Under the pieces are notes generated by a model that was given only the letters and a program-made list of their open reading frames with translations, did no database searches and was not told the DNA's origin. Source: Deltaproteobacteria bacterium (GTDB lineage Bacteria > Myxococcota > Kuafuiibacteriia > Kuafuiibacteriales > Kuafuiibacteriaceae). From it: a stretch of 64,000 nucleotides of DNA. The stretch is from positions 85,148 through 149,147 of the forward strand of contig JAVJQW010000003.1 in assembly GCA_040218735.1 (NCBI GenBank), read 5' to 3'. This document shows, one piece after another, positions 1 through 64,000 of the stretch (positions are counted from its first letter, which is position 1; each line of letters starts with the position of its first letter). A program made the position numbers and the translations under genes.

Positions 1-593
1 AATCCATTGAGTGGATAGTCGGTGTTGCGCCCGATGATCATGTCGCCGCCCGACGTCGCATCCCCCCACGCCGCAAACGACGTGCATTGCGACGGCGCAG
101 CCCCCACTGCGAGCCGCGAGAAGCGACCGAGGAGCACCTGCGCCGTCTCGGGTGCGAGCGCGGCGTCCACGATCGTCTGCACGTCGATCCCCGTGGCGTC
201 CGCCAGCCCGTGGGCCTCCGCGAGCGCTTCCTGATCCGGGCGCAGCCGCCGCGCGTGCCGAACGCCGGTGCGCAGGATCCGTCGCGCGATGCGCTTCATC
301 GCGTACCACTTCACGGCCGCCCCGAGCGGGCCGTTGCCGACGCTCACCTCGATGGCGTCGGTGGCGATCCGGCTCGCGCGCTCGAGTGATCCGTCGGCGA
401 TCTCCTCCGCGAGGAGGCGCCCGTGCTGATACGCCATCGCGTAGCGATCGCCGGTGAGGTGGAGGATCCACAGGCCGTGGTGATGCTTCGCCCACGCGGG
501 ACCGAAGCGCCGCGTGCCGTCGGCGTCGACGGTGCGCTCCGTGTCGGTGAACGCGGGGGCGGGGGCGCGGCGGGCGAAGAGGAACGGGAGCAT
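1..593 (-). CDS. C45-family (AAT/Ntn-hydrolase) peptidase, runs off the left window edge
   Basis: Not in the ORF track. Manual translation from ATG at 593 gives MLPFLFARR...LHLTGDRYAMAYQHGRLL...SQ/CTSFAAWGDATSGGDMIIGRNTDYPLNG, with the CTS autocleavage site and GRNxD motif. Confidence 0.8.
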   Translation of the reverse strand, partial: MLPFLFARRAPAPAFTDTERTVDADGTRRFGPAWAKHHHGLWILHLTGDRYAMAYQHGRLLAEEIADGSLERASRIATDAIEVSVGNGPLGAAVKWYAMKRIARRILRTGVRHARRLRPDQEALAEAHGLADATGIDVQTIVDAALAPETAQVLLGRFSRLAVGAAPSQCTSFAAWGDATSGGDMIIGRNTDYPLNG

Positions 594-708
594 CGCGTTC
601 GAGCGAAGCGGCCCGGGGCACGCGCGGTCAAAGGGTGGACGTCCGCGACCCGACGGACTCGGGGTTCAAAGGCCGCACGGGGACCGAGACCCGAACGCCA
701 CGCCGGCA

Positions 709-877
709 CGAGGTCGCCGGAGGCGCCGCCGAGCGACGACGACCCGACGCGTCGGGACGAGGTCGCCGAAGGCGCCGCCGAGCGACGACGACCCGACGCG
801 TCGCTGCGAGGTCACCGGAGGCGCCGCCGAGCGACGACGGCCCGACGCGTCGCTGCGAGGTCAGCGGAGGCTCCGCC
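709..877. repeat. Intergenic tandem repeat, 49-bp unit, about 3.5 copies
   Basis: Unit CGAGGTCGCCGGAGGCGCCGCCGAGCGACGACGACCCGACGCGTCG(GGA/CTG) starts at 709, 758, 807 and 856. Confidence 0.9.
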
Positions 878-935
878 CGTGCGCCGACGTCGGCGCGAGG
901 CTCCGATTCGCTTCGAGGCGCGCGGGCGCCCGGCC

Positions 936-2924
936 TCAGAGCCGGAACGCGCGCACTACGATCACCGCCGCCTGCGCGCGCGTGAGCGCGTCGGCCGGGC
1001 AGTACCGCCCCGTCGCGCAGCCGCGCACGTCGTTGCGCGCCGCGAGGCGCTCGATCGCCTTGGATGCCCAGTGCGACAGCGGCACGTCGCTGAACGTCGG
1101 CGACGACGGCACGCGATCCGCCAACCCCAACGCCCGCCGCACGAACACCGCGCCGGCGGCGCGCGACACGCCGTCCTCGGGGCAGAAACGTCCGCTCGCG
1201 CACCCCTGCATGACCCCTCGCGAGGCGACCTCTTCGACCTCCGCGAAGCCCCAGTGCCCACGCCCCACATCGTTGAACGACGCGGACGACGGCGCGCTGA
1301 AGCTCATCCCGTCCACGCGAGCGATCGCGTACGCGAGCTCCGCCCGCGTGATGGGTTGGTTCGGGCAGAACTGTCCGGGCGCGCACCCCCACAGCGCGCC
1401 GAGCGCACGCAGCTTCTCGGCCGCGCCGTGCCCGAAGGTCCCGGCCGGGAGGTCGCTGTAGGAACCGGCCGGCGGCGCGGCGCACTGGTCGGGCGTACCC
1501 TGCGGCATCGACTGACAGCCGTTCGCGCAGCGGGTGCGGCTCCGTTCGTTGTTGTTCGCGCAGACCACGAGGTCGTTGCCGTCGCACCAGGTGCCGGCGT
1601 GGGTGTCGCAGAACGACGGCGCCGGCGCGCAACGGTCCGGGGTGCCCTGCGGCATCGACTGGCACCCGTGGGTGCAGCGCGTGCGGCTCACCGTCGCGCC
1701 CGCGTTGCAGACGACGCGGTCGTTGCCGTCGCACCACGTCCCGGTCTTGCCCGCGCAGAACGACGGCGGCGCGTGGCAACGATCGGGCGTTCCGCTCGGC
1801 ATCGATCGACACCCGTGCGCGCAGCGGTTCCGGCTGACCTGGGAGCCGTTGCGGCAGACGACGAGGTCGTTGCCATCGCACCACGTCCCGCCGTGCGTCG
1901 CGCAGAACCCACCGCCGCCGCCGGGGTTCGAGCCACGCGCTATCGCGATGAGGTCGGAGAGGCGAGCGTACAGCGCACCGCCCGGGCAGGCGGTGCTGCC
2001 GAGCTGTCGGTGCCCCTTCACGTACGTGCGGTTGAGCGTAATGCCGTACTCCCGCGAGAGCGACTTCAGGATGCGACCACCCGCCGCGAACATCGCGTTG
2101 CTCGGCGCGCGCGACGTGAACGTTCCGATGTAGCTCACGCCCGCGTTGTTCGTGTTGTGCCCACCGACGTGCGCACCGATGAGGCGCTCCGGTCGCCCCT
2201 GATAGACGCGGCCGTCCTGTCCGACGAGGAAGTGGTACCCCACGTCGCACCAGCCTCGAGAGTTCATGTGGAACGACTGGATCTGCCGGACGCGCGCGGC
2301 CTGCGACATGCTGTCGTTGTTCGGCGTGACGGTGTGGTGGACGGTGATGCGGTTGGGGCGGTGGCCACCGCTGCAGCGCGACGCGCGCGCGCCCCACGCT
2401 GAGCGCGACACCGCAACCCCGGTTGACGCGAGCCCGCTCGCGGACGTCCCGATCTCTTCGACTTCCTCGACCGGCTGCGGATCGAAGTGGAACGCTTCCA
2501 CCGCGAGGAACGACAGGTCGAGGACCTCGGAGGTCGAGAAGCGGAGCTGCACGTGGGTGCCGCCCTCGCGGACGTCGACGTGCGCGTTCTTCGCGCGCTC
2601 CTCTGAGAACGTGATCTCGGCGTCGAGCCACGCGCCGAACGTCTCCCCGCCGTCGTTCGAGACGCGCGCCTGGGCGAGCACGGCGCCGGTCGCGTCGAAA
2701 CGGAACGCAATGCGATCGAACTCGACGTCGAGCGGGATGGCGTCGGTGCGTTGCCAGCCGTCTTCGACGACGAGGCGGCTCGCGAGCTCTTCGTCCTGGG
2801 CGACGAACGCCACCTCCGGCTCGTCGATCGCCTCGGCCGGGTGCAGAAGGTCGGCGTCGGCGCAGGCCACGACGAGTGTCGAAAGCGCGGCGAGGTGGAA
2901 CGGACGGAGGCGTACGGCGGACAT
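936..2924 (-). CDS. Lipoprotein N-acetylmuramoyl-L-alanine amidase (PGRP/Amidase_2) with three Cys-rich repeats and C-terminal SLH domains
   Basis: Lipobox LVVAC; amidase motifs VHHT, WCDVGYHF, GAHVGGHN, GHRQ..STACPG; SLH-like FxDV...HW, F.P...ITRAE and LTRAQ. Confidence 0.85.
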   Translation of the reverse strand: MSAVRLRPFHLAALSTLVVACADADLLHPAEAIDEPEVAFVAQDEELASRLVVEDGWQRTDAIPLDVEFDRIAFRFDATGAVLAQARVSNDGGETFGAWLDAEITFSEERAKNAHVDVREGGTHVQLRFSTSEVLDLSFLAVEAFHFDPQPVEEVEEIGTSASGLASTGVAVSRSAWGARASRCSGGHRPNRITVHHTVTPNNDSMSQAARVRQIQSFHMNSRGWCDVGYHFLVGQDGRVYQGRPERLIGAHVGGHNTNNAGVSYIGTFTSRAPSNAMFAAGGRILKSLSREYGITLNRTYVKGHRQLGSTACPGGALYARLSDLIAIARGSNPGGGGGFCATHGGTWCDGNDLVVCRNGSQVSRNRCAHGCRSMPSGTPDRCHAPPSFCAGKTGTWCDGNDRVVCNAGATVSRTRCTHGCQSMPQGTPDRCAPAPSFCDTHAGTWCDGNDLVVCANNNERSRTRCANGCQSMPQGTPDQCAAPPAGSYSDLPAGTFGHGAAEKLRALGALWGCAPGQFCPNQPITRAELAYAIARVDGMSFSAPSSASFNDVGRGHWGFAEVEEVASRGVMQGCASGRFCPEDGVSRAAGAVFVRRALGLADRVPSSPTFSDVPLSHWASKAIERLAARNDVRGCATGRYCPADALTRAQAAVIVVRAFRL
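1482..1907 (-). repeat. Three intragenic 147-bp (49-aa) six-Cys repeats
   Basis: FCxxxxGTWCDGNDxVVCxxxxxxSRxRCxxGCxSMPxGTPDxC repeated three times at 147-bp period. Confidence 0.9.
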
Positions 2925-3069
2925 GGATCTCGAAATACGTCCGGACCCGCGGTACACGCAATCGCACAAGGCGAGTCATTTCACAGACTTGTGGCTATCG
3001 GGTTACAGGTGTGGATCGCGGGGTTACGGGTTGGGTGACGGACCTGCGCCACTTCGTACACTAAGAGAC

Positions 3070-3876
3070 GTGCGTTACCCGGTCGTCTTCACGTCATCGC
3101 TGCTCGTCGCCGGGTGCGTCGCGGGTACGGAGTCGCTCGAATGTACGACCGACTTCGAGTGCGGACCGAACCGGCTCTGCGTCGAGCGAACATGCTCGGA
3201 GCCTCAGGACGGCGGCGTTTCCGCACCGACCGACGCGGGGACGAACGTTCCCAACGACGCGGGCCCGAACGTCCCCGATGACGGCGGGACGATCACACCA
3301 CCCGACGCGAGCGTCCCGCCCTACGACGGCGGGACCCCGGGGCCCTTTCCGTTCCCGCAGCCACCGCCGCACCCGGAGTGCACGATGGAGGGCCCGGTGC
3401 CGTGTACGTGTGAGGACGGGGACGACGGAACACAGCAATGCCGAAGTGACGGGACCTTCGGCCGCTGCATCTGCGACGACGGCGAACGCTCGCGACTCGA
3501 ACGCTTGCGCGGCGGCATCGTGGGCCTCTGGGGAGGGACGCGCACGTCGGTCTGGGATCAGACGAAGCCGGTGTACGTGCTGTTCCTCGAAGACGGAACC
3601 TACGGCGCGCAGTGCAACGACGCTTGCACCGCGTTCTACTGGGGCACGGATGGCCCGCCGACGCCGGCGCGCTACTACTACCTCTACGACGTCACGGCCG
3701 ACGACACCGGGCGCGGCGACCTCGACCTCGTGTGGCGCAACGACGATCCGCGCGGGCAGCGCTACGCGTTGGAGCGCATCGAGCTGTCCGAGGACGAGGA
3801 GAGCCTGCGGTTCGAGTTCCGGCGGCCGGACAACAACAACCCGCTGCACTTCGACCTGCGCCGCGTCCCCCGCTGA
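3070..3876 (+). CDS. Cys-rich lipoprotein of unknown function
   Basis: GTG at 3070, lipobox LVAGC, CxxDxEC..C..C motif, DAG/DGG-rich linker. The upstream part of the listed ORF is antisense shadow of the amidase. Confidence 0.75.
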   Translation: MRYPVVFTSSLLVAGCVAGTESLECTTDFECGPNRLCVERTCSEPQDGGVSAPTDAGTNVPNDAGPNVPDDGGTITPPDASVPPYDGGTPGPFPFPQPPPHPECTMEGPVPCTCEDGDDGTQQCRSDGTFGRCICDDGERSRLERLRGGIVGLWGGTRTSVWDQTKPVYVLFLEDGTYGAQCNDACTAFYWGTDGPPTPARYYYLYDVTADDTGRGDLDLVWRNDDPRGQRYALERIELSEDEESLRFEFRRPDNNNPLHFDLRRVPR

Positions 3877-3944
3877 CCTGCACGCGGGCGCTGCGACCGC
3901 GATCACGCTTTGCATCGAGGGGCCGTCGCCGGGTCTGGATCCGC

Positions 3945-5123
3945 ATGCTCCCCCGCACGTTCGCCGTCCTCCCAGTGTTCGCTTTGGCGGCGTGCGGCGG
4001 GAGCGGTTGAAAGGGTGTGTCGAGCGGCTCGAAGCCGACGAAGCGGTCGACGCCCGACGCGGGCGTGACGACCGCGCACTCGGCGTCGCCGCTATCGGAG
4101 GACACGTTTGTCTTCGAGGTTCGGGTCGCCTCGGGTGCATCCGAGATCCATGCGTTCGACGTCGCGACATCGCAGCGCCGGAAGATCTTCACGGTGGCGG
4201 ACACGACGACCTGGGACCTGACCGACCTGGCGTTGTCGCCGTCGCGGGACACGATCGCGTTCAGCTCACACTTCGGCTACGACCCGATGCAGTTCCCGCT
4301 CGAGGACGGTCTGCCGACGCAGTCGATCTGGACGGTCGGCGTGGATGGCGCTTCACCTCGTCAGCTGATGGCGCCGCTCGCCGACGACCGCGGCGCGATC
4401 GAGTGCACGCACGACTCGACGTGTGAACCGTTGGGGATGAAGTGCTCCACGGTGTTGTCGCGCTGCCGTGACTTCGCGCGGACGCGGACGGTGTCGGAGC
4501 TCGTGTGGTCGCCGAACGGGGCGGAGGTCTGGTTCGTCTACGCCGACCACGACTGGCAGGGGACGCAGCTTCGCGGCGGCACGACGCTCGGCCGCGTCGC
4601 GGCGACGGGCGGCGCGCCGGAGCTGTTCGCGGCGAACGGCGGCTGCGCCCAGGTCACGGGTCCGGCGCCCCACCCCGTCGACGGATCGCTCGTCGCGGTG
4701 CAGAGCGTGTGCACGCGGGGTGGCGCGCGCATGGTGCGGTTCGACTCGATGCCGCCGCGTGAGGGGACGGAGCTGTTCAGCGAAGCCGACGTGGAGTTCT
4801 CGCTCGACCTCTCCGACGTCGAGTGGGCGCGCGACGGCAGCGGCTTCATCTTCGGCGCGTGGGGCGGCGCGTTTGCGTCCGACGCCATCGTCTACCTCGA
4901 AGCGGCCACGGGGACGCTGTATCTCGCATTCGAGGCCGGCGTGGGCCGGTGGATCGAGAGCCAGGACCTCGCGCCCGATTCGAAGCGCATGGTCGTATGC
5001 GTGGGCGAGACGGGCGCCGACGGCGAGGCGCGGCGGGACCTGTACCTCGTCGACCTCACGGCGACGACGCCAAGCGCGACGCGGCTGACGACGGACGGGA
5101 TCAGCTGCAACGCGAGCTGGTGA
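3945..5123 (+). pseudogene. TolB/WD40-like beta-propeller lipoprotein interrupted by an in-frame TGA (4008-4010)
   Basis: MLPRTFAVLPVFALAACGGSG*KGVSSGSK is in the same frame as the 4017-5123 ORF; PD40-like motifs LSPSRDTIAF, WSPNG, WARDG, LAPDSK. Confidence 0.6.
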
Positions 5124-5147
5124 GGTATCCCACAGGCTGCCTGGCCT

Positions 5148-5456
5148 CTAGGTCCCGCTCGCACAGCTCCACTTTGGATACGAGTCAGACTTGTGGCGGT
5201 TGTTCCTCCAGTGGAGCGGCTGGAGATTACTGAGATCGTCGCTACCCCCCGCCGACACTGGAACGATGTGGTCGACCTCCCATCCGAACTCCCCGGTCGT
5301 TCCGTAGCTCCCATACTTCATGGGGGCTCCACAGACATCCTGACGCCACACGTTCGCATCATATCCGGGTATCGGACGCCCCTTCGACCAGACGAGGTCC
5401 ACGGTGTGATGTGAGAACCCGAATCCGATCAACGTACTTCCAAAACTTCGAGTCAT
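5148..5456 (-). CDS. Small HNH endonuclease
   Basis: GWEVDHIVPVSAGGSDDLSNLQPLHWRNNRHK HNH signature; GGAGGA Shine-Dalgarno just upstream of ATG 5456. Confidence 0.85.
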   Translation of the reverse strand: MTRSFGSTLIGFGFSHHTVDLVWSKGRPIPGYDANVWRQDVCGAPMKYGSYGTTGEFGWEVDHIVPVSAGGSDDLSNLQPLHWRNNRHKSDSYPKWSCASGT

Positions 5457-5471
5457 AGATTCCTCCAACGC

Positions 5472-5511
5472 GCGGTGCGCGACTACCTCTATCTTAGAGG
5501 TCGCGTGCCGC
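5472..5511 (-). promoter_or_regulatory. Inverted repeat/hairpin directly upstream of the HNH ribosome-binding site
   Basis: GCGG-TG-CGCGA-CTA-CCTCTA-TCT-TAGAGG-TCGCG-TG-CCGC. Confidence 0.55.
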
Positions 5512-5534
5512 AGGACCAGCGTTTCGATTGTCGA

Positions 5535-5620
5535 TGATCGACCTGGGATCGCGTGATCGCCCTACGACCGTTGGTTCTGGTTTGCGATCGCCACGAGATC
5601 GCGCGATCGTTCCTCGATCG
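5535..5620. promoter_or_regulatory. Two 36-bp pseudo-palindromic boxes (putative WYL operators), 50-bp period
   Basis: GATC/GACC at 5536, 5547, 5555, 5566 and at 5586, 5597, 5605, 5616; spacing is 11-8-11 in both; cores GATCGCGTGATC and GATCGCGCGATC. Confidence 0.6.
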
Positions 5621-5621
5621 C

Positions 5622-6596
5622 ATGGCAACCAGGAATCAGGACGGGAAGCGATCGCTACGACTACTGGCCAAGCTAATGGGAGGGGCCAGGCTGGATCGCA
5701 ACTCAGCAGCCAAGGCACTGGGGACCGAGCCCCCTGCTGCGTATCAGCACCTGAAAGCGCTGGCTGCCACTGTTCCAGGAGTACGCTCTGTAAAGGGAGG
5801 AGGGACCACGACGTACTTCTTCGATTCCGGGCGACTCGTTGAGCCGCCAAGCCTTCCCGAGGTGATCGCAGCGTGTCTCGCAAGCAGCCTTTCCGGGCTG
5901 TTCCGCGATTCGCAGTACGAACATCGAATTCAGACGGTCTTCGACTTCATTGTTCGGTCGGCGCGAAGGCGACCGGGCTTCGCGAATATCCGGCGGAAGT
6001 TCTACTTTGTTGTCGGCGGAGGTGAGGTAGCGCTTGCTCAGAACGAGGGGCTTCTGGACGACGCAATCAACGCGCTGATCGCAAGCAAGTGGATTCGCAT
6101 TCGATATGTTCATTTCAACGGTGATGAGGAAACGGTCGACATTCAACCTCTAACGCTCGCGATCCATGACCACCAGTTGTACCTCGTTGGACAAAACTCC
6201 ACGGCAAGGCACCCATACAGATTCGCGAGAATCCGAGACCTTGAAGAACTTGAGACGCGATTCTCCTATCCGACGGCCTCAGAGTACGATCCGACAACGT
6301 TGTTCCGCTCGAGCTTTGGGGTGTTCGTTTCCGAGGACTTTCCGAGTCAACGTGTGGTGGTACGGCTCCATCCTAGATGGGAGACCTACGCACTCAATCA
6401 CCGATGGCATCCGTCCCAGGAGGTCAAGCGCGGCGACAATGGGATCACGGTAAGGCTGCAAGTCAGAGTGTGCCCCGAGGTCGAAGCATGGGTCCTAGGC
6501 TTCGGGAATGACGCGGTGGTCATTGAGCCCGAAGCGCTCCGGACGAAGATTGCCGGCCGCCTTAGGGCGGCCAGCGAAAGCTACGGTGGTGAGTGA
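5622..6596 (+). CDS. WYL-domain transcriptional regulator (wHTH-WYL-WCX)
   Basis: N-terminal HTH; WYL core IRIRY...IQPLTL...LYLVG...YRFARI; WCX part WHPSQ...EVEAWVLGFG..AVVIEPEALR. Confidence 0.9.
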   Translation: MATRNQDGKRSLRLLAKLMGGARLDRNSAAKALGTEPPAAYQHLKALAATVPGVRSVKGGGTTTYFFDSGRLVEPPSLPEVIAACLASSLSGLFRDSQYEHRIQTVFDFIVRSARRRPGFANIRRKFYFVVGGGEVALAQNEGLLDDAINALIASKWIRIRYVHFNGDEETVDIQPLTLAIHDHQLYLVGQNSTARHPYRFARIRDLEELETRFSYPTASEYDPTTLFRSSFGVFVSEDFPSQRVVVRLHPRWETYALNHRWHPSQEVKRGDNGITVRLQVRVCPEVEAWVLGFGNDAVVIEPEALRTKIAGRLRAASESYGGE

Positions 6597-6598
6597 TG

Positions 6599-6615
6599 TG
6601 TTGCGCTGAGCAACA
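6599..6615. terminator. Short hairpin between the convergent WYL and panB genes
   Basis: TGTTGC-GCTGA-GCAACA; no U-tract. Confidence 0.3.
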
Positions 6616-6620
6616 TTCGC

Positions 6621-7529
6621 CTAGACCGGCACGCCGTAGAGGCCGCCGACTTCGTCGTCGTCGTCGATCTCCTGGGGCGCGGGGCGCACCACCTCCACGG
6701 GCCGGAACAGCTGCTCCTTGGAGTGGAACGTGTGCCGCTCCTCCGGGAAGGTGCCCTCGACGACTTCGCGCTTGTACTCGCCGACCGCTTCGACGACGGC
6801 GTCGCCGAGCTTGGCGTAGCGCTTCACGAACTTCGGGACGAAGTCCTCGAACATGCCGAGGAGGTCGTAACAAACGAGCACCTGGCCGTCGCAGTCGACG
6901 CCGGCGCCGATGCCGATCGTCGGGATCGACAGCTGCGCCGTGACCACGCGCGACAGCTCCACCGGCACGCCTTCCAACACGATCGCGTACGCGCCCGCGG
7001 CTTCGAGCGCCTTCGCGTCGCGCAGGATGCGCTCGGCCGCCGCGGCGTCCTTGCCCTGCACCTTGAAGCCGCCCATCGCGTGCACCGACTGCGGCGTGAG
7101 GCCGAGGTGGCCCATGACCGGGATGCCCGCGCCGACGAGGCGCTCCACCAGCGGCGCGTACACCGCGCCGCCTTCGAGCTTCACCGAGTGCGCGCCGCCC
7201 TCCTTCATCAGGCGGCCGGCGCTCCTAAAGCCTTCGGTCGGGTCGGCCTGGTAGCTCATGAACGGCAGGTCCGCGACGACGTGCGCGCGGGACGCGCCGC
7301 GGACGACCGCGCGGGTGTGGTAGATGATGTCGTCGAGCGTGACCGCGAGGGTGTTCTGCGCGCCCTGGATCACCATCCCGAGCGAGTCGCCCACGAGGAT
7401 GACGTCGGCGCCGCCGCGGTCGACCAACCGCGCCATCGTCGCGTCGTACGCGGTGATCATGGTGATGCGCTCGCCGTCGGCCTTCATCTGCCGCAGCGTG
7501 GACGCAGTGACTTGTTTGATTCGCTTCAT
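6621..7529 (-). CDS. panB: 3-methyl-2-oxobutanoate hydroxymethyltransferase
   Basis: [40 protein letters not shown]. Confidence 0.97.
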
Positions 7530-7606
7530 CGTTGACCTCTCGAGGTCGACGCTCCTCACGAGGAGAAGTCGCCGCCCCGCCTTCAGTCGGGGTGAACGAC
7601 GCGTTC

Positions 7607-8272
7607 TCAGCGACGCGTCGCGTAAGGATTATAGTGCTGAACGCCTTTTTTCATTCGACGAATGGCGGAGATGACATCTTCCAAATGATTCTCCTTTTCG
7701 ACGATGTCGATCTCCGAGGTGTTGATCACCAGCAGCGGCGTCCGGTCGTAGCGGAAGAAGTAGTCGTTGTACGCCGAGGACACCCGCTCCAGGTAATCCT
7801 GCGTGATCGGCCGCTCCCAATCGCGGTTCCGACTGCGGATTCGGTCGAGGAGCACCTGCGGCCGCGCCTGCAGGTACACCACCAGATCCGGCTTCGGGAC
7901 GCGGGGATCGAGCAGCCCGTAGATCCGGTCGTACAGCGCGAGCTCCGCCTCCTCGAGCGTCAGGTACGCGAAGATCCGGTCCTTCTGGAAGATGTAGTCG
8001 ACGACCGTGCTGCGCGTGAACAGGTCCGGCTGCTTCAGCGATAGCTGCTGCTGGTAACGCGACAGCAGGAAGAACATCTGCGTCTGGAACGCCGTACGGC
8101 GCGGATCCGAGTAGAACTGCCGCAGGAACGGGTTCGTCTCGACCTCCTCGAGCACCAGCTGCGCGGACAGGCGCTTCGCCAGGGATCGGGCGAGCGTCGT
8201 CTTCCCCACGCCCACGGGCCCCTCGATCGCGATCGTCCGCGGGGCCTCCTTTTCGTTCCTGCGCTTGGGCAT
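7607..8272 (-). CDS. Deoxynucleoside kinase (dNK/dGK family)
   Basis: [14 protein letters not shown]-loop, NPFL..FY, Q.FFL.SR, PDLVVYL; upstream of panB. Confidence 0.92.
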
Positions 8273-8360
8273 TTCGCCGGCGCGACTGTACGGACCGATC
8301 CGCGCTCCGCGCAAGCGACGACGGTGGCCATACATCGAAACATATGGTCATATTTTGCCA

Positions 8361-8588
8361 GTGAATCCGGACCCCAACGTGACACGCGCCCTGCTCAAGC
8401 TCCTCGTCGCGGTGAAGGCCAACCCCAACGCCGACGTCGACGCCCTCATCGCCGCCGCCGCCCACGCCTCGGGGATCTCCGCGGAGGGGTTGCGCGCGTA
8501 TGCGATCGAGCACACGGGCTTGCTCGCCGGCGCGCCGCGGGAGGACGTTGTCTCCGTCGCCGCCGCCGCGCTGGCGAAGGGAAGGTAG
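8361..8588 (+). CDS. Small hypothetical helical protein
   Basis: GTG start, strong third-position GC bias, same strand as downstream genes. Confidence 0.5.
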   Translation: MNPDPNVTRALLKLLVAVKANPNADVDALIAAAAHASGISAEGLRAYAIEHTGLLAGAPREDVVSVAAAALAKGR

Positions 8589-8596
8589 GACCGAGT

Positions 8597-9367
8597 GTGA
8601 GCCGTTGCCATCACCGAACGCGGAGGGGAGGCGCCGCGCTGGTGTTGGTCGCCGCTCTGTACGCCTGCGAGGGATCGTCGGGCGTCGCAGAGCGTAGCAT
8701 CGCCGGCAACGTCGACCTCCTCACCGCCCGCACGCTCGTCGTGGATTCGGTGGTGGAAGTGATCGTGACCGGCAACCCCAGAGCAGACGACATCGCTTAC
8801 GCGCTGGACGCCGTTGTCACCGCTTCCACCGCGACCGTCGCCAATCGCCTCGCGGATCGCTTGGTCATCGGTGTGGATCGCCCCGAGGACGACGTCGTTC
8901 GCGTCCGCCTCGACCCGCTCGACAACGGCACCCTCAGCGGACAGCTGCGGCTCACCGTCCCGTCCGATCTCGATCTCGGCGTCCTGCAGCGCGCCGCGCA
9001 GGTCACCGTCGATTCGATGGACGCCGTCGTGCAGGTCGACTCGATCGGCGCGGTGCGGATCGTCGATCCCGGCGGCTACGTCTCGGTCGGCGTGCAGACC
9101 GGCGCGGTGGTCGTGGAGTCGACGCTCCCGGTCGGCGAGACGACGGAGGTCTCGGTGCGCAACGGCGACATCCAGCTGCTCGTCCCGCAGCAGATCAGCG
9201 CCGCGATCAGCGCGACCGCCGGTGGTGCGGGGAGCGTGCAGATCCAACATCCGAGTCTCCCGCGACCCCTCGCGAACCGGCCCTACGCCGCAACGGTCAA
9301 CGGCGGCCTCAACAGCGTGCGCCTGTCGACGATGAACGGCAGCGTGTTCATCCAGGTACAACAGTAA
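8597..9367 (+). CDS. Lipoprotein with DUF4097/adhesin-like beta-strand repeats
   Basis: Lipobox LYAC; repeated VxTGxV/VRNGDI/TMNGSV strands. Confidence 0.6.
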
Positions 9368-9378
9368 GGAGCTCGGTC

Positions 9379-10674
9379 GTGAGCGAGAAGTTCGTCATCG
9401 AAGGTGGGTCGCCCATCAGCGGCACCATTCGTCCCAGCGGTAACAAAAACGCCGCGCTGCCGCTCGTCGCGGCGACACTCCTCACCGACGAGGAGGTCGT
9501 CCTCAGAAACCTCCCCGACATCCGCGACGTCCGCGTGCTCACCGAGATCGTCGAGCAGCTCGGCGTCACCGTCTCGCACCGCGAGCCCGGCGTCGTCTCG
9601 TTCACCGCGAACCGCGTCAACGGCAAGGAGCCGGACGCCAGCCAGTGCATGCACATCCGCGCGTCGGTGCTGCTCGCCGGCCCGCTCGTCGCGCGCCGCG
9701 GACACGTCGAGCTCCCGCCCCCCGGCGGCGACGTCATCGGGCGCCGCCGCCTCGACACCCACGTCCTCGCCCTCGAAGCGCTTGGTGCGAAGTCCGAGTA
9801 CGGCCCGAAGACCTACCGCTTCACCGCGCCGGGCCGCCTGCAGGGCGCCGACGTCTTCCTCGACGAAGCCTCCGTGACCGCGACGGAGAACGCGATCATG
9901 GCGGCCGCGCTCGCGGAGGGGACGACGATCCTCGAGAACGCCGCGGGTGAGCCGCACGTGCAGGACCTCTGCCGATTGATCAACGCGATGGGCGGATCGA
10001 TCCGCGGCATCGGGACGAACCGCCTCGAGATCGAAGGCGTCGAACGCCTGCACGGCGCCGACTACACCCTCGGCCCGGACTACATCGAAGTCGGCTCGCT
10101 CATCACCCTCGCCGCGGTCACCGGCGGCGAGCTGCGCATCCTCGACGCGCGCCCCGAGGAGCACCGCTCGACGCGGATCGCTTTCAAGAAGATCGGGATC
10201 GAATTTCACGCCGGAGAGAACGGCCGCGACATCGTCGTGCCCGGCGGCCAGCGCATGAAGGTAGCCGAAGATCTCGGCGGCGCGATCCCCAAGATCGAAG
10301 ACTCACCGTGGCCCGGCTTCCCGGCGGACCTCACGTCGATCGCCGTCGTCGGCGCGACGCAGAGCGAAGGCACGGTGCTCATCTTCGAGAAGATGTTCGA
10401 GTCGCGCCTGTTCTTCACGGACCGCCTCGCGTCGATGGGCGCGAAGCTGATCCTCTGCGACCCTCACCGCGTCGTCGTCAGCGGCAAGTCGAACCTCATC
10501 GCGCAGGAGCTCGTCAGCCCGGACATCCGAGCGGGCATGGCGCTGGTGATCGCTGCGCTGTGCGCCGAAGGCACGAGCGTCATCCACAACGTGCAGCAGA
10601 TCGATCGCGGCTACGAACGCATCGACGAACGCCTCAACGCCCTGGGCGCAAAGATCCAGAGAAGCCCCGGCTGA
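9379..10674 (+). CDS. murA: UDP-N-acetylglucosamine 1-carboxyvinyltransferase
   Basis: [26 protein letters not shown] (Asp at the Cys115-equivalent position), WPGFPAD, DIRAG, IDRGYE. Confidence 0.96.
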
Positions 10675-10698
10675 ATCCGCCGCATCCCGAATCACAAA

Positions 10699-10790
10699 CC
10701 TAGCCCCAGCCCCAGCCCTTCGAGGCTCGGCGAGGCCGCGGCAAAACGGAGGCCTCAACGCTGGGAGGGCGAGGGCTGGGGCGAGGGGGT
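10699..10790. repeat. REP-like palindromic element, family B copy 1
   Basis: CCTAGCCCCAGCCCCAGCCCTT...AGGGCTGGGGC between convergent genes; homologous to 52031-52139. Confidence 0.65.
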
Positions 10791-10806
10791 CCCCTGGTCG
10801 CGGCCT

Positions 10807-11724
10807 CTAGCGCGCCACCGCAACGCTCTCCGCAACCTGATGCCCCAGATGCACCGCCATCCCCGGGTGCCGCTTCGCCAACGCGATCAGCGCATTCAGG
10901 CTCTCCGCGTTCGCCTCGTGATCCGCCGTGAACGACCCCGGCTCCACGCCGTGGTCCCACCCCCACGCGGTGTGTGAAGTATCGCCGACGATCAACGCCG
11001 GCCCCTCCGTCGTGCGCGCCACGAACGCCAGGCTCCCGGGCGTGTGCCCCGGGACGTGGATCGCGAACAGGCTCCCGTCGCCGAACACGTCGACCACCGC
11101 GCGCGGCGCGACTTCGAGCTCGCGCAGATCCAACCCGTCGAGCGCGCGATCCGTGGTGCCCTGCACGAACATGTACGAGAACATCGACGCCTCGTGCTCG
11201 CCCGGTCCCACGTAGACCGGCGTCCCGTCCGGCACGTCCGGCAGCCCCATGATGTGGTCGATGTGCAGGTGCGTGAGGAACACCCCCGCCGGCGCGCCGT
11301 TGTCCGCGATCCACGCGCGCGTGTCGCGATGCACCACCAGCTTCTCCATACCCATGACCGACGCAACCAGCGACGACAGCGCCGAGTCGTCCGCGTCGCC
11401 GTCGACCAGCGCCTGCTCCACGCCCGAGTCGACGAAGAACGCGCCCCGCTCCGGGTGGTGCAACACGTACAGATAGATCTGGATCGGCTCCTCGCCGTCC
11501 TCGAGCCCCTCCGCCTCCGGGTGGTCGAGGTTGATCAACCCACCGCGCTCCACGGCCCAATCCGCCGCGACCACCTTCTCCAGACGGATGGGCCCCGGCG
11601 CCGCCAGCGACGCCTCCATCACCTCCATCGACACCACGGGGCCGAGCTCGGCGGGGCGCGTCGTCGCGGAGGTCACGCTACAGCCGACGCAGGACAGGGA
11701 CAGGAGCCAAACGCTTCGATTCAT
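10807..11724 (-). CDS. Metallo-beta-lactamase-fold hydrolase lipoprotein (AHL-lactonase-like)
   Basis: THLHIDH, PGHTPG, VGD and C-terminal GH; lipobox CVGC. Confidence 0.85.
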   Translation of the reverse strand: MNRSVWLLSLSCVGCSVTSATTRPAELGPVVSMEVMEASLAAPGPIRLEKVVAADWAVERGGLINLDHPEAEGLEDGEEPIQIYLYVLHHPERGAFFVDSGVEQALVDGDADDSALSSLVASVMGMEKLVVHRDTRAWIADNGAPAGVFLTHLHIDHIMGLPDVPDGTPVYVGPGEHEASMFSYMFVQGTTDRALDGLDLRELEVAPRAVVDVFGDGSLFAIHVPGHTPGSLAFVARTTEGPALIVGDTSHTAWGWDHGVEPGSFTADHEANAESLNALIALAKRHPGMAVHLGHQVAESVAVAR

Positions 11725-11789
11725 GGTGTCCATTTTGGGCATCCGATTCCAGATGGAAATCCGCTAAATTCGGATGCACCCATTCGATC

Positions 11790-12695
11790 ATGCATATCCC
11801 CTGGAACGACGTCGCTCTCTTCCTCGCCGTCGCCGAGACCGCGAGCTTCTCCGCCGCTGCGCGTCGGCTCGGGCTCGGCCAGCCGACGATCAGTCGCCGG
11901 ATCGCCCAGCTCGAGGAGCTCCTCGAACGCGCCCTCTTCTTCCGCGGCGCGGAAGGCGCCCAGCTCACCGCGGCCGGCGAGCGGCTCCTCCCGGTCGCGC
12001 GCCGGATGGCGGAGTGCGCCGGAGAGCTCGAACGCCTCGCGACCGACGACGATCCCACGCCCGAGGGCGTCGTCCGCGTCGCCGCGCCGCCCGGGATCGC
12101 GTTCGATTTCCTCGCCCCCTTCGCCGCGCACCTCGCGAAGCGAAGCGCCGGGCTGCGACTGGAGGTCCTCGCGAGCGTCACGCACCTCGACCTCCTCCGC
12201 AACGAAGCGGACCTCGCGCTCCGCACCAAGAAGCCCACGCTCCACGAGCTCGCGTGCCTCGCCGAGGTGCAGGTCCCCGCGCGCGCGTTTGCGTCGAAGG
12301 ACTACGTCAAACGCCTCCGGCCGAAGTACGGCCCCGCGGACGTCGACTGGATCACGTGGGCGCCGCCGTACCACAACCTGCCCCCGCGACCGCAGCTGGA
12401 GAAGCTGATCGAAGGGTTCGAGCCGTCGTTCACATCCGACAGCTTCCTGGTGCAACGCGCCGCCGCCGAGGCCGGGCTCGGCGCGATGTTCGCGGGGATC
12501 GTCGACCACCGCTTCGTGCGCCGAACCCGGCTCGTGCCGCTCGACCTCGACTTCGGCGTGGTGTCGTCGACGTACCTCGTGTGCGCGCAGACCATGGTGC
12601 GCGTCCCGCGCGTGCGCGCGGTGATCGACCTGCTCCTCGAGGAGATCGGACGCACCGAGGGCATCGAGCTGACCGTGCAACTGGACCCGACTTGA
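11790..12695 (+). CDS. LysR-family regulator
   Basis: SFSAAARRLG..QPTISRRI..LE HTH, LT.AGE; divergent from the MBL gene. Confidence 0.95.
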   Translation: MHIPWNDVALFLAVAETASFSAAARRLGLGQPTISRRIAQLEELLERALFFRGAEGAQLTAAGERLLPVARRMAECAGELERLATDDDPTPEGVVRVAAPPGIAFDFLAPFAAHLAKRSAGLRLEVLASVTHLDLLRNEADLALRTKKPTLHELACLAEVQVPARAFASKDYVKRLRPKYGPADVDWITWAPPYHNLPPRPQLEKLIEGFEPSFTSDSFLVQRAAAEAGLGAMFAGIVDHRFVRRTRLVPLDLDFGVVSSTYLVCAQTMVRVPRVRAVIDLLLEEIGRTEGIELTVQLDPT

Positions 12696-12726
12696 CGCGC
12701 GGCGCGAGGCGCGCAGGCTGGGCGCC

Positions 12727-13419
12727 GTGCGCACCGCCGTCGTCGCTCTCGTCACCCTCCTGATCGGGTTCGCGCTCGGGTGGGCGCTCAAACCCACGCC
12801 CTCGCCCGTCGCCGCTGCCTCCACCGAAGCGATCGCGCGCACCGAGACACGCGTCGTGACGAAGACCGTCGAGGTCCCCGCCGCGAAGCGCGAGCGCGCA
12901 ACCCCCTCGCTCGAACACCAGGTCCAGCAGCTCACCGTCGACAAGGCCGCCGCCGAGGCACGCGTCGCGGAGCTCGAAGCGCAGCTCGACAACCAGCGCG
13001 CAGTGACCAAGCAGCTCGAAGGTCGCGCGATCGCGTGGCCGGACGGCGTCGATCCGCGCTTCACCGAGCCGCGCTTCCTCGCTGCGCTGAACGACGCGAT
13101 GGCGAAGGAGAAGCTCCCCGGTGAGGTCCGCGGCCTCGACTGCACGGAGTTCCCGTGCATCGCGCACGGTCAGCTCGAGCTGGACAACCCGCGCGACCGC
13201 GAGAAGCTCGAGCGCCTCTTCGCTTCGATGAAGAGCCGGTATCCGGGCGCCGACTTCTACATCTCCCAAACCGTCCATACCGACGACCCCAACGGCAGCG
13301 ATCCCGCGCAGCAACGCTTCTCGATGTCGTTTTATCCGCCCGAGAGCGACGACGAGGCCCGACGCGCGATGAACGTGCGGTTGCGCAGCCGAAAGAACGC
13401 ATACGTCGACGCGGAATGA
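12727..13419 (+). CDS. Membrane-anchored coiled-coil hypothetical protein
   Basis: N-terminal TM, coiled coil, DCTEFPC motif, coding-like codon bias. Confidence 0.7.
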   Translation: MRTAVVALVTLLIGFALGWALKPTPSPVAAASTEAIARTETRVVTKTVEVPAAKRERATPSLEHQVQQLTVDKAAAEARVAELEAQLDNQRAVTKQLEGRAIAWPDGVDPRFTEPRFLAALNDAMAKEKLPGEVRGLDCTEFPCIAHGQLELDNPRDREKLERLFASMKSRYPGADFYISQTVHTDDPNGSDPAQQRFSMSFYPPESDDEARRAMNVRLRSRKNAYVDAE

Positions 13420-13500
13420 CGATCCGGCCCCCGCGCGACGTCCAACGTCCGTGGGTGCGTTGACAGAGCCTCGACCTCTCCGTACGGGTGGAAGGTCGTC

Positions 13501-14268
13501 ATGAGAGGCATTCGGCTACTCGGATTCACGATGCTCGCGGCGCTCGTCGCGGGCCCCGCCGCCGCGAAGACACCGGACGGCTGGGAGTACATCGGGACCG
13601 ACAGCAACGTCACGCTGTACAAGAAGAACGTCGAGGGCAGCGACATGTTCGCGTTCCGCGGCATCACCTACGCGGACGTCCACATCGGGAAGCTCTACGA
13701 AGTCCTCCGGGACCCGGACCAACGCGCCGACTGGGTCGACCGCTACGAGGACGGCGGCACCCTCAAGATGATGGACGACGGACAGGAGTATTGGATCCAC
13801 TTCGGGCTCCCGTGGCCCGTCGCCGACCGCGACTACGTGCTGCGCTCCAAGTCGAAGCTCCTCCCCGACCGCCGCACGCTCATCGTGAACATCAACTCCT
13901 TCGAGCACCCGAAGCGACCGCCGAACGACTGCTGCGTCCGCGCGCTCGCCAAACGCACGTACTACGAGTTCACCGCGATCCCCGGCGAAGAGCGGACGAA
14001 GCTCGTCGTCGAAGTGCACACCGACCCGCGCGGCTCGCTGCCGTCGTGGCTCGTGAACATCATCCAGAAGAAGTGGCCGTCGAAGACCCTCTCGGGCCTC
14101 ATCGCTCAGACGAAGAAGTCGAACCCGAAGCCCAACGTCGCGATGAAGGACTGGCACGACAAGTCGGTCGCCGCCGCCGAGCCCGCGCCCGAGCCAACGA
14201 CGCCCGAAGCGCCCGCGACCGAGACGACGCCCGAGGCCGAAGCGCCCGAGGGTGAGTCCGCGCCCTAG
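13501..14268 (+). CDS. Exported START-domain lipid-binding protein
   Basis: Signal peptide; LPWPVADRDYV and DPRGSLPSWLVN. Confidence 0.88.
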   Translation: MRGIRLLGFTMLAALVAGPAAAKTPDGWEYIGTDSNVTLYKKNVEGSDMFAFRGITYADVHIGKLYEVLRDPDQRADWVDRYEDGGTLKMMDDGQEYWIHFGLPWPVADRDYVLRSKSKLLPDRRTLIVNINSFEHPKRPPNDCCVRALAKRTYYEFTAIPGEERTKLVVEVHTDPRGSLPSWLVNIIQKKWPSKTLSGLIAQTKKSNPKPNVAMKDWHDKSVAAAEPAPEPTTPEAPATETTPEAEAPEGESAP

Positions 14269-14269
14269 A

Positions 14270-14351
14270 CTAGGCTGAGGCCCGGCGCGGAGCGGCGGGT
14301 CCGAAGACTGTGCCAAGGTCACTCGCGAAGCGAGCGACCGTTATGGCTTAG
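14270..14351 (+). repeat. 82-bp dispersed two-hairpin element, family A copy 1
   Basis: Differs from 63496-63577 at two positions; supplies the TAA stop of the convergent GGDEF-EAL gene. Confidence 0.9.
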
Positions 14352-16075
14352 GCCGCCGGCCGCCACGGGGCGGCTTCGAGCATCGTCGTCGCCGCGGACT
14401 GCGGGACGGCCCCCGCGAACAAGAACCCCTGGGCGATCCTGCAGCCCTGGCAGGCGGCGCGCTCCGCTTCGTCCGGCGTCTCGATGCCGAACGCGACCAC
14501 GTCGAGTCCGAGGTGCTCCGCCATCGCGTGCATCGCGCCGAGCACCATGACTTGCTGAGGCTCGCGCGCCGCGGTGAAGCGGCGGTCGAGCTTGATCGTC
14601 GACACCGAATGGCGTGCGAGGCCCGCGACGCTCGAGATGTCGGAGCCGAAGTGGTCGACGACGATGCGAACGCCGATCTCCGAGAGAGACGTGAGGCTCG
14701 CCGCGATGGTCGGTGCCTCGAGGTCCAGCACGGCGGCCGGCACTTCGATCTCCAGCGAGGACGGCGGAACCGAGGCCTTCGCGAGCGCCTTTTCGACGGC
14801 GTCCGGGAAGCGCTTCGATTCGAGCTCGCGGCTCGAGACGTTGACCGCGACCGTGATGTCCGGCCGCACCGTCCGCCACGCCGCGAGGGCGCCGCAGGCC
14901 GAGTCCAACATCTGCTCGCCGGCGGGGACGATCATCCCGGTGCGTTCGAGCGTTCGGATGAACTGGCCGACGTCGACGTTGGCGAGCCGGTCGCTCGGCG
15001 GCCAGCGAATCAGCGCCTCGAAGCCGCGGACGGCCCCCGTCGCGAGGACGATCTGCGGCTGGAAGTACGAGACCAGGTGACCCCGGTCGACGACCTCGTT
15101 GACGGCGCTGTCGAGGGACGGGATCGACGGCGTCTTCGGCCGCATGTCCGTAGAGAACTCCACGACCCGGTTTCGACCGGACCGCTTTGCCTCGTACATC
15201 GCGCGGTCCGCGGCCTGGCAGAGGTCGGTCGTCGACTCCGACGCGTCGGGAAAGAGCGCGACGCCGCAGCTCGCCGACACCCGCACCTCGACGCCGGACT
15301 CGAGCGGAATCGGTTCGGCGAGGCTGCGGATGACACGGTCCGCGAGGGTGGACGGCAGCCGCTCGTCGAAGGGTCCGCTGATCAGGACGACGAACTCGTC
15401 GCCGCCGAGGCGCGCCACGAGATCGTATTCGCGCACGACGTCCTCGAGACGGCGGGCCACGACGCAGAGGACGTGGTCACCGGCGGCGTGACCGTGCTGG
15501 TCGTTGATGGGTTTGAAGAGATCGAGGTCGATGTTGATCAGCGCGACGCGATCGCTCGTGCGACGCGAGCGCGCCATGTCTTGGGCGAGGCGCGACTCGA
15601 ACGCCGCGCGATTCGCGAGCCCGGTGAGCGCATCCTTCATCGCGCGATCGCTCAGCCACAGCTCGTTGCGCTTGCGCGCGACGGCGTAGGTGATGGCGCG
15701 CTTGAGCGCGTTGCGATCCGCCTCGTCCTTGACCAGGAAGTCCTGGGCACCGCGGCCGAGGGCCTCGACGGCGACCATTCGATCGTCCTGTCCGCTCATG
15801 ACGACGAGCGGCGTGTTCGGCGCGATGCGCCGGATGGCTTCGACGGCTTCGAGCCCGTCCGCGTCGGGGAGGCCCAGGTCGGCGACGACCAACGGGTAGA
15901 CGCGCTCCGACAGCAGCTCGAGCGCGAGGTCGAGGCGATCGACGTGGTCGATGATCCACCGCGTCTGATCGCCCTTCAGGTAGGAGCGAACGAGCGCCGC
16001 GTCGCCCGGATTGTCCTCGACGAGGAGGAGCGTCTGAACGTCCTCTCCGTGCTCCTGCTGATGTACCGCAACCAT
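14348..16075 (-). CDS. Receiver-GGDEF-EAL protein (diguanylate cyclase with degenerate EAL domain)
   Basis: LLVEDN..DLGLPD receiver; DALTGLANR, REYD I-site, GGDEF; FEALIRW but DHFG and FGIET. Confidence 0.92.
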   Translation of the reverse strand: MVAVHQQEHGEDVQTLLLVEDNPGDAALVRSYLKGDQTRWIIDHVDRLDLALELLSERVYPLVVADLGLPDADGLEAVEAIRRIAPNTPLVVMSGQDDRMVAVEALGRGAQDFLVKDEADRNALKRAITYAVARKRNELWLSDRAMKDALTGLANRAAFESRLAQDMARSRRTSDRVALINIDLDLFKPINDQHGHAAGDHVLCVVARRLEDVVREYDLVARLGGDEFVVLISGPFDERLPSTLADRVIRSLAEPIPLESGVEVRVSASCGVALFPDASESTTDLCQAADRAMYEAKRSGRNRVVEFSTDMRPKTPSIPSLDSAVNEVVDRGHLVSYFQPQIVLATGAVRGFEALIRWPPSDRLANVDVGQFIRTLERTGMIVPAGEQMLDSACGALAAWRTVRPDITVAVNVSSRELESKRFPDAVEKALAKASVPPSSLEIEVPAAVLDLEAPTIAASLTSLSEIGVRIVVDHFGSDISSVAGLARHSVSTIKLDRRFTAAREPQQVMVLGAMHAMAEHLGLDVVAFGIETPDEAERAACQGCRIAQGFLFAGAVPQSAATTMLEAAPWRPAA

Positions 16076-16172
16076 CTCGTCTCGCCGTGGGATCGAATCG
16101 GCCGCGGGGCCAGGTTCATGAGCGGACAAGCTTGCGACACCCTCCGGCGAGTGGTGCTATCCCCGTACCGCC

Positions 16173-16532
16173 GTGCGAATCCTCTACGTCGACGACAGCT
16201 CGGCGGACGCGATGCTCGTCCGCAGGCTCCTCGCCAAGTCGGCGATCGACGTCGAGCTCGTGCACTGCATGACGCGCGAAGAAGCGGTCGAACACGTCCG
16301 TTCCGGGGCGTTCGACCTCGTCCTCCTCGACGATTACCTCGGGCTCGTCCGGGGCGAGCAGGCCCTCGAAGCCCTCATCGGCGCCGGCTACTCCGGCCCG
16401 ACGGTGATGCTCACGGGGGTCATACGCGAAGGCGCGGAAGCCTCGTTGTCCCATTTGGGCTGTAACGTGTGGCTCGACAAGAACCACCTCGACCCGCAGG
16501 CCCTCGAAGACGCCATCCGCAAGGTCACCTGA
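16173..16532 (+). CDS. Single-domain response regulator
   Basis: ILYVDD, DLVLLD, MLTG and conserved K. Confidence 0.88.
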   Translation: MRILYVDDSSADAMLVRRLLAKSAIDVELVHCMTREEAVEHVRSGAFDLVLLDDYLGLVRGEQALEALIGAGYSGPTVMLTGVIREGAEASLSHLGCNVWLDKNHLDPQALEDAIRKVT

Positions 16533-16593
16533 ACCGTATCGGGAAGAAACACTCGTCGCTCCGCGGGTGCGCCTTTGGTAGTCGAACGGCGCG

Positions 16594-18165
16594 ATGCGCT
16601 GGGCCCTCCCCATACCAATCCTCCTCGCGGCGTGCGCCACGACCCCCGCGCCCACCCCGAAGCTCGACTGCAGCTTGCCCGGGCCACGCGCCGAGGGAGC
16701 CTCCATCGAAGACGCCGCGCGCAGCTACGTCGCGGCATGCGGCCTCGCGCAGACGAGCTCGCTCACTTCGACGCTCGTGACCTTCCCGACCGTGCGCGCC
16801 CGCGAAGGCAAGACCGGCCCGTCCTTCGTCGCGATGCGGCGCTACCTCGAAAAGTGGAGCGAACGACACGGATTCACGTTCGAGAACTTCGACGACGATC
16901 CGTGGGTGATCAGCTGGGGTGAAGGCGACCCGAGCGTCGCGTTTGTCATGCACGCCGACGTCGTCCCCGTCGTGGAGGACGTGAAGGCCGAACGACCGAG
17001 GGTCCCGTCCGGCTGGTCGACAGCACCGTTCGAAGTCGTCGAACGCCAAGGCCGCCTCTACGGACGCGGCACCGAGGACGACAAGGGCCCGATCGCCGCG
17101 GTGCTCAACACGATGGTCACGCTGAAGTCGCTCGGCTACCAACCGCGCGGGAAGGTGCAGGCGATCCTCGGCACCGGTGAGGAACACGACTGGGACGGAA
17201 TGGTCGCCTACGCGAAGAAGGCGCCGCACGCGAAGTTCGTGGTGTCGATCGACGCCAACTTCCCCGTCGTCGTCGCCGAGAGCGGATTCGTGCGCTGGCT
17301 CCTCACCGCGCCGCGCGGTGCCGTCGGCGACGGCTGCGCCGAGGTCACCGAGGCGAAGGCCGGACAGTTCCTCACGCAGGTCCCAGGCGAGGCGCTCCTG
17401 AAGTTGTCCAGTGCGGGCGGGCTCGACATGGCCGCGCAGTCCATCTCGGACCGCGCGAACGTGAACACGCAGATCGAGGGCACGACCCTCACGGTCTACG
17501 GTCGCGCCGTGCACTCCTCCGTCGCCGACGAAGGTGACAATGCGCTGTGGGCCCTCGCGCGCGCCGCCGCGAAGCTCAACCTCTGCGACGGCGGCGTGAA
17601 GCAGCTCCTCGCCACGGTGGCGAAGTACTTCGACGGCGACCACTGGGGCGAGCGCCTCGGCGTGGCGTACGACCACGAGACGATGGGGAAGCTGCTCGTC
17701 GTACCGACGATGCTCCGCGTGGACGAGGACACGGTGACCCTCTCCATCAACATGCGTCGCCCGGCGGGGCGCGACGTCGAAGCGTTCAACGCGATGCTGG
17801 ACACCGCGCTCGAGAAGATCCGCGCGGAGGTTTCGACCGCGATCCACGAGAACCGCGAGCGCCGCTACGTCGGCGAACCGGCGCTCGCCGACACGAAGGG
17901 TCCGCTCGTGAACATCCTCCTCGACATCTACCGAAAGGCCTCCGGCGATCCGAACGCGAAGCCTCTGTCGATCCGCGGCGGGACCTACGCACGCCTGTTC
18001 CCCGGTGCGGTGTCGTTCGGGCCGTCCATCCCGGGCCGTGAGTACCGCGGCCACGCACCCGACGAGTACCTCGAGAGCGAGGCGCTCCAGCTGATGAACG
18101 TCACGCTGCTGGAGGCGCTCCTCCGGCTGGATTCGGAATTCGGACGGACGAATCCGGACGAATGA
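16594..18165 (+). CDS. M20-family (PepV-like) dipeptidase lipoprotein
   Basis: Lipobox LAAC; HADVVP, GRGTEDDKGP, GEE, GGTYAR, H.PDE. Confidence 0.9.
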   Translation: MRWALPIPILLAACATTPAPTPKLDCSLPGPRAEGASIEDAARSYVAACGLAQTSSLTSTLVTFPTVRAREGKTGPSFVAMRRYLEKWSERHGFTFENFDDDPWVISWGEGDPSVAFVMHADVVPVVEDVKAERPRVPSGWSTAPFEVVERQGRLYGRGTEDDKGPIAAVLNTMVTLKSLGYQPRGKVQAILGTGEEHDWDGMVAYAKKAPHAKFVVSIDANFPVVVAESGFVRWLLTAPRGAVGDGCAEVTEAKAGQFLTQVPGEALLKLSSAGGLDMAAQSISDRANVNTQIEGTTLTVYGRAVHSSVADEGDNALWALARAAAKLNLCDGGVKQLLATVAKYFDGDHWGERLGVAYDHETMGKLLVVPTMLRVDEDTVTLSINMRRPAGRDVEAFNAMLDTALEKIRAEVSTAIHENRERRYVGEPALADTKGPLVNILLDIYRKASGDPNAKPLSIRGGTYARLFPGAVSFGPSIPGREYRGHAPDEYLESEALQLMNVTLLEALLRLDSEFGRTNPDE

Positions 18166-18187
18166 GCGGATCGGCCGCCGGCCGCGT

Positions 18188-18203
18188 TGGCCCGCGCGTT
18201 GCT
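18188..18203 (+). promoter_or_regulatory. Sigma-54-type promoter
   Basis: TGGCCCGCGCGTTGCT (GG-N10-GC), 16 nt upstream of ATG 18218. Confidence 0.6.
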
Positions 18204-18217
18204 CTCTCACCGCATCG

Positions 18218-18802
18218 ATGTCCAACGAAACGATCCGACCGAACCTCCCTCGACCGATCATCCAGATGAAGCCCGTCGTGTGCTGCGCCAAGGACGGGCA
18301 CGTCGACTGCACCGTCCCCGCCGAACCGGCCTCCCCGTGGAAGGCGGCGCCCGCCGCCGACGCGGTGCTCGACGGACGCATCACCCAGCGGCGCGGCCAG
18401 TACGGCGGCGCCGTGCGACGCCTCCAGGCCGACCTGGAGCGACACGCACCCGGTGATGCGCCCCTCGCGACGGATGGCTACTACGGCCCGAAGACCGAGG
18501 CGCGCGTGCGTGCGTTCCAGGCGGAGCACGGACTGCAGGTCGACGGCATCGTCGGTGACGAGACGCAGGCGAAGCTCGACGAGCTCACGATGCGCGACAT
18601 CCTCCTCGACGATCGCTTCACGCGGCTCCCCGAGACCACGCAGCGCGCGATACTCGCGCTCGACAAACACGCGACGCCCGAGACGCGGCGACACCTGATC
18701 GCGATGATCACCAGCGAGACGTTCGCCAGGCTCCCCACGGAGGCGCAAGCCAACTTGCTCGAGTGGCGTCCGATCGAAGCGCGCGTCGCGATCGGCGTGT
18801 AG
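18218..18802 (+). CDS. Peptidoglycan-binding (PG_binding_1) domain protein without signal peptide
   Basis: VRRLQ..L...DGYYGPKT...VRAFQ..HGL.VDGIVG..T. Confidence 0.8.
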   Translation: MSNETIRPNLPRPIIQMKPVVCCAKDGHVDCTVPAEPASPWKAAPAADAVLDGRITQRRGQYGGAVRRLQADLERHAPGDAPLATDGYYGPKTEARVRAFQAEHGLQVDGIVGDETQAKLDELTMRDILLDDRFTRLPETTQRAILALDKHATPETRRHLIAMITSETFARLPTEAQANLLEWRPIEARVAIGV

Positions 18803-18805
18803 TCG

Positions 18806-19255
18806 TCAGGCGATCGCGTGCGCCTGCGGGCGCGCGACGGCCGGAACCGGATAACCGTCCGCGCGCGCCAGCTCGGCGACGAGGTCGAGTGACGTCACCA
18901 CGCCGAGCAAGTGTCCGGCGTCGTCGACGACCGCGACCCGGTGCGTTCCGTCCATGACCATCACCGCCGCAGCGTTGGCGAGCGAAGCGTTCTTCGGGAG
19001 CATCGAGACGACCGGCGTCATGATCTGCGCGACAGAGGTCGTCCACGGGTGCCCCGAACGCGACGCGCCCAGCAACGCCGACTTCGTGACGATCCCGACG
19101 AGGACGTTGTCTTCGTCCACGACGGGGATGCCGCCGATCGACGCCTCGAGCACCGCCCCGATCGCCTCGGCGACGCGCGTCTCCGCCGATACCGTGACGA
19201 GCTCGGTCGACATGATCCACGCGACCGGTCGTCGTAACCATTCTTCGTTGCTCAT
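18806..19255 (-). CDS. CBS-domain protein
   Basis: Two CBS motifs: IM..PVVD...LVGIVT and HRVAVVD...LLGVVT..D. Confidence 0.88.
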   Translation of the reverse strand: MSNEEWLRRPVAWIMSTELVTVSAETRVAEAIGAVLEASIGGIPVVDEDNVLVGIVTKSALLGASRSGHPWTTSVAQIMTPVVSMLPKNASLANAAAVMVMDGTHRVAVVDDAGHLLGVVTSLDLVAELARADGYPVPAVARPQAHAIA

Positions 19256-19731
19256 CGTCGATCCCTCCACATCGTCAGCCGCTCCGGGGGCTGCTGCAGG
19301 TAAGCCGCGTGACACTGGACGCATGTCGTCGTCAGCGACGCGTAGGCCTGCGTCATGCCTTCGAGATCCTCGCGGCGCGCTTCGTCGGCGAGCCGCGACG
19401 CGTCTTCGACCAGCTGGTCCTGGAGATCGAAGAACGCCGCGGGCAGCCGACTCGCGAGCTCGGACGCGTCGTTCGCCAACGGGCGCGCGATCCGAGGCTG
19501 CGCCGCGATGTCGTCCGCGATCTCCTCGACGCTACGCGTGTCCAGGAACAACATCGCCCAGACGAGGTCCGACATATCGCGACCGTGGGTCATCATCCGC
19601 TCCGCGAGCAGCTGACGCGCCACGAGCGGGATGTGTTCGGGCTCGGGCATCTGCCGAACGGTCGGCGCCGCGGGAGGCGGCGCCGACGCGCAGGCAACGG
19701 TCACCGGGAGTAGGAGCCACCAGGCACGCAT
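19252..19731 (-). CDS. Cytochrome c'-like four-helix lipoprotein
   Basis: Lipobox TVAC; C-terminal CVQCH haem motif; ATGA overlap with the CBS gene. Confidence 0.75.
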   Translation of the reverse strand: MRAWWLLLPVTVACASAPPPAAPTVRQMPEPEHIPLVARQLLAERMMTHGRDMSDLVWAMLFLDTRSVEEIADDIAAQPRIARPLANDASELASRLPAAFFDLQDQLVEDASRLADEARREDLEGMTQAYASLTTTCVQCHAAYLQQPPERLTMWRDRR

Positions 19732-19747
19732 CTCGCGGCCCTGAAAG

Positions 19748-19763
19748 AGCAAGGCCCGTGCCC
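19748..19763 (-). promoter_or_regulatory. Sigma-54-type promoter
   Basis: GGGCACGGGCCTTGCT on the minus strand, 18 nt upstream of ATG 19731. Confidence 0.6.
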
Positions 19764-19833
19764 AGCGATCGCGGGAGGTGGGATCGGCCCGGCCGTTCCC
19801 CTCGGGTAACGAGGGGCGCCTCCGAGTCACCGA

Positions 19834-21201
19834 TCACTGCACGACGATGGCCTGGTCGAGGATCGCGGTGTTGCCGCTGGCGTCGGTCACCTGGAGCCGC
19901 GCGTTGTGGGTCGCGGGCGTCTCCCGGATCGTCGAGTAGAACGGGAGCGAGCCGGAGTAGGTCGGCGTCGCGCCCGGCACGTAGTCGAGCCAAAGCGTGA
20001 AGTTCGTGATCGGGCCGTTGCTGCACGACATGTCGACCGTGAACGACTGACCCGTCAGCGGCTGCGCCGGGTTCGTCGTGAAACACGCCGACAGCGTGAC
20101 CCCGTTCACCGTCACGGTGAGCGGGCGCGAAGCCGTCGTGCCCACCGAGTCCGTGACGAACACCGTGTACGTGCGCGTCTGGCCCGGCGTCGCGACCGGG
20201 TTCGGGATGTCCGTCGCGGAGAGGGTGTTGCCCGGGTTCGTCCACGAGAAGCTGTACGGCGGGACGCCGCCGGCCGCGTTGGCGACGAGCTGCGAGCTAC
20301 CGCCGGGCGTGATCACCGCGGGGTTCGCGGACGCGAACACACGAAGCGTCACGGTCACGGTCACGGAGCCGTGCAGCTGCGCGCCGACGGCGTCGGTCAC
20401 GGTCACGTCGTAGGTCGTGGTCTGCGCGGGGAACGCAACCGGGTTGCGGATGTTGGTGTTCGACAGCGTCGCGGACGGCGCCCACTGGTAGTTGTACGGC
20501 GGCACGCCGCTCGACACACTCACGTCGAGCTGCGACGAGAAGCCGACGTTGATGACGGCCGGGTTCGCGGTCACGGTGATGCCCGCGGAGACGGACACGG
20601 TCGCGGACGCGAGCGCCACGTTGCCCGCAGCGTCGGTGACCGTGACGTCGTACGTCGTCGTCGCGGACGGTGACGCGGTCGGGTTCGCGATCGTCGGATC
20701 ACTGAGCGTCGCGCCGTTCGACCACGCGTACGTGTACGGTGCGACGCCGCCGGTCGCGTTTGCGGTCAGCTGTGCGGTGCCGCCAGCGTTGATCGTCCCC
20801 GGGGTCGCCGAAGCGGAGACGCTCAAAGGCGTACCGACAGTGATGGTCATCGACCCTTCGCCGAAATCATCAACCTGCGAATACAAAAAACCGACGGACG
20901 CGTTGAACAACGGCGCGATCGTCGTGGAAGCGCACAGCTCACGCGTCACGCTGCCGCGCGATCGTATCGTGTGCACGGACAGTCCCGGCGGTTCGTTGCA
21001 CAACGTGAAGCCGTCCTGCGCGACCCAGTCGACGGCGCAGGGATTCGAAAGCGCGACGCACTCACCGGGGTTCATCGTGATCGACGGCGTCGTGCACGTG
21101 AGTGTCGTCGGTCGCGTGTCACAGTTCGATCGACTCCCGCACAGAACCAAGAAAGAGACCGATCCGATGAGGAGCTCACGCAAGCGACTTCGACGACCCA
21201 T
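19834..21201 (-). CDS. Exported Ig-like/PKD repeat protein
   Basis: Three repeats of A.P..I..G...QL....GG.PPY.Y.W...TLS...I.NP.A.P..T.TY.V.VTD plus a terminal PKD-like domain. Confidence 0.8.
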   Translation of the reverse strand: MGRRSRLRELLIGSVSFLVLCGSRSNCDTRPTTLTCTTPSITMNPGECVALSNPCAVDWVAQDGFTLCNEPPGLSVHTIRSRGSVTRELCASTTIAPLFNASVGFLYSQVDDFGEGSMTITVGTPLSVSASATPGTINAGGTAQLTANATGGVAPYTYAWSNGATLSDPTIANPTASPSATTTYDVTVTDAAGNVALASATVSVSAGITVTANPAVINVGFSSQLDVSVSSGVPPYNYQWAPSATLSNTNIRNPVAFPAQTTTYDVTVTDAVGAQLHGSVTVTVTLRVFASANPAVITPGGSSQLVANAAGGVPPYSFSWTNPGNTLSATDIPNPVATPGQTRTYTVFVTDSVGTTASRPLTVTVNGVTLSACFTTNPAQPLTGQSFTVDMSCSNGPITNFTLWLDYVPGATPTYSGSLPFYSTIRETPATHNARLQVTDASGNTAILDQAIVVQ

Positions 21202-21401
21202 GGTATCAATCTAGATCGTCCCAAGCATTCGAGAACAGTTGGGTTTTAGTCCGATGGGTGCACATCCCATGCGTGTCACGGGGTCCTGACAGCAGCCGCG
21301 GCGACATAGGTACACACCCACCCCCCTTCGATCGTCACGCATTCGTCCCCCACCTGACCGTTGCGCAGCGCGCACCACCTCGCCATAAACCTTCCGCAAT
21401 C

Positions 21402-22274
21402 ATGCGATCTCGCCTGGCCTTCGTCGCAGGAACGCTCCTTCTGGTCGCTTGTGAGAGCGATCCGCTCTACGAGCGCCAGCTCCCGAGGGACGGCGGCGTC
21501 GTGTTCGTCCGCGACGGCGGCCCCGCGATCACACCCGACGCGGGCACGCCCGACGCCGGCACGCCGGACAGCGGCGAGCCCCCCGTGGCGATGGAACCCG
21601 TCTACATCCACACCGGCCAGACGCTGTTTGCCTACGACCCCGCCACGAATACCACCTCGCAGATCGGCGACTTCTTCGTCACGAGCGGCCAGCTCGAAGA
21701 CATGGTCGACATCGCGATCGACTCGCAGGGCCGACTGTTCGGCGGCACGCGACAAGCCGGCAGCCAAGCCGACGCGAACCGCATCTACCAGATCGATCCC
21801 GAGACTGCGGAGTGTCGCTACCGCTTCTCCTACGACGACACGCTGCACGGCCTGACGTTCCTCCCGGACGGCCGACTCGTGATCGCCGGCGAGCGCGTGA
21901 GCGTCGTCGATCCGATCAGCGGCTCACAGCTCGTCGAGTTCCCCGCGGCAAACGCGTACCAGACCTCGGGTGACATCGTCGGCCTCCCCGACGGCAACCT
22001 CTACTGGACCGTGCGCGGCGAGCGCCGCATGGACGGCAGCTACGAGAACGACTCCGTGGTGCGCATCGATCCTTCGACGGGCAACATCTCCTGGCTCGGC
22101 GAAGCCGCGGTCACGCGCATCTACGGGCTCGGCTACGCAAACGGTCAGCTGTTCGGCTTCAGCAGCATGGGCGTCGTCGTGACGATCCAACCGGAGAACG
22201 GCGTCGTCGTTCGCCAGGCGCCGCTCGCCGGGCGCTGGTTCGGCGCTACGACGAACCCGGTGCTCTGGGAGTAG
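21402..22274 (+). CDS. Beta-propeller lipoprotein
   Basis: Lipobox LVAC; PDAG linker; blades DIAID..G.LFG, GLTF.PDG, SGDIV...DG.LY, YGLGY.NG.LFGF. Confidence 0.75.
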   Translation: MRSRLAFVAGTLLLVACESDPLYERQLPRDGGVVFVRDGGPAITPDAGTPDAGTPDSGEPPVAMEPVYIHTGQTLFAYDPATNTTSQIGDFFVTSGQLEDMVDIAIDSQGRLFGGTRQAGSQADANRIYQIDPETAECRYRFSYDDTLHGLTFLPDGRLVIAGERVSVVDPISGSQLVEFPAANAYQTSGDIVGLPDGNLYWTVRGERRMDGSYENDSVVRIDPSTGNISWLGEAAVTRIYGLGYANGQLFGFSSMGVVVTIQPENGVVVRQAPLAGRWFGATTNPVLWE

Positions 22275-22611
22275 GGAACACTTCCGGCTTCGCACCGCTC
22301 GCCGCGGTCGCGAGCAACGCGCGCAACGCTTCGACGAACGCGCGCACGTCGATCCCCAACCAAACGTCCGGCGCCGTCTCGAGCACGGTGAGCGCGCGTT
22401 CGATCTTGCCGGGCGCCGCGCGCGCGCCGACGTCGTTCACGATCTTGTGGAACGCCGCCGCGACGTGGACGAACGCGATCGCGATGTCGAACGACGGGTC
22501 GTCCTCCTCGAAACACTCCGCGACGTCCTCGAGGAGCTCGTGTGCCTCGTAGTGCTCGCCGGCCGCCCACTCGCGGAGTGCTTCGTCGAACAGACGTTTT
22601 GCCTTGGTCAC
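22246..22611 (-). CDS. DUF309-family protein
   Basis: G.HYEAHELLE...VAAAFH; GTGA overlap with the DHH gene. Confidence 0.75.
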   Translation of the reverse strand: MTKAKRLFDEALREWAAGEHYEAHELLEDVAECFEEDDPSFDIAIAFVHVAAAFHKIVNDVGARAAPGKIERALTVLETAPDVWLGIDVRAFVEALRALLATAASGAKPEVFPTPRAPGSS

Positions 22612-23960
22612 GGCGCCCACGCGAGCACGCGGTCGGCGACGGCGTCGATCGGTGCGCCCCAGACCCGCGCCGCTGCGGAGTGCCCGTGGCCGCCGCCGCC
22701 GAGCCGTTCGGCGATACGAAGTGCGTGCTCGCCGCCAGCGCTGCGGAGGCTGACGGTCGTGCGATCCTCCTCCTCGAAGAGGACGGACGCGATGCCGCCG
22801 TGCTCGGTGAGGTGCTCGTCCCGGAGCGTCTTGAAGACGATGTCGAGATCGAACCGGTGGAAGCGCGGCTCGTCGAGGCGCGCGACATCGAGCACGAGAT
22901 CGAAGTACGGCGCCGGCACCCGGAGCATCGACAGCGGGAGGTCGCGGTCGTCCTCGAACGATTCGTAGGTGAGGACGTCGCCGCGCGCGTGCAGCTTGTC
23001 GAGCCGCGCCGCGAAGGGCGGAGGGAGGTTCACGAACTTCCCCTCGGCGAGCGCGCGGACCCGAGGCGAGACGTCCACGGTGATCGCGTCGCGCACGTCC
23101 GCGACCGAGCCGCCCGCGCGCTGGAGCATGAACTTGAAGCAACCGAAGTGCGTGCGGTCGATGCCGGGGTGCTCACCGAACCCGACGTCCGTCGCGAACC
23201 CCGCGAGCGCCGGGCGGTAGATCGCGCCGTACTGCCGAGAGGAGATCTGGTGGTCGAGCTTGCCGATCAACGCGGCCGACATCATCGCGGCGGCGGGGTA
23301 GCTCGCGTTGATCCAGGTGACGAAGTCCTGGTCGGGGCGCAAGCCAAACGCTTCGCGTGACGTTTCACCGCGGTGGTGGTCGACGACCGCGACGTCCTTC
23401 GCGTCGGTGAGGAGCCCGTGCGCGCCGCCGATCAGCTCGGGGCTCATCACGTCCATGACGATCGCGAGGTCCCACGACTTCCCGTCGAGATCCGCGGCGG
23501 TGCGGACCTGGCCCTGATCGTCGACGCCGTGCAGCTGCGCGGAGAGATCGTCATCGACGCAGACGTCGACGCGTTTGCCGATCGAACGCAGCGCGCGGGA
23601 GAGTGACAGCGTCGATCCCACGCAGTCGGCGTCGGGGCGGACGTGACCGATCAGCAGCACCGATCGCGCGTCGCGGATCCGATCCACGAGCGCGGCGGGG
23701 ACGTCCGGCAACGAAGCGGGATCCACGGCCGGATAGGTGCGGCACGCGACCGCCTGCTCGAGCGTGAAGCCATCGCGCAGCGCGAACGTGGTCGCCGGGG
23801 TCTTGCTCAGGCGCGGCAGCGCACCGAACCCTCGGACCGGCGGGAGCTGCGGCTCGGCCCGCTCCACGGAGGGATCCACGTCGGCCGTCGAAAGGCCGGG
23901 CGGAGCGATGAGCCCCAGGCGATGGATCCCGAACGACGCCACGCATCCTACACCTACCAC
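22608..23960 (-). CDS. DHH-family phosphoesterase (NrnA-like) with N-terminal extension
   Basis: GH.RPDADC.GS, VMD, VDHH, SLRS, GGGGH..AA; start uncertain. Confidence 0.85.
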   Translation of the reverse strand: MVGVGCVASFGIHRLGLIAPPGLSTADVDPSVERAEPQLPPVRGFGALPRLSKTPATTFALRDGFTLEQAVACRTYPAVDPASLPDVPAALVDRIRDARSVLLIGHVRPDADCVGSTLSLSRALRSIGKRVDVCVDDDLSAQLHGVDDQGQVRTAADLDGKSWDLAIVMDVMSPELIGGAHGLLTDAKDVAVVDHHRGETSREAFGLRPDQDFVTWINASYPAAAMMSAALIGKLDHQISSRQYGAIYRPALAGFATDVGFGEHPGIDRTHFGCFKFMLQRAGGSVADVRDAITVDVSPRVRALAEGKFVNLPPPFAARLDKLHARGDVLTYESFEDDRDLPLSMLRVPAPYFDLVLDVARLDEPRFHRFDLDIVFKTLRDEHLTEHGGIASVLFEEEDRTTVSLRSAGGEHALRIAERLGGGGHGHSAAARVWGAPIDAVADRVLAWAP

Positions 23961-24022
23961 ACATGTAGGCAGTCGGTCAGGTTTTCGTCGGTCGAGCGCC
24001 CGAGACCGGACGACGCGCCGCG

Positions 24023-26437
24023 TCAGCGGACGCGGATCTGGTGCGCACCGGGCCCTGCGTCGACGACGACGCGCCCGTCCACGACGACCGGCACGACCGC
24101 CGCGCCGTCGAGGGTGACCTCGGCGGGCCCCTGAGCGGGTGCGTAGATCTCGATGCTCCAGCCCTCGAACGTCGCCCCCGGGCTGACGTCCACGATGTGC
24201 GTACCACCTTCGCGGCGGCTGGAGATGGTCGCTCCATCGAATACCGTATATTCGGTGGATTCGCCGTCGTTCGGTGCGACGACCACCGTGAGCGCGCCCG
24301 GGTCGTCGGCGTAGCTCTCGACCGCGGTCGACGTGGTGGTCGCGAGGGTGTCGATGTTGTCGCGGAGCATCGGCACGATGCCGCCGGCGCGGATGAAGAG
24401 CGGGAGCTTCTCGAGCGGCGCGGCGACCGTCTCGACGCCGGAGTGCTCAGCGCCGTTCCACCAGTCGTACCAAGTCCCCGACGGAAACTGCACCTCGCGC
24501 TCACGCTGGCCGCGCGTGACGACGGGCGCGACGAGCAGGTGCTCGCCGAGGAGGTACGTGTCCGACGGGTGCACGCCGAGCTCGGGGTGCGCGAGGCCGA
24601 GGGGGCGAAGGATCGCACGCCCGTCGTCCGCAAGGCGCCTTGCATAGCTCCACACGTACGGGAACAGCCGCATGTGCAGACGCGCGTAGGTTCGGTACAG
24701 CGCGAGCGTGTCCTCGTCGCGACCGTTCTCGGGTGTGAACACCCATGGCGGCTGCGACGACGAGTCTCCGACCTGCATGACGGCGGAGAGCGCGGTCTGC
24801 TGGAACCACCGGATGTACGTCTCCTCGTCCGGCGGGCTGTGGCGGTAGCCGCCGGTGTCGGCGCCGTAGAACGGGAAGCCGGACGGGCCGAGCGTGAGGC
24901 CCATGATCACACTCGCCGGGAGGCCGCCGACGGCGTTGTACGGGCTGTCGTCGTCGGGGTCGACGCGTTCGCGGTGCAAGGAGAAGTCGGCGTCGAGGTC
25001 GCCCGGCCAGATGACGGAGGCGTTGGCCTGGTCGCCCCACCGCCCGGCGCGGCACAACAGGAACGCGCCGTCCTGCGGGAGCGTCTCCGCGTACACGCGG
25101 TGGTAGAGGCGGGTGTAACGATCGTGCATCGTGCGTTCGTCGCTGCCGTCCGCGAACTCCCACGCGGTGCGTGCGCCGCCGAGGCCGGAGATCAGATCCT
25201 CGGCGTAGTCGAGCTTGAAACCTTCGATGCCGAGATCGACGTAGGTCTGGATGTTCGACTGCCACCACGCGTAGGCGTCGGCGTTCGTGAGGTCCAGGAG
25301 CGGGCTCCAGTTGTTGAGGCGCACGCCGATCGTCGGTGGGAACCAGCCCTCCTCTTCGACCTTCGCGCGGTTCTCGGTCGCGTCCTGCGAGACGTACGGC
25401 ACGTGCCACAACGCGACGCGGAGGCCGGCGTCGTGCGCGGTTTGGATCATCGCGGCGGGGTCCGGGTAGTCGTCGGGTTCGAAGTCGAACACACCGACGG
25501 CGGTGGCGTACGGGCGGTCGATCCAGATGCCGCTCGTCGCGAGGTCGAGCGAGCGGATGCGGCGGATGTCGTCTTCGACCTCGGCCTGGTCGCGATTCTC
25601 GTCGCGCCAGATCAGCGGCCCGTACACCCACTCCGCGGGGAGCAGCGGCGGCACAGTGACGTCGTAGTAGTGCTTCGTGATGTCGAGCGGGTGCTCTTCG
25701 AGGAATACGTGGAACACGAGCCCCTCGCTGCTCGCCTCCGCGGTGCCGTAGGTGATCTCGACGAGGTCGTCCTCTTCACGCGCGACGTCGAAGACCCCGA
25801 ACCGACGACTCTCGACGAACAGCCCCCACCCGGTCGTGCCGATCAGGAGCGGCACGGGGACGTGCGCTTCGTTGCTCGCGCCCTCGAGCGAGAGATCTGG
25901 CTCGAGCTGCATCGATCGGATCTTGCCGCGGGAGTCGACGTCGTCGAGGTGCTCACCGAGACCGTAGAAGGCTTCGGTCGGGTGGCTGCGAACGCGGAGG
26001 CGCATGAACGCGATGGGCGCGCCCTCGGGGTCGGGGACGAGCTGGAAGCGGAACGCCCCTTCGGCGCCGGTGGAGATCGCGAGGGAGGCACGACGGCCGC
26101 CTTCGAAGATCACGTCGATGTTGCCGTTGTCGGCGACGATCATCTCGCGCGGGGTGCGCCAACGAAGCCCGGGCGGCTCGGTGGGGTCGAAGAGGGCGTC
26201 GTCGTAGATCAACCAGAAGGGGTCGTAGCTGAGGTCCTCTTCGAGCCGGTCGACGAAGCCGAACACAAACGCGTCCGCCTCGAAGCGAACGCGCGGCGCC
26301 CCCTCCGGTCCGATGAGGATCGTTCGGTCCTCGATGCTGACCTCGGCGCGGTAGGGCCCCGAGTCGAAGCGCGGAGCGTCTTCGTCATCGCCGGAGCAGG
26401 CGGCGAGCGCAAAGAGGATCGGGAGCCAGCGGCGCAT
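24023..26437 (-). CDS. Glycoside hydrolase family 31 lipoprotein
   Basis: Lipobox LAAC; FYGLGE, WID, GFKLD, W.GD, YGADTGGY, LLVAPV, PLFIRAG. Confidence 0.92.
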   Translation of the reverse strand: MRRWLPILFALAACSGDDEDAPRFDSGPYRAEVSIEDRTILIGPEGAPRVRFEADAFVFGFVDRLEEDLSYDPFWLIYDDALFDPTEPPGLRWRTPREMIVADNGNIDVIFEGGRRASLAISTGAEGAFRFQLVPDPEGAPIAFMRLRVRSHPTEAFYGLGEHLDDVDSRGKIRSMQLEPDLSLEGASNEAHVPVPLLIGTTGWGLFVESRRFGVFDVAREEDDLVEITYGTAEASSEGLVFHVFLEEHPLDITKHYYDVTVPPLLPAEWVYGPLIWRDENRDQAEVEDDIRRIRSLDLATSGIWIDRPYATAVGVFDFEPDDYPDPAAMIQTAHDAGLRVALWHVPYVSQDATENRAKVEEEGWFPPTIGVRLNNWSPLLDLTNADAYAWWQSNIQTYVDLGIEGFKLDYAEDLISGLGGARTAWEFADGSDERTMHDRYTRLYHRVYAETLPQDGAFLLCRAGRWGDQANASVIWPGDLDADFSLHRERVDPDDDSPYNAVGGLPASVIMGLTLGPSGFPFYGADTGGYRHSPPDEETYIRWFQQTALSAVMQVGDSSSQPPWVFTPENGRDEDTLALYRTYARLHMRLFPYVWSYARRLADDGRAILRPLGLAHPELGVHPSDTYLLGEHLLVAPVVTRGQREREVQFPSGTWYDWWNGAEHSGVETVAAPLEKLPLFIRAGGIVPMLRDNIDTLATTTSTAVESYADDPGALTVVVAPNDGESTEYTVFDGATISSRREGGTHIVDVSPGATFEGWSIEIYAPAQGPAEVTLDGAAVVPVVVDGRVVVDAGPGAHQIRVR

Positions 26438-26499
26438 GCGCGGAAGGTAGCGGAAAGGGCGGGGGGTGTCGTCGGACGTCCGCGGAGGACTCGGACGCC

Positions 26500-28191
26500 T
26501 CAGTAACCCAAGCGACGTCGCGGCATCTTGCCCTCGCGCACGAACGTCCGGGCCGTGAACACCCGGCGTCGCACCCGGCGCTCGCTGAGTTTGCTCGCGA
26601 GAAAGCGCGCCGCCGCGGCGAGGGGCCAGTGGGCGTCGTCGCGCTCCGGGAAGGCCTCGGTCAGCGCGTCCGACAGACGCACCGCCGCGAAGGCCGTCTT
26701 CACGCGGTGCGCGAAGAAGATCGGCAGCACCGCGAGGCCGTCGGCGGCCCGATCCATCAAGATGTCACCGGCCGTGGCCGGCTCCCGGAGCACCGCGGCG
26801 ACCGCGGCCTGCGGTTCCTGCAGGCGGATCGCTTCGTCGAGCGTGCGCTGGGGTCCCGGCGAGGGCGGCGCGTCGAGCACGGCGAGGTGCTGGATGAACC
26901 GCGCCGACTGGAACAACCCGCGCAGGAGCTCCGGCGTCTTGTGGCGACGCAGCGACTCGTAGACGGCGTCGGCGTGGGTCAGCGCGTGCGTGACGTCGAG
27001 CCACCCCTCCTGCGCCTCCGGATCACCTTCGAGCCGGAGGTCGAACGCGAGGAGACGACGGCTCGCGGCGAGGGACAACGCCAGCGCGATCTTCGCCGGC
27101 TCCGCGCCCTGCTCGAGCGCCGCGCCGACCGCGTCGAGGGCTTCCTCGAGGGTGCCGTTCGTCGTGGCTTCGACGACGCGTTCGACGTCGAACGGCGCGT
27201 CCTGCGCGCGCTCGAAGAGGTCGTCGAGGCGCGCCTCGTACTTCGCGACGTGTTTTTGGTACGACCGCATGTACGGCAGCTGGTCTTCGCGAGTGCCGTA
27301 CACGAGGCCCTCCGCGAGGGACACGAGCACCGCCGGAGCGTGCGCCTCGCCGACCCGCTCGACGAGCTCTTCACCCTTCACCGCGTAGATGTGGCCGTGG
27401 CCGTAGTCGAAGAAGTGGTCGGTCGCGGCGTGGCGGATCCAGCGGAACGCACGCGCCACGCCGTCCGGGGCGGCACACTCCGCGGCGATCATCGAGCGCG
27501 CGGCCTCCATGTCCTCGCGTTCCACTGCCGCGCGGAACGCGGCTTCGTCGCCGCGCTCGCCGGGCTCGGGCGCGGCGATCTCCGGGAGGCGCAAGTTGGG
27601 TTGCACGATGAGCTCGAAGGCATCGACGATGAAGTAGTCGGCATCATACGGGCGCCGCTCGATCGCCGCGCCGAGGTCCGCCGCGGTGGCGAGGCCATGG
27701 TCGAAGCCCCAGCGGCAGTGTCGGGCGCCCCACTCCACGCCGAACGCGAGGACGTCGGACGTCGATTCTCCGGCGGCGAGGAGGCGCTCGACGGCGCGGG
27801 CCGCGTGGGAGAAGTCGCCCTCGTCGAAGGCCTTCACGAGGCTCTTCTGCTCCGCGGCGACGATGGCATCGGACTCCGGCTCGGTGACGTCGAGCCACAC
27901 CGTGCCGTCGCGGACCTCGACGGGGAAGGAGCGGACGTCTTCACCGCCGATGACACACTCGCCGTCGGCGAGGTTGAACTTCCAATTGTGCCACTCGCAA
28001 GTCAGCTTGCCGTCGGCGACGCGGCCCGTGGACAGCGGATATCCTTCGTGCGGGCAGCGGTTCTCGACGGCGTAGATCTCGCCTTCCTCCGGGCGGAAGA
28101 CGACGATGGGACAGTTACCGGTCTTGAGCGCGTGACAACCCCCGACGGGGATCTCGTCGACGCGGACGACCTCCAGATACTTGGACTTCAT
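26500..28191 (-). CDS. Rieske [2Fe-2S] protein with large helical His-motif domain
   Basis: NRCPH.G.PL...CEWH.WKF, followed by FDHG, DYGH, DVTH and FFAH motifs. Confidence 0.85.
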   Translation of the reverse strand: MKSKYLEVVRVDEIPVGGCHALKTGNCPIVVFRPEEGEIYAVENRCPHEGYPLSTGRVADGKLTCEWHNWKFNLADGECVIGGEDVRSFPVEVRDGTVWLDVTEPESDAIVAAEQKSLVKAFDEGDFSHAARAVERLLAAGESTSDVLAFGVEWGARHCRWGFDHGLATAADLGAAIERRPYDADYFIVDAFELIVQPNLRLPEIAAPEPGERGDEAAFRAAVEREDMEAARSMIAAECAAPDGVARAFRWIRHAATDHFFDYGHGHIYAVKGEELVERVGEAHAPAVLVSLAEGLVYGTREDQLPYMRSYQKHVAKYEARLDDLFERAQDAPFDVERVVEATTNGTLEEALDAVGAALEQGAEPAKIALALSLAASRRLLAFDLRLEGDPEAQEGWLDVTHALTHADAVYESLRRHKTPELLRGLFQSARFIQHLAVLDAPPSPGPQRTLDEAIRLQEPQAAVAAVLREPATAGDILMDRAADGLAVLPIFFAHRVKTAFAAVRLSDALTEAFPERDDAHWPLAAAARFLASKLSERRVRRRVFTARTFVREGKMPRRRLGY

Positions 28192-28222
28192 GCATGCATC
28201 TTCGGCGCGCGCGCGCGGGCGC

Positions 28223-28238
28223 GCCAGCGCGGTGCCAA
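28223..28238 (-). promoter_or_regulatory. Possible sigma-54 promoter
   Basis: TTGGCACCGCGCTGGC on the minus strand upstream of the Rieske gene. Confidence 0.4.
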
Positions 28239-28264
28239 GGGATTGGCAGAAGGTTGTTCTATCG

Positions 28265-30073
28265 TCACGGCGCCGTGAGGTCGGCGCTCAGGGCCGCGTC
28301 GGCGCGCCCTGCGTAGCGCACGACCGCGTACCGGAGCACCAGCTCGGCGTCCCCGACCAGCGCGGGATCCTCGGCGAGGCGGGCGGCGAATCGTTCGAGC
28401 GTCTCCGCCTCCTCGCGGCGGAAACCTCGTGCGCCGAGCCGAGCCTCGAACGCGGCGTAGGCCTCGTCGGTCGTCGCGTAGCTCAGCGTCACCGCGACCT
28501 CCGTGGGCCCCTCGGACCGCACGAACCACGCGCGCAGCTCGCGCCGGAACAAAAAGAGGATCGCGAGCAACACGAGCGTCGGCGCGAACCACGCGACGTT
28601 TGCGTAGACGAACCGACCGAACCGATTCACGTACACCGCGACGAGCCCGACGAACGCGTCGAAGCCCACCGACTCCTCGGGCATGTGCCGCCGGAGCCCG
28701 CTGGCTGGCGTGGGGTCGAAGGTTCGCCAGGCGCCGTCGACGTAGGCCTCCACCCACGCGTGGGCGTTGCGCTGGCGAACGACCCAGTGCCCACCGAGCG
28801 CGTTGCGTTCCACGACGAGGTATCCGCCGACGACGCGCGCCGGTACGCCGGACGCGCGCGCGAGGAGCGCCATCGCGGAGGCAAAGTACTCGCAGTGCCC
28901 CGTCTGGTGATCCTCGAGGAACGCGAGGACGGGGTCCTTGTCGGGGTCGTGCTCGGGGATCTGGAGCGCGTAGGTGAACGTGGCGAGCTTCGCTCGAATG
29001 GAATCCAGCGAAGGCGACGACGAAGACGTCCACGCCCGGAGCACGCGACGAAGCTCGGGACGTAGCGCGTCGGGCAACGCGAGATCGTCCTCGTCCGGCG
29101 GCAGCAGCACCCGCGGTGCCGTCGCGGCGATGCCGATGCGGTCGGCGCTGACCCCCTCGGGCGGGGCGATCACCCCCAGTTCGTCCACGGTGACGATCCC
29201 ACCGGGGACGTCGACCACCTCCGCGTCCAGCGGCACGAACCAGTGTTCGTCGTCCGCGTCGACGTGTTCGACGAAGGTGGTGACGGCGCGACGGCTGACG
29301 TCGGTCCGCGCCCCCCTCGCGCCGAGTCGACCGTACCAGCGCCCCGCGCCGTACCGCGTGTAGACCGCGCCGCGCAGGTGATCGACGTGTTCGCCGAAGA
29401 CGCGGAGCGCCACCGAGTCGTCGTCGAGGATCTCGCGCAGCCCACCGAGCGCGATCGTGTCGCCGAACCCCGCCCGCCGATCCTCGCTCCCCTCGAACCA
29501 CGTCATCACGTACGCGTTGGCGACCGGCAACGCGCGACCGAGCACGGCCGTGACCGCGAGCGCGATGAAGGTCGCGGCGATGATCGCCACGCGCTGACGC
29601 GACGCCGGGAGCGACAAGGCCCGCCGTGGATCGGCCGCGGTGAGGCCCCCCATCGCCGCGGCGACGAAGCCGATCGTGAGCGGCACGAACGCCGTGAGGG
29701 GTCGGGCGTCGCCGAGGCCCATCACCCCCAGCATCGCGATGCCGAGCGTGAGCTCGTACCCTCCGATCGGTCGTTTGAATGGAACGCGCGCGCCGACCGC
29801 CAACACCCCGGCCAACGCGACCGCGTCGTAGAGACGCCGAGGCGCGGCCGCGCCGAGCAGGTCCTCGGTCGCCGGAACGAGCGCGGCGAACGTCGCGCCA
29901 CCCACGGCGGCGAATGACGCAAACACCGCGTCCACACCGCGCGGCGCGCGCGCGACGAGCGACGGCAGCAGCGTGAGCAACACCGCCACCCCACCGACGA
30001 ATGGGTGACCACCGAGCACGACGTAGCCGACCGTCGCGACGACGAGCGGCAGCCGCATCACGAGGCTCCGCAT
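28265..30073 (-). CDS. Membrane transglutaminase-like protein (TgpA/DUF3488 type)
   Basis: N-terminal TM helices; GHCEYFASAM, PARVVGGY, AHAWVE, FDPTP; TGATG overlap with DUF58. Confidence 0.9.
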   Translation of the reverse strand: MRSLVMRLPLVVATVGYVVLGGHPFVGGVAVLLTLLPSLVARAPRGVDAVFASFAAVGGATFAALVPATEDLLGAAAPRRLYDAVALAGVLAVGARVPFKRPIGGYELTLGIAMLGVMGLGDARPLTAFVPLTIGFVAAAMGGLTAADPRRALSLPASRQRVAIIAATFIALAVTAVLGRALPVANAYVMTWFEGSEDRRAGFGDTIALGGLREILDDDSVALRVFGEHVDHLRGAVYTRYGAGRWYGRLGARGARTDVSRRAVTTFVEHVDADDEHWFVPLDAEVVDVPGGIVTVDELGVIAPPEGVSADRIGIAATAPRVLLPPDEDDLALPDALRPELRRVLRAWTSSSSPSLDSIRAKLATFTYALQIPEHDPDKDPVLAFLEDHQTGHCEYFASAMALLARASGVPARVVGGYLVVERNALGGHWVVRQRNAHAWVEAYVDGAWRTFDPTPASGLRRHMPEESVGFDAFVGLVAVYVNRFGRFVYANVAWFAPTLVLLAILFLFRRELRAWFVRSEGPTEVAVTLSYATTDEAYAAFEARLGARGFRREEAETLERFAARLAEDPALVGDAELVLRYAVVRYAGRADAALSADLTAP

Positions 30074-31317
30074 CACAGCGTGATCGCCTCCTCGCGCTCG
30101 ACGGCTTCGACGCTCACGTCCTGGCCGATGACGATCGTCCTGCACCCCACCCCGCGTCGGCGGATCTCCGCTTCGACGCGGCGACGCTCCGGGTCGTCGG
30201 CGAGTGCGACGATCACCACCGACGACAACCGATCGAGGTGCGGCGCGATCAACGACAGCGTAGGCGCCGCCTCGAAGGTCGCCCCGGGTTCGACGACGGC
30301 GAGGAGGTCGAGGGCCTGTTCGAGGCGACCGAGGCTGCGCCCGAGCGTCAGCCGGTGCAGCTCCCCGCCGACGATCATCAGATCCACCAGCACGTCCCCG
30401 CGGACGAGGTGCGCCAACACACCCGCCGCAACTCGGATTGCGGCTTCGAGCGTCGGGCGATCCGCGGCGCCGAGATCCGTGTCGAGCACCAGCGACAGGC
30501 GCGTGAAGTACTCCTGCTGGTACTCGCGCACGACGGGTGTCCCGGTCCGCGCCCACGCGCGGTGGCAGAGATCCCGAACCGGATCGCCGGGCCGATACGG
30601 CCGCAACCCGATCAGCTCCCGCGCCTCGCCGGTCTGCGAAGCCAGGGCGATGCCGCCGGGCTGGTGTCGCGCTGTCGTCTCGAGGTCGAGCCGCGCGATC
30701 TTCGCGAGGCGCGGCAACACGAGGAACCTGAGGCCGGCCGTCTCGATGGTCGGCCCGAACGTCAGCCCGAACGTGACCGTCGCGGCGACGTGGAAAGGGT
30801 CGAGGTGGTGCTCACCGCGCGCGACGAACTCCAACGGGATGATCGCGCGCTCCGTCGCTCCCGCCGCGAGGTGTTGCAAGCCAGATTGACGCGAGAGGTA
30901 GCGACCGTCCCACGGGAGCAGCGGCCCATCGATGGCGATCGCGAAGTGGTCGCGGTCGCCGCGGTTCTCGAGCACGAACGTCACGTCGAGCCGCTCGCCC
31001 TCGCGAACGCGCGGCGCGTGCTCGACGCGCACCGAGACCTCATCCAGCGCGTAGAACCGACGTAGCGCCCAGCCCGCGACCAACAACCCCGTGAGCCCGC
31101 ACCACAGGATGTGCACGGCGTTCTCGCGGACCTCGAGCCCGAACGCGCCGACGATCAGCCACAGCACCCAGAGCACCCGGCCGACGTCGGTGCCGCCGCG
31201 ATACCAACGTTCGAGCGGTCGGGCGAGGAACGCGAAGCGCCCCTGCCGGAACTTGTCCCGCCCCGTCTTGGTGTCGGGGATCAGGATGTGATTGAGGCGC
31301 GCGAAGTCGACCCGCAC
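30073..31317 (-). CDS. DUF58 (VWA-like) protein
   Basis: RG.H, LRPYRPGDP.R...RAWAR...VVREY. Confidence 0.9.
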   Translation of the reverse strand: MRVDFARLNHILIPDTKTGRDKFRQGRFAFLARPLERWYRGGTDVGRVLWVLWLIVGAFGLEVRENAVHILWCGLTGLLVAGWALRRFYALDEVSVRVEHAPRVREGERLDVTFVLENRGDRDHFAIAIDGPLLPWDGRYLSRQSGLQHLAAGATERAIIPLEFVARGEHHLDPFHVAATVTFGLTFGPTIETAGLRFLVLPRLAKIARLDLETTARHQPGGIALASQTGEARELIGLRPYRPGDPVRDLCHRAWARTGTPVVREYQQEYFTRLSLVLDTDLGAADRPTLEAAIRVAAGVLAHLVRGDVLVDLMIVGGELHRLTLGRSLGRLEQALDLLAVVEPGATFEAAPTLSLIAPHLDRLSSVVIVALADDPERRRVEAEIRRRGVGCRTIVIGQDVSVEAVEREEAITL

Positions 31318-31426
31318 GGTGATTCGGCACGGTAGCGCGATCGTCGGCCCGCAGCCACCGCACCTCGGTCGTACGGGATCGCGTTCGTTCGTGCCCCGCG
31401 ACCCGCCACCGTGTTAGGCCCCGCGC

Positions 31427-32215
31427 GTGGCCTTCGATCCCGAGCGCTACTGGAACGAGCGACACGAGGCGACCCGCGGCCTCGACGGCGTCGGCTTCCT
31501 CGGGCTGCGCGGCCTGAACGAGTGGATGTACCGCGTGCGCCGCCGCGTCTTCCGTCGGACGGTGCGTCAGTCGGGCGTCGACGTCGCCGACGCGCGCGTC
31601 CTCGACGTCGGCTCGGGGACCGGCTTCTACCTCGAACGCTGGACGGAGCTCGAAGCGCGCGAGCTCGTCGGCACCGACTTCTCCGAGGTCGCCGTGGAGC
31701 GCCTGCGCGGCGCCTACCCGAACCTCCGCATCGAGCCGCTCGACATCACCACCGAGGAGCCCCTCGATGCGCTCGGCACGTTCGATCTCATCTCGGTGAT
31801 GGACGTGCTCTACCACGTCGTCGACGACGACGCGTACGCCCGCGCCTTCGCGAACCTCGCGCGGCTGCTGAACCCGGGCGGCCGCATCGTCTTCACGGAG
31901 AACTTCCTGCACCGCAGCTCCGACAAGGACCACGCGTGGCACACGTCGCGACGCCTCGACGAAGTCGAACGCGCCGTGCAGCGCGGCGGCCTCGTCATCG
32001 AACGCCGCCGCCCGTGGTTCGTGTTGATGAACGAGCCGGTCGACTCCGACTCGAAGCTGCACGCCCAGGCGTGGTGGTGGATGCAGAAGCTCAGCGAGAA
32101 GGTCCCGGGCGCCGGCTACACGATCGGCGCGGCCCTGTATCCGTCGGAGGTCGTGCTCACGCGCCTCCTCCGCGAGGGGCCCACGTCCGAGATCGCGATC
32201 GCCCGGCGCCCCTGA
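31427..32215 (+). CDS. Class I SAM-dependent methyltransferase
   Basis: VLDVGSGTG, GTDFS, FDLI..MDVLYH, LNPGG. Confidence 0.88.
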   Translation: MAFDPERYWNERHEATRGLDGVGFLGLRGLNEWMYRVRRRVFRRTVRQSGVDVADARVLDVGSGTGFYLERWTELEARELVGTDFSEVAVERLRGAYPNLRIEPLDITTEEPLDALGTFDLISVMDVLYHVVDDDAYARAFANLARLLNPGGRIVFTENFLHRSSDKDHAWHTSRRLDEVERAVQRGGLVIERRRPWFVLMNEPVDSDSKLHAQAWWWMQKLSEKVPGAGYTIGAALYPSEVVLTRLLREGPTSEIAIARRP

Positions 32216-32282
32216 CTGTCCGCGTACAGTCCGTGGACGGCCTCGAATCGCCGATTTCAGCCCAACGACTGCCCGCGCGTCT

Positions 32283-32297
32283 TGGCACGCCGCTTGG
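32283..32297 (+). promoter_or_regulatory. Possible sigma-54 promoter
   Basis: TGGCACGCCGCTTGG (-12 element GG instead of GC), 15 nt upstream of ATG 32312. Confidence 0.4.
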
Positions 32298-32311
32298 AAT
32301 CCACGTCGGGC

Positions 32312-32761
32312 ATGAAACAGCTCACCACGACCCTGACCCTCCTCGCCCTCTGCTCCGCCTGCGGCGGCCTCGAAGACGACCTCACCGCGTCCACCTCGGA
32401 CGAGGCGTCGTTCAAGACGACGTCCCCCCAACGTGACCAGCTCATTCGGGACTTCGGCATGGACGGCGATCTCTGCTTCGCCGGACAGCGCGAGGTCATG
32501 TGCGTCAGCGCGGACCGACGAACGCCCCTGTCCGTCGGCGACGCCGTCGGCGGATCACTGTCGCTGTGCGCGGAGACGCAGCGCGGCCGCGTCAGCTGCG
32601 GCGAGCCGGACGTGCAGGCGTACTGGTGTGGTCTCGGCGGCTGTATCTGTCAGAACTACGCCGACTGTTGGAAACTCGCGGTCGAGAAGGACTGCACCGT
32701 ACACCCCATCCCCTGCGCCGGGTGCCCCGTCGTGACGGGTGTGTGCACGCCGGGGCAGTGA
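32312..32761 (+). CDS. Small Cys-rich lipoprotein
   Basis: Lipobox CSAC; Cys-rich C-terminus. Confidence 0.7.
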   Translation: MKQLTTTLTLLALCSACGGLEDDLTASTSDEASFKTTSPQRDQLIRDFGMDGDLCFAGQREVMCVSADRRTPLSVGDAVGGSLSLCAETQRGRVSCGEPDVQAYWCGLGGCICQNYADCWKLAVEKDCTVHPIPCAGCPVVTGVCTPGQ

Positions 32762-32766
32762 CCGCG

Positions 32767-33270
32767 TCAGTCCCAGCTGCCCCGTCGACGCTTGGTGGAG
32801 GCGGGGCTGGTCGGGCGCTTCCCCGCCGGGCGCCGCTTGAGCGGCGACGCGGTCGGGTCGAGGAAGCTCGACACCTTCAGCGAGCCGGCCGGCGCAGCGC
32901 TCCCGAACACCGGGGCGCGATTCGAAACGGACTCCCCGACCATCCGCGCGAAGCGCGCGCGGAGCTGACGGTTCTTCGCACCGGAGGCGATCCCCAGCGC
33001 TCGAAGCGCGCGCTCGTCCTTCGCGAGCACCGCGTAAATCGTGTCGGCGATCGGCGCCGCGCGGTGCTTCGTCTCGAACAGCAACCCGAGGCGAACGAGC
33101 GCTTCGAGCTGCGCGCGCGGCTCGAACTTCTTGTCGGCGAACATCGCGTCGAGCGCGAGGTCGAGCCCCTTCGCGGCGTCGGCCTGGAAGCGGTAGCCCC
33201 CCTTGGACTTGATGACCATGCGGAGCGCGAAGTCGGCGAGGGCGGTGGTGTCCTGACGTTCTTGGTTCAT
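32767..33270 (-). CDS. Hypothetical basic protein
   Basis: GAGG upstream of ATG, coding-like codon bias, immediately downstream of the acidic repeat gene. Confidence 0.65.
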   Translation of the reverse strand: MNQERQDTTALADFALRMVIKSKGGYRFQADAAKGLDLALDAMFADKKFEPRAQLEALVRLGLLFETKHRAAPIADTIYAVLAKDERALRALGIASGAKNRQLRARFARMVGESVSNRAPVFGSAAPAGSLKVSSFLDPTASPLKRRPAGKRPTSPASTKRRRGSWD

Positions 33271-33280
33271 GGCCTAACCT

Positions 33281-34525
33281 CTACAGCTCGATCGGGGTGG
33301 TGATGGGGGGCAGCTCTTCTTCCGGCTCGGACTCGTGAACCACGTTGTCGCCGTCGCCCACGAGCACGCGGTTGCGCTCGCCTTCCGTCGCGACCAGGTT
33401 GTCACCGTCGCCGAGCACGATCCGCGCGTCGTCGCCTTCGCTCAACACGAGGTGGTCGCCGTCGTTCGCGAACGAGATGTGCGCGTCGTCGCCGGCGTTC
33501 AACACCGCGTCCGATCCGGTGACCGGCGCTTCACCGACGCCCGGACGGTACTGGCCGATCGTCACGCCGTCGCCGCTGTTGAGGTAGCGGTCGTTGCCGT
33601 CGCCGTCGACGAGCGTCGCGCCGTCGGCCGCGTTGAGGATCACGTCGTCGCCCGCGTTTCCGCCCGCGCCGATCTCGAGGCGACGTTCGGCGTCGTTCAA
33701 CGACGGGTCGAGGAAGATCGTGTCGTCACCGCCGCGGCCCGCGATCTCGACGCGGTCCAGGTCGGCACCCGGCACCGACGTGAGGAGCGACTCCTCGCCG
33801 TCCGCGTTGGTGTAGTTGAGATCGTACGCCTCGCGCTCGGCGTCGTAGCTCAGACGCATCCGATCCCCTTCGCCGGTCCCCTCGACGCGCAGCGTGCGCG
33901 CGTCGGCGTCGAGCGAGAACTCCGGCGCGGCGGTCGCGGTCACCGTGTCCGCCTGCGCGTCGTACGCGTCCTGCATGACTTCGTGCTGTCGCGTGCGATC
34001 GGGGCCGGTCGTGTCGTCGTCCGCGTCGACCTCGCTCATCGGGCGCCCGCCGTTGGCCTGGTAGTCGGTCCACGCCGCCTGAGTGTCCGGGCCCCAGAAG
34101 CCGTCGACGCCGTGCTCGCCGAGGTCGTAGCCGGCGTCCGCGAGCTCCTGCTGACGCGCGCGGACGTGCTCGCCCTTCATGCCTTCGCCGACCTCCTCGG
34201 CGGATCCGGCCTCGGCGTAGACGCCGTTCGCGTAGCTGTCGGGGCGCGCGTAGTTCGCGGACGGCAGCTCGGGGTCGGGGCTCGTCGCGGCGGCGTCATC
34301 GCCGTCGGCCATCTCGGCGACGCGGTCGGCGCCTTCCGAGACGTCGAGCCCGGTGTCCGCCGCGCCCGCCAGCAGCCCGGCTCGCTCGGCGTCCTCCAGG
34401 TTCCCCTCGAACCGGAAATGGTCGACCGTGATGCGGGTCCCTTCGAGCGTCACCTGCCCGGAATCCGGGTCGATGTTGCCCGTGAGGTTGGTTCCGGTGA
34501 GGCGCGTGACGTCGAGGTTGGTCAT
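33281..34525 (-). CDS. Acidic protein with PG-binding motif and RTX-like Ca-binding repeats
   Basis: Q.EL..AGYD....GVDGFWGP.T; GRGGDD, GNAGDD, GDGND and GDGDN repeats; no signal peptide. Confidence 0.75.
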   Translation of the reverse strand: MTNLDVTRLTGTNLTGNIDPDSGQVTLEGTRITVDHFRFEGNLEDAERAGLLAGAADTGLDVSEGADRVAEMADGDDAAATSPDPELPSANYARPDSYANGVYAEAGSAEEVGEGMKGEHVRARQQELADAGYDLGEHGVDGFWGPDTQAAWTDYQANGGRPMSEVDADDDTTGPDRTRQHEVMQDAYDAQADTVTATAAPEFSLDADARTLRVEGTGEGDRMRLSYDAEREAYDLNYTNADGEESLLTSVPGADLDRVEIAGRGGDDTIFLDPSLNDAERRLEIGAGGNAGDDVILNAADGATLVDGDGNDRYLNSGDGVTIGQYRPGVGEAPVTGSDAVLNAGDDAHISFANDGDHLVLSEGDDARIVLGDGDNLVATEGERNRVLVGDGDNVVHESEPEEELPPITTPIEL

Positions 34526-34542
34526 GGGTGCCGCCGAGCAGT

Positions 34543-34558
34543 AGCACCCGGCGGGCCA
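34543..34558 (-). promoter_or_regulatory. Sigma-54-type promoter
   Basis: TGGCCCGCCGGGTGCT on the minus strand, 19 nt upstream of ATG 34525. Confidence 0.5.
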
Positions 34559-34630
34559 AACGTCCCTCCCCCCGGCGGCGGTCCGCGAGGTGTCGGATCG
34601 ATCCGACACTGACGGGTCGAGCCGTCGAGA

Positions 34631-35557
34631 TCAGGTGGGCACGGCGACGCCCGCGACGATCTCTCGAACGATCTGCGCCGCGTGTTTCCCGCCGTACCGT
34701 GCCTGCTGGCCGAGCCGTAGCCGGTGCGCCAACACCGGCTCCGCCAGCGCCTGCACGTCGTCCGGCGAGACGTAGTCCCGGCCCGTGATCAACGCGCGCG
34801 CCTGCGCCGCGCGATACAGCGCGATCGCTCCGCGCGGCGACACGCCCTGCTCCAGGTCCAGGTGATCCCGCGTCGCCCGCACCAGCCGCAGCGCGTACAG
34901 CGCGACGTCGCGCTGCACTTCGATCCGGCGCGCCGCCGTGATCAGCTCCGTGACGCGCGCACCGTCGAGCACCGGCTGCACCGCGTCGAGCGGATCGTCG
35001 GTCTTGCGATCGAAGAGCACCTCGAGCTCCTCGGCCTCCGTCGGATAACCCATCGTGACCCGCACGCGGAACCGATCGAGCTGCGCCTCCGGCAACGGGT
35101 ACGTGCCCTGACTGTCCGCCGGGTTCTGCGTCGCCAGCACGAAGAACGGCGCCGGCAACGTGCGCGTCTTCCCGTCGAGCGTGACCTGTCGTTCACTCAT
35201 CGCTTCGAGGAGCGCCGACTGCGTCCGCGGCGACGCGCGGTTGATCTCGTCCGCCAACATCACCTGCGTGAAGATCGGCCCGGGCTCGAAGCGAAACGTG
35301 CCTTGCGAAGGTTCGAGGATGCTCGTCCCCAGGATGTCGGTCGGCAACAGGTCCGGCGTGAACTGCACCCGCGTGAACTCCAGCGCGAGCGCCTTCGCCA
35401 ACGCCTTGGCGAGCGTCGTCTTGCCCACGCCCGGGACGTCCTCGATGAGGACGTGCCCCTCGCTCAAGATCCCGACGAGGACGAGCTCGATCGCCTCCGG
35501 CTTCCCGCGAATCACACGCGCGAGCGCCGCGCGGACCGCCTCGATCGAGCCGCTCAA
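34631..35557 (-). CDS. MoxR-family AAA+ ATPase
   Basis: EDVPGVGKT, QFTPDLLP.D, DEINRA.PRTQSALL, ATQNP, LPEAQLDRF. Confidence 0.95.
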   Translation of the reverse strand: MSGSIEAVRAALARVIRGKPEAIELVLVGILSEGHVLIEDVPGVGKTTLAKALAKALALEFTRVQFTPDLLPTDILGTSILEPSQGTFRFEPGPIFTQVMLADEINRASPRTQSALLEAMSERQVTLDGKTRTLPAPFFVLATQNPADSQGTYPLPEAQLDRFRVRVTMGYPTEAEELEVLFDRKTDDPLDAVQPVLDGARVTELITAARRIEVQRDVALYALRLVRATRDHLDLEQGVSPRGAIALYRAAQARALITGRDYVSPDDVQALAEPVLAHRLRLGQQARYGGKHAAQIVREIVAGVAVPT

Positions 35558-36258
35558 CGCCGGCGCTTCTTCTTCTTCACCCAGTCCACGACGCTGATGT
35601 CGTGCCGCACGCGCTCGCCGTTCTTGGCTTCTGCGGTGAGCGTCGCCGACCCGATCGCGCGCGCCTCGACCTCACCGGTCGGCGTCACGGTGACCGCCCA
35701 GCTCGACGCGTTCCAATCGATCTTCGCGTCCTCGATCACGTTGCCGCGATCGTCGAGCACCTCGGCCTTGAAGTTCTTGATCTCACCCATCGGCATCTCG
35801 ATCGGCTCTTCACTCTCCGGCGGATCCACCCAGCGGATCTTGTCGACGATGACGGCCTCGATCGGCACCTCGGCCGACAGCTCCTTTTCGAGCTTCGTCG
35901 TGCGCGCCTTGATGACCGACTTCCCGCTGCCGAGGATCGTGACGACGCCGGACTGATCGATCGAAGCGACCGTGCGATCCGTCGAGTCCCACTTCACGGG
36001 CGCGACGCCCATGTACACGCCGCGGTCGTCGAACGAGGAGACACGCAGCTTGATCGTGTCGCCCTTGTTCTCGAACGTGGGGAAGACGGTCTTCGCGTCC
36101 TTCGTCTTCTGCAGCGACTCGACCGCGTCGAGTGGCCCCTTGATCCGAATCTCCGACGGCACCTTCTCGCAGGCGCTCACCACCAACGCGATCGCCGGCA
36201 TCCACAGCCAGCCGCGCATTCGCTCCCAGAGTCGTCGTCGTCGCCGTCGGTTCGCCAT
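35554..36258 (-). CDS. Ig-like (Big_2) domain lipoprotein
   Basis: Lipobox VSAC; W.STD..VASID.SG.VT; start uncertain. Confidence 0.75.
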   Translation of the reverse strand: MANRRRRRRLWERMRGWLWMPAIALVVSACEKVPSEIRIKGPLDAVESLQKTKDAKTVFPTFENKGDTIKLRVSSFDDRGVYMGVAPVKWDSTDRTVASIDQSGVVTILGSGKSVIKARTTKLEKELSAEVPIEAVIVDKIRWVDPPESEEPIEMPMGEIKNFKAEVLDDRGNVIEDAKIDWNASSWAVTVTPTGEVEARAIGSATLTAEAKNGERVRHDISVVDWVKKKKRRR

Positions 36259-36302
36259 CTTGGGGCGGGTCGTACCCCGAACGCCCCGCGCGCGGTCAAT
36301 GG

Positions 36303-36749
36303 TCAACCGTACAGTCGGGCGGTGTTCGGCGGATCGGCGTTCTCTTCGACGTAGGGTTCGAACGCTGCACGGATGTCACCCGGAATGGTGGTGCTGGTGT
36401 GCTCGTCGAGGTTCATCGCCACGACCTTCACACTCGCCGTCGCGAGCAGCCGCCCCTCCCGGTAGACGCGGTACTCCACGGTCGCCGATCGGTCCGTCAG
36501 ACGCGAGAGGAACATCTGCACGTCGACCACCTCACCGAAGCGCGCCGGCTCCTTGAACTCGGTCGCGACCTGAACCGTCGGGAAGCCGACGCGCCTTCCG
36601 TTGAGCACCTCCGCGTAGTTGATCTGGAGCACTTCGTCGAACCACGTCTCGAACGTGTCATGGAACCACTCGAAGAAGCGCGGGTAGTAGACGATCCGCG
36701 CGGGGTCGGCGTGACCGAAACGAACGCGGACCTGTTTCGTCAGGCGCAT
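36303..36749 (-). CDS. Acyl-CoA thioesterase (4HBT/YbgC family)
   Basis: VRFGHADPA.IVYYP.F..WF. Confidence 0.88.
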   Translation of the reverse strand: MRLTKQVRVRFGHADPARIVYYPRFFEWFHDTFETWFDEVLQINYAEVLNGRRVGFPTVQVATEFKEPARFGEVVDVQMFLSRLTDRSATVEYRVYREGRLLATASVKVVAMNLDEHTSTTIPGDIRAAFEPYVEENADPPNTARLYG

Positions 36750-36792
36750 GCCCGTTCCTTAGCACCGATCGGTGGTATGGTCCGCGTCTTCG

Positions 36793-37548
36793 ATGTCGGT
36801 GCTGATCGACACGGTCCGCGAGGTCGACACACCGGAGCACCTCGCCTTCAAGGCTCGCATCGCGGGGCCCAGCCGACGCCTCCTCGCGTGGCTGCTCGAT
36901 CTCGTCGTTCAGTTCTTCGTCGCCATCGCGCTACTCATGATCATCGGCGCGGTTTCGTCGGTCGGACCGTCCGGCCTCGGCACCGGCCTGTCGCTCTTCC
37001 TCATCTTCATCCTCCAGTGGTTCTACTTCACCATCGCGGAGGCGATCACCGGCGGACGCTCCCTGGGGAAGATCGCGTTCAAGCTGCGCGTCGTACGACC
37101 CAACGGCCTGCCGATCACCTGGCGCGAGTCCATACTCAGGAACTTCCTCCGTGCCGCCGACCACGGGATCTCGCCGACGCTGCTGCTCTTCGGACCGATC
37201 GTCATGATGTTCAACAAGAGCTTCCAGCGCCTCGGTGACCTCGCCGCCGGGACGATCGTCGTCGTCGAGGAGTCGGTGAACGTGAAGAGCACGCCGACCC
37301 TCGAAGCCGACCCGAAGATCGTGCAGGAGCTCCCCGGCATCCTCCCCCTCGACCAAGACGACCTCGAAGCCCTCGAGCTCTTCGTCAGCCGCGAACGCAT
37401 GAGCGACGCCCGGCGCGACGAGCTCGCCGCGATCGTCGCGCCGCACTACGCAAAGCGCCTCGCCGTCCCGAACCCGAAGGACCCCACCAAGTTCCTCGCC
37501 GCGCTGTGGGCGCGCGCGCAGGATCCGACGCGGAGGATCGGCGCATGA
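36793..37548 (+). CDS. RDD-family membrane protein
   Basis: TPE..., RRLLAWLLD, G.SLGK....LRVV, RN.LR.AD, QRLGDLAAGT.V. Confidence 0.92.
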   Translation: MSVLIDTVREVDTPEHLAFKARIAGPSRRLLAWLLDLVVQFFVAIALLMIIGAVSSVGPSGLGTGLSLFLIFILQWFYFTIAEAITGGRSLGKIAFKLRVVRPNGLPITWRESILRNFLRAADHGISPTLLLFGPIVMMFNKSFQRLGDLAAGTIVVVEESVNVKSTPTLEADPKIVQELPGILPLDQDDLEALELFVSRERMSDARRDELAAIVAPHYAKRLAVPNPKDPTKFLAALWARAQDPTRRIGA

Positions 37549-38552
37549 ACCGCGAAGAGCTCGTCCGCAGCCGCCGCGAACGCTGGAACACCCTCGCGCG
37601 ACTCCTCTCCAAGGCCGAAGCCGTCCGCGGGATGCACACGCTCGGTCCGGCCGGCGTGAAGGAGATGGCCGAGCTGTACCGCGCGCTCGCGGGTGACCTC
37701 ATGCTCGTGCGGCGCGAAAAACTCGGCGCCGATCTGGAGCGCTACCTCGACAACCTCGCGAGCCGCGCGCACAACGCGCTGTACGCCGGGACGTCCGTCG
37801 GCCAGCGCACCAGCCTGCTGTCGATGTTCCTCGACTTCCCGGCCGCGCTGCGACGGAACCTCCGCTTCTTCCTCATCGCGCTCGCGCTGTTCTACGTGCC
37901 GGGCGCCGTCGCCGGGTACGCCTCCTACGTCGACGAGGGCTACGCGCTCGCGGTGATGAGCGCCGGCCAGCTGCAGAGCATGGAGGAAATGCACAGCAAG
38001 GGGCACAAGGACGGCCGCGCCGCGGACACCAACGCGAGCATGACGGGCTTCTACGTGTGGAACAACGTCGGCATCGCATTCCGCTGCTTCGCGACCGGCG
38101 TGTTGTTCGGGCTGGGGCCGGTGTTCTTCCTGCTCTACAACGGGCTGGTGATGGGCGTGGTGTTCGGGCACCTCGCACGCACCGGGTACGGCGAGAACAT
38201 CTTCAGCTTCGTGTCGACCCACGCGCCGTGGGAGCTGACCGCGATCGTGATCAGCGGTGCCGCCGGATTACAGATGGGCTTCGCGCTCGTGAAGACCTAC
38301 GGCCGCACACGCGCCGGCAACCTGCAGGCGCACGGCCTCGAAGTCCTCCGCCAGGTCGCGGGCGCCGCCGCCTTCCTGGTGATCGCGGCGCTGCTGGAGG
38401 CTTGGTACTCGCCGTCGTCGCTGCCGCCGGTCGTGAAGTACTACAGCGGGCTCGTCGGCTGGATCCTCGTGGCCGGCATCATCGCGTTCGCGGGACGCAA
38501 CCGCTCGCTCCCCGAGGACGTGATCGCGCTGCGCCAAGGGAGGGTCTCGTGA
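37545..38552 (+). CDS. SpoIIM/DUF95-family membrane protein
   Basis: LY....DL, YL..L..RAH, NNV.IAF..F..G, NG..MG, H..WEL.AI, AALLE. Confidence 0.9.
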   Translation: MNREELVRSRRERWNTLARLLSKAEAVRGMHTLGPAGVKEMAELYRALAGDLMLVRREKLGADLERYLDNLASRAHNALYAGTSVGQRTSLLSMFLDFPAALRRNLRFFLIALALFYVPGAVAGYASYVDEGYALAVMSAGQLQSMEEMHSKGHKDGRAADTNASMTGFYVWNNVGIAFRCFATGVLFGLGPVFFLLYNGLVMGVVFGHLARTGYGENIFSFVSTHAPWELTAIVISGAAGLQMGFALVKTYGRTRAGNLQAHGLEVLRQVAGAAAFLVIAALLEAWYSPSSLPPVVKYYSGLVGWILVAGIIAFAGRNRSLPEDVIALRQGRVS

Positions 38553-39382
38553 GCACCTCCTTCGAGGCCCGCATCGTCCTGCGTCCGCGCTCGCTCGACG
38601 AGACGTTCGATCTCGCCATCCGCTACTTCCGCGCGACGATGCGCGACTTCATGAAGATGTACGCGATCTTCACGATCGTGATCACCGGCGGCATCGTGGG
38701 CGCGGCGATCTTATTCGATCTCTCGTTCGAGGTGCAGGGCGCGCTCGCCGTCGCGATCGTCCCGTTCTACGAGCGCGTGGTGACGGTCTTCGCGGGGCGG
38801 CACCTGTTCGCGAACCCCACGTCGGTCTCGGCCGCGTTCGGCGCGGTGCTCAAGCGGTTTGCGTTCCTCTCGATGCACGCGGCGATCATCCTGGCGCCGG
38901 TGCTGATGATCCTGCTCTCCGACGACGAGGGCACGATGGCCGCCTTCGGGGTCATGCTCGGCCTCGCGTGGGGCCTCTTCGTGGTGCCTTCGCACATGCA
39001 CGTCACGGAGGTCGTCCTGCTCGAGCAGCTCCCGGCCGGCCGCGCGATGAAACGCGCGCGCATCCTGCTGCACAACAGCTTCGGTCGTGCGTTGGGGAGC
39101 TTCGTGTTCACCGGCGTGGTGCGCGGGTGCGTCGTCGCGATGGTGTACTTCGGGCTGAACTTCGTCGTCGGGTTCGTGCTCCAGTTCGAGTCCGCGAGCG
39201 AGCACCTCGGTCCCTACTTTGCCGTGTTCGGCTACGTGCTCGCCGCGCCCTACGTCGCGCTCGCGCGGCTGTTCGACTACGTCGACGCGCGCACGCGCCG
39301 CGAGGGTTGGGACATCCAGGTTCGCTTCAACGCGATCGCGCAGAAGTACGCGCGCGAGGAAGCGAAGCGGCTGGCGGCCTGA
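38549..39382 (+). CDS. Integral membrane protein of the RDD/SpoIIM/MoxR operon
   Basis: LRPRSL.E.FD.A at the N-terminus, Y.D.R.RREGWDI at the C-terminus; overlaps both neighbours. Confidence 0.82.
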   Translation: MSTSFEARIVLRPRSLDETFDLAIRYFRATMRDFMKMYAIFTIVITGGIVGAAILFDLSFEVQGALAVAIVPFYERVVTVFAGRHLFANPTSVSAAFGAVLKRFAFLSMHAAIILAPVLMILLSDDEGTMAAFGVMLGLAWGLFVVPSHMHVTEVVLLEQLPAGRAMKRARILLHNSFGRALGSFVFTGVVRGCVVAMVYFGLNFVVGFVLQFESASEHLGPYFAVFGYVLAAPYVALARLFDYVDARTRREGWDIQVRFNAIAQKYAREEAKRLAA

Positions 39383-41946
39383 TGCGGCGATCGCTCTCCA
39401 CGCTCGCGCTCGTCGCGATGCTCACGACGTCGACGAGCGCCTTCGCCGGCTCGCCGCTGTGGGGCTACTTCGTGCGCGACGCCGACGGCGAGCTCGTCAC
39501 CGCGGGCTGGCCGAAGTCGAAGTCGATCGTGTTCGGCAGCGACGAGGACGCGGACGTCCGCCTCGACGGCCTCGCCCCCGAGCACGCGACGGTCGTCGCC
39601 GACAACGGCGCGATCCGGATCGAGCCGGAGGTCGACGGCGTCCTCGTCGACGGGCGAGCGACCGACGAAGCGGTGACGGTACACGCCGGTTCGACCGTCA
39701 CGATGGGCGCGTACGCCGTGCAGTTCTCGCTGGTGCGTGCGGACTACGAGCCGGAGCCCACCGAGGAAGAGACGCCGCCCGACGAAGACGCCGAGGAGCC
39801 CCTGCCGAAGAAACTCGCGCCACCGCCCCCGGCGCGGGAGGCGGGTGCGCGGGCGTCGCTGTGGCGCGCGGAGGAGTTCGACCGCGAGGCCTACCGGTTC
39901 TGCCACGACCCGGAGTACGGCGAAGGCGGCGTGGTCGACGCGGACCTGTGCGGAATCATCGACGAGTCCTCGCGCGACGTGTGCCCGGCGGCGCTCGAGA
40001 GCTGCCCTTGGGAGGAGTACGTGGGGCGGCCGATGTTCGGTCGGTTCGGCGGCGGCGACGGGAGTCGACAGGGGACGAATGGCAGCAACGGAACGGCGCG
40101 TCCGCGGAAGAAGCGCAAGAAGATCACCGTCCCGCTGCTGCCGCCGGAGATCGCGTACACCCTCCTCGCGATCATCGTGGCGATCCTGGTCTTCGTGTTC
40201 GCGAAGTCGCTGAAGGACGCCGGCTGGGAGCGCTCGGAGATCGACCTCGCGGAGGACGAGATCGACGAAGCCGCGCTCGACCTGCAGTCGCTCCCCGAGG
40301 CGCGCTCTCACGTTCTACTGAAACTATCGGAGCGCGCCCTCGCCCGCGGTGATCGCGAAGAGGCCGCGATCCTCTTGCACCTCGCGGTGCTGCGTCACCT
40401 CGACGACGAGGGCCTCGCGCAGTACCACCCGTCGAAGACCAACGGCGACTACCTGCGCAGCATCCGCCGGCACAAACCGCTCGCCGCGCTGTTCCGCGGC
40501 GTCGCCAACGAGACGGAGCGCGTGCGCTTCGGGGACGGCCGCGTCGACGAGAACCGCCTCCGCGAGCTGATCGCCGAGGGCCGCGCGCTGCTCGTGCCGA
40601 ACAGCCAGCCGCCCGCGCCCTTCGCCGGCGCCGCGACGCTCGCGCTCCTCGCCGCGATGTCCGTGACGCTCCAGGGCTGCCCGCAGCAGGACGAGGACTC
40701 GCGCGCGTTCTACTCGCACGCTCCCGCGGGCATGAGCGCGCTGGTGCCGACGCTGCGCGCCGCCGGATTGCACCCGAAGGTGCTCCTCGAGCCGCTCACC
40801 GAAGTGCCGCTGGACGTCGACGTCATCGTGTTCCGCACGTCGGCGTCGCGCACAGGAAAGATCCCGAAGGACCTCGTCGTGGACGCGATCCTCGACCAGG
40901 GGATCTCGCTCGTCGTCATCGACGACCTCGGCACCGCGAAGCACTTCCTCCCGAACACCTCGACGGTCGGCCCGATCCGCGAAGAGCTCGCGCCGGTGGA
41001 GCTGACGCTCCCGATCGGCCCGGACGCCTCCGAGTGCCAGCAGCGCCTGCGCCCGGCGTCGATGCTCCTGGAGAACGACCGCGTGGTCATCCCGGACGGT
41101 CACCGCATCGCGTGGACCGGTGAAGCCGGCTACGTACCGATCGCCCAGGACCGCTTCGAGCTCGAGCCGTTGATGCGGACGAAGAACAGCACGACCGCCC
41201 TGATCGGTCCGGCGTTCACCGCACACCGCGAGCGCTCGACCGGCGCGCTGAGCGGGTGCATGTACGTGTTCTCGGACCGCGACCTGTTCACGAACGCTTC
41301 GCTCACCCGCCGGGAGAACGCGCGCTTCGTCGGGACGTTCTTCGGTTCGATCGCCGGCAACACCGGGCACGTGTGGTTCGCGGATCGACTGGACCGCTGG
41401 CTCACGTCGGGCGGCGGCGGCGGCGGTGGCTCGGCGCCGAAGAACCCCGTGAAGCCGCTCGCGGCGTCGAACATGCTGCCCCTCCTCGTGCAAGGGTTGG
41501 TGTCGCTCGGGCTGCTCTACGTCTTCCTCGGCGCCGCGTTCGGCCCGCTCCGCGACCGCGAGACGCGGCAGCACAAGGCGTTCGTGGAGCACGTCGAAGC
41601 GATCGGCCGGCAGTACGCGCGCTGCGGGAAGCCGGGGCTCACCCACGCCGCGACGGCGCTCGCGCGGCTGGTGGTGATGCGCAACCGCGAGCGCGTGCGT
41701 GGAGACGGCGGTTGGGCCGCGGTCGCGCACGAGCTCTCCGAGAAACACGACCTCCCCGAAGGCGACGTGCGCGCGGCGCTGCGTCTTGGTATCGAGGGCA
41801 AGAGCGAGCTGGGGGCGCCGCGTCAGGACGACCCCGAGCCCGCGAGCGAGCGCATGTTGCAGACGCTGTCGCGCCTCCTGGGAGGGCGACGGGCCGAGCT
41901 GGCGAAGAAGCCGAAGCGGTCGTTCAGGAAGGACATGAAGTCATGA
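39382..41946 (+). CDS. Fusion: signal peptide, FHA-like, Cys-rich, TM, DUF4129-like and DUF4350-like domains
   Basis: SKTNGDY...F....E.VRFG (DUF4129-like); S..PAG..AL, SD.DLFTN..L...ENA.F, AFGP, EHVEA.G..Y (DUF4350-like). Confidence 0.75.
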   Translation: MRRSLSTLALVAMLTTSTSAFAGSPLWGYFVRDADGELVTAGWPKSKSIVFGSDEDADVRLDGLAPEHATVVADNGAIRIEPEVDGVLVDGRATDEAVTVHAGSTVTMGAYAVQFSLVRADYEPEPTEEETPPDEDAEEPLPKKLAPPPPAREAGARASLWRAEEFDREAYRFCHDPEYGEGGVVDADLCGIIDESSRDVCPAALESCPWEEYVGRPMFGRFGGGDGSRQGTNGSNGTARPRKKRKKITVPLLPPEIAYTLLAIIVAILVFVFAKSLKDAGWERSEIDLAEDEIDEAALDLQSLPEARSHVLLKLSERALARGDREEAAILLHLAVLRHLDDEGLAQYHPSKTNGDYLRSIRRHKPLAALFRGVANETERVRFGDGRVDENRLRELIAEGRALLVPNSQPPAPFAGAATLALLAAMSVTLQGCPQQDEDSRAFYSHAPAGMSALVPTLRAAGLHPKVLLEPLTEVPLDVDVIVFRTSASRTGKIPKDLVVDAILDQGISLVVIDDLGTAKHFLPNTSTVGPIREELAPVELTLPIGPDASECQQRLRPASMLLENDRVVIPDGHRIAWTGEAGYVPIAQDRFELEPLMRTKNSTTALIGPAFTAHRERSTGALSGCMYVFSDRDLFTNASLTRRENARFVGTFFGSIAGNTGHVWFADRLDRWLTSGGGGGGGSAPKNPVKPLAASNMLPLLVQGLVSLGLLYVFLGAAFGPLRDRETRQHKAFVEHVEAIGRQYARCGKPGLTHAATALARLVVMRNRERVRGDGGWAAVAHELSEKHDLPEGDVRAALRLGIEGKSELGAPRQDDPEPASERMLQTLSRLLGGRRAELAKKPKRSFRKDMKS

Positions 41947-41962
41947 GTACGCGGAGGAATTC

Positions 41963-43222
41963 GTGGAGCTGAGCCAAGTCAGTCAGATGTTCGAGGCGAT
42001 CGAGGACGAGATCCGCAAGGTCTTCGTCGGCCAGGACGAAGTCCTGAGCAACGTCCTCGTCGCGATGCTCGCGCGCGGTCACGTGCTGCTGGAAGGTGTA
42101 CCCGGCGTCGGCAAGACGCTGCTGGTGAGGACGCTCGGCCACGTGCTGGGTTGTCACTTCCGCCGCGTGCAATTCACGCCGGACCTCATGCCGTCCGACG
42201 TGACGGGCTCGACGCTCTACAACACCCAAAAGGGTGAGTTCGAGTTCAAACACGGGCCGGTGTTCACGCACATCCTGTTGGCCGACGAGGTCAACCGTGC
42301 GCCCGCGAAGACGCAGTCGGCGATGCTGGAGTCGATGGCGGAGCGCTCCGTCACCGTGGACGGTGTGACCCACCCGCTGCCGGCGCCGTACTTCGTGCTC
42401 GCGACCCAGAACCCACTGGAGAGCGCCGGCACCTACGCGCTCCCCGAGGCGCAGCTCGATCGCTTCCTCTTCAAGGTGTTGATTCGGCACCCGGCGAAGG
42501 ACGTCGAAGAGCAGCTCCTCAGGAACGTGCGCGATGGGTTCGACGCAGCCGATCTCGAAGCCGCGCAGCTGAGACGCGTGACCAGCGCGGAGGGGTTGGT
42601 GCGGATGCAGCAGGCGATCAACCAGGTGACGGTCGACGACAAGATCATCAGCTACATCGCCGACCTCGTGGGCGTGACCCGTCGGCACCGCGCGGTGCAG
42701 ATCGGTGCGTCGCCGCGCGCGGCGATCGCGCTCCTGCAGACCTCGCGTGTGGAGGCCGCCGTGCAGGGCCGCAACTTCGTGGTGCCGGACGACGTGAAGA
42801 CCCACGGCGCCGCGGTGCTCCGTCACCGGATCATCCTGCAGCCCGACGCGGAGATCGAAGGTGTCACGACCGACGAGGTCGTCGCTTCGGTGCTGCACGA
42901 AACGCAGGTGCCGGGCATGGGTGAGTCGCACCGCCCGACGGCGTCCGCCGGGCATCGCCCCGCGCAGCCGCAGGCGCCCGCGCACGCGCCGGCATACACA
43001 CCGCAGGCCCAGCAGCCACAGGGGCACCAGGGTTGGTCGGCGCCGCCGGCGGGCCAGGACCAGACGCTCCTCGACGCCAACCGCGCGCCGTCCGCGCCGG
43101 CGCGTCCGGCGCACGCGCCGTCGGGCTCCGCACCCGCGCGCCCGGCCGGCATGGACCCGGACACGATCCCGCCGCAGGGCGTGGGTCCGCTCCCGGGTGG
43201 GGGAGGCCGCTCGGACCACTGA
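41963..43222 (+). CDS. MoxR-family AAA+ ATPase with Pro/Ala/Gln-rich C-terminal tail
   Basis: LEGVPGVGKT, QFTPDLMP.D, DEVNRAP.KTQSA, LPEAQLDRF, GASPR. Confidence 0.95.
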   Translation: MELSQVSQMFEAIEDEIRKVFVGQDEVLSNVLVAMLARGHVLLEGVPGVGKTLLVRTLGHVLGCHFRRVQFTPDLMPSDVTGSTLYNTQKGEFEFKHGPVFTHILLADEVNRAPAKTQSAMLESMAERSVTVDGVTHPLPAPYFVLATQNPLESAGTYALPEAQLDRFLFKVLIRHPAKDVEEQLLRNVRDGFDAADLEAAQLRRVTSAEGLVRMQQAINQVTVDDKIISYIADLVGVTRRHRAVQIGASPRAAIALLQTSRVEAAVQGRNFVVPDDVKTHGAAVLRHRIILQPDAEIEGVTTDEVVASVLHETQVPGMGESHRPTASAGHRPAQPQAPAHAPAYTPQAQQPQGHQGWSAPPAGQDQTLLDANRAPSAPARPAHAPSGSAPARPAGMDPDTIPPQGVGPLPGGGGRSDH

Positions 43223-43234
43223 GCGTAGGCGACG

Positions 43235-44545
43235 ATGCGTTTCATCCCCGGTCGATCGATGCTCCTCGCGTTGCTGGCGCCCCTGGTGCTGGCGCTCGTG
43301 ACGGTAGCGGAGCCGAGCACCCTGCCCGCGTTGTTGGTGACCAACGCGGTGCTGGTGGCGCTCGCGCTGCTCGACCTGGCGTTGGTGTGGAAGGCCGGCG
43401 TGGAGGTGACCCGTCAGGCCCCCGAGACGGTGTCGCTCGCGCGGCAGGTCACGGTCACCGTCGAGGTGAAGAACAAGCTGCGGCGCCGGCTCGACGTTCT
43501 GGTGAACGACGCGGTGTTCGAACACGCCGAGACGGAGGGGCTGCCGCTGAACATCGAGGTCGGCGCCGGCCTCGTGCGCCGCGGCGCGTACCGGCTGAAG
43601 GCGATGCAGCGCGGCGCGCAGATCATCGGTGCGCACTGGGTTCGTTACAAATCACCCGCCGGGTTCTGGATTCGCCAGGTGCGCATCGAAGCCGAGACGA
43701 AGATCCGCGTGTTCCCGGACGTGCAAGCGGTCCGACACTACGAGCTGCTCGCGCGCACCAACCGCGACGTCATGTCCTCGCGGGTCACCAAGATGCGCGG
43801 CGGTGACACCGAGTTCGAGCGGCTGCGTGACTTCCTCCCGGACGATGAGTTCCGGCGCATCGACTGGCGCGCCACCGCGCGCCGCAACAAATTCACGGTG
43901 CGTGAGTTCCAGATCGAGCGGAACCAGAACGTGGTCTTCATGCTCGACTGCGGCCGACTCATGACCGCGGTCTGGGACGATCTCACCGCGCTGGACTACG
44001 CGCTCAACGCGACGCTCATGCTCTCCCACGTCGCGATCCGTCGCGGCGACCAAGTGGGTTTGATCGCCTTCGACGAGAAGGTCAGCCGAATCATCAAGCC
44101 GCGCGCGGGGGCGAGCGCGTCGAATCAGATCATCCAGGCGACGTACAACCTGTTCCCCAAGATGGTGGAGTCGGACTTCGAGGCGGCGTTCAAGACGCTC
44201 AAGCTCCACGTCCGCAAACGTACGCTGGTCGTGTTCATCACCCACGCGATCGACGAACAGACGGCGCGACGCATCCAGGTGCTCTCGCGCGACCTCCTCC
44301 CCACGCACCTCCCGCTGTGTGTCCTCCTGAAGGACCGAGAGCTGGAAGAGCGCGCGGCGATGAAGGCGATCTCCAACGACGACGTGTGCATCCAGGCCGC
44401 CGCCGCCGAGATGCTGCTGTGGCGCGACAAACTCACCCGCGAGCTCACCCGCGCCGGGGTACTCGTGCTCGACGTCCTCCACCAGCAACTCACCGGCGCG
44501 CTCGTGTCGCGCTACCTCGAAGCCAAAGCGCGCGGATTGATCTGA
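43235..44545 (+). CDS. DUF58 (VWA-like) protein
   Basis: EFERLRDF...D..R.IDWRATAR, LDCGR.M, GDQVG. Confidence 0.92.
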   Translation: MRFIPGRSMLLALLAPLVLALVTVAEPSTLPALLVTNAVLVALALLDLALVWKAGVEVTRQAPETVSLARQVTVTVEVKNKLRRRLDVLVNDAVFEHAETEGLPLNIEVGAGLVRRGAYRLKAMQRGAQIIGAHWVRYKSPAGFWIRQVRIEAETKIRVFPDVQAVRHYELLARTNRDVMSSRVTKMRGGDTEFERLRDFLPDDEFRRIDWRATARRNKFTVREFQIERNQNVVFMLDCGRLMTAVWDDLTALDYALNATLMLSHVAIRRGDQVGLIAFDEKVSRIIKPRAGASASNQIIQATYNLFPKMVESDFEAAFKTLKLHVRKRTLVVFITHAIDEQTARRIQVLSRDLLPTHLPLCVLLKDRELEERAAMKAISNDDVCIQAAAAEMLLWRDKLTRELTRAGVLVLDVLHQQLTGALVSRYLEAKARGLI

Positions 44546-45492
44546 TGACGGACGACAAACCGCTCGCCCGTTTCGGCCCCTACCGCATCCTCGGTCGACT
44601 CGGGACGGGCGGCATGTGCCACGTCTTCCGCGCGCGCCACGACGAAGGCACCTTCGACGTCGCGCTCAAGATGCTCCGCGAGGACCGCCGCGGCGACGAA
44701 CAGATCCGCGACCTCTTCGTCACCGAGGCCGACGTCTCCCTCCTCCTCCAACACCCGAACCTCGTCCGAACCTACGACTCCGGCGAGGTCGACGGCCGCT
44801 ACTACATCGCGATGGAGCTGATGGAGGGCGGCGCGCTCGACGACCTGATGAAGGCCTTCAAGAAGAAGGAGATCGAGCTCCCGCTGGACTTCGCGATGTT
44901 CATCATCACCGAGGTGCTCGAAGGCCTGCAGTCGCTCCACGCCGCGACCGGCCACACCGGGCGCCCGCTCGGCCTCATCCACCGCGACGTCACCCCGCAG
45001 AACATCTTCCTGTCGTTCGACGGGCGCGTGATCCTCGGCGACTTCGGCGTCGCGCTGATCCAAGCCTACGGCGACACCGACCCGGGCCAGGTCCTCGGCA
45101 AGCTCGGCTACCTCGCGCCGGAGATGGTCGCGATGGAGGAGGTCGACCACCGCGCCGACGTCTTCTCCGCCGGCGTCGTCCTGTGGGAGATGCTCACCGA
45201 GCAACGGCTGTACGTCGGCGACCACGAGGACGACGTCCTCGCCGACATCGTCGACGGTCGAGTCATTCGACCCCGCGAGGTGCGCCCGACCCTGAGCCGC
45301 GAGACGGAAGCCGCCGTGATGACCGCGCTCGCGCGGAAGCCGAAGGAACGCTACGAATCGGCCGAGGCGATGATCTACGCGCTCGACGAGCTGTGGTCGA
45401 AGAAGCTCGGCTGCCCCGCCGCTGTCGCCGCGACGCTCGCCGCGATGTGGCCCGAAGACGCCGAACGCTGGCGCGCGCGACGACGCGGCTGA
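44545..45492 (+). CDS. Cytoplasmic Ser/Thr protein kinase
   Basis: LG.GGM..V, ALK, HRDVTPQN, DFG, GK.GYLAPE, DVFS; TGATG-coupled to DUF58. Confidence 0.93.
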   Translation: MTDDKPLARFGPYRILGRLGTGGMCHVFRARHDEGTFDVALKMLREDRRGDEQIRDLFVTEADVSLLLQHPNLVRTYDSGEVDGRYYIAMELMEGGALDDLMKAFKKKEIELPLDFAMFIITEVLEGLQSLHAATGHTGRPLGLIHRDVTPQNIFLSFDGRVILGDFGVALIQAYGDTDPGQVLGKLGYLAPEMVAMEEVDHRADVFSAGVVLWEMLTEQRLYVGDHEDDVLADIVDGRVIRPREVRPTLSRETEAAVMTALARKPKERYESAEAMIYALDELWSKKLGCPAAVAATLAAMWPEDAERWRARRRG

Positions 45493-45555
45493 TCGCACGT
45501 CCAGGGGGTCCAGCCCGGCCTTGTGGGCAGAGCCTCGCGCTGTTTGGATCCGACC

Positions 45556-47064
45556 ATGAGCTTCGGGGAGGGTGGCGACGACGATCCGCTCGAGCTCGAC
45601 CTCGACTACAACTGGAACAAGCCGGCCGAGGCCGAGAAACCTCCGCCGCGCGCGGCGACGCCCCACCCGCTCCCCGACCCGGCGTTCGGTTCCGACGATG
45701 AGGACTCGCTCGACCTCGAACCGCTCGACCTCGGCGCCACGCCGATCGCCGACGCGCCCCCCGCGACGGCGCCGGTGCACGTCACGAATCCGCCCGAGGT
45801 CGCGCCGCCGCCGATCGACGATCTCGCGCCGCCGCCGCGCGCCGCCGAAGCCTTCGCGTGTCCGAAGTGCAGCTTTCCCCAGCCGCCGAGCGACACCTGT
45901 GTGGCGTGCGGGGTCATCTTCGCGAAGATCAAGGCCGGGCGCGCACCGTCCCTCGCGGGGGCAGCGCCGCCGGCTCCGCTCGCCCCCGAAGTGCCGGTCT
46001 TGGCAGGTACTCCGGTGGAACCGCCGCCGGCGGAGGCGGAGCCCGTCTCCGTGCCGCAGCCGCAGGCCGGGACGATCGGGCAGTGCCTCGTCGCTCCCTT
46101 CAATGGAATGGGTGCGCTGTGGCTGTTGATCCTGACGCTCGTGTTGGTCCTCGCGTCGTGGTCGAGGGGCCTCCGCGGGCTGCTGCTCAAGTTCGCGTAC
46201 ATCGGGTTGCTCGCGAACTACTTCGCGAAGTGCGCGGGGCAGGCGTACGACGGTGACTACACCGCGCCGCGCCTCGAGAAACCCAACGACTACAAGGGCG
46301 AGCTCGTGCTGCCGGGTCTCGCGCTCATCGGCCTCGCGATCCTGCTGTGGCTCCCCTCGGGTCTGATGCTCGGTTCGATCGTCGCCGACGCGCTCACGCC
46401 GACGGTCGCGCTCGACGACTCCGAGCCGCTGGAGGAGCGCATCGCCGGTTGGAACCCAGACGAGGTCTTCCGGTTCCCCGACGGTGACTACCGAACGCTG
46501 AGCTTCGACGACCCACCCGCGATCGTGAAGCGCTCGGACGGCAACTGGGTCAAAGTCATCCCCGAGGAAGGCATCCTGCTCGTCATCGGCGAGGACTACG
46601 AACCCTCGCGCGGCGACCCCTTCGGCGACTCGCTGTACGGCGCGGACGGCGAGCTCGCGATGGACGAGACCTACGACGAGGACGAGGCGTTCGCGAAGGC
46701 GTGGGAGGCACTCGACATCCCCGTCGGCAAGCTCCTGCTCCTCTTCCTCTTCGGTTTGTTCGCGCTCTACTACTGGCCGATGGGTCTCGCGGTCGCGGCG
46801 TTCGGGGAGAGTATCGGCCGCATCTACAACCCGGTCGTGGTCATCGGGTGCGCTGTGCGGGCGGGGCTGCCGTATCTCATCGTCGTCGGGGCGGGGTTCG
46901 CGATCATCCTCGTCGCAACCCTGATTGCGAGCCAGCTCTCGTGGATGCTCGCGACCTTCGTGACGCTCTTGTCGGTGGCGTACAACTCGGGCGCGCAGGG
47001 TTATCTGATGGGTCGGCTCGTCGCGTCGGACGCGCAGCTCGAAGCCGCCATCCGCGGCGAGTAA
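45556..47064 (+). CDS. Membrane protein with Zn-ribbon and acidic/Pro-rich N-terminus
   Basis: CPKC..Q....C..CG.IF.K; multiple TM segments. Confidence 0.75.
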   Translation: MSFGEGGDDDPLELDLDYNWNKPAEAEKPPPRAATPHPLPDPAFGSDDEDSLDLEPLDLGATPIADAPPATAPVHVTNPPEVAPPPIDDLAPPPRAAEAFACPKCSFPQPPSDTCVACGVIFAKIKAGRAPSLAGAAPPAPLAPEVPVLAGTPVEPPPAEAEPVSVPQPQAGTIGQCLVAPFNGMGALWLLILTLVLVLASWSRGLRGLLLKFAYIGLLANYFAKCAGQAYDGDYTAPRLEKPNDYKGELVLPGLALIGLAILLWLPSGLMLGSIVADALTPTVALDDSEPLEERIAGWNPDEVFRFPDGDYRTLSFDDPPAIVKRSDGNWVKVIPEEGILLVIGEDYEPSRGDPFGDSLYGADGELAMDETYDEDEAFAKAWEALDIPVGKLLLLFLFGLFALYYWPMGLAVAAFGESIGRIYNPVVVIGCAVRAGLPYLIVVGAGFAIILVATLIASQLSWMLATFVTLLSVAYNSGAQGYLMGRLVASDAQLEAAIRGE

Positions 47065-48561
47065 TCAGGGCGGCGGCCCGGACGCCGCGCGGCGGACGCG
47101 GCGCGAGGTCGGGTCTGTCATGTAGACGTCCGTGATGTTGGCGTCGAGGTCCGCGAGGGTGTTGTCCGACCAGTAGCCGCCGAACTGACTCCGGATCTCG
47201 GTGATTCCGTAGACCGCAAAAGCGTTGCCCTCGCGCCGGACGATCGCGTCCTTCCCGGTCGCGGCGGCAACGCGCTGGGCCGCCGCCTGGGCATCCGAGC
47301 GCTGGCCGAAGACCCCGTGGGTGGAGATCGTATGGAGGTCCGGGTTCGAGCCCGCGACCTCCAGCTCTCCGATCCGGGTCCCTGCGCGGAGCGCTCCGCT
47401 CAACGACGACTCGGCGACCGATGTGCCATACACGATCTGGTTGGGAGAGATCGCGTTGGATCGAGGCAACATGCCTTGCAGCTCGCGCAGCGACATCGTC
47501 CTCATGTGCTGCGCGCCGTCGGGTCCCGCGGGATCGTAGTAGCTCACACGATCCCCCTGGACGTCGGTGACCACGAACCAGTGTCGCGTCCCGGACTGGC
47601 TCGTCGCGTTGAACGTCGACACGACGGGGACCATCACGCCGCCCGGGTCGGCTGCGAGCCCGCGCGCGAGCTCCGCGGGGAGCGTCGCGGAGGAGACGGT
47701 GTGTTGCCCGTACGTATAGAAGCGTCCGCCGGAGTGGCGGAAGTTGTCGTTGAGGATGCCGGCCATCTGCGGCGCTGTCGTGCCTCCGCTCATCGCCATG
47801 CTTCGGATCATCGCGTCGGCCTGCGCGTGCGTACGGGTCGGTGCGCGACCGGCCGCGGCTTCGCGACGGTCGTGCATGAACAACGCACAAGTGGGCCCGC
47901 AGTCGAGGTTGGTCGTGTTGCGGACGCGCCCCTGCCCGACGCGACCGACCGACGCCGTATCACCGGAGGCATCCGCGTAGAGGCGGGAGCGGACATCGTT
48001 CCAGCGCATCTGCCCCGAGCCGATCCCGATGCCGCGCGCGCCGTTGCTCCCGCGGTACTGAAGTCGAACACGAACGCCGCGCTGCGAAACCGCGACGAGC
48101 TGCTGGCGCTCGCGCGTGGTGAGCTCTTGCCCCTCGTTCATGATTCGCGTCTGTCCCGCGCGGCGAACAGCCTCGTTGAGCTCGCCGCGTTCGAGGATCC
48201 CGTCCTCGTTGCGGTCGAAGCGACGCATCAACTCGTAGTTGCGGTTCGTGACGTCGATCGTCTCGGTCGGCGGAGCGCCCGGGCTCGTGGGCGTCGTCGT
48301 CGGGCTCGTCGGCGGCGGCTGCCCGCCGCGGAACGGTCCTGCGCCGACCCGACCGCGAAACACGGGTGCATCCGACCGGGTCGCGGGCGCCGGCCCTCCC
48401 GAGCCGGCGCCGAGTCGCTCTGCCCACGCCGCGACCTGCGTGTGCTTGGGGCGCACTTCGGCCGGAGCGGGTTGGTCCAGAACCCGCTTCGGTCGCGACG
48501 TCGCAGAGGTGTCGATCAGGGGTTGCGGCCGCCTGCGGACACCGTCGTTGCGTACGCCCAT
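47065..48561 (-). CDS. EF-hand + C39-like (papain-fold) peptidase
   Basis: DRNEDGILERGE EF-hand; DCGPTC...HWFVV...YYDP triad; no signal peptide. Confidence 0.7.
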   Translation of the reverse strand: MGVRNDGVRRRPQPLIDTSATSRPKRVLDQPAPAEVRPKHTQVAAWAERLGAGSGGPAPATRSDAPVFRGRVGAGPFRGGQPPPTSPTTTPTSPGAPPTETIDVTNRNYELMRRFDRNEDGILERGELNEAVRRAGQTRIMNEGQELTTRERQQLVAVSQRGVRVRLQYRGSNGARGIGIGSGQMRWNDVRSRLYADASGDTASVGRVGQGRVRNTTNLDCGPTCALFMHDRREAAAGRAPTRTHAQADAMIRSMAMSGGTTAPQMAGILNDNFRHSGGRFYTYGQHTVSSATLPAELARGLAADPGGVMVPVVSTFNATSQSGTRHWFVVTDVQGDRVSYYDPAGPDGAQHMRTMSLRELQGMLPRSNAISPNQIVYGTSVAESSLSGALRAGTRIGELEVAGSNPDLHTISTHGVFGQRSDAQAAAQRVAAATGKDAIVRREGNAFAVYGITEIRSQFGGYWSDNTLADLDANITDVYMTDPTSRRVRRAASGPPP

Positions 48562-48575
48562 CTACAGGGACGATT

Positions 48576-48591
48576 CGCAGGTTCCGTGCCA
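48576..48591 (-). promoter_or_regulatory. Sigma-54-type promoter
   Basis: TGGCACGGAACCTGCG on the minus strand, 16 nt upstream of ATG 48561. Confidence 0.55.
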
Positions 48592-48658
48592 GGCGACGGA
48601 GCGTTGGATCAGGAGCCGAGACCCGGGGGCACCGACGGGAGTTGTCGATCGTGCAACT

Positions 48659-50509
48659 TCACCGACGGCGACGACGGCGCCACAGGAACACGCCGAGGAT
48701 CCCGGCCGCGGGGAGCGCCGGCTCGGCGGTCGTGGTGCAGCCGCAGCCGTTCACGGTCTCGGGCGTCTCCTCCTCGGCGGGGGCCTCGGGGATCGACGGC
48801 GTCTCGGGATTCATCGGTTCCGGCTCGGTAACCGTGGGGGTCGTGGTCTCGGGCGGCGGCAACCACCCCTGCGGCGTCCCGCTCGGTCCCGCGCTCGGCC
48901 CGCTGGGCTGGAGGCTCACACACCGCCCCGCGACGCAGCTCGTCCCCTCCGGGCACGGCTCGGACTCGGCGTCGGGCGTGAACGCGACGTCGAGCGTGAA
49001 GGCGCCGGGGAGCGGGACCAGGTTCGACACGAAGGAGTCCGCGACGAGGTAGTGACGCCCGGGCGCGATGGCCTGAGAGATGGTGCGGTCGTCGCGCGCA
49101 ACACAGCTTGCTTCGTCCGGCGCGGTCAGCAGGTGCAGATCGATGTCCACGCCAGCGCCGTCGGTGACCGTCGCCTCGACGACCCCGGGCTGGCAGACGT
49201 CGAACGCGTACACGATCTCGCGACCGTACTCCGGCGTCCCCGGCGCACAGGCGTAACGATTGAAGTAGTTGGACGGCGCGGTTCGGGTGTCGTCTTCGAC
49301 CGTCGCGGGGAGCGTCAACATCTTCGGCGTCGCGCGCATCCCCTCGCGCCGCACCGGCTCCTCGGTGAAGTACGCGTCGACCACGTCCCACAGCTCGGGG
49401 TACGCGCCGTCGTAGCCAAGCGCCCACATGCCGATGCCGCCGATCTCCTGCTCGAGCGCGAGCTGGTACTTCGCGGCGAGGCTCTCCTCGTCGTCGTACC
49501 ACGCTTGCCGCCAGGACCCGCCGGATTGGTAGACGTAGAACGGGTTCTCGCTGTCGCCGTCGTACTGGCGGGCGCGTCCGGCGGCGAGGGCGTCGCGCGC
49601 GGCGACGTAGGTGCGCGCGGAGCCGTTGCCGGTCGTCGCGGCGTGCATCGCGCTCGAAGTCACCGGCCAATCGCGACCGTAGTACGGGACGCCGAAGACG
49701 ATCACCGCGCGCCGGTCGGCGGGGACGAGCGACGTGTAGTGATCGAGCGTGCGCTGCATCGAAATCGACACGTGCGGCCGCCACGACTCCGTGACGCGCA
49801 GCTGCCCGATGGGTCCGGGCTTGGAGCTCCGCGTCCAGTGGTAGCCGTAACCCATGATGAAGTAGATGTCGGTGTACTCGGAGAGCGCGAGCAGATCGAA
49901 CTCACCCGTCCAGTCGACGGCGGGGCCTGCGATACTCACCACCGCGTTGTCATGTCCGCGCGCCGTGAGTGTCTCGCGCAGCTCGCGGATGTACTGCGTG
50001 AAACAGTCGCGGGTGCCGTCGTTCACGGACTCGAAGTCGACGTTCACGCCGTCGGCGCCGCCGGCTTCCATCGCGTCGATCATGTTGCCGATGCCTCGCG
50101 CGCGGAACGTGTCGTTGCTGCACAGCTGGAGGATCTCGGCGCCGGAGAAGAGCGTGAACGAGACGTCGACCTTCACGCCGTGCTGGTGCGCGGTGTCGAC
50201 GAAGTCGGTGTCGGGCCAACCGTTCGTCGTGCCGAGCGTACCGTCGCCATTCATGTTCACCGAGAAGTAGGCGATGTGCGTCAGCAGATCCCAGCGCACG
50301 TGCTCCCACGCGTCGACCCAGTACGGGTAGTAGCCGTACACCACCCGCTTCACGCGCGGCGTCGCTTCGTCGGCGCGGTGGATGACGGGCGGCGGCGGGA
50401 AGTCGAAGGGTGCGACGTTTTGGTGCGCTTCGAGCGCCTCTTGGTGTGGAGACTGCGCCAGCGCGGTGCTCGGGAGGAGGAGGCCGGCGAGGACGAGCGC
50501 GCGCTTCAC
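48659..50509 (-). CDS. GH18 glycoside hydrolase with MYXO-CTERM sorting signal
   Basis: Signal peptide; DGVNVDFE, MGY, GVPYYG, GIGMWALG; C-terminal GCGC + hydrophobic stretch + RRRRRR. Confidence 0.9.
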   Translation of the reverse strand: MKRALVLAGLLLPSTALAQSPHQEALEAHQNVAPFDFPPPPVIHRADEATPRVKRVVYGYYPYWVDAWEHVRWDLLTHIAYFSVNMNGDGTLGTTNGWPDTDFVDTAHQHGVKVDVSFTLFSGAEILQLCSNDTFRARGIGNMIDAMEAGGADGVNVDFESVNDGTRDCFTQYIRELRETLTARGHDNAVVSIAGPAVDWTGEFDLLALSEYTDIYFIMGYGYHWTRSSKPGPIGQLRVTESWRPHVSISMQRTLDHYTSLVPADRRAVIVFGVPYYGRDWPVTSSAMHAATTGNGSARTYVAARDALAAGRARQYDGDSENPFYVYQSGGSWRQAWYDDEESLAAKYQLALEQEIGGIGMWALGYDGAYPELWDVVDAYFTEEPVRREGMRATPKMLTLPATVEDDTRTAPSNYFNRYACAPGTPEYGREIVYAFDVCQPGVVEATVTDGAGVDIDLHLLTAPDEASCVARDDRTISQAIAPGRHYLVADSFVSNLVPLPGAFTLDVAFTPDAESEPCPEGTSCVAGRCVSLQPSGPSAGPSGTPQGWLPPPETTTPTVTEPEPMNPETPSIPEAPAEEETPETVNGCGCTTTAEPALPAAGILGVFLWRRRRRR

Positions 50510-50561
50510 GCCTCTTGGTTCTCATGCGGTGAAGGCGCCGAGAATCAGACGAGGTTCCGAG

Positions 50562-50605
50562 CGACAGTTCGTCACCCCGAAAGATCCTGACGACAGTTTG
50601 TCACC
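50562..50605. promoter_or_regulatory. Tandem 15-bp sites CGACAGTT(C/T)GTCACC in a divergent promoter region
   Basis: Copies at 50562 and 50591 with one mismatch; each has a GAC-N5-GTC dyad. Confidence 0.5.
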
Positions 50606-50753
50606 TTTTCGGCCCCTTTTGCGTTCGAGGGGAATGAAGCGAGCGCGGCGTTCCGTTGCACCGATGCGCGGACCGTTCCTCGTTCGCGCCGTTACCAACA
50701 ACGTTCTTCGTCGGTGCACCAAAACGGTGCGCGACAGGGGGGAGTCTCGTCAG

Positions 50754-52004
50754 ATGAGTTCAGCCACACAACGCAACACGTATCTGGAGCAGGTCGTTCA
50801 GGAGAAAGCGCAGCTCGAAGCGGACCTGAGAGTACGGAAGTCGGCCGCGCCGCAGGCGATGATTCAGCGCGGCGGAGGCGGTGTGGCGCCGAGCGGTCCC
50901 GCGGCGGACGTTCGCGTGACGGGGTTCTGGCGGTGGAAGAACGTCATCGTGCCCCCGAACGCGTACGTCGTGCACACTCGCCGCGGGCGACCGCACCCGC
51001 TGCACATCGGGCTCGGCGTCTCGTTCCGCTTCGACCCGGTGACCGACGCGTTCCTCGTCGTGCCGGCCGCGATGCAGACGATCATCATCCAGGCGAACTG
51101 CGTGTGCCGTGAGCGTCAGGGGGTGCTCGTGCAGGCGTACGTGCAGTGGCTGATCGACGACTTCGAGACGGCGTACCAGCGGCTCGATCTGTCGGACCCC
51201 GACGAGCCGATGCGCGTCGTCAACGTGCAGCTCCGCGAGCAGGCGGAGGCGGCGATCAAGGACAAGGTCGCGACGATGAGCATCGACGACGTGCTCGCAG
51301 ACAAGCAGCCGATCATCGAGGAGCTCACCACGAGGTTGCGGCACGTCGCGGAGGGCTCCGGCGATCGGCACCGGGGGCTCGGCCTGAAGATCGTGACGGT
51401 GCAGATCAAGGAGGCGGTCGTGTGCTCGCCGACGGTCTGGGAGACGTTGCAGCGCCCGTTCCGCACCGAGCGCGCGCGCGAGGCGCGGCTCGCCGAGCTC
51501 GCGAACCAAGGGGTCGTCGCGGAGCGCGAGACGGCGTCGGCGCGCGAGGCCGCGCGGCGCGACATCGAGACGAGGGCGCAGCGCGAACGGTTGGAGATCG
51601 AGGCGTCGACGGAGCTGGAGGATCGGCGCCGCGAAGCCGAGGTACGGCGCGCGAAGCTGGAGGCCGAGGCGCTCGAGCAGCGCGTCGCGCACGAGCGTCA
51701 GAAGCTCGAGCTCGAAGCGGAGCTGGAGCGGTTGCGCTTGGAGGTCGAGCTCGCGGACGCCGAGGCACGCGCGGCCTCGCGGCACCGCATCGAACGGGAG
51801 GCGGCCGAGCTGTTGGCGGCGCGCCGGCGCATCGACAACGACCGCTCGAAGGAGGCGGTGCAGATGGCGTTGGTGCAGGCGCTCCCGGAGGTCGTTGGCG
51901 CGTTGCCGCGCGCGGATCAGCTGCGGAGCGTGAGCATCGGTGACGGTGCGCTGCGTGGGTTGGCAGCGTCGCTCGCGGAGATCATCGAGAGCCGGGGGAA
52001 CTAG
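50754..52004 (+). CDS. SPFH/band-7 (flotillin-like) protein
   Basis: VPPN..VV, Q.EAAIKD.VATMSI, GLKI.TVQIKE; long E/A/R coiled coil. Confidence 0.85.
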   Translation: MSSATQRNTYLEQVVQEKAQLEADLRVRKSAAPQAMIQRGGGGVAPSGPAADVRVTGFWRWKNVIVPPNAYVVHTRRGRPHPLHIGLGVSFRFDPVTDAFLVVPAAMQTIIIQANCVCRERQGVLVQAYVQWLIDDFETAYQRLDLSDPDEPMRVVNVQLREQAEAAIKDKVATMSIDDVLADKQPIIEELTTRLRHVAEGSGDRHRGLGLKIVTVQIKEAVVCSPTVWETLQRPFRTERAREARLAELANQGVVAERETASAREAARRDIETRAQRERLEIEASTELEDRRREAEVRRAKLEAEALEQRVAHERQKLELEAELERLRLEVELADAEARAASRHRIEREAAELLAARRRIDNDRSKEAVQMALVQALPEVVGALPRADQLRSVSIGDGALRGLAASLAEIIESRGN

Positions 52005-52030
52005 AAGGGACCCGATCATGCTCTGCGGAC

Positions 52031-52139
52031 CCTAGCCCCAGCCCCGGCCCCAGCCCTTTCCGGCTCGCCAAGGACCGCAGCACGACCCGCGGCCCCTGCG
52101 CTCGAGGGGGCAAGGGCTCGGGCTCGGGCTTGGGCTAGG
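52031..52139. repeat. REP-like palindromic element, family B copy 2
   Basis: CCTAGCCCCAGCCCCGGCCCCAGCCCTT...AAGGGCTCGGGCTCGGGCTTGGGCTAGG. Confidence 0.7.
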
Positions 52140-52140
52140 A

Positions 52141-52225
52141 CTTGGCCCTTCACGGTCGCTCGCTTCGCGAGCCACCTGGACACGGTCTTCGGACCGACCG
52201 CTTCGCGCTCGGCCTCAGCCTCGAG
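52141..52225 (-). repeat. 82-bp element family A, diverged inverted copy
   Basis: Reverse complement reads AGGCTGAGGCCGAGCGCGAAGCGGTCGGTCCGAAGACCGTGTCCAGGTGGCTCGCGAAGCGAGCGACCGT. Confidence 0.85.
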
Positions 52226-52240
52226 CGACGGGCGTCCGAC

Positions 52241-52627
52241 TCACCGGAGGTCGCAGCTCGGATCCGTGCACGCGTTCGTGCACTGCGCGCTGTCGTTGCA
52301 CACGACGTCGCAGTCCGCCATGCACGCGGTGATCGCGCACTGGCCGGTCCCCATGCACTCCACGTTGCAGTCCCCCGCCGAGCAGACGACGTTGGTCAGG
52401 CCGTCGGTCGAGCCCTTCACGGTGCAGCCGCCGCCCGGGCAGTCGACGTAACACGCCTCCGAGTCGACGCAGTCGGCCTCGCATCCTCCCGACGGGCACA
52501 GGAGCGAGCAGGGCTGTGAGGAGGAGCAGACACACGTCTCACCCGACAGGCACGACGTCTGAGACGCGCCACACCCCGCGATGAGCATCGTCAGCGCGAT
52601 GGTCAGGACGGGCCACAGGCGGCACAT
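52241..52627 (-). CDS. Small very Cys-rich lipoprotein
   Basis: Lipobox IAGC; periodic C.xxC.xxC repeats. Confidence 0.75.
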   Translation of the reverse strand: MCRLWPVLTIALTMLIAGCGASQTSCLSGETCVCSSSQPCSLLCPSGGCEADCVDSEACYVDCPGGGCTVKGSTDGLTNVVCSAGDCNVECMGTGQCAITACMADCDVVCNDSAQCTNACTDPSCDLR

Positions 52628-52708
52628 GCGGACAAGGATGCCCGGGAGCGACGCATCGCGCAAAAGGACCACGTGACGCACGGCGCTGCGGTGTACCATG
52701 GAGGGCAG

Positions 52709-54235
52709 ATGGCGACACCCAAGGTGATCATCCGTCAGTGCTCCGCGTACGACGTCCAGAAGATCCGCAGAATCGTTCGCGAGGGTCTCGAGGAGCTCGA
52801 GCTCCGGCCGAAGGGGCGCACGCTCCTGAAGCCGAACGTCGTCGCGTCGGGCGAACTGTTCCCGCACGCGTACACGCGACCCGAGTTCGTCGAGGGCGTC
52901 CTGCACGCGCTCAAGGATCGGGACGACGGCATGACGGAGCTCGCGGTCGGCGAGCGCTGCGGCATCACCGTGCCGACGCGTTACTCGTTCAAGGGCGCCG
53001 GCTACTACGAGATGCTCCACCGCGTCCGCGGAGTGAAGGCGTACCACTTCGAGGAGGTCCCGCAGGTCGAGATTCCGCTGTATCACCAGGGGCGGCTCCG
53101 CGATCGGTTCTTCACGCCGGAGCCCGTCGCGCGCGCGGACTTCTTCGTGAACTGCCCGAAGTTCAAGGCGCACCCTTGGACGACGGTGACGTTCAGCATG
53201 AAGAACTACATCGGGATCCAGGACGACCGACACCGCCTCATCGATCACGACCACCAGCTCAACCGGAAGGTCGCGGACCTGCAGTACATCACGCAGCCGC
53301 GCTTCATCGCGATCGACGGCATCATCGCGGGCGAAGGGCGAATGCTGACGCCGACGCCGTTCGACCTGGGCCTGATCATCATGGGCAACAACCAGGCGGC
53401 GTTCGACGCGGTGTGCTCGCGCATCATCGACCTCGACCCGCGCGACATCGAACACATCGCGCTCGCGCACGACCGTGGGTTCGGGCCGATCGACGTCGAC
53501 GACATCACCATCACCGGCGACGTCACGCTGGAAGAAGCGCAGGTGCGCGCCGAAGGGTTCCGCAAGGGCCTCATCCGCGTGGAGGACTACTTCGCGGACA
53601 CCGCGATCCGCGCGTACGGCGGGCGCCCGCCGAGCCAAACCCATGCGTACTGCTGGGGCGGCTGCCCCGGCGCGCTCGAGGAGGCGATCGAGCTGCTTCG
53701 GGTGTTCGACAAACAGACCGACGCGAAGCTCCCGCCGCTGCACATCGTCTTCGGTAAGTACGAAGGCGTGATCGACGCGAAGCCGGACGAGAAGGTCGTA
53801 TTCATCGGGGACTGCGCGGAGTACCGCGGGACGATCGCGGACAAGCCGGTGCAGATCGGTTCGCAGTACGTCGACCGCAGCAACAAGAACCCGCTCGACG
53901 CGAAGAACGACGACATCTTCGCGAAGATGGCGAGCGTCGGCGCGAACATGTGGAAGAACCGCAAGGAGCAAGTCATTCGGCTCGGCGGTTGCCCGGTGAG
54001 TGTGGCCGAGCAGGTGCTCACGCTGGTGAACCTCGGCGGGCTCGACAACCCATACTTCGATCCGAACCTCTCGGTGGAGTTCACGAGCTGTTACCTGTCG
54101 AGCAAGACGCGCACGGCGATCCGTAGGCTGGCCGGGCAGCGGTACCACCAGACGGGTCCCACGGAGCGCGGGGCGTCGCGCCCCGAGCAGAACCTCCCGC
54201 CGAACGGCGTCGCGACTCCGCTCGAGCTGGCATGA
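52709..54235 (+). CDS. DUF362-family protein with C-terminal Cys motifs
   Basis: LLKPN.V, T.PEFV, N.PK.K.H, MKN..G, IDGI..GEG; CWGGCP, GDC and GGCP. Confidence 0.85.
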   Translation: MATPKVIIRQCSAYDVQKIRRIVREGLEELELRPKGRTLLKPNVVASGELFPHAYTRPEFVEGVLHALKDRDDGMTELAVGERCGITVPTRYSFKGAGYYEMLHRVRGVKAYHFEEVPQVEIPLYHQGRLRDRFFTPEPVARADFFVNCPKFKAHPWTTVTFSMKNYIGIQDDRHRLIDHDHQLNRKVADLQYITQPRFIAIDGIIAGEGRMLTPTPFDLGLIIMGNNQAAFDAVCSRIIDLDPRDIEHIALAHDRGFGPIDVDDITITGDVTLEEAQVRAEGFRKGLIRVEDYFADTAIRAYGGRPPSQTHAYCWGGCPGALEEAIELLRVFDKQTDAKLPPLHIVFGKYEGVIDAKPDEKVVFIGDCAEYRGTIADKPVQIGSQYVDRSNKNPLDAKNDDIFAKMASVGANMWKNRKEQVIRLGGCPVSVAEQVLTLVNLGGLDNPYFDPNLSVEFTSCYLSSKTRTAIRRLAGQRYHQTGPTERGASRPEQNLPPNGVATPLELA

Positions 54236-55014
54236 AAGGGAAGTGGTTCGTCGGGCTGGCGTTCGTCATCGCGTGCGCGGCCATCGGTGCGATGGTCGGC
54301 CTGCTGCTGACGGGTGAGGATCCGAAGAAGGTCGTGCAGGACCTGAAGGTCAACAACCTCTACGATCGAATCCCGAAGTTGCAGCTCCCGGCGGTGCTCC
54401 CGTCGAAGGTTATCTACCTGAACCGCGAGGGCGCCGAGATCACCCACGGCGTCGACGAGGCTTCGAAGAACCGGACGAGCCTGGTCCCCAAGGACAAGGC
54501 GGCCGCGTTGATTCCGGCGTTCACCGGGAGCAACTCGACGTGGAACAAACTCGTGAATTGCGTGCGCGAGAAGTTCGAGCGGTACGACGTCGCGGTCGTC
54601 GACCGTCGTCCGATCGATGCGGGTTACATGATGGCGGTCGTCGGTGGGAAAGCCGACGACCTCGGTCGCAAGGAAACCCACCACGCCACCGGTCTCGCTC
54701 CGTTCAACGGAGAACCCATCCCGAACGCGGTCGTGCTCATCTTCTCCGCCGCGCTGAGGAACAACGTCACCGCGATGTGTGAGACGGCGGGGATGGAGAT
54801 CGCGCACGCGTACGGCCTCGACCACGCGCGGCACTGCAGCGACCTGATGACGTACATGAAGCGCTGCGGCGCGCGGACGTTTCTCGACGAGGATCTGAAG
54901 TGCGGCGAGCACAGCGATCGCGACTGCCCGCGCGGCGAGAAGACGCAGAACTCCCACCAGCACCTCGTGAAGCTGCTGGGCCCGAGCGCGAAGAAGATGG
55001 CGTCGCGCAACTGA
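54232..55014 (+). CDS. Membrane-anchored metzincin-like protein
   Basis: MEIAHAYGLDH...DLM (HExxHxxGxxH-like with Met-turn); ATGA overlap with DUF362 gene. Confidence 0.65.
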   Translation: MKGKWFVGLAFVIACAAIGAMVGLLLTGEDPKKVVQDLKVNNLYDRIPKLQLPAVLPSKVIYLNREGAEITHGVDEASKNRTSLVPKDKAAALIPAFTGSNSTWNKLVNCVREKFERYDVAVVDRRPIDAGYMMAVVGGKADDLGRKETHHATGLAPFNGEPIPNAVVLIFSAALRNNVTAMCETAGMEIAHAYGLDHARHCSDLMTYMKRCGARTFLDEDLKCGEHSDRDCPRGEKTQNSHQHLVKLLGPSAKKMASRN

Positions 55015-55018
55015 AGCG

Positions 55019-56167
55019 CTAATACGTTCGCGCGACGACGCGGAAGAACCACTCGAAGAAGCGCCACGACACCGGGCGGGCGCGCCACAGCTGCAGGTCG
55101 ATTCGCTGCGAGCGGTTCCGATCCGCCTCGAACTGCTGCTCCATGATCGTACCCACGCGTTGTCCCGCGATGCCGGCGTTGACTTCGAGGTTTCTGAACG
55201 AGCTGAGGTAGTCGAGGTTGCTCGAACCCACCGTGCTCCACTCCCCGTCGATCACCGCCGTCTTCGCGTGCAGCACCTTCTCGCGCCACTCGTAGATGCG
55301 AACGCCGTTCTTGAGGAACCGTGAGTACAGCGCGCGCGTCGCGTAGAGCGCCGCCTTCACGTCGGTCGAGCCGCCCACCACGATCTCCACGAGCACACCC
55401 CGGTTCGCGGCGCGCACGAGGGCCGTGCGGATGACGCGGTCCGGGATGAAGTAGGCGTTCATGATCCGGATCGACGTCTTCGCGCTGGTGATCGCGAGGA
55501 GGTACGCGCGGCGGATGAACGCGCGATCGCGGCGCGCGAAGTTGCCGAGGAAGCGGACCTCGTCGCCATCGGGGAACTCGGGGGGACGCAGCGGTGACGA
55601 CGTCAGGCGCTCCGCCTTCTCGCGGCGCCACAGCTGACGGAACAGTTGTTCGAGATCGCCGACCGCGGGGCCCTGCACGCAGACCGCGGTGTCGCGCCAA
55701 CCTTCGCCGCCGCGCTCGACGGCGTCGTACTCCGACGCGATGTTCATCCCGCCGACCACGCCGACCTGACCGTCGACGACGAGGATCTTGCGGTGGTTGC
55801 GCTGCGACCACGGCCAGACGCGCTTGGACAACGACAACGGCCGGAAGGCGTGGGTCTTCACCCCCGCCGCATCGAGGAACTGCACGAGGTCTTCGTCGAG
55901 GTCGATCGACCCGAACCCGTCGTACATCATCGCAACCTCGACACCGGCGCGCGCACGCTCGGCCAACGCGTTCGCGACGCGCCAGCCCGTCTTGTCGGCG
56001 GCGACGATGTACGACTCGATGAAGACGTAGCTCTGGGCCGCCTCGATCGCTTCGACGAAGCGGTCGAAGAAGGGCCCACCGTCGATCAGCAGCTCGACCC
56101 GATGGCCGGGCCGAAAGGGTGACACCTTTCTGGAGAACCCGCGGACCAGGATGTCGCGCAGCGCCAC
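55019..56167 (-). CDS. clsB: Cardiolipin synthase B-like phospholipase D
   Basis: Two HKD motifs NHRKILVVDG and LHAKTAVIDG, WRDT, GSSNLD; no N-terminal TM. Confidence 0.85.
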   Translation of the reverse strand: MALRDILVRGFSRKVSPFRPGHRVELLIDGGPFFDRFVEAIEAAQSYVFIESYIVAADKTGWRVANALAERARAGVEVAMMYDGFGSIDLDEDLVQFLDAAGVKTHAFRPLSLSKRVWPWSQRNHRKILVVDGQVGVVGGMNIASEYDAVERGGEGWRDTAVCVQGPAVGDLEQLFRQLWRREKAERLTSSPLRPPEFPDGDEVRFLGNFARRDRAFIRRAYLLAITSAKTSIRIMNAYFIPDRVIRTALVRAANRGVLVEIVVGGSTDVKAALYATRALYSRFLKNGVRIYEWREKVLHAKTAVIDGEWSTVGSSNLDYLSSFRNLEVNAGIAGQRVGTIMEQQFEADRNRSQRIDLQLWRARPVSWRFFEWFFRVVARTY

Positions 56168-56237
56168 CGCCCTGCGTTGTAACGTTGCGGGCGCTCCGCC
56201 TCTAGACCCTCGTCGTAGAAAGGGGGATCGTTCGCGC

Positions 56238-56849
56238 GTGATCGTCGTGCTCGGCACGCGGGCCGGTGTCGGCAAGACGCTGGTCGCGATGACGCTCCTC
56301 CGTCTGGCCGACGCGCTCGAGGTCCGCGCCGCGGGGATGAAACCCGTGCAGGTCGGGTGCCCCTACTCCGACGACCACGACCTGTGGGCCCGCGACGGCG
56401 CCGCGCTGCGGGCCGCCGTGCGCCAGCCGCTCCCGCCGCTGATCACCTCGCCGTACCGCTTCCCTACGAACGACGATCCGGCGACCGCCGCCCGGCGCGC
56501 AGGGCTGGCGCTCACGCTCGAGGATCTCGAGAACGCCGTCGCCGAAGCCCAGGGACGAACGGAGCTGCTGATCGTGGAGGGCACCGGGGGCCTCGACACC
56601 GCGATCGCCGAGGACGGCACTTCGCTCGACTTCGCCCGGCGGCTCGACGGGACGCTGGTGATCGTGGCCGACGACGCGTCGGGGCTCGGCGCCGTCCCCG
56701 ACGACGCCCACGTGATCCTGACACGAACGACGTCGACCGACCCGCGCGTGGTCGCGACGCTCCCGGAGCTCGGCGACACCGACGACCCGCTCGACGCGTT
56801 CCTCGCCGCCGACCTGGGTACGACGCTCATCCGTCCGCACGTCGCGTGA
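56238..56849 (+). CDS. bioD: Dethiobiotin synthase-like protein
   Basis: GT..GVGKT, MKPVQ.G, IVEG.GG; divergent, shortened C-terminus. Confidence 0.75.
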   Translation: MIVVLGTRAGVGKTLVAMTLLRLADALEVRAAGMKPVQVGCPYSDDHDLWARDGAALRAAVRQPLPPLITSPYRFPTNDDPATAARRAGLALTLEDLENAVAEAQGRTELLIVEGTGGLDTAIAEDGTSLDFARRLDGTLVIVADDASGLGAVPDDAHVILTRTTSTDPRVVATLPELGDTDDPLDAFLAADLGTTLIRPHVA

Positions 56850-56897
56850 CGGCGTGCGTTTGCTCCGCCGCCGGGGCGGCGGTAGCGTTCGAAGTCC

Positions 56898-57893
56898 ATG
56901 AAGGTCTCCGTCCTCGGCGCCGGGAGTTGGGGCTCCGCGCTCGCGAAACACTTTGCCGACCAGGGCTACCCGACCCGCCTGTGGGCGCGCCGGGAGGAGC
57001 AGGCCGAGGAGATCCGCACGACGCGCATCAACGGTCGGTACCTGCCGAACCTCCCGATGCCCGACGCACTCACGCCGACGAGTGACCTCCAAGAGGCGCT
57101 GTCGGACGCGGAGATCGTGGTGTCGGTCGTGCCGTCGCAGACGACCCGCGGCGTCTGGGCCGAAGCGCGGGACTTCCTCCCCGCCGGCGTCCCGATCCTC
57201 TGCGCGTCGAAGGGCATCGAGAACGACACACTCGACATGATGGTGACGGTGCTCGAGAACGTGGTGCCCGGGCACCCGATCGGCTTCATTGGCGGGCCGT
57301 CGTTTGCGAAGGAGGTCGCCGGACACCAGCCCACCGCGGTGGTGATCGCTTCGAAGAACCACGACGTCGCAAAGAACGCGCAGGAGCTCATGTCCTGCGA
57401 GTGGCTGCGCGCCTATTCGACGGAGGACGTGGTCGGCGTCGAGATCGGGGGCGCGCTGAAGAACGTCATCGCAATCGCGTGTGGCTGCGCGGACGGGCTC
57501 GGCCTCGGGTTGAACGCCCGCGCCGCGCTGATCACGCGCGGGCTCGCGGAGATCACCCGCGTCGCGGTGAAGATGGGCGCGAACCCCCTCACCCTCGCGG
57601 GCCTCGCCGGGATGGGCGACCTCGTGCTCACGTGCACCGGCGATCTCTCGCGTAACCGCCGCGTCGGGCTCGGGTTGGGCGAAGGGAAGAAGCTCCAGCA
57701 GATCCTCGACGAGATGGGCCAGGTCGCGGAGGGCGTGAAGACCACGCTGTCGGCGCACGACCTATCGGGGCGCGTCGGCGTGGAGATGCCGATCACCCAG
57801 CAGGTGTACAAGATCCTCTACGAGGACAAGCCGGCGAAGGAGGTCGTGCGCGACTTGATGATGCGCGACCTCAAACGCGAGCACGATCACTGA
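56898..57893 (+). CDS. gpsA: NAD(P)H-dependent glycerol-3-phosphate dehydrogenase
   Basis: GAGSWG.ALA, SKGIE, GPSFA.E, GGALKN, GDL.LTC....SRN. Confidence 0.97.
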   Translation: MKVSVLGAGSWGSALAKHFADQGYPTRLWARREEQAEEIRTTRINGRYLPNLPMPDALTPTSDLQEALSDAEIVVSVVPSQTTRGVWAEARDFLPAGVPILCASKGIENDTLDMMVTVLENVVPGHPIGFIGGPSFAKEVAGHQPTAVVIASKNHDVAKNAQELMSCEWLRAYSTEDVVGVEIGGALKNVIAIACGCADGLGLGLNARAALITRGLAEITRVAVKMGANPLTLAGLAGMGDLVLTCTGDLSRNRRVGLGLGEGKKLQQILDEMGQVAEGVKTTLSAHDLSGRVGVEMPITQQVYKILYEDKPAKEVVRDLMMRDLKREHDH

Positions 57894-58714
57894 CCCCACC
57901 AGCGCTCCCAGCGCTTCACCAACGCGCGGCGCTCCCCGGCCTCGACCGCGGTCGGATCGCCGAAGGTCTGTCCGGTGATCCGCTCCAGGATCGAGATCAC
58001 CAAGTCCCCCTGCACATTCGGACGGACGAAGTGCCCCGATCCGGTCGGGACCTCGTAGTCGAGCGAGGGCACCGGGAGGATCGAGCCCACGTGGGACATC
58101 AGCAGGTCGGCGACCGGCTCGCCCGCGTCGACGAGCGCGTCGATCGCCTGCTGCACCAGCTCCGGATCCTCGGAGCGGAGCGCCTCGACCGCGGCGTCGG
58201 CGGCCTCGTGGAAGGCGGGGGCCGCGGCGACTCGCTGCGGGCCGCGGACGAGTTTGGACTCCGCGAAGTCCTCGAACGACGACAGGCTCCCGTCGTCGGC
58301 GAGCCGAACGATCTCACGATCCGCGACGAGGATGTCCGCGGTCGTCGTGCTGATGCCGACGAGGAGCGACCCGTGCGGGAGCAAATCGCCGATCGCGTAG
58401 CTGCGGACGTCCCCGTCCGTGAGGTCCTCGATCAAGGCGCGGCGCTCCTCCCAGGAGCCGTCCATGATCGTTCGTTTCAAACGAACGCCGGGGGCCCAGG
58501 GCGCCGCCTTCACGTCGAAGTCCTCCTCCACGCCGGGGGGGACGACGCGGTCCGCCGCCAGCGGCGCCGCCACCGGCGTCACGAGCGCGGGCGGGTGGAC
58601 GACCTTGGGGGGCGGCGGCTTCGGTAGCTCGGGCACCTCGATCAGGCTCGCGGTCGCGAAGGCGCAGCCGAGCGCGATGACCAACGCGCCGAACGGGAAC
58701 GCGACCTTCTTCAC
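57887..58714 (-). CDS. Membrane-anchored hypothetical protein (GspC-like beta region plus HEAT-like helices)
   Basis: N-terminal TM, Pro linker, Y.IGD.LP.G..L, C-terminal L.RITG..FG...W..WW. Confidence 0.65.
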   Translation of the reverse strand: MKKVAFPFGALVIALGCAFATASLIEVPELPKPPPPKVVHPPALVTPVAAPLAADRVVPPGVEEDFDVKAAPWAPGVRLKRTIMDGSWEERRALIEDLTDGDVRSYAIGDLLPHGSLLVGISTTTADILVADREIVRLADDGSLSSFEDFAESKLVRGPQRVAAAPAFHEAADAAVEALRSEDPELVQQAIDALVDAGEPVADLLMSHVGSILPVPSLDYEVPTGSGHFVRPNVQGDLVISILERITGQTFGDPTAVEAGERRALVKRWERWWGQ

Positions 58715-60384
58715 TTGGGCTCCAAGGCGTCGATCAGCGCGGCGATGCGGCCGAGGTCGTACGCGTCCGACGACGTCATCAGCCGCGGCAGCGCGTTCGT
58801 CGTGAGCGCCTCCTCCCAGAGCATCACGCGCTCGCGCGCCGCGATGTGGGGATCGCGGCGCGGGAGGTCCGCGAGGATGCGGTGCGCCGCGAGCGTGAGT
58901 GCGGCGAGCCCTTCGGCGAGCGTCGCGTAGTGGTAGGGGCGCAAGCCGAACAGATGGTCGCGCACGAAGCGCGTGGCTTCCAGGTGGGCGAGCTCGCGGG
59001 GGGAGCGGATTTCATTCGCTTCGCTGTTGGTGGCGCCTGCGCGACGCGCGGAGCCTCCGCGGCGCACTCGAATTTCATTCGCTTCGCTGATGGCGGCGCC
59101 ACCGCGGTGCGCGGAGCCTCCGCGCGGCGCTCGGATTTCATTGGCCTCGCCGATGGTGGCGCCTGCGCGGCGCGAGGGGCCTCCGCGGCGCGCTCGGATT
59201 TCATTCGCTTCGCCGATGGCGGCGCCCCCGCGGCGCGCGGAGCCTCCGCGCGGCGCTCGGATTTCATTCGCTTCGTTGATGGTGGCGCCTGCGTGCCGCG
59301 AGGGGCCTCCGCGGCGCGCTCGAATTTCATTCGCTTCGCCAACGAGACGGCGTACGTCGCGCCGCACCTCGCGGCGCCTCGGGTGGGCGCCGCCCGCGAG
59401 GGCCGCCGCGACGTAGACGTCGTCCGAGGTCAGCGCTCCGAGGGCCTCCGCGAGATCGCCTCCACCGCGGCGCCTGCGCGATGACGGGACTGCCGCCGCC
59501 AACCCCGCCACCGCGGCCCGCAAGATGTCGAACGCCGACCCCTCCGACGTCGCCGCGTGCAGCGCCGCCACCGCCGGCGCGCTCGCCATCTCGTTGGTCC
59601 GATCCACCCGCGTTCGTTCCGGCACCGTGTACACCCGCCCCGCGCGCCGCGCGCGCGACGCGAGCGCCACGCGCTGCGAGGACAGCGGCGCCCCACCGAA
59701 CGCGCCGCACGCACACCGGTGCGCCACGGACGCGAACACCGTCCCGCCGAGCTGCGCGAAGACAAACGGAAAGATCCGACACGCGTCCGGATACGCCGCG
59801 CGCTCGTGGATCCGGCAGCGCCGCGCGTCGTCGAGGAACGGACACGACCGCTCGTTGTCGAGCGCAAACGTCCACGGCTGCCCGGGCGAAGTCGGCACCA
59901 TCCCCACCGGATCGACATCGGGCCCCAGCACCCGAAGCGCCGCGCGCCGCACCGACGCCGCCTGCGGAGGTGTCAACGGAATCACGTACCCCTGCTCGCA
60001 GCACGTGCCCGCGCCCGTGCAGGTGAAGGTCGCGTCGGGGTGCACGGCGATTGTGAACGCGGGATCCAGCGGCGAACGCGACCACTGCGGCGCCCAGTCA
60101 TCCGACGCGGCACGCGACACCACGGGTATGGCGGAAGACGGCGCGAGCCGATCCGTCCACAGCCCCAGCGCCCCGACCTGCTCCGAGAACCCCGCGACCA
60201 CCTCTTCGGTGAGCCCGACGTCCGAAGCGATCTCCGCGACCGAACGCCCGTCGAACGCCTCGGCGAGGCGCCACCCCTCCTCGGGGAACTCGAACTGTCG
60301 CCCCGACCCCGGATCGTAGACGAGCCACACCCCCGCCTCGACGGGGTGAGGCCCCGCGATCAGCTCCGGACGCAGCCGGTTCAA
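58711..60384 (-). CDS. YkgJ/FliB-like Cys-cluster protein with PqqD-like N-terminus and internal repeat insertion
   Basis: F.CTGAG.CC, CPFL, C.IH, P..CR.FPF; overlaps the hflX stop and the downstream start. Confidence 0.75.
   Translation of the reverse strand: MNRLRPELIAGPHPVEAGVWLVYDPGSGRQFEFPEEGWRLAEAFDGRSVAEIASDVGLTEEVVAGFSEQVGALGLWTDRLAPSSAIPVVSRAASDDWAPQWSRSPLDPAFTIAVHPDATFTCTGAGTCCEQGYVIPLTPPQAASVRRAALRVLGPDVDPVGMVPTSPGQPWTFALDNERSCPFLDDARRCRIHERAAYPDACRIFPFVFAQLGGTVFASVAHRCACGAFGGAPLSSQRVALASRARRAGRVYTVPERTRVDRTNEMASAPAVAALHAATSEGSAFDILRAAVAGLAAAVPSSRRRRGGGDLAEALGALTSDDVYVAAALAGGAHPRRREVRRDVRRLVGEANEIRARRGGPSRHAGATINEANEIRAPRGGSARRGGAAIGEANEIRARRGGPSRRAGATIGEANEIRAPRGGSAHRGGAAISEANEIRVRRGGSARRAGATNSEANEIRSPRELAHLEATRFVRDHLFGLRPYHYATLAEGLAALTLAAHRILADLPRRDPHIAARERVMLWEEALTTNALPRLMTSSDAYDLGRIAALIDALEPK
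59006..59339. repeat. In-frame 63-bp tandem repeat (six cores, five full units)
   Basis: Core CG(G/A)ATTTCATT(C/G)GC(T/C)TCG at 59006, 59069, 59132, 59195, 59258 and 59321; encodes EANEIRxxRGG... Confidence 0.92.
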
Positions 60385-62066
60385 TGGGCGTTGGAGGCCA
60401 CGACCGCGACGTCCGAGCCGACGTCGGGCTTGTTCGCGAAGACACGCTCGCGGATCGCCTCCGTGAGCGCTTCGAAACCGACGCGGTCCTGCGCGCTGAT
60501 CGCCACGCCCCCGGTGACTCGCTTCAGCGCGGACACCATCGGCCGCGGCGTCGCGTCGATCTTGTTGATGACGACGAGCCGCTCGATCGCATCCACGCCC
60601 AGCTCCACGAGGATCGCCTCGACCGCCTTGCGCTTCTGATCCACCAGCGAGTCCGATCCGTCGATGACGTGGAGGATCAGGTCCGACTCCACGAGCTCCT
60701 CGAGCGTCGCCTTGAAGGCGTTCACCAGATCCTGCGGCAGGTCACGAATGAACCCGACGGTGTCGGTGAGGATGATCTCCTCCTCCTCCGGGAACCGCAG
60801 CCGCCGCGTCGTCGTATCCAGCGTCGCAAAGAGTTTGTTCTCCGCGATCACCTCGGCGTTCGTCAGCGCGTTGAGCAGCGTCGACTTGCCCGCGTTGGTG
60901 TACCCGACGATCGACACCACCGGCACGTTGTTCGCGTGCCGCCGCTTGCGGCGGACGTTGCGCTGCACCGACAGCTTCTCGATCTGCTGCTCGAGCGCGT
61001 GAATCCGATCGCGCGCGCGGCGCCGGTGGATCTCGAGCTTCGTCTCACCCGGACCCTGCCCACCGATGCCACCCGTCAGGCGGCTCATCGCCGTGCTCTT
61101 CTCGATCAATCGCGGCAGCGTGTATTTCAGCTGCGCGAGCTCGACCTGCAGCTTGCCGTCCCGGCTCTTCGCGTGCTGCGCGAAGATGTCGAGGATCAGT
61201 TGCGTGCGGTCGATGACCTTGAGGTCTGTCTCGTTCGTGATCGCGCGGAGCTGCGACGGCGACAGGTCACGATCGAAGATGATGATCTCCGCCCCGAGCT
61301 CCAGCGCGCGCAGCGTGATCTCCTCGATCTTGCCGCGCCCGAGCACGGTCCGCGGATCGATCTGACGCCGCACCTGGATCACCGAATCCACGATGTGCAC
61401 CCCCGCGGTGCGCGCGAGCTCTTCGAGCTCCGTCATCGAGTCCTCGGCCTGCTGCCGAACCTTCGGCGCCGACGCCCAGACGCCGACCAACATCGCGGAG
61501 TCCCGCGCGACGCGCTGCGCGTCGCCCGCGAACAACCGCGACATCTCGGCTTCCGCGTCGAAGACGAGCTGCATCCCGTTCTCGGGGAGCTCGTAGACGG
61601 ATCGCACCGTCTCCTCGCGCGGCTTCACCGCCTTGTCGCGCCGATCCGGATCGAGGTGCGCCCAGTGCGCCTGCTGCGGGTTGCCGCCCGGGTCGACTTC
61701 GATGACGACGACGGCGTCGAGGCGCAGCTTCGAGAGGTCGGCGAGGTCCTCGCGCGTCAGCCCCTGCCCGCGCAGCTCGGTGCGGATCAGCCGCAGACCG
61801 CGCAGGCGTCCCTGGCCACCACGGGTGCGGCCGATGTCGGGGAGGTAGAGGCGTGAGGGTTCGCCGACGATGACCCGGACGATGTGACCGCCGCGGTCGA
61901 TCAGAAGACCGAGTTGGCGGTTCACCTCCCGCGACAGGTCCGCGACGTGGCGGCTCAGCTCGCCGGAGACGAGCTCGTCGCCACGGACCTTTCGCCGGAA
62001 TGTCGCTTGGATTCGCTTGGTCTGGCGGGCCTTGAGCCCCTGGGTGTGCCCATCGAGTGGTCGCAT
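60381..62066 (-). CDS. hflX: GTPase HflX (long form)
   Basis: GGQGPGE, GYTNAGKS, LFATLD, DTVGFI, NKID, ISA. Confidence 0.97.
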   Translation of the reverse strand: MRPLDGHTQGLKARQTKRIQATFRRKVRGDELVSGELSRHVADLSREVNRQLGLLIDRGGHIVRVIVGEPSRLYLPDIGRTRGGQGRLRGLRLIRTELRGQGLTREDLADLSKLRLDAVVVIEVDPGGNPQQAHWAHLDPDRRDKAVKPREETVRSVYELPENGMQLVFDAEAEMSRLFAGDAQRVARDSAMLVGVWASAPKVRQQAEDSMTELEELARTAGVHIVDSVIQVRRQIDPRTVLGRGKIEEITLRALELGAEIIIFDRDLSPSQLRAITNETDLKVIDRTQLILDIFAQHAKSRDGKLQVELAQLKYTLPRLIEKSTAMSRLTGGIGGQGPGETKLEIHRRRARDRIHALEQQIEKLSVQRNVRRKRRHANNVPVVSIVGYTNAGKSTLLNALTNAEVIAENKLFATLDTTTRRLRFPEEEEIILTDTVGFIRDLPQDLVNAFKATLEELVESDLILHVIDGSDSLVDQKRKAVEAILVELGVDAIERLVVINKIDATPRPMVSALKRVTGGVAISAQDRVGFEALTEAIRERVFANKPDVGSDVAVVASNAH

Positions 62067-62137
62067 GTCGGGCTAGTCGATTTGAGCTTTAGGGGATCTT
62101 TGGGGAAGGAGGCAAGCGTGCGTATAGTGCCCACCGC

Positions 62138-63499
62138 ATGGTCCTGCGCAGCCGAACGCGTCCGAGGACCTATCTCCTCGAACAGCGGCTCGCCGCCGGT
62201 GGTATGGGCGAGGTCTACACGGCGGTCACGCCGGACCTGAACCGCCGCGTCGCCGTCAAACGGATGCTCGACGCGGACGCCTCCGACGAGGACCTGAAGC
62301 TCCTGTTCCTGCGCGAAGTTGCGGTGGCCGCGACACTCGAACATCACAACGTCGTCGAGGTCCTCGACGCCGGGCAAAACGGGCACGAGCTGTTCCTGGT
62401 GATGGAGTACGTGGACGGGCCCTCGCTCGCGGAGATCGCAGAGGTCCTCCGGCGGCAGGGCAAGATCCTCCCGATCGAGGTGTCCTGCGGCATCGTGTCC
62501 CAGATCGCCCGGGGCCTCGGCCACGCCCACACGCGCGCGATGCCGGACGGTACGCCGCTGGGGATCGTGCACCGCGACGTCGCGCCCGAGAACGTCCTGA
62601 TCGGCACCGACGGCATCCCGAAGATCGTGGATTTCGGGCTCGCGAAGCTCTCCGGCCACAGCCTCACGCAGCCCGGCGTGATCCGCGGACGGCCACGCTC
62701 GCTCTCACCCGAGCAAGCCCGCGGCGACCCGGTCGACGCCCGCGCCGACATCTTCTCGCTCGGCGCCCTCCTCTTCGAGCTGACCTCCGGCCAACCGCTG
62801 TACGCCGGCGACCAAGTCGCGACGCTCCTGTGGAAGGTCGCGGCGGGTGACTACGACCCGCTCGAGCCGCGCCTCACCCACGTCGACGCCGACCTCACCG
62901 CGATCATCCAGCGCGCCGTCGCGGTCGACGCCGACGATCGCTTCCGCTCCGCGCGCGAGATGGAACGTGCGCTCGACGCCTTCCGCGCCGCGCGCGGGAT
63001 GCGCATGTCGGCGCGCGCGCTCGCTCAGGTCGTCACGATCACCTGGCCCGCCATTCAGAAGATGCGGCAGGAGCGACTCGACGGCACCGCCGGTGAGCTC
63101 GAAGGCAGCAACCTCGTCCTGCCCGCCGATCGCCTCGACGGCGGCGACACCCTCGACGGCACGAAGTCCGGCGACGTCTCCGGCGGCTTCTCCGTCCCCG
63201 CGAACGTGCAGTCGCCCGCGATACCGGCGCCGCCCGTCGCCGCGCCGCCGTCGCCGCTGACCCAGCCCGTCGCGACGAGGACCTCCGACGCCTACCCGCG
63301 TCCCAACCTCGCGCCGGCCGCGTGGACCGAGCTGCCGCGCCCGTCCGCGCCCGCGTTCACGCAAAACTTGGAGCGCCCCGCGGGCGTGGTGTGGCTGGCG
63401 TACATCGCCGCGGTGCTGATCGCCGCCGCCGTCGCGTTCGGGTTCGTGTGGACGAGCGAACAGGCTCCGCCCACGTCGCACGCCGAGCGAGCGAACTAG
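62138..63499 (+). CDS. Membrane Ser/Thr protein kinase
   Basis: GGMGEVY, AVK, HRDV.PEN, DFG, SPEQ, DIFS; Pro-rich linker and C-terminal TM. Confidence 0.93.
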   Translation: MVLRSRTRPRTYLLEQRLAAGGMGEVYTAVTPDLNRRVAVKRMLDADASDEDLKLLFLREVAVAATLEHHNVVEVLDAGQNGHELFLVMEYVDGPSLAEIAEVLRRQGKILPIEVSCGIVSQIARGLGHAHTRAMPDGTPLGIVHRDVAPENVLIGTDGIPKIVDFGLAKLSGHSLTQPGVIRGRPRSLSPEQARGDPVDARADIFSLGALLFELTSGQPLYAGDQVATLLWKVAAGDYDPLEPRLTHVDADLTAIIQRAVAVDADDRFRSAREMERALDAFRAARGMRMSARALAQVVTITWPAIQKMRQERLDGTAGELEGSNLVLPADRLDGGDTLDGTKSGDVSGGFSVPANVQSPAIPAPPVAAPPSPLTQPVATRTSDAYPRPNLAPAAWTELPRPSAPAFTQNLERPAGVVWLAYIAAVLIAAAVAFGFVWTSEQAPPTSHAERAN

Positions 63500-63577
63500 G
63501 CTGAGGCCCGGCGCGGAGCGGCGGGTCCGAAGACTGTGCCCAGGTCACTCGCGAAGCGAGCGACCGTTATGGCCTAG
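63496..63577 (+). repeat. 82-bp element family A copy 2
   Basis: CTAGGC...GCCTAG inverted ends; supplies the kinase TAG stop. Confidence 0.9.
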
Positions 63578-63599
63578 GCTCAATGCCGATCACGCAGCG

Positions 63600-63990
63600 G
63601 ATCTGGCCCGCCGCACAGGCCGTAGGCGGGGAATGACGTGCCCGACGCACGCTGGAACCGTCGCCCGACGTGGGAGCGCCCCCGCCAGCCCGCGCGGCCC
63701 GCGCTCCACGTCGGCAGGAGTCCGGCGGTCGGCTCCGCTCGATGGTCCGCGGCACTCGCAGATGCTCCCATGTCGCGCTCGCGGCGCGGCCATCCCCCAG
63801 GTGGATCTTCGCGGCTTTGCCCGCGAGGAACCCAAGCCGCCTTCGACGCGTTCACGAGGCCACTGGAATCAGCGTCGGATGATTGCGCCGACGGCGGTCG
63901 AGGGCTGCGATGGACCGGTGAGGTTCGCCGGCTGGTGAGAGGGGATGGCCGGTCGCGCAAGTTGAGTTGCAGAAGAAGTCTTCTTTTCGT
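63600..63990 (+). ncRNA. Candidate large structured non-coding RNA (unidentified)
   Basis: No credible ORF; at least seven complementary helices, G-U pairs favouring the + strand, one crossing 11-bp helix, and a T-rich 3' end. Confidence 0.4.
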
Positions 63991-64000
63991 TTTCTGGGGG

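Follow-up and report, generated by a model that had tools for sequence, protein, structure and literature searches.

Can a nuclease gene and a divergently transcribed regulator gene, with nothing else beside them, form a complete stress-responsive module? The question is raised by a patch of about 1.5 kb, the islet, in the 64-kb stretch of DNA analysed here (called the window below), which a reading made from the sequence alone (the sequence-only reading) had described as a self-contained sensor plus toxic nuclease system, built from a small HNH protein and a WYL-domain transcription factor. WYL proteins and the CapH/CapP pair sense DNA damage and switch on large immune operons; a minimal output of such sensors, and the reason why many sensors should be attached to one tiny nuclease, are undescribed in the literature that we searched. 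If the islet does work as such a module, it would offer a two-gene, easily cloned system for turning the sensing of single-stranded DNA (ssDNA) into nuclease expression, and a way to ask what an untargeted 102-aa HNH protein does to a cell or to a phage.

Two genes of foreign composition

The GC content is about 0.70 outside the islet, drops to 0.49-0.62 from roughly position 5100 to 6600, and recovers on both sides. Both islet genes have a GC content of 0.58, and their GC3 values (HNH gene 0.699, WYL gene 0.643) compare with 0.86-0.95 for eight flanking genes, each taken in its own frame, the out-of-frame interval 3021-3876 being set aside. The excess of A/T-ending codons that had first drawn attention to the patch is thus borne out, and so is its gene content: two ORFs with family matches lie inside 5124-6620, for the HNH protein and for a divergent regulator with WYL and WCX domains and a predicted wHTH, and the 64-kb window holds no further copy of either. 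Together they occupy all of the space that separates two convergent host genes, with 24 bases from the host stop codon to the islet gene on either side (Table 1).

The flanks are housekeeping genes and form no defence island. As the sequence-only reading had stated, there is no integrase or transposase domain, here in the set of ORFs that spans bases 3 to 12695 (those at 3-593 and 8324-9367 being without any family match); no tRNA gene was found within 1-14000. We rejected the presence of target-site duplications or flanking terminal repeats, the search having returned just weak matches of 70-83% within the flanking genes, which we took as chance. The position between panB and a broken lipoprotein gene had also been described correctly, but the break, an in-frame TGA, is far from the islet. 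ORF 4017-5123 (+), for which no Pfam family was matched, continues in the same frame the lipoprotein signal peptide MLPRTFAVLPVFALAACGGSG, which stops at that TGA; the gene is thus interrupted at its extreme 5' end, and the interruption has no relation to the islet.

Table 1. Features of the islet and its boundaries (positions in the window), and defence genes that follow relatives of the HNH gene in other genomes (locus numbers).
Feature	Position or locus	Strand	Remark
Lipoprotein gene, left boundary, outside the module	3948..5123	+	in-frame TGA at 4008-4010
Low-GC two-gene islet	5124..6620		bounded by the stop codons of the convergent host genes
Stand-alone HNH (beta-beta-alpha-metal) nuclease, 102 aa	5148..5456	-	Pfam HNH 3.7e-9, HNH_4 2e-6
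Divergent control region, 165 bp	5457..5621		between the HNH and WYL starts
Candidate operator, perfect 17-bp palindrome ACCTCTA-tct-TAGAGGT	5485..5501		putative role
Candidate (auto)regulatory operators, GATCG array	5536..5620		putative role
Predicted wHTH / helical linker / WYL / WCX transcription factor, 324 aa	5622..6596	+	Pfam WYL and WCX
panB, right boundary, outside the module	6621..7559	-	Pfam 9e-116, TIGR00222 1.9e-102
CBASS after HNH	L045, L076	same strand	
Type I restriction-modification after HNH	L006, L013, L050, L053, L082	same strand	
QatABC after HNH	L051	same strand	
Shedu after HNH	L025	same strand	
Hachiman-like helicase after HNH	L033	same strand	
E1/E2 and multi-ubiquitin genes after HNH	L005, L024, L028, L084	same strand	
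ShosA after HNH	L046	same strand	

The HNH nuclease

The HNH ORF (5148-5468, minus strand) has its ATG at 5456, with a GGAGGA ribosome-binding site 5 bases upstream, and homologues begin at the same place in a family alignment of 70 sequences (A1). All 14 invariant positions of this alignment are present in the protein, including D62, H63, N77 and N86; by analogy with Cas9 and endonuclease VII, we take D62-H63, N77 and N86 to be the active site. The Pfam matches and the invariant residues are those expected of an HNH domain in which a His is the general base and Asp/Asn bind the metal. Two cysteines, C42 and C98, are near-invariant, while CxxC zinc-binding pairs, a feature of many but not all HNH enzymes, do not occur in the protein. 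The predicted structure from the ESM Atlas is a confident one, with a pTM of 0.85 and a pLDDT of 0.88. A homologue of 99% identity (P0001) is carried on a contig of 8.6 kb.

In PHROGs the protein matches HNH (5.4e-11) and endonuclease VII (phrog_1035, 2.1e-10) families, and its best sequence match in the PDB is Cas8-HNH (1.6e-3). Neither PADLOC (PADLOC-DB v2, library dated 2023) nor NCBIfam has a model for it, giving weak, sub-threshold matches to Cas9/IscB HNH domains (PADLOC best 5.3e-4); the PADLOC check that had been proposed for the supposed defence module thus came out negative, the effector fitting no system model. T4 endonuclease VII and the HNH domain of Cas9/IscB belong to the same catalytic motif class, DH...N...N, a likeness at the level of the domain and of sub-threshold matches only; in the window, neither guide RNA machinery nor an accessory domain accompanies it. 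The features of a homing endonuclease gene are absent: the 102 aa include no extra or DNA-recognition domain, and the gene shares its intergenic position with a regulator. A phage origin was discarded: among 284 phage records that match the HNH protein, a single one covers at least 80% of it and the others cover the catalytic core only. The longer proteins of the family comprise one fusion, of a CopG antitoxin domain to the HNH (P0235).

The WYL regulator

The ORF of the regulator (5553-6596, plus strand) encodes 347 aa, and the ATG at 5622, which is backed by the start positions of homologues, gives a protein of 324 aa. Pfam WYL (9.1e-9, residues 168-231 of the 347-aa ORF) is followed by WCX (7.6e-15, residues 266-340). 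No Pfam HTH model matches the regulator; an N-terminal wHTH is predicted because the alignment to DriD is full-length (query residues 9-322 against 11-329 of the DriD chain), and the profile also weakly matches an ArsR-type wHTH (2kko, 8.2e-4), which is consistent with this. With the family profile (A2), DriD (8tp8_A) was found at 6.9e-34 along the whole length (profile 6-325, chain 20-343) and PafBC (6sj9) at 1.5e-27, the similarity in the PDB comparison including the helical linker from wHTH to WYL; with the single sequence, DriD was reached at 4-5e-8 over residues 9-322. For BrxR (7qfz) the same profile gave just 4.3e-4, confined to positions 147-218 in the WYL domain, and for CapW or 7t8k no match at E 0.01 or better. 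Judged by these comparisons the regulator is DriD/PafBC-like and not BrxR/CapW-like; of the four proteins named in the sequence-only reading (BrxR, CapW, DriD and PafBC) it is closer to the last two, which activate DNA-damage regulons. Domain order and divergent position are shared with BrxR/CapW, but the protein exceeds them by about 30 aa and its linker region is DriD-like. We also rejected a BrxR/CapW-type placement beside a recognised defence system, the sole neighbour being the HNH gene, which has no PADLOC model, and the flanks being housekeeping genes.

The positions at which DriD contacts ssDNA are listed in PMC9186387. When they are mapped onto the window's protein by sequence alignment only, Y162, Y187, H197, Y199, R200 and F235 appear to keep or conservatively replace DriD contacts, and equivalents of S172, R176 and R178 appear not to be kept; the phosphate-contact arginines R176 and R178 would correspond to E170 and V172, which are unconserved in the subfamily. 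Of the putative contacts, Y187 and R200 are found in all 46 subfamily members aligned and Y162 in 44, with an aromatic residue at 199 in 41 and at 235 in 45, and H, R or K at 197 in 38. The WYL subfamily comprises 138 clusters at E 1e-30 or better; its four longer proteins carry no added Pfam domain, and searching a plasmid collection with the WYL protein returned 20 records, none from its own subfamily (best 31% identity over half the length).

Published work describes WYL factors of the DriD/PafBC/SiwR class as ssDNA-sensing regulators of adjacent or damage-response genes, in agreement with the statement of the sequence-only reading that WYL regulators sense nucleic acid and control DNA-damage genes. 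The CapW repressor senses ssDNA as well. The most similar of the characterised proteins is DriD of Caulobacter crescentus (8TP8, 7TZV, 9PFQ), with 327 aa against 324 and an alignment over the whole protein. According to PMC13004042, the driD promoter is bidirectional and the bapE endonuclease gene is under DriD control; the DriD regulon includes bapE, recJ and recA. The window has in common with this system a bidirectional promoter region, an endonuclease gene as possible target and, as it appears from the alignment, part of the ssDNA-contact set. It differs in the low identity (single-sequence E about 5e-8), in the absence of R176/R178 equivalents and of a CGNC-N7-GNCG box, and in scale, as DriD is a chromosomal master regulator with several promoters and the window has a foreign two-gene islet. 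SiwR of Mycobacterium smegmatis is, according to PMC10693628, a local, ssDNA-binding WYL activator that acts on a 19-bp palindrome beside its target genes. With its position next to its target and its use of ssDNA and an imperfect palindrome in the target promoter, SiwR is by its described function the closest functional analogy to a one-target WYL module, but its targets are DinB/YfiT-like and not a nuclease.

The divergent control region

The spacer between the two genes contains two sets of candidate operators. The 17-bp palindrome lies 28-45 bp upstream of the HNH start, carries a -10-like hexamer on each strand (TATCTT and TAAGAT), and has no second match in the window with 2 mismatches allowed (0.02 expected). 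On the WYL side, the array consists of two copies of GATCG-N6-GATCGCG(T/C)GATCG set 50 bp apart (repeat family D2), with 12-bp palindromes (I4 and I7) at 5547-5558 and 5597-5608, the second of which stops 13 bp before the WYL start. Exact copies of GATCGCGYGATC are confined to two sites in the whole window, both in the spacer, and the 10 occurrences of GATCG/CGATC make this the densest 100 bp of the window for that motif. The spacer has no sigma-70 consensus promoter, and no Shine-Dalgarno sequence precedes the WYL ATG. There is no sign of an RNA element in the spacer either, with a fold z of -1.35 versus shuffles and nothing matched in Rfam up to E 1. A DriD-type box (CGNC-N6/7-GNCG) was rejected as the operator, being absent from 5401-5700. 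When the HNH upstream regions of 84 loci were searched for a common operator, no inverted repeat was found in any two loci.

Genomic context of the HNH family

The HNH family is present in at least 582 species genomes, and the counts of context given here refer to the closest 80 genomic loci. WYL-HNH pairing is rare, since none of these 80 relatives has a WYL gene within 8 kb. Scanning all six-frame ORFs of 84 loci with WYL profiles yielded a WYL ORF in an Aeromonas plasmid locus (L003) only, and Pfam searches of 78, 73 and 74 neighbour ORFs found no WYL domain in genomic loci. Recurrence of the pair in other genomes, which the sequence-only reading had made a test of its proposal, is therefore not observed outside Aeromonas plasmids. 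There, a relative of the HNH with 40% identity is divergent from a WYL gene in all three of the plasmids inspected (out of 9 Aeromonas hits), and the pair lies in a plasmid maintenance region, adjoining relE/copG. The WYL protein of these plasmids is of the BrxR/CapW type (7qfz, 7e-33) and has no detectable similarity to that of the window (BLASTP E = 23). The WYL-HNH pair is thus no conserved couple; what recurs is the architecture of a stress sensor plus a small HNH. A quick tree of the HNH proteins (103 usable columns, 5 of 81 branches well supported) neither shows nor excludes a single origin of the WYL-linked pair.

WYL-HNH fusion proteins were noted by Makarova et al. 2014 (PMC4012209), and the same two domain types are evolutionarily linked there as in the window. 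Unlike those fusions, the window has two separate, divergent genes, and no WYL-HNH fusion was found among the longer forms of the HNH family (one, with CopG) or of the WYL subfamily (four).

The HNH gene lies just downstream of a regulator in 24 of the 80 loci: CapH/CapP-like in 14, MerR in 5, LexA-like in 3, and an ECF sigma factor in 2 more. Genes for CapP-like M78 peptidases occur in 15 loci in all, 14 of them within 1.1 kb upstream and one 5.7 kb upstream; MerR genes are at most 350 bp upstream in their 5 loci, the LexA-like proteins are S24 repressors, and, besides the 2 loci just counted, ECF sigma factors occur in a third, where a CapP-like gene is present too. The CapP-like, MerR and LexA-like genes are always upstream of the HNH gene and never downstream. 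About 56 of the 80 relatives have no recognised adjacent regulator, an overestimate given the crude gene calls, of which the one in L035 was on the wrong strand. CapH/CapP, an XRE repressor with an IrrE-like peptidase, is thus the commonest partner; it is known for damage-induced expression of immune operons, and the logic of damage induction is the point of likeness to the window. In one locus (L024) PADLOC itself identified capH (2.2e-26) and capP (6.1e-56) as neighbours. The preprints on CapH/CapP and on the CapP mechanism, like the paper on CapK/CapS, do not use the term HNH in their text. Regulation of the window's module by CapH/CapP was considered and rejected, as the XRE repressor and the M78 peptidase are absent and CapH-like or CapP-like profiles have no match anywhere in the 64-kb window.

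In at least 15 of the 80 loci the HNH gene is directly followed by defence genes on its own strand, across gaps of some 50-700 bp (Table 1). Elsewhere a regulator and the HNH stand without further genes, the next gene being on the opposite strand (L015, L039, L041, L067, L073, L065 and the Aeromonas plasmids). Other neighbours are ribonucleotide reductase genes in 5 of 80 loci (L043, L063, L078, L066, L047), one of which contains an intein, and a transposase, an integrase or an integron cassette protein (L036, L040, L052, L079, L080, L035).

Proposed working of the module and alternative explanations

We tentatively read the islet as a self-contained cassette of two genes that was gained by lateral transfer. 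In it, a WYL protein that senses ssDNA would control a minimal endonuclease VII/Cas9-like HNH nuclease through the palindromes of the 165-bp spacer; we regard this as quite possible, if a little short of probable. The WYL protein would act as a homodimer, being a wHTH-WYL-WCX transcription factor with the architecture of DriD, PafBC and SiwR, and would bind one or both sets of palindromes. Single-stranded DNA arising from DNA damage, phage replication or prophage induction would bind to its WYL domain, and the divergent HNH gene, probably together with the WYL gene itself, would thereby be switched at the level of transcription. As the direction of control, activation is slightly favoured over repression because the architecture is DriD-like. 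The HNH protein has no sensor or targeting domain of its own, and control would therefore have to be exerted at the level of expression. The window may then contain the minimal form, sensor and nuclease only, of a stress- or infection-induced nuclease drawn from the defence-island gene pool, a reading that we base on the interchangeable sensors which its relatives follow and on the defence genes which at least 15 of 80 precede. The original notion of a self-contained sensor and nuclease is in this form supported by the shared composition, the palindromes of the spacer and the stress and defence context of the HNH family, whereas the lack of recurrence of the pair and the DriD type of the regulator speak against it.

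The same wiring might instead serve an endogenous DNA-damage response, with the HNH as a structure-specific nuclease of repair or fork processing, or as a BapE-like suicide nuclease, under a local activator of the DriD/SiwR type. The kinship of the regulator with DriD/PafBC and not with BrxR/CapW would fit with this, as would the place of bapE, recJ and recA in the DriD regulon and the adjacent damage-response genes under SiwR, the resemblance of the HNH to endonuclease VII, a nuclease of branched DNA, the housekeeping flanks of the islet, and the LexA-like repressors beside three HNH relatives. In addition, the genes that mitomycin C induces in Mycobacterium tuberculosis include some for putative HNH endonucleases (PMC8151990). 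A core repair gene would look different, however: the HNH family is patchy across phyla, its tree is not taxonomic and the islet is foreign. With defence genes directly following at least 15 of 80 relatives in the same orientation, and with CapH/CapP and BrxR-type partners described for immune operons, we consider a role in endogenous damage repair or suicide somewhat unlikely. It is also conceivable that the two genes are merely adjacent, the HNH being a selfish, homing-endonuclease-like element and the WYL protein regulating only itself or distant genes. That no close relative of the HNH has a WYL neighbour, and that the contexts of the family are extremely varied, ranging from ribonucleotide reductase genes, one with an intein, to transposases, integrases and an integron cassette protein, can be read in this way. 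Against it, 102 aa leave no room for a site-recognition domain, both genes have a common composition and a spacer with unique palindromes between them, and the regulators of other loci stand on the upstream side of the HNH (15 CapP-like, 5 MerR, 3 LexA-like). As the same divergent arrangement is moreover found on Aeromonas plasmids with an unrelated class of WYL protein, mere adjacency seems improbable to us.

A further view would see in the islet a relic that is no longer useful: of a larger defence operon, only the regulator and the gene next to it would have been kept and the others lost. Elsewhere the HNH is indeed often the first gene past a regulator and is followed by CBASS, restriction-modification, Qat or ubiquitin-like genes. 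There is no space for remnants of such an operon here, because only 24 bases separate the islet genes from the host stop codons on each side; both ORFs are intact with all family-invariant residues present, and loci with only a regulator and the HNH recur, so that we find a relic very unlikely. The slightest chance is given to a toxin-antitoxin-like system, in which the WYL protein would neutralise the HNH by protein contact, in addition to or in place of transcriptional control. It would be in line with the CopG antitoxin domain of the sole fused form and with the plasmid maintenance region of the Aeromonas pair beside relE/copG, but the WYL factors characterised so far work on DNA, the HNH does without a WYL gene in 80 of 80 genomic relatives, and the genes are divergent and not in one operon.

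Extending the proposed ssDNA-responsive cassette to the family as a whole, we can speculate that the HNH of about 100 aa is an unnamed, widespread first-responder nuclease and signal amplifier of immune and stress operons, although taken as a whole this is a long shot. The HNH would be promoter-proximal cargo of at least six unrelated classes of sensor (DriD-type WYL, BrxR-type WYL, CapH/CapP, LexA-like, MerR and ECF sigma), and would stand ahead of CBASS, type I restriction-modification, Qat, Shedu, Hachiman-like and ubiquitin-like operons. Once expressed, it might nick or cut branched DNA and so produce more ssDNA, which would feed back on an ssDNA-sensing regulator; the HNH would therefore be an amplifier of the signal and not only an effector, and the window would represent the bare amplifier loop. 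The context of the family gives a testable lead by itself: a stress regulator is just upstream of the HNH in about 30% of the closest 80 loci, and defence genes are found in at least 15.

Composition and boundaries of the islet

The two-gene patch occupies exactly the interval separating the stop codons of two converging host genes (see the table). In a window of ~70% GC, the GC fraction lies at 0.49-0.62 between ~5100 and ~6600 and recovers sharply on both sides. The excess of A/T-ending codons noticed in the sequence-only reading is real, since GC3 is 0.699 in the HNH gene and 0.643 in the WYL gene, compared with 0.86-0.95 in eight flanking genes, each read in frame; the comparison omits a ninth interval (3021-3876), which was not in frame. 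A second, milder dip at 7400-8000 (0.595-0.60) covers the spacer between panB and the deoxynucleoside kinase gene as well as the beginning of the latter, whose GC3 nonetheless reaches 0.856.

Among the ORFs scanned from base 3 to 12695, no integrase or transposase domain was found, in agreement with the same reading, and the first 14 kb of the window hold no tRNA. The flanking ORFs encode an amidase with SLH domains, a deoxynucleoside kinase, a MurA-like enzyme, a metallo-beta-lactamase-fold protein and a LysR regulator, while ORFs 3-593 and 8324-9367 match no Pfam family. The 677-aa protein with Amidase_2 and SLH domains (936-2969, minus strand) shows in translation three Cys-rich repeats of ~45 aa each, GTWCDGNDxVVC...RCxxGCxSMPxGTPDxC. 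To the left of the islet, at 3948-5123, a LAAC-lipobox signal peptide is severed from the remaining ORF by a single in-frame TGA, which could be a pseudogene mutation, a sequencing error or a site of read-through. The lipoprotein gene is thus broken, as had been claimed, but because the break is at its far 5' end it is unrelated to the islet.

Features of the islet and its borders, and defence genes next to HNH relatives (L numbers denote loci with HNH relatives)
Feature	Position or loci	Strand	Remarks
WYL gene	ATG 5622 (most likely start)	plus	324 aa; WYL and WCX domains
HNH gene	5148-5456	minus	102 aa; Pfam HNH 3.7e-9, also HNH_4
Left boundary ORF	4017-5123	plus	same frame as upstream lipoprotein signal peptide, which ends at in-frame TGA 4008-4010
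Right boundary gene panB	6621-7559	minus	
HNH-WYL spacer	5457-5621		165 bp
Palindrome ACCTCTA-tct-TAGAGGT	5485-5501		28-45 bp before HNH start
CBASS cyclases with effectors	L045, L076	same as HNH	downstream of HNH
Type I restriction-modification genes	L006, L013, L050, L053, L082	same as HNH	downstream of HNH
QatABC	L051	same as HNH	downstream of HNH
Shedu	L025	same as HNH	downstream of HNH
Hachiman-like helicase	L033	same as HNH	downstream of HNH
E1/E2 and multi-ubiquitin genes	L005, L024, L028, L084	same as HNH	downstream of HNH
ShosA	L046	same as HNH	downstream of HNH

A DriD-like regulator beside a small HNH nuclease

The profile of the WYL subfamily has full-length matches to DriD (8tp8_A, 6.9e-34; 9pfq_Q, 8.3e-34) and matches PafBC at 1.5e-27, but BrxR (7qfz) only at 4.3e-4, and CapW was not matched in the PDB search with this profile; the single WYL sequence aligns to DriD over residues 9-322. 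Because of these matches, its sequence places the window protein architecturally with the DriD/PafBC/SiwR activators and not, as had been proposed, with the BrxR/CapW repressors. At E 1e-30 or better, 1.84 billion representatives yield 138 clusters of this subfamily, of which the closest is 47% identical; the plasmid collection contains no member. Myxococcota names attached to some WYL relatives, together with the base composition, suggest that the host resembles myxobacteria. A longer reading of the WYL gene, from GTG at 5553, is unsupported by the start points of homologues.

The ssDNA-contact residues of DriD, as listed in the available part of Gozzi et al. 2022 (PMC9186387), were mapped through a HMMER alignment onto the window protein and a 46-member subfamily. 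Y187, the Tyr of the WYL motif, and R200 are kept in all 46 members and Y162 in 44; positions 199 and 235 are aromatic in 41/46 and 45/46, respectively, and position 197 is H, R or K in 38/46. The equivalents of DriD R176 and R178 are not kept, being E170 and V172 in the window protein. We consider a nucleic-acid ligand plausible.

The HNH ATG is preceded by GGAGGA, and homologues begin at the same position as the 102-aa protein. The protein collection contains it only as a 57-aa form from Met46 (match P0024); the N-terminal 45 residues are conserved across the family, with W23 and D40 invariant, and the database annotation probably truncates the gene. All 14 positions invariant in a 70-sequence family alignment are present, including D62, H63, N77 and N86, while the alignment reveals no CxxC pair in the window protein; we take its active site to be the DH...N...N variety of the beta-beta-alpha-metal site (cf. 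Cas9 and T4 endonuclease VII). The ESM Atlas model of the exact sequence is confident (pTM 0.85). PHROGs returns HNH endonuclease (5.4e-11) and endonuclease VII (2.1e-10), in PADLOC and NCBIfam the only hits are weak, sub-threshold ones to Cas9 and IscB HNH domains, and the best PDB sequence match is the HNH domain of Cas8-HNH (1.6e-3).

Regulators and neighbours of HNH relatives

The HNH family is common and patchy, with at least 582 of 599 candidate stretches confirmed in a genome scan; neighbourhoods were surveyed at the best 80 of these loci (47-65% identity, many phyla). Our own WYL profiles, run on every ORF, found no WYL gene within 8 kb of the HNH at any of the 80, and Pfam on neighbour ORFs agrees; the same profiles did detect the WYL gene of plasmid locus L003. 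The conserved WYL-HNH couple that had been postulated is therefore nonexistent among these relatives. Aeromonas plasmids make up nine of the 17 plasmid-collection records matching HNH, and in all three inspected of these nine a WYL gene diverges from the HNH gene (40% identity), the pair sitting between parAG and relE/copG. This WYL protein is of the BrxR/CapW type (7qfz, 7e-33) and has no detectable similarity to that of the window (E = 23); judged by sequence similarity, two unrelated WYL classes are thus linked to one and the same HNH family. Resolution in the HNH tree is too low to show whether the HNH genes of these two pairs are close relatives. Immediately beyond the Aeromonas WYL gene's 3' end (L003, 2505-2935), a 24-base unit is repeated ~9 times; translation in three frames gives the recurring peptide CTHVLMYS, and the array resembles iterons.

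Profiles from neighbour clusters were also run over the whole of these best 80 of at least 582 loci, the resulting counts resting on crude gene calls and profile searches. A CapP-like M78 peptidase occurs in 15 loci (always upstream of HNH, within 1.1 kb in 14 and at 5.7 kb in one), an XRE (CapH-like) gene in 17, a divergent MerR gene within 350 bp upstream in five, and LexA-like S24 repressors in three; ECF sigma factor genes precede HNH in L027, L046 and L076. PADLOC identifies the pairs at L024 and L006 as capH and capP, with 2.2e-26 and 6.1e-56, respectively, at L024. Counting each locus once, such a regulator lies just upstream of HNH in at least 24/80, a lower bound, since greedy ORF calling breaks down where GC is high; in L035, the ORF that truly lies upstream is sigma-like and encoded on the other strand. 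Regulator and HNH stand alone, the next gene being on the opposite strand, in L015, L039, L041, L067, L073 and L065, and the window is the WYL version of this minimal form.

In L035, a Myxococcales MAG, tyrosine-recombinase-like ORFs at 5293-6282 and 9059-10225 flank the sigma-like ORF (7019-7789) and HNH (8004-8306). Five Alphaproteobacterial loci (L041, L056, L067, L073, L083) share a triad of divergent MerR upstream, HNH, and opposite-strand XRE downstream, the latter 60-75 bp away in L041 and L067 and 1.1 kb in L056; in the tree, the HNH genes of all but L083 form a group that also takes in one unlabelled row (L060).

Among the best 80 of at least 582 loci, those listed in the table have defence genes following HNH on the same strand at gaps of ~50-700 bp. 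Ribonucleotide reductase genes adjoin HNH in five loci (L043, L063, L078, L066, L047), with HNH just after them, the reductase gene of L066 carrying a LAGLIDADG intein; transposases, integrases or an integron cassette protein adjoin it in at least six. These contexts point to mobility. L047 also has a second weak HNH-like ORF (5193-5630). On the Roseobacter pTB1 (L004) and Roseovarius (L087) plasmids, a more distant relative (39-43% identity) follows an SbcD and SMC/SbcC-like ATPase pair, and in L087 an AAA ATPase and UvrD-like helicase come after it. On a Synechococcus elongatus plasmid (L001, 4929-10294), a relative of 54% identity precedes a radical SAM protein, a DUF6375 protein and a large ATP-binding protein on the same strand; ~2 kb upstream of it carries no annotated gene.

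That WYL regulators adjoin their target genes is well known, and WYL-HNH domain fusions were noted in 2014 (available part of PMC4012209). In the literature text available, we found no account of a two-gene WYL plus small-HNH module, nor of this HNH family as recurrent damage-sensor cargo. The term 'HNH' is absent from the main text of the BrxR-family, CapW ssDNA, CapK/CapS and Acinetobacter WYL papers and of the CapH/CapP, CapP mechanism and Bub preprints, although the operon tables that accompany these papers may well include the gene.

Control region and possible roles

The spacer contains no consensus sigma-70 promoter, Rfam match or unusual RNA fold. Palindromes of two kinds lie in it. 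The one at 5485-5501 is unique in the 64 kb even with two mismatches (0.02 matches expected) and has -10-like hexamers on each strand. In addition, a unit of 35 nt is present twice, 50 bp apart, each copy with GATCG-N6-GATCGCG(T/C)GATCG; the exact 12-mer GATCGCGYGATC occurs in the window only at 5547 and 5597, this array is the window's densest GATCG cluster, and 13 bp separate the second GATCG palindrome from the WYL start codon. According to the available parts of the respective papers, the box of DriD homologues lies ~17 nt ahead of the start of the homologue itself (PMC10853764), and the promoter of SiwR's neighbour contains a 19-bp palindrome that SiwR binds (PMC10693628); a DriD-type box is absent from the window spacer. 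Which palindrome the WYL protein would bind, and whether it would activate or repress, we can only infer.

The most economical reading is that the islet is a laterally acquired sensor-plus-nuclease cassette, in which a DriD-like WYL factor would sense ssDNA and control the divergent HNH gene via the spacer palindromes. HNH activity would be controlled at the level of expression, because the nuclease has no sensor or targeting domain. We regard it as less likely that a selfish HNH gene lies next to the WYL gene by chance, or that the islet is the relic of a larger operon. Toxin-antitoxin-like protein control of HNH is also less likely. The only fused form of the family found, a metagenomic 205-aa protein (P0235), joins a CopG antitoxin domain (2.9e-29) to HNH; it may be genuine or result from the merging of gene calls.

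As to what such a sensor-plus-nuclease cassette would do, separate evidence favours each of two roles. The company that the HNH family keeps with CapH/CapP, BrxR and immune operons speaks for defence; the DriD-like nature of the regulator, the precedent of DriD control of bapE and the resemblance of the HNH to endonuclease VII speak for damage processing or suicide.
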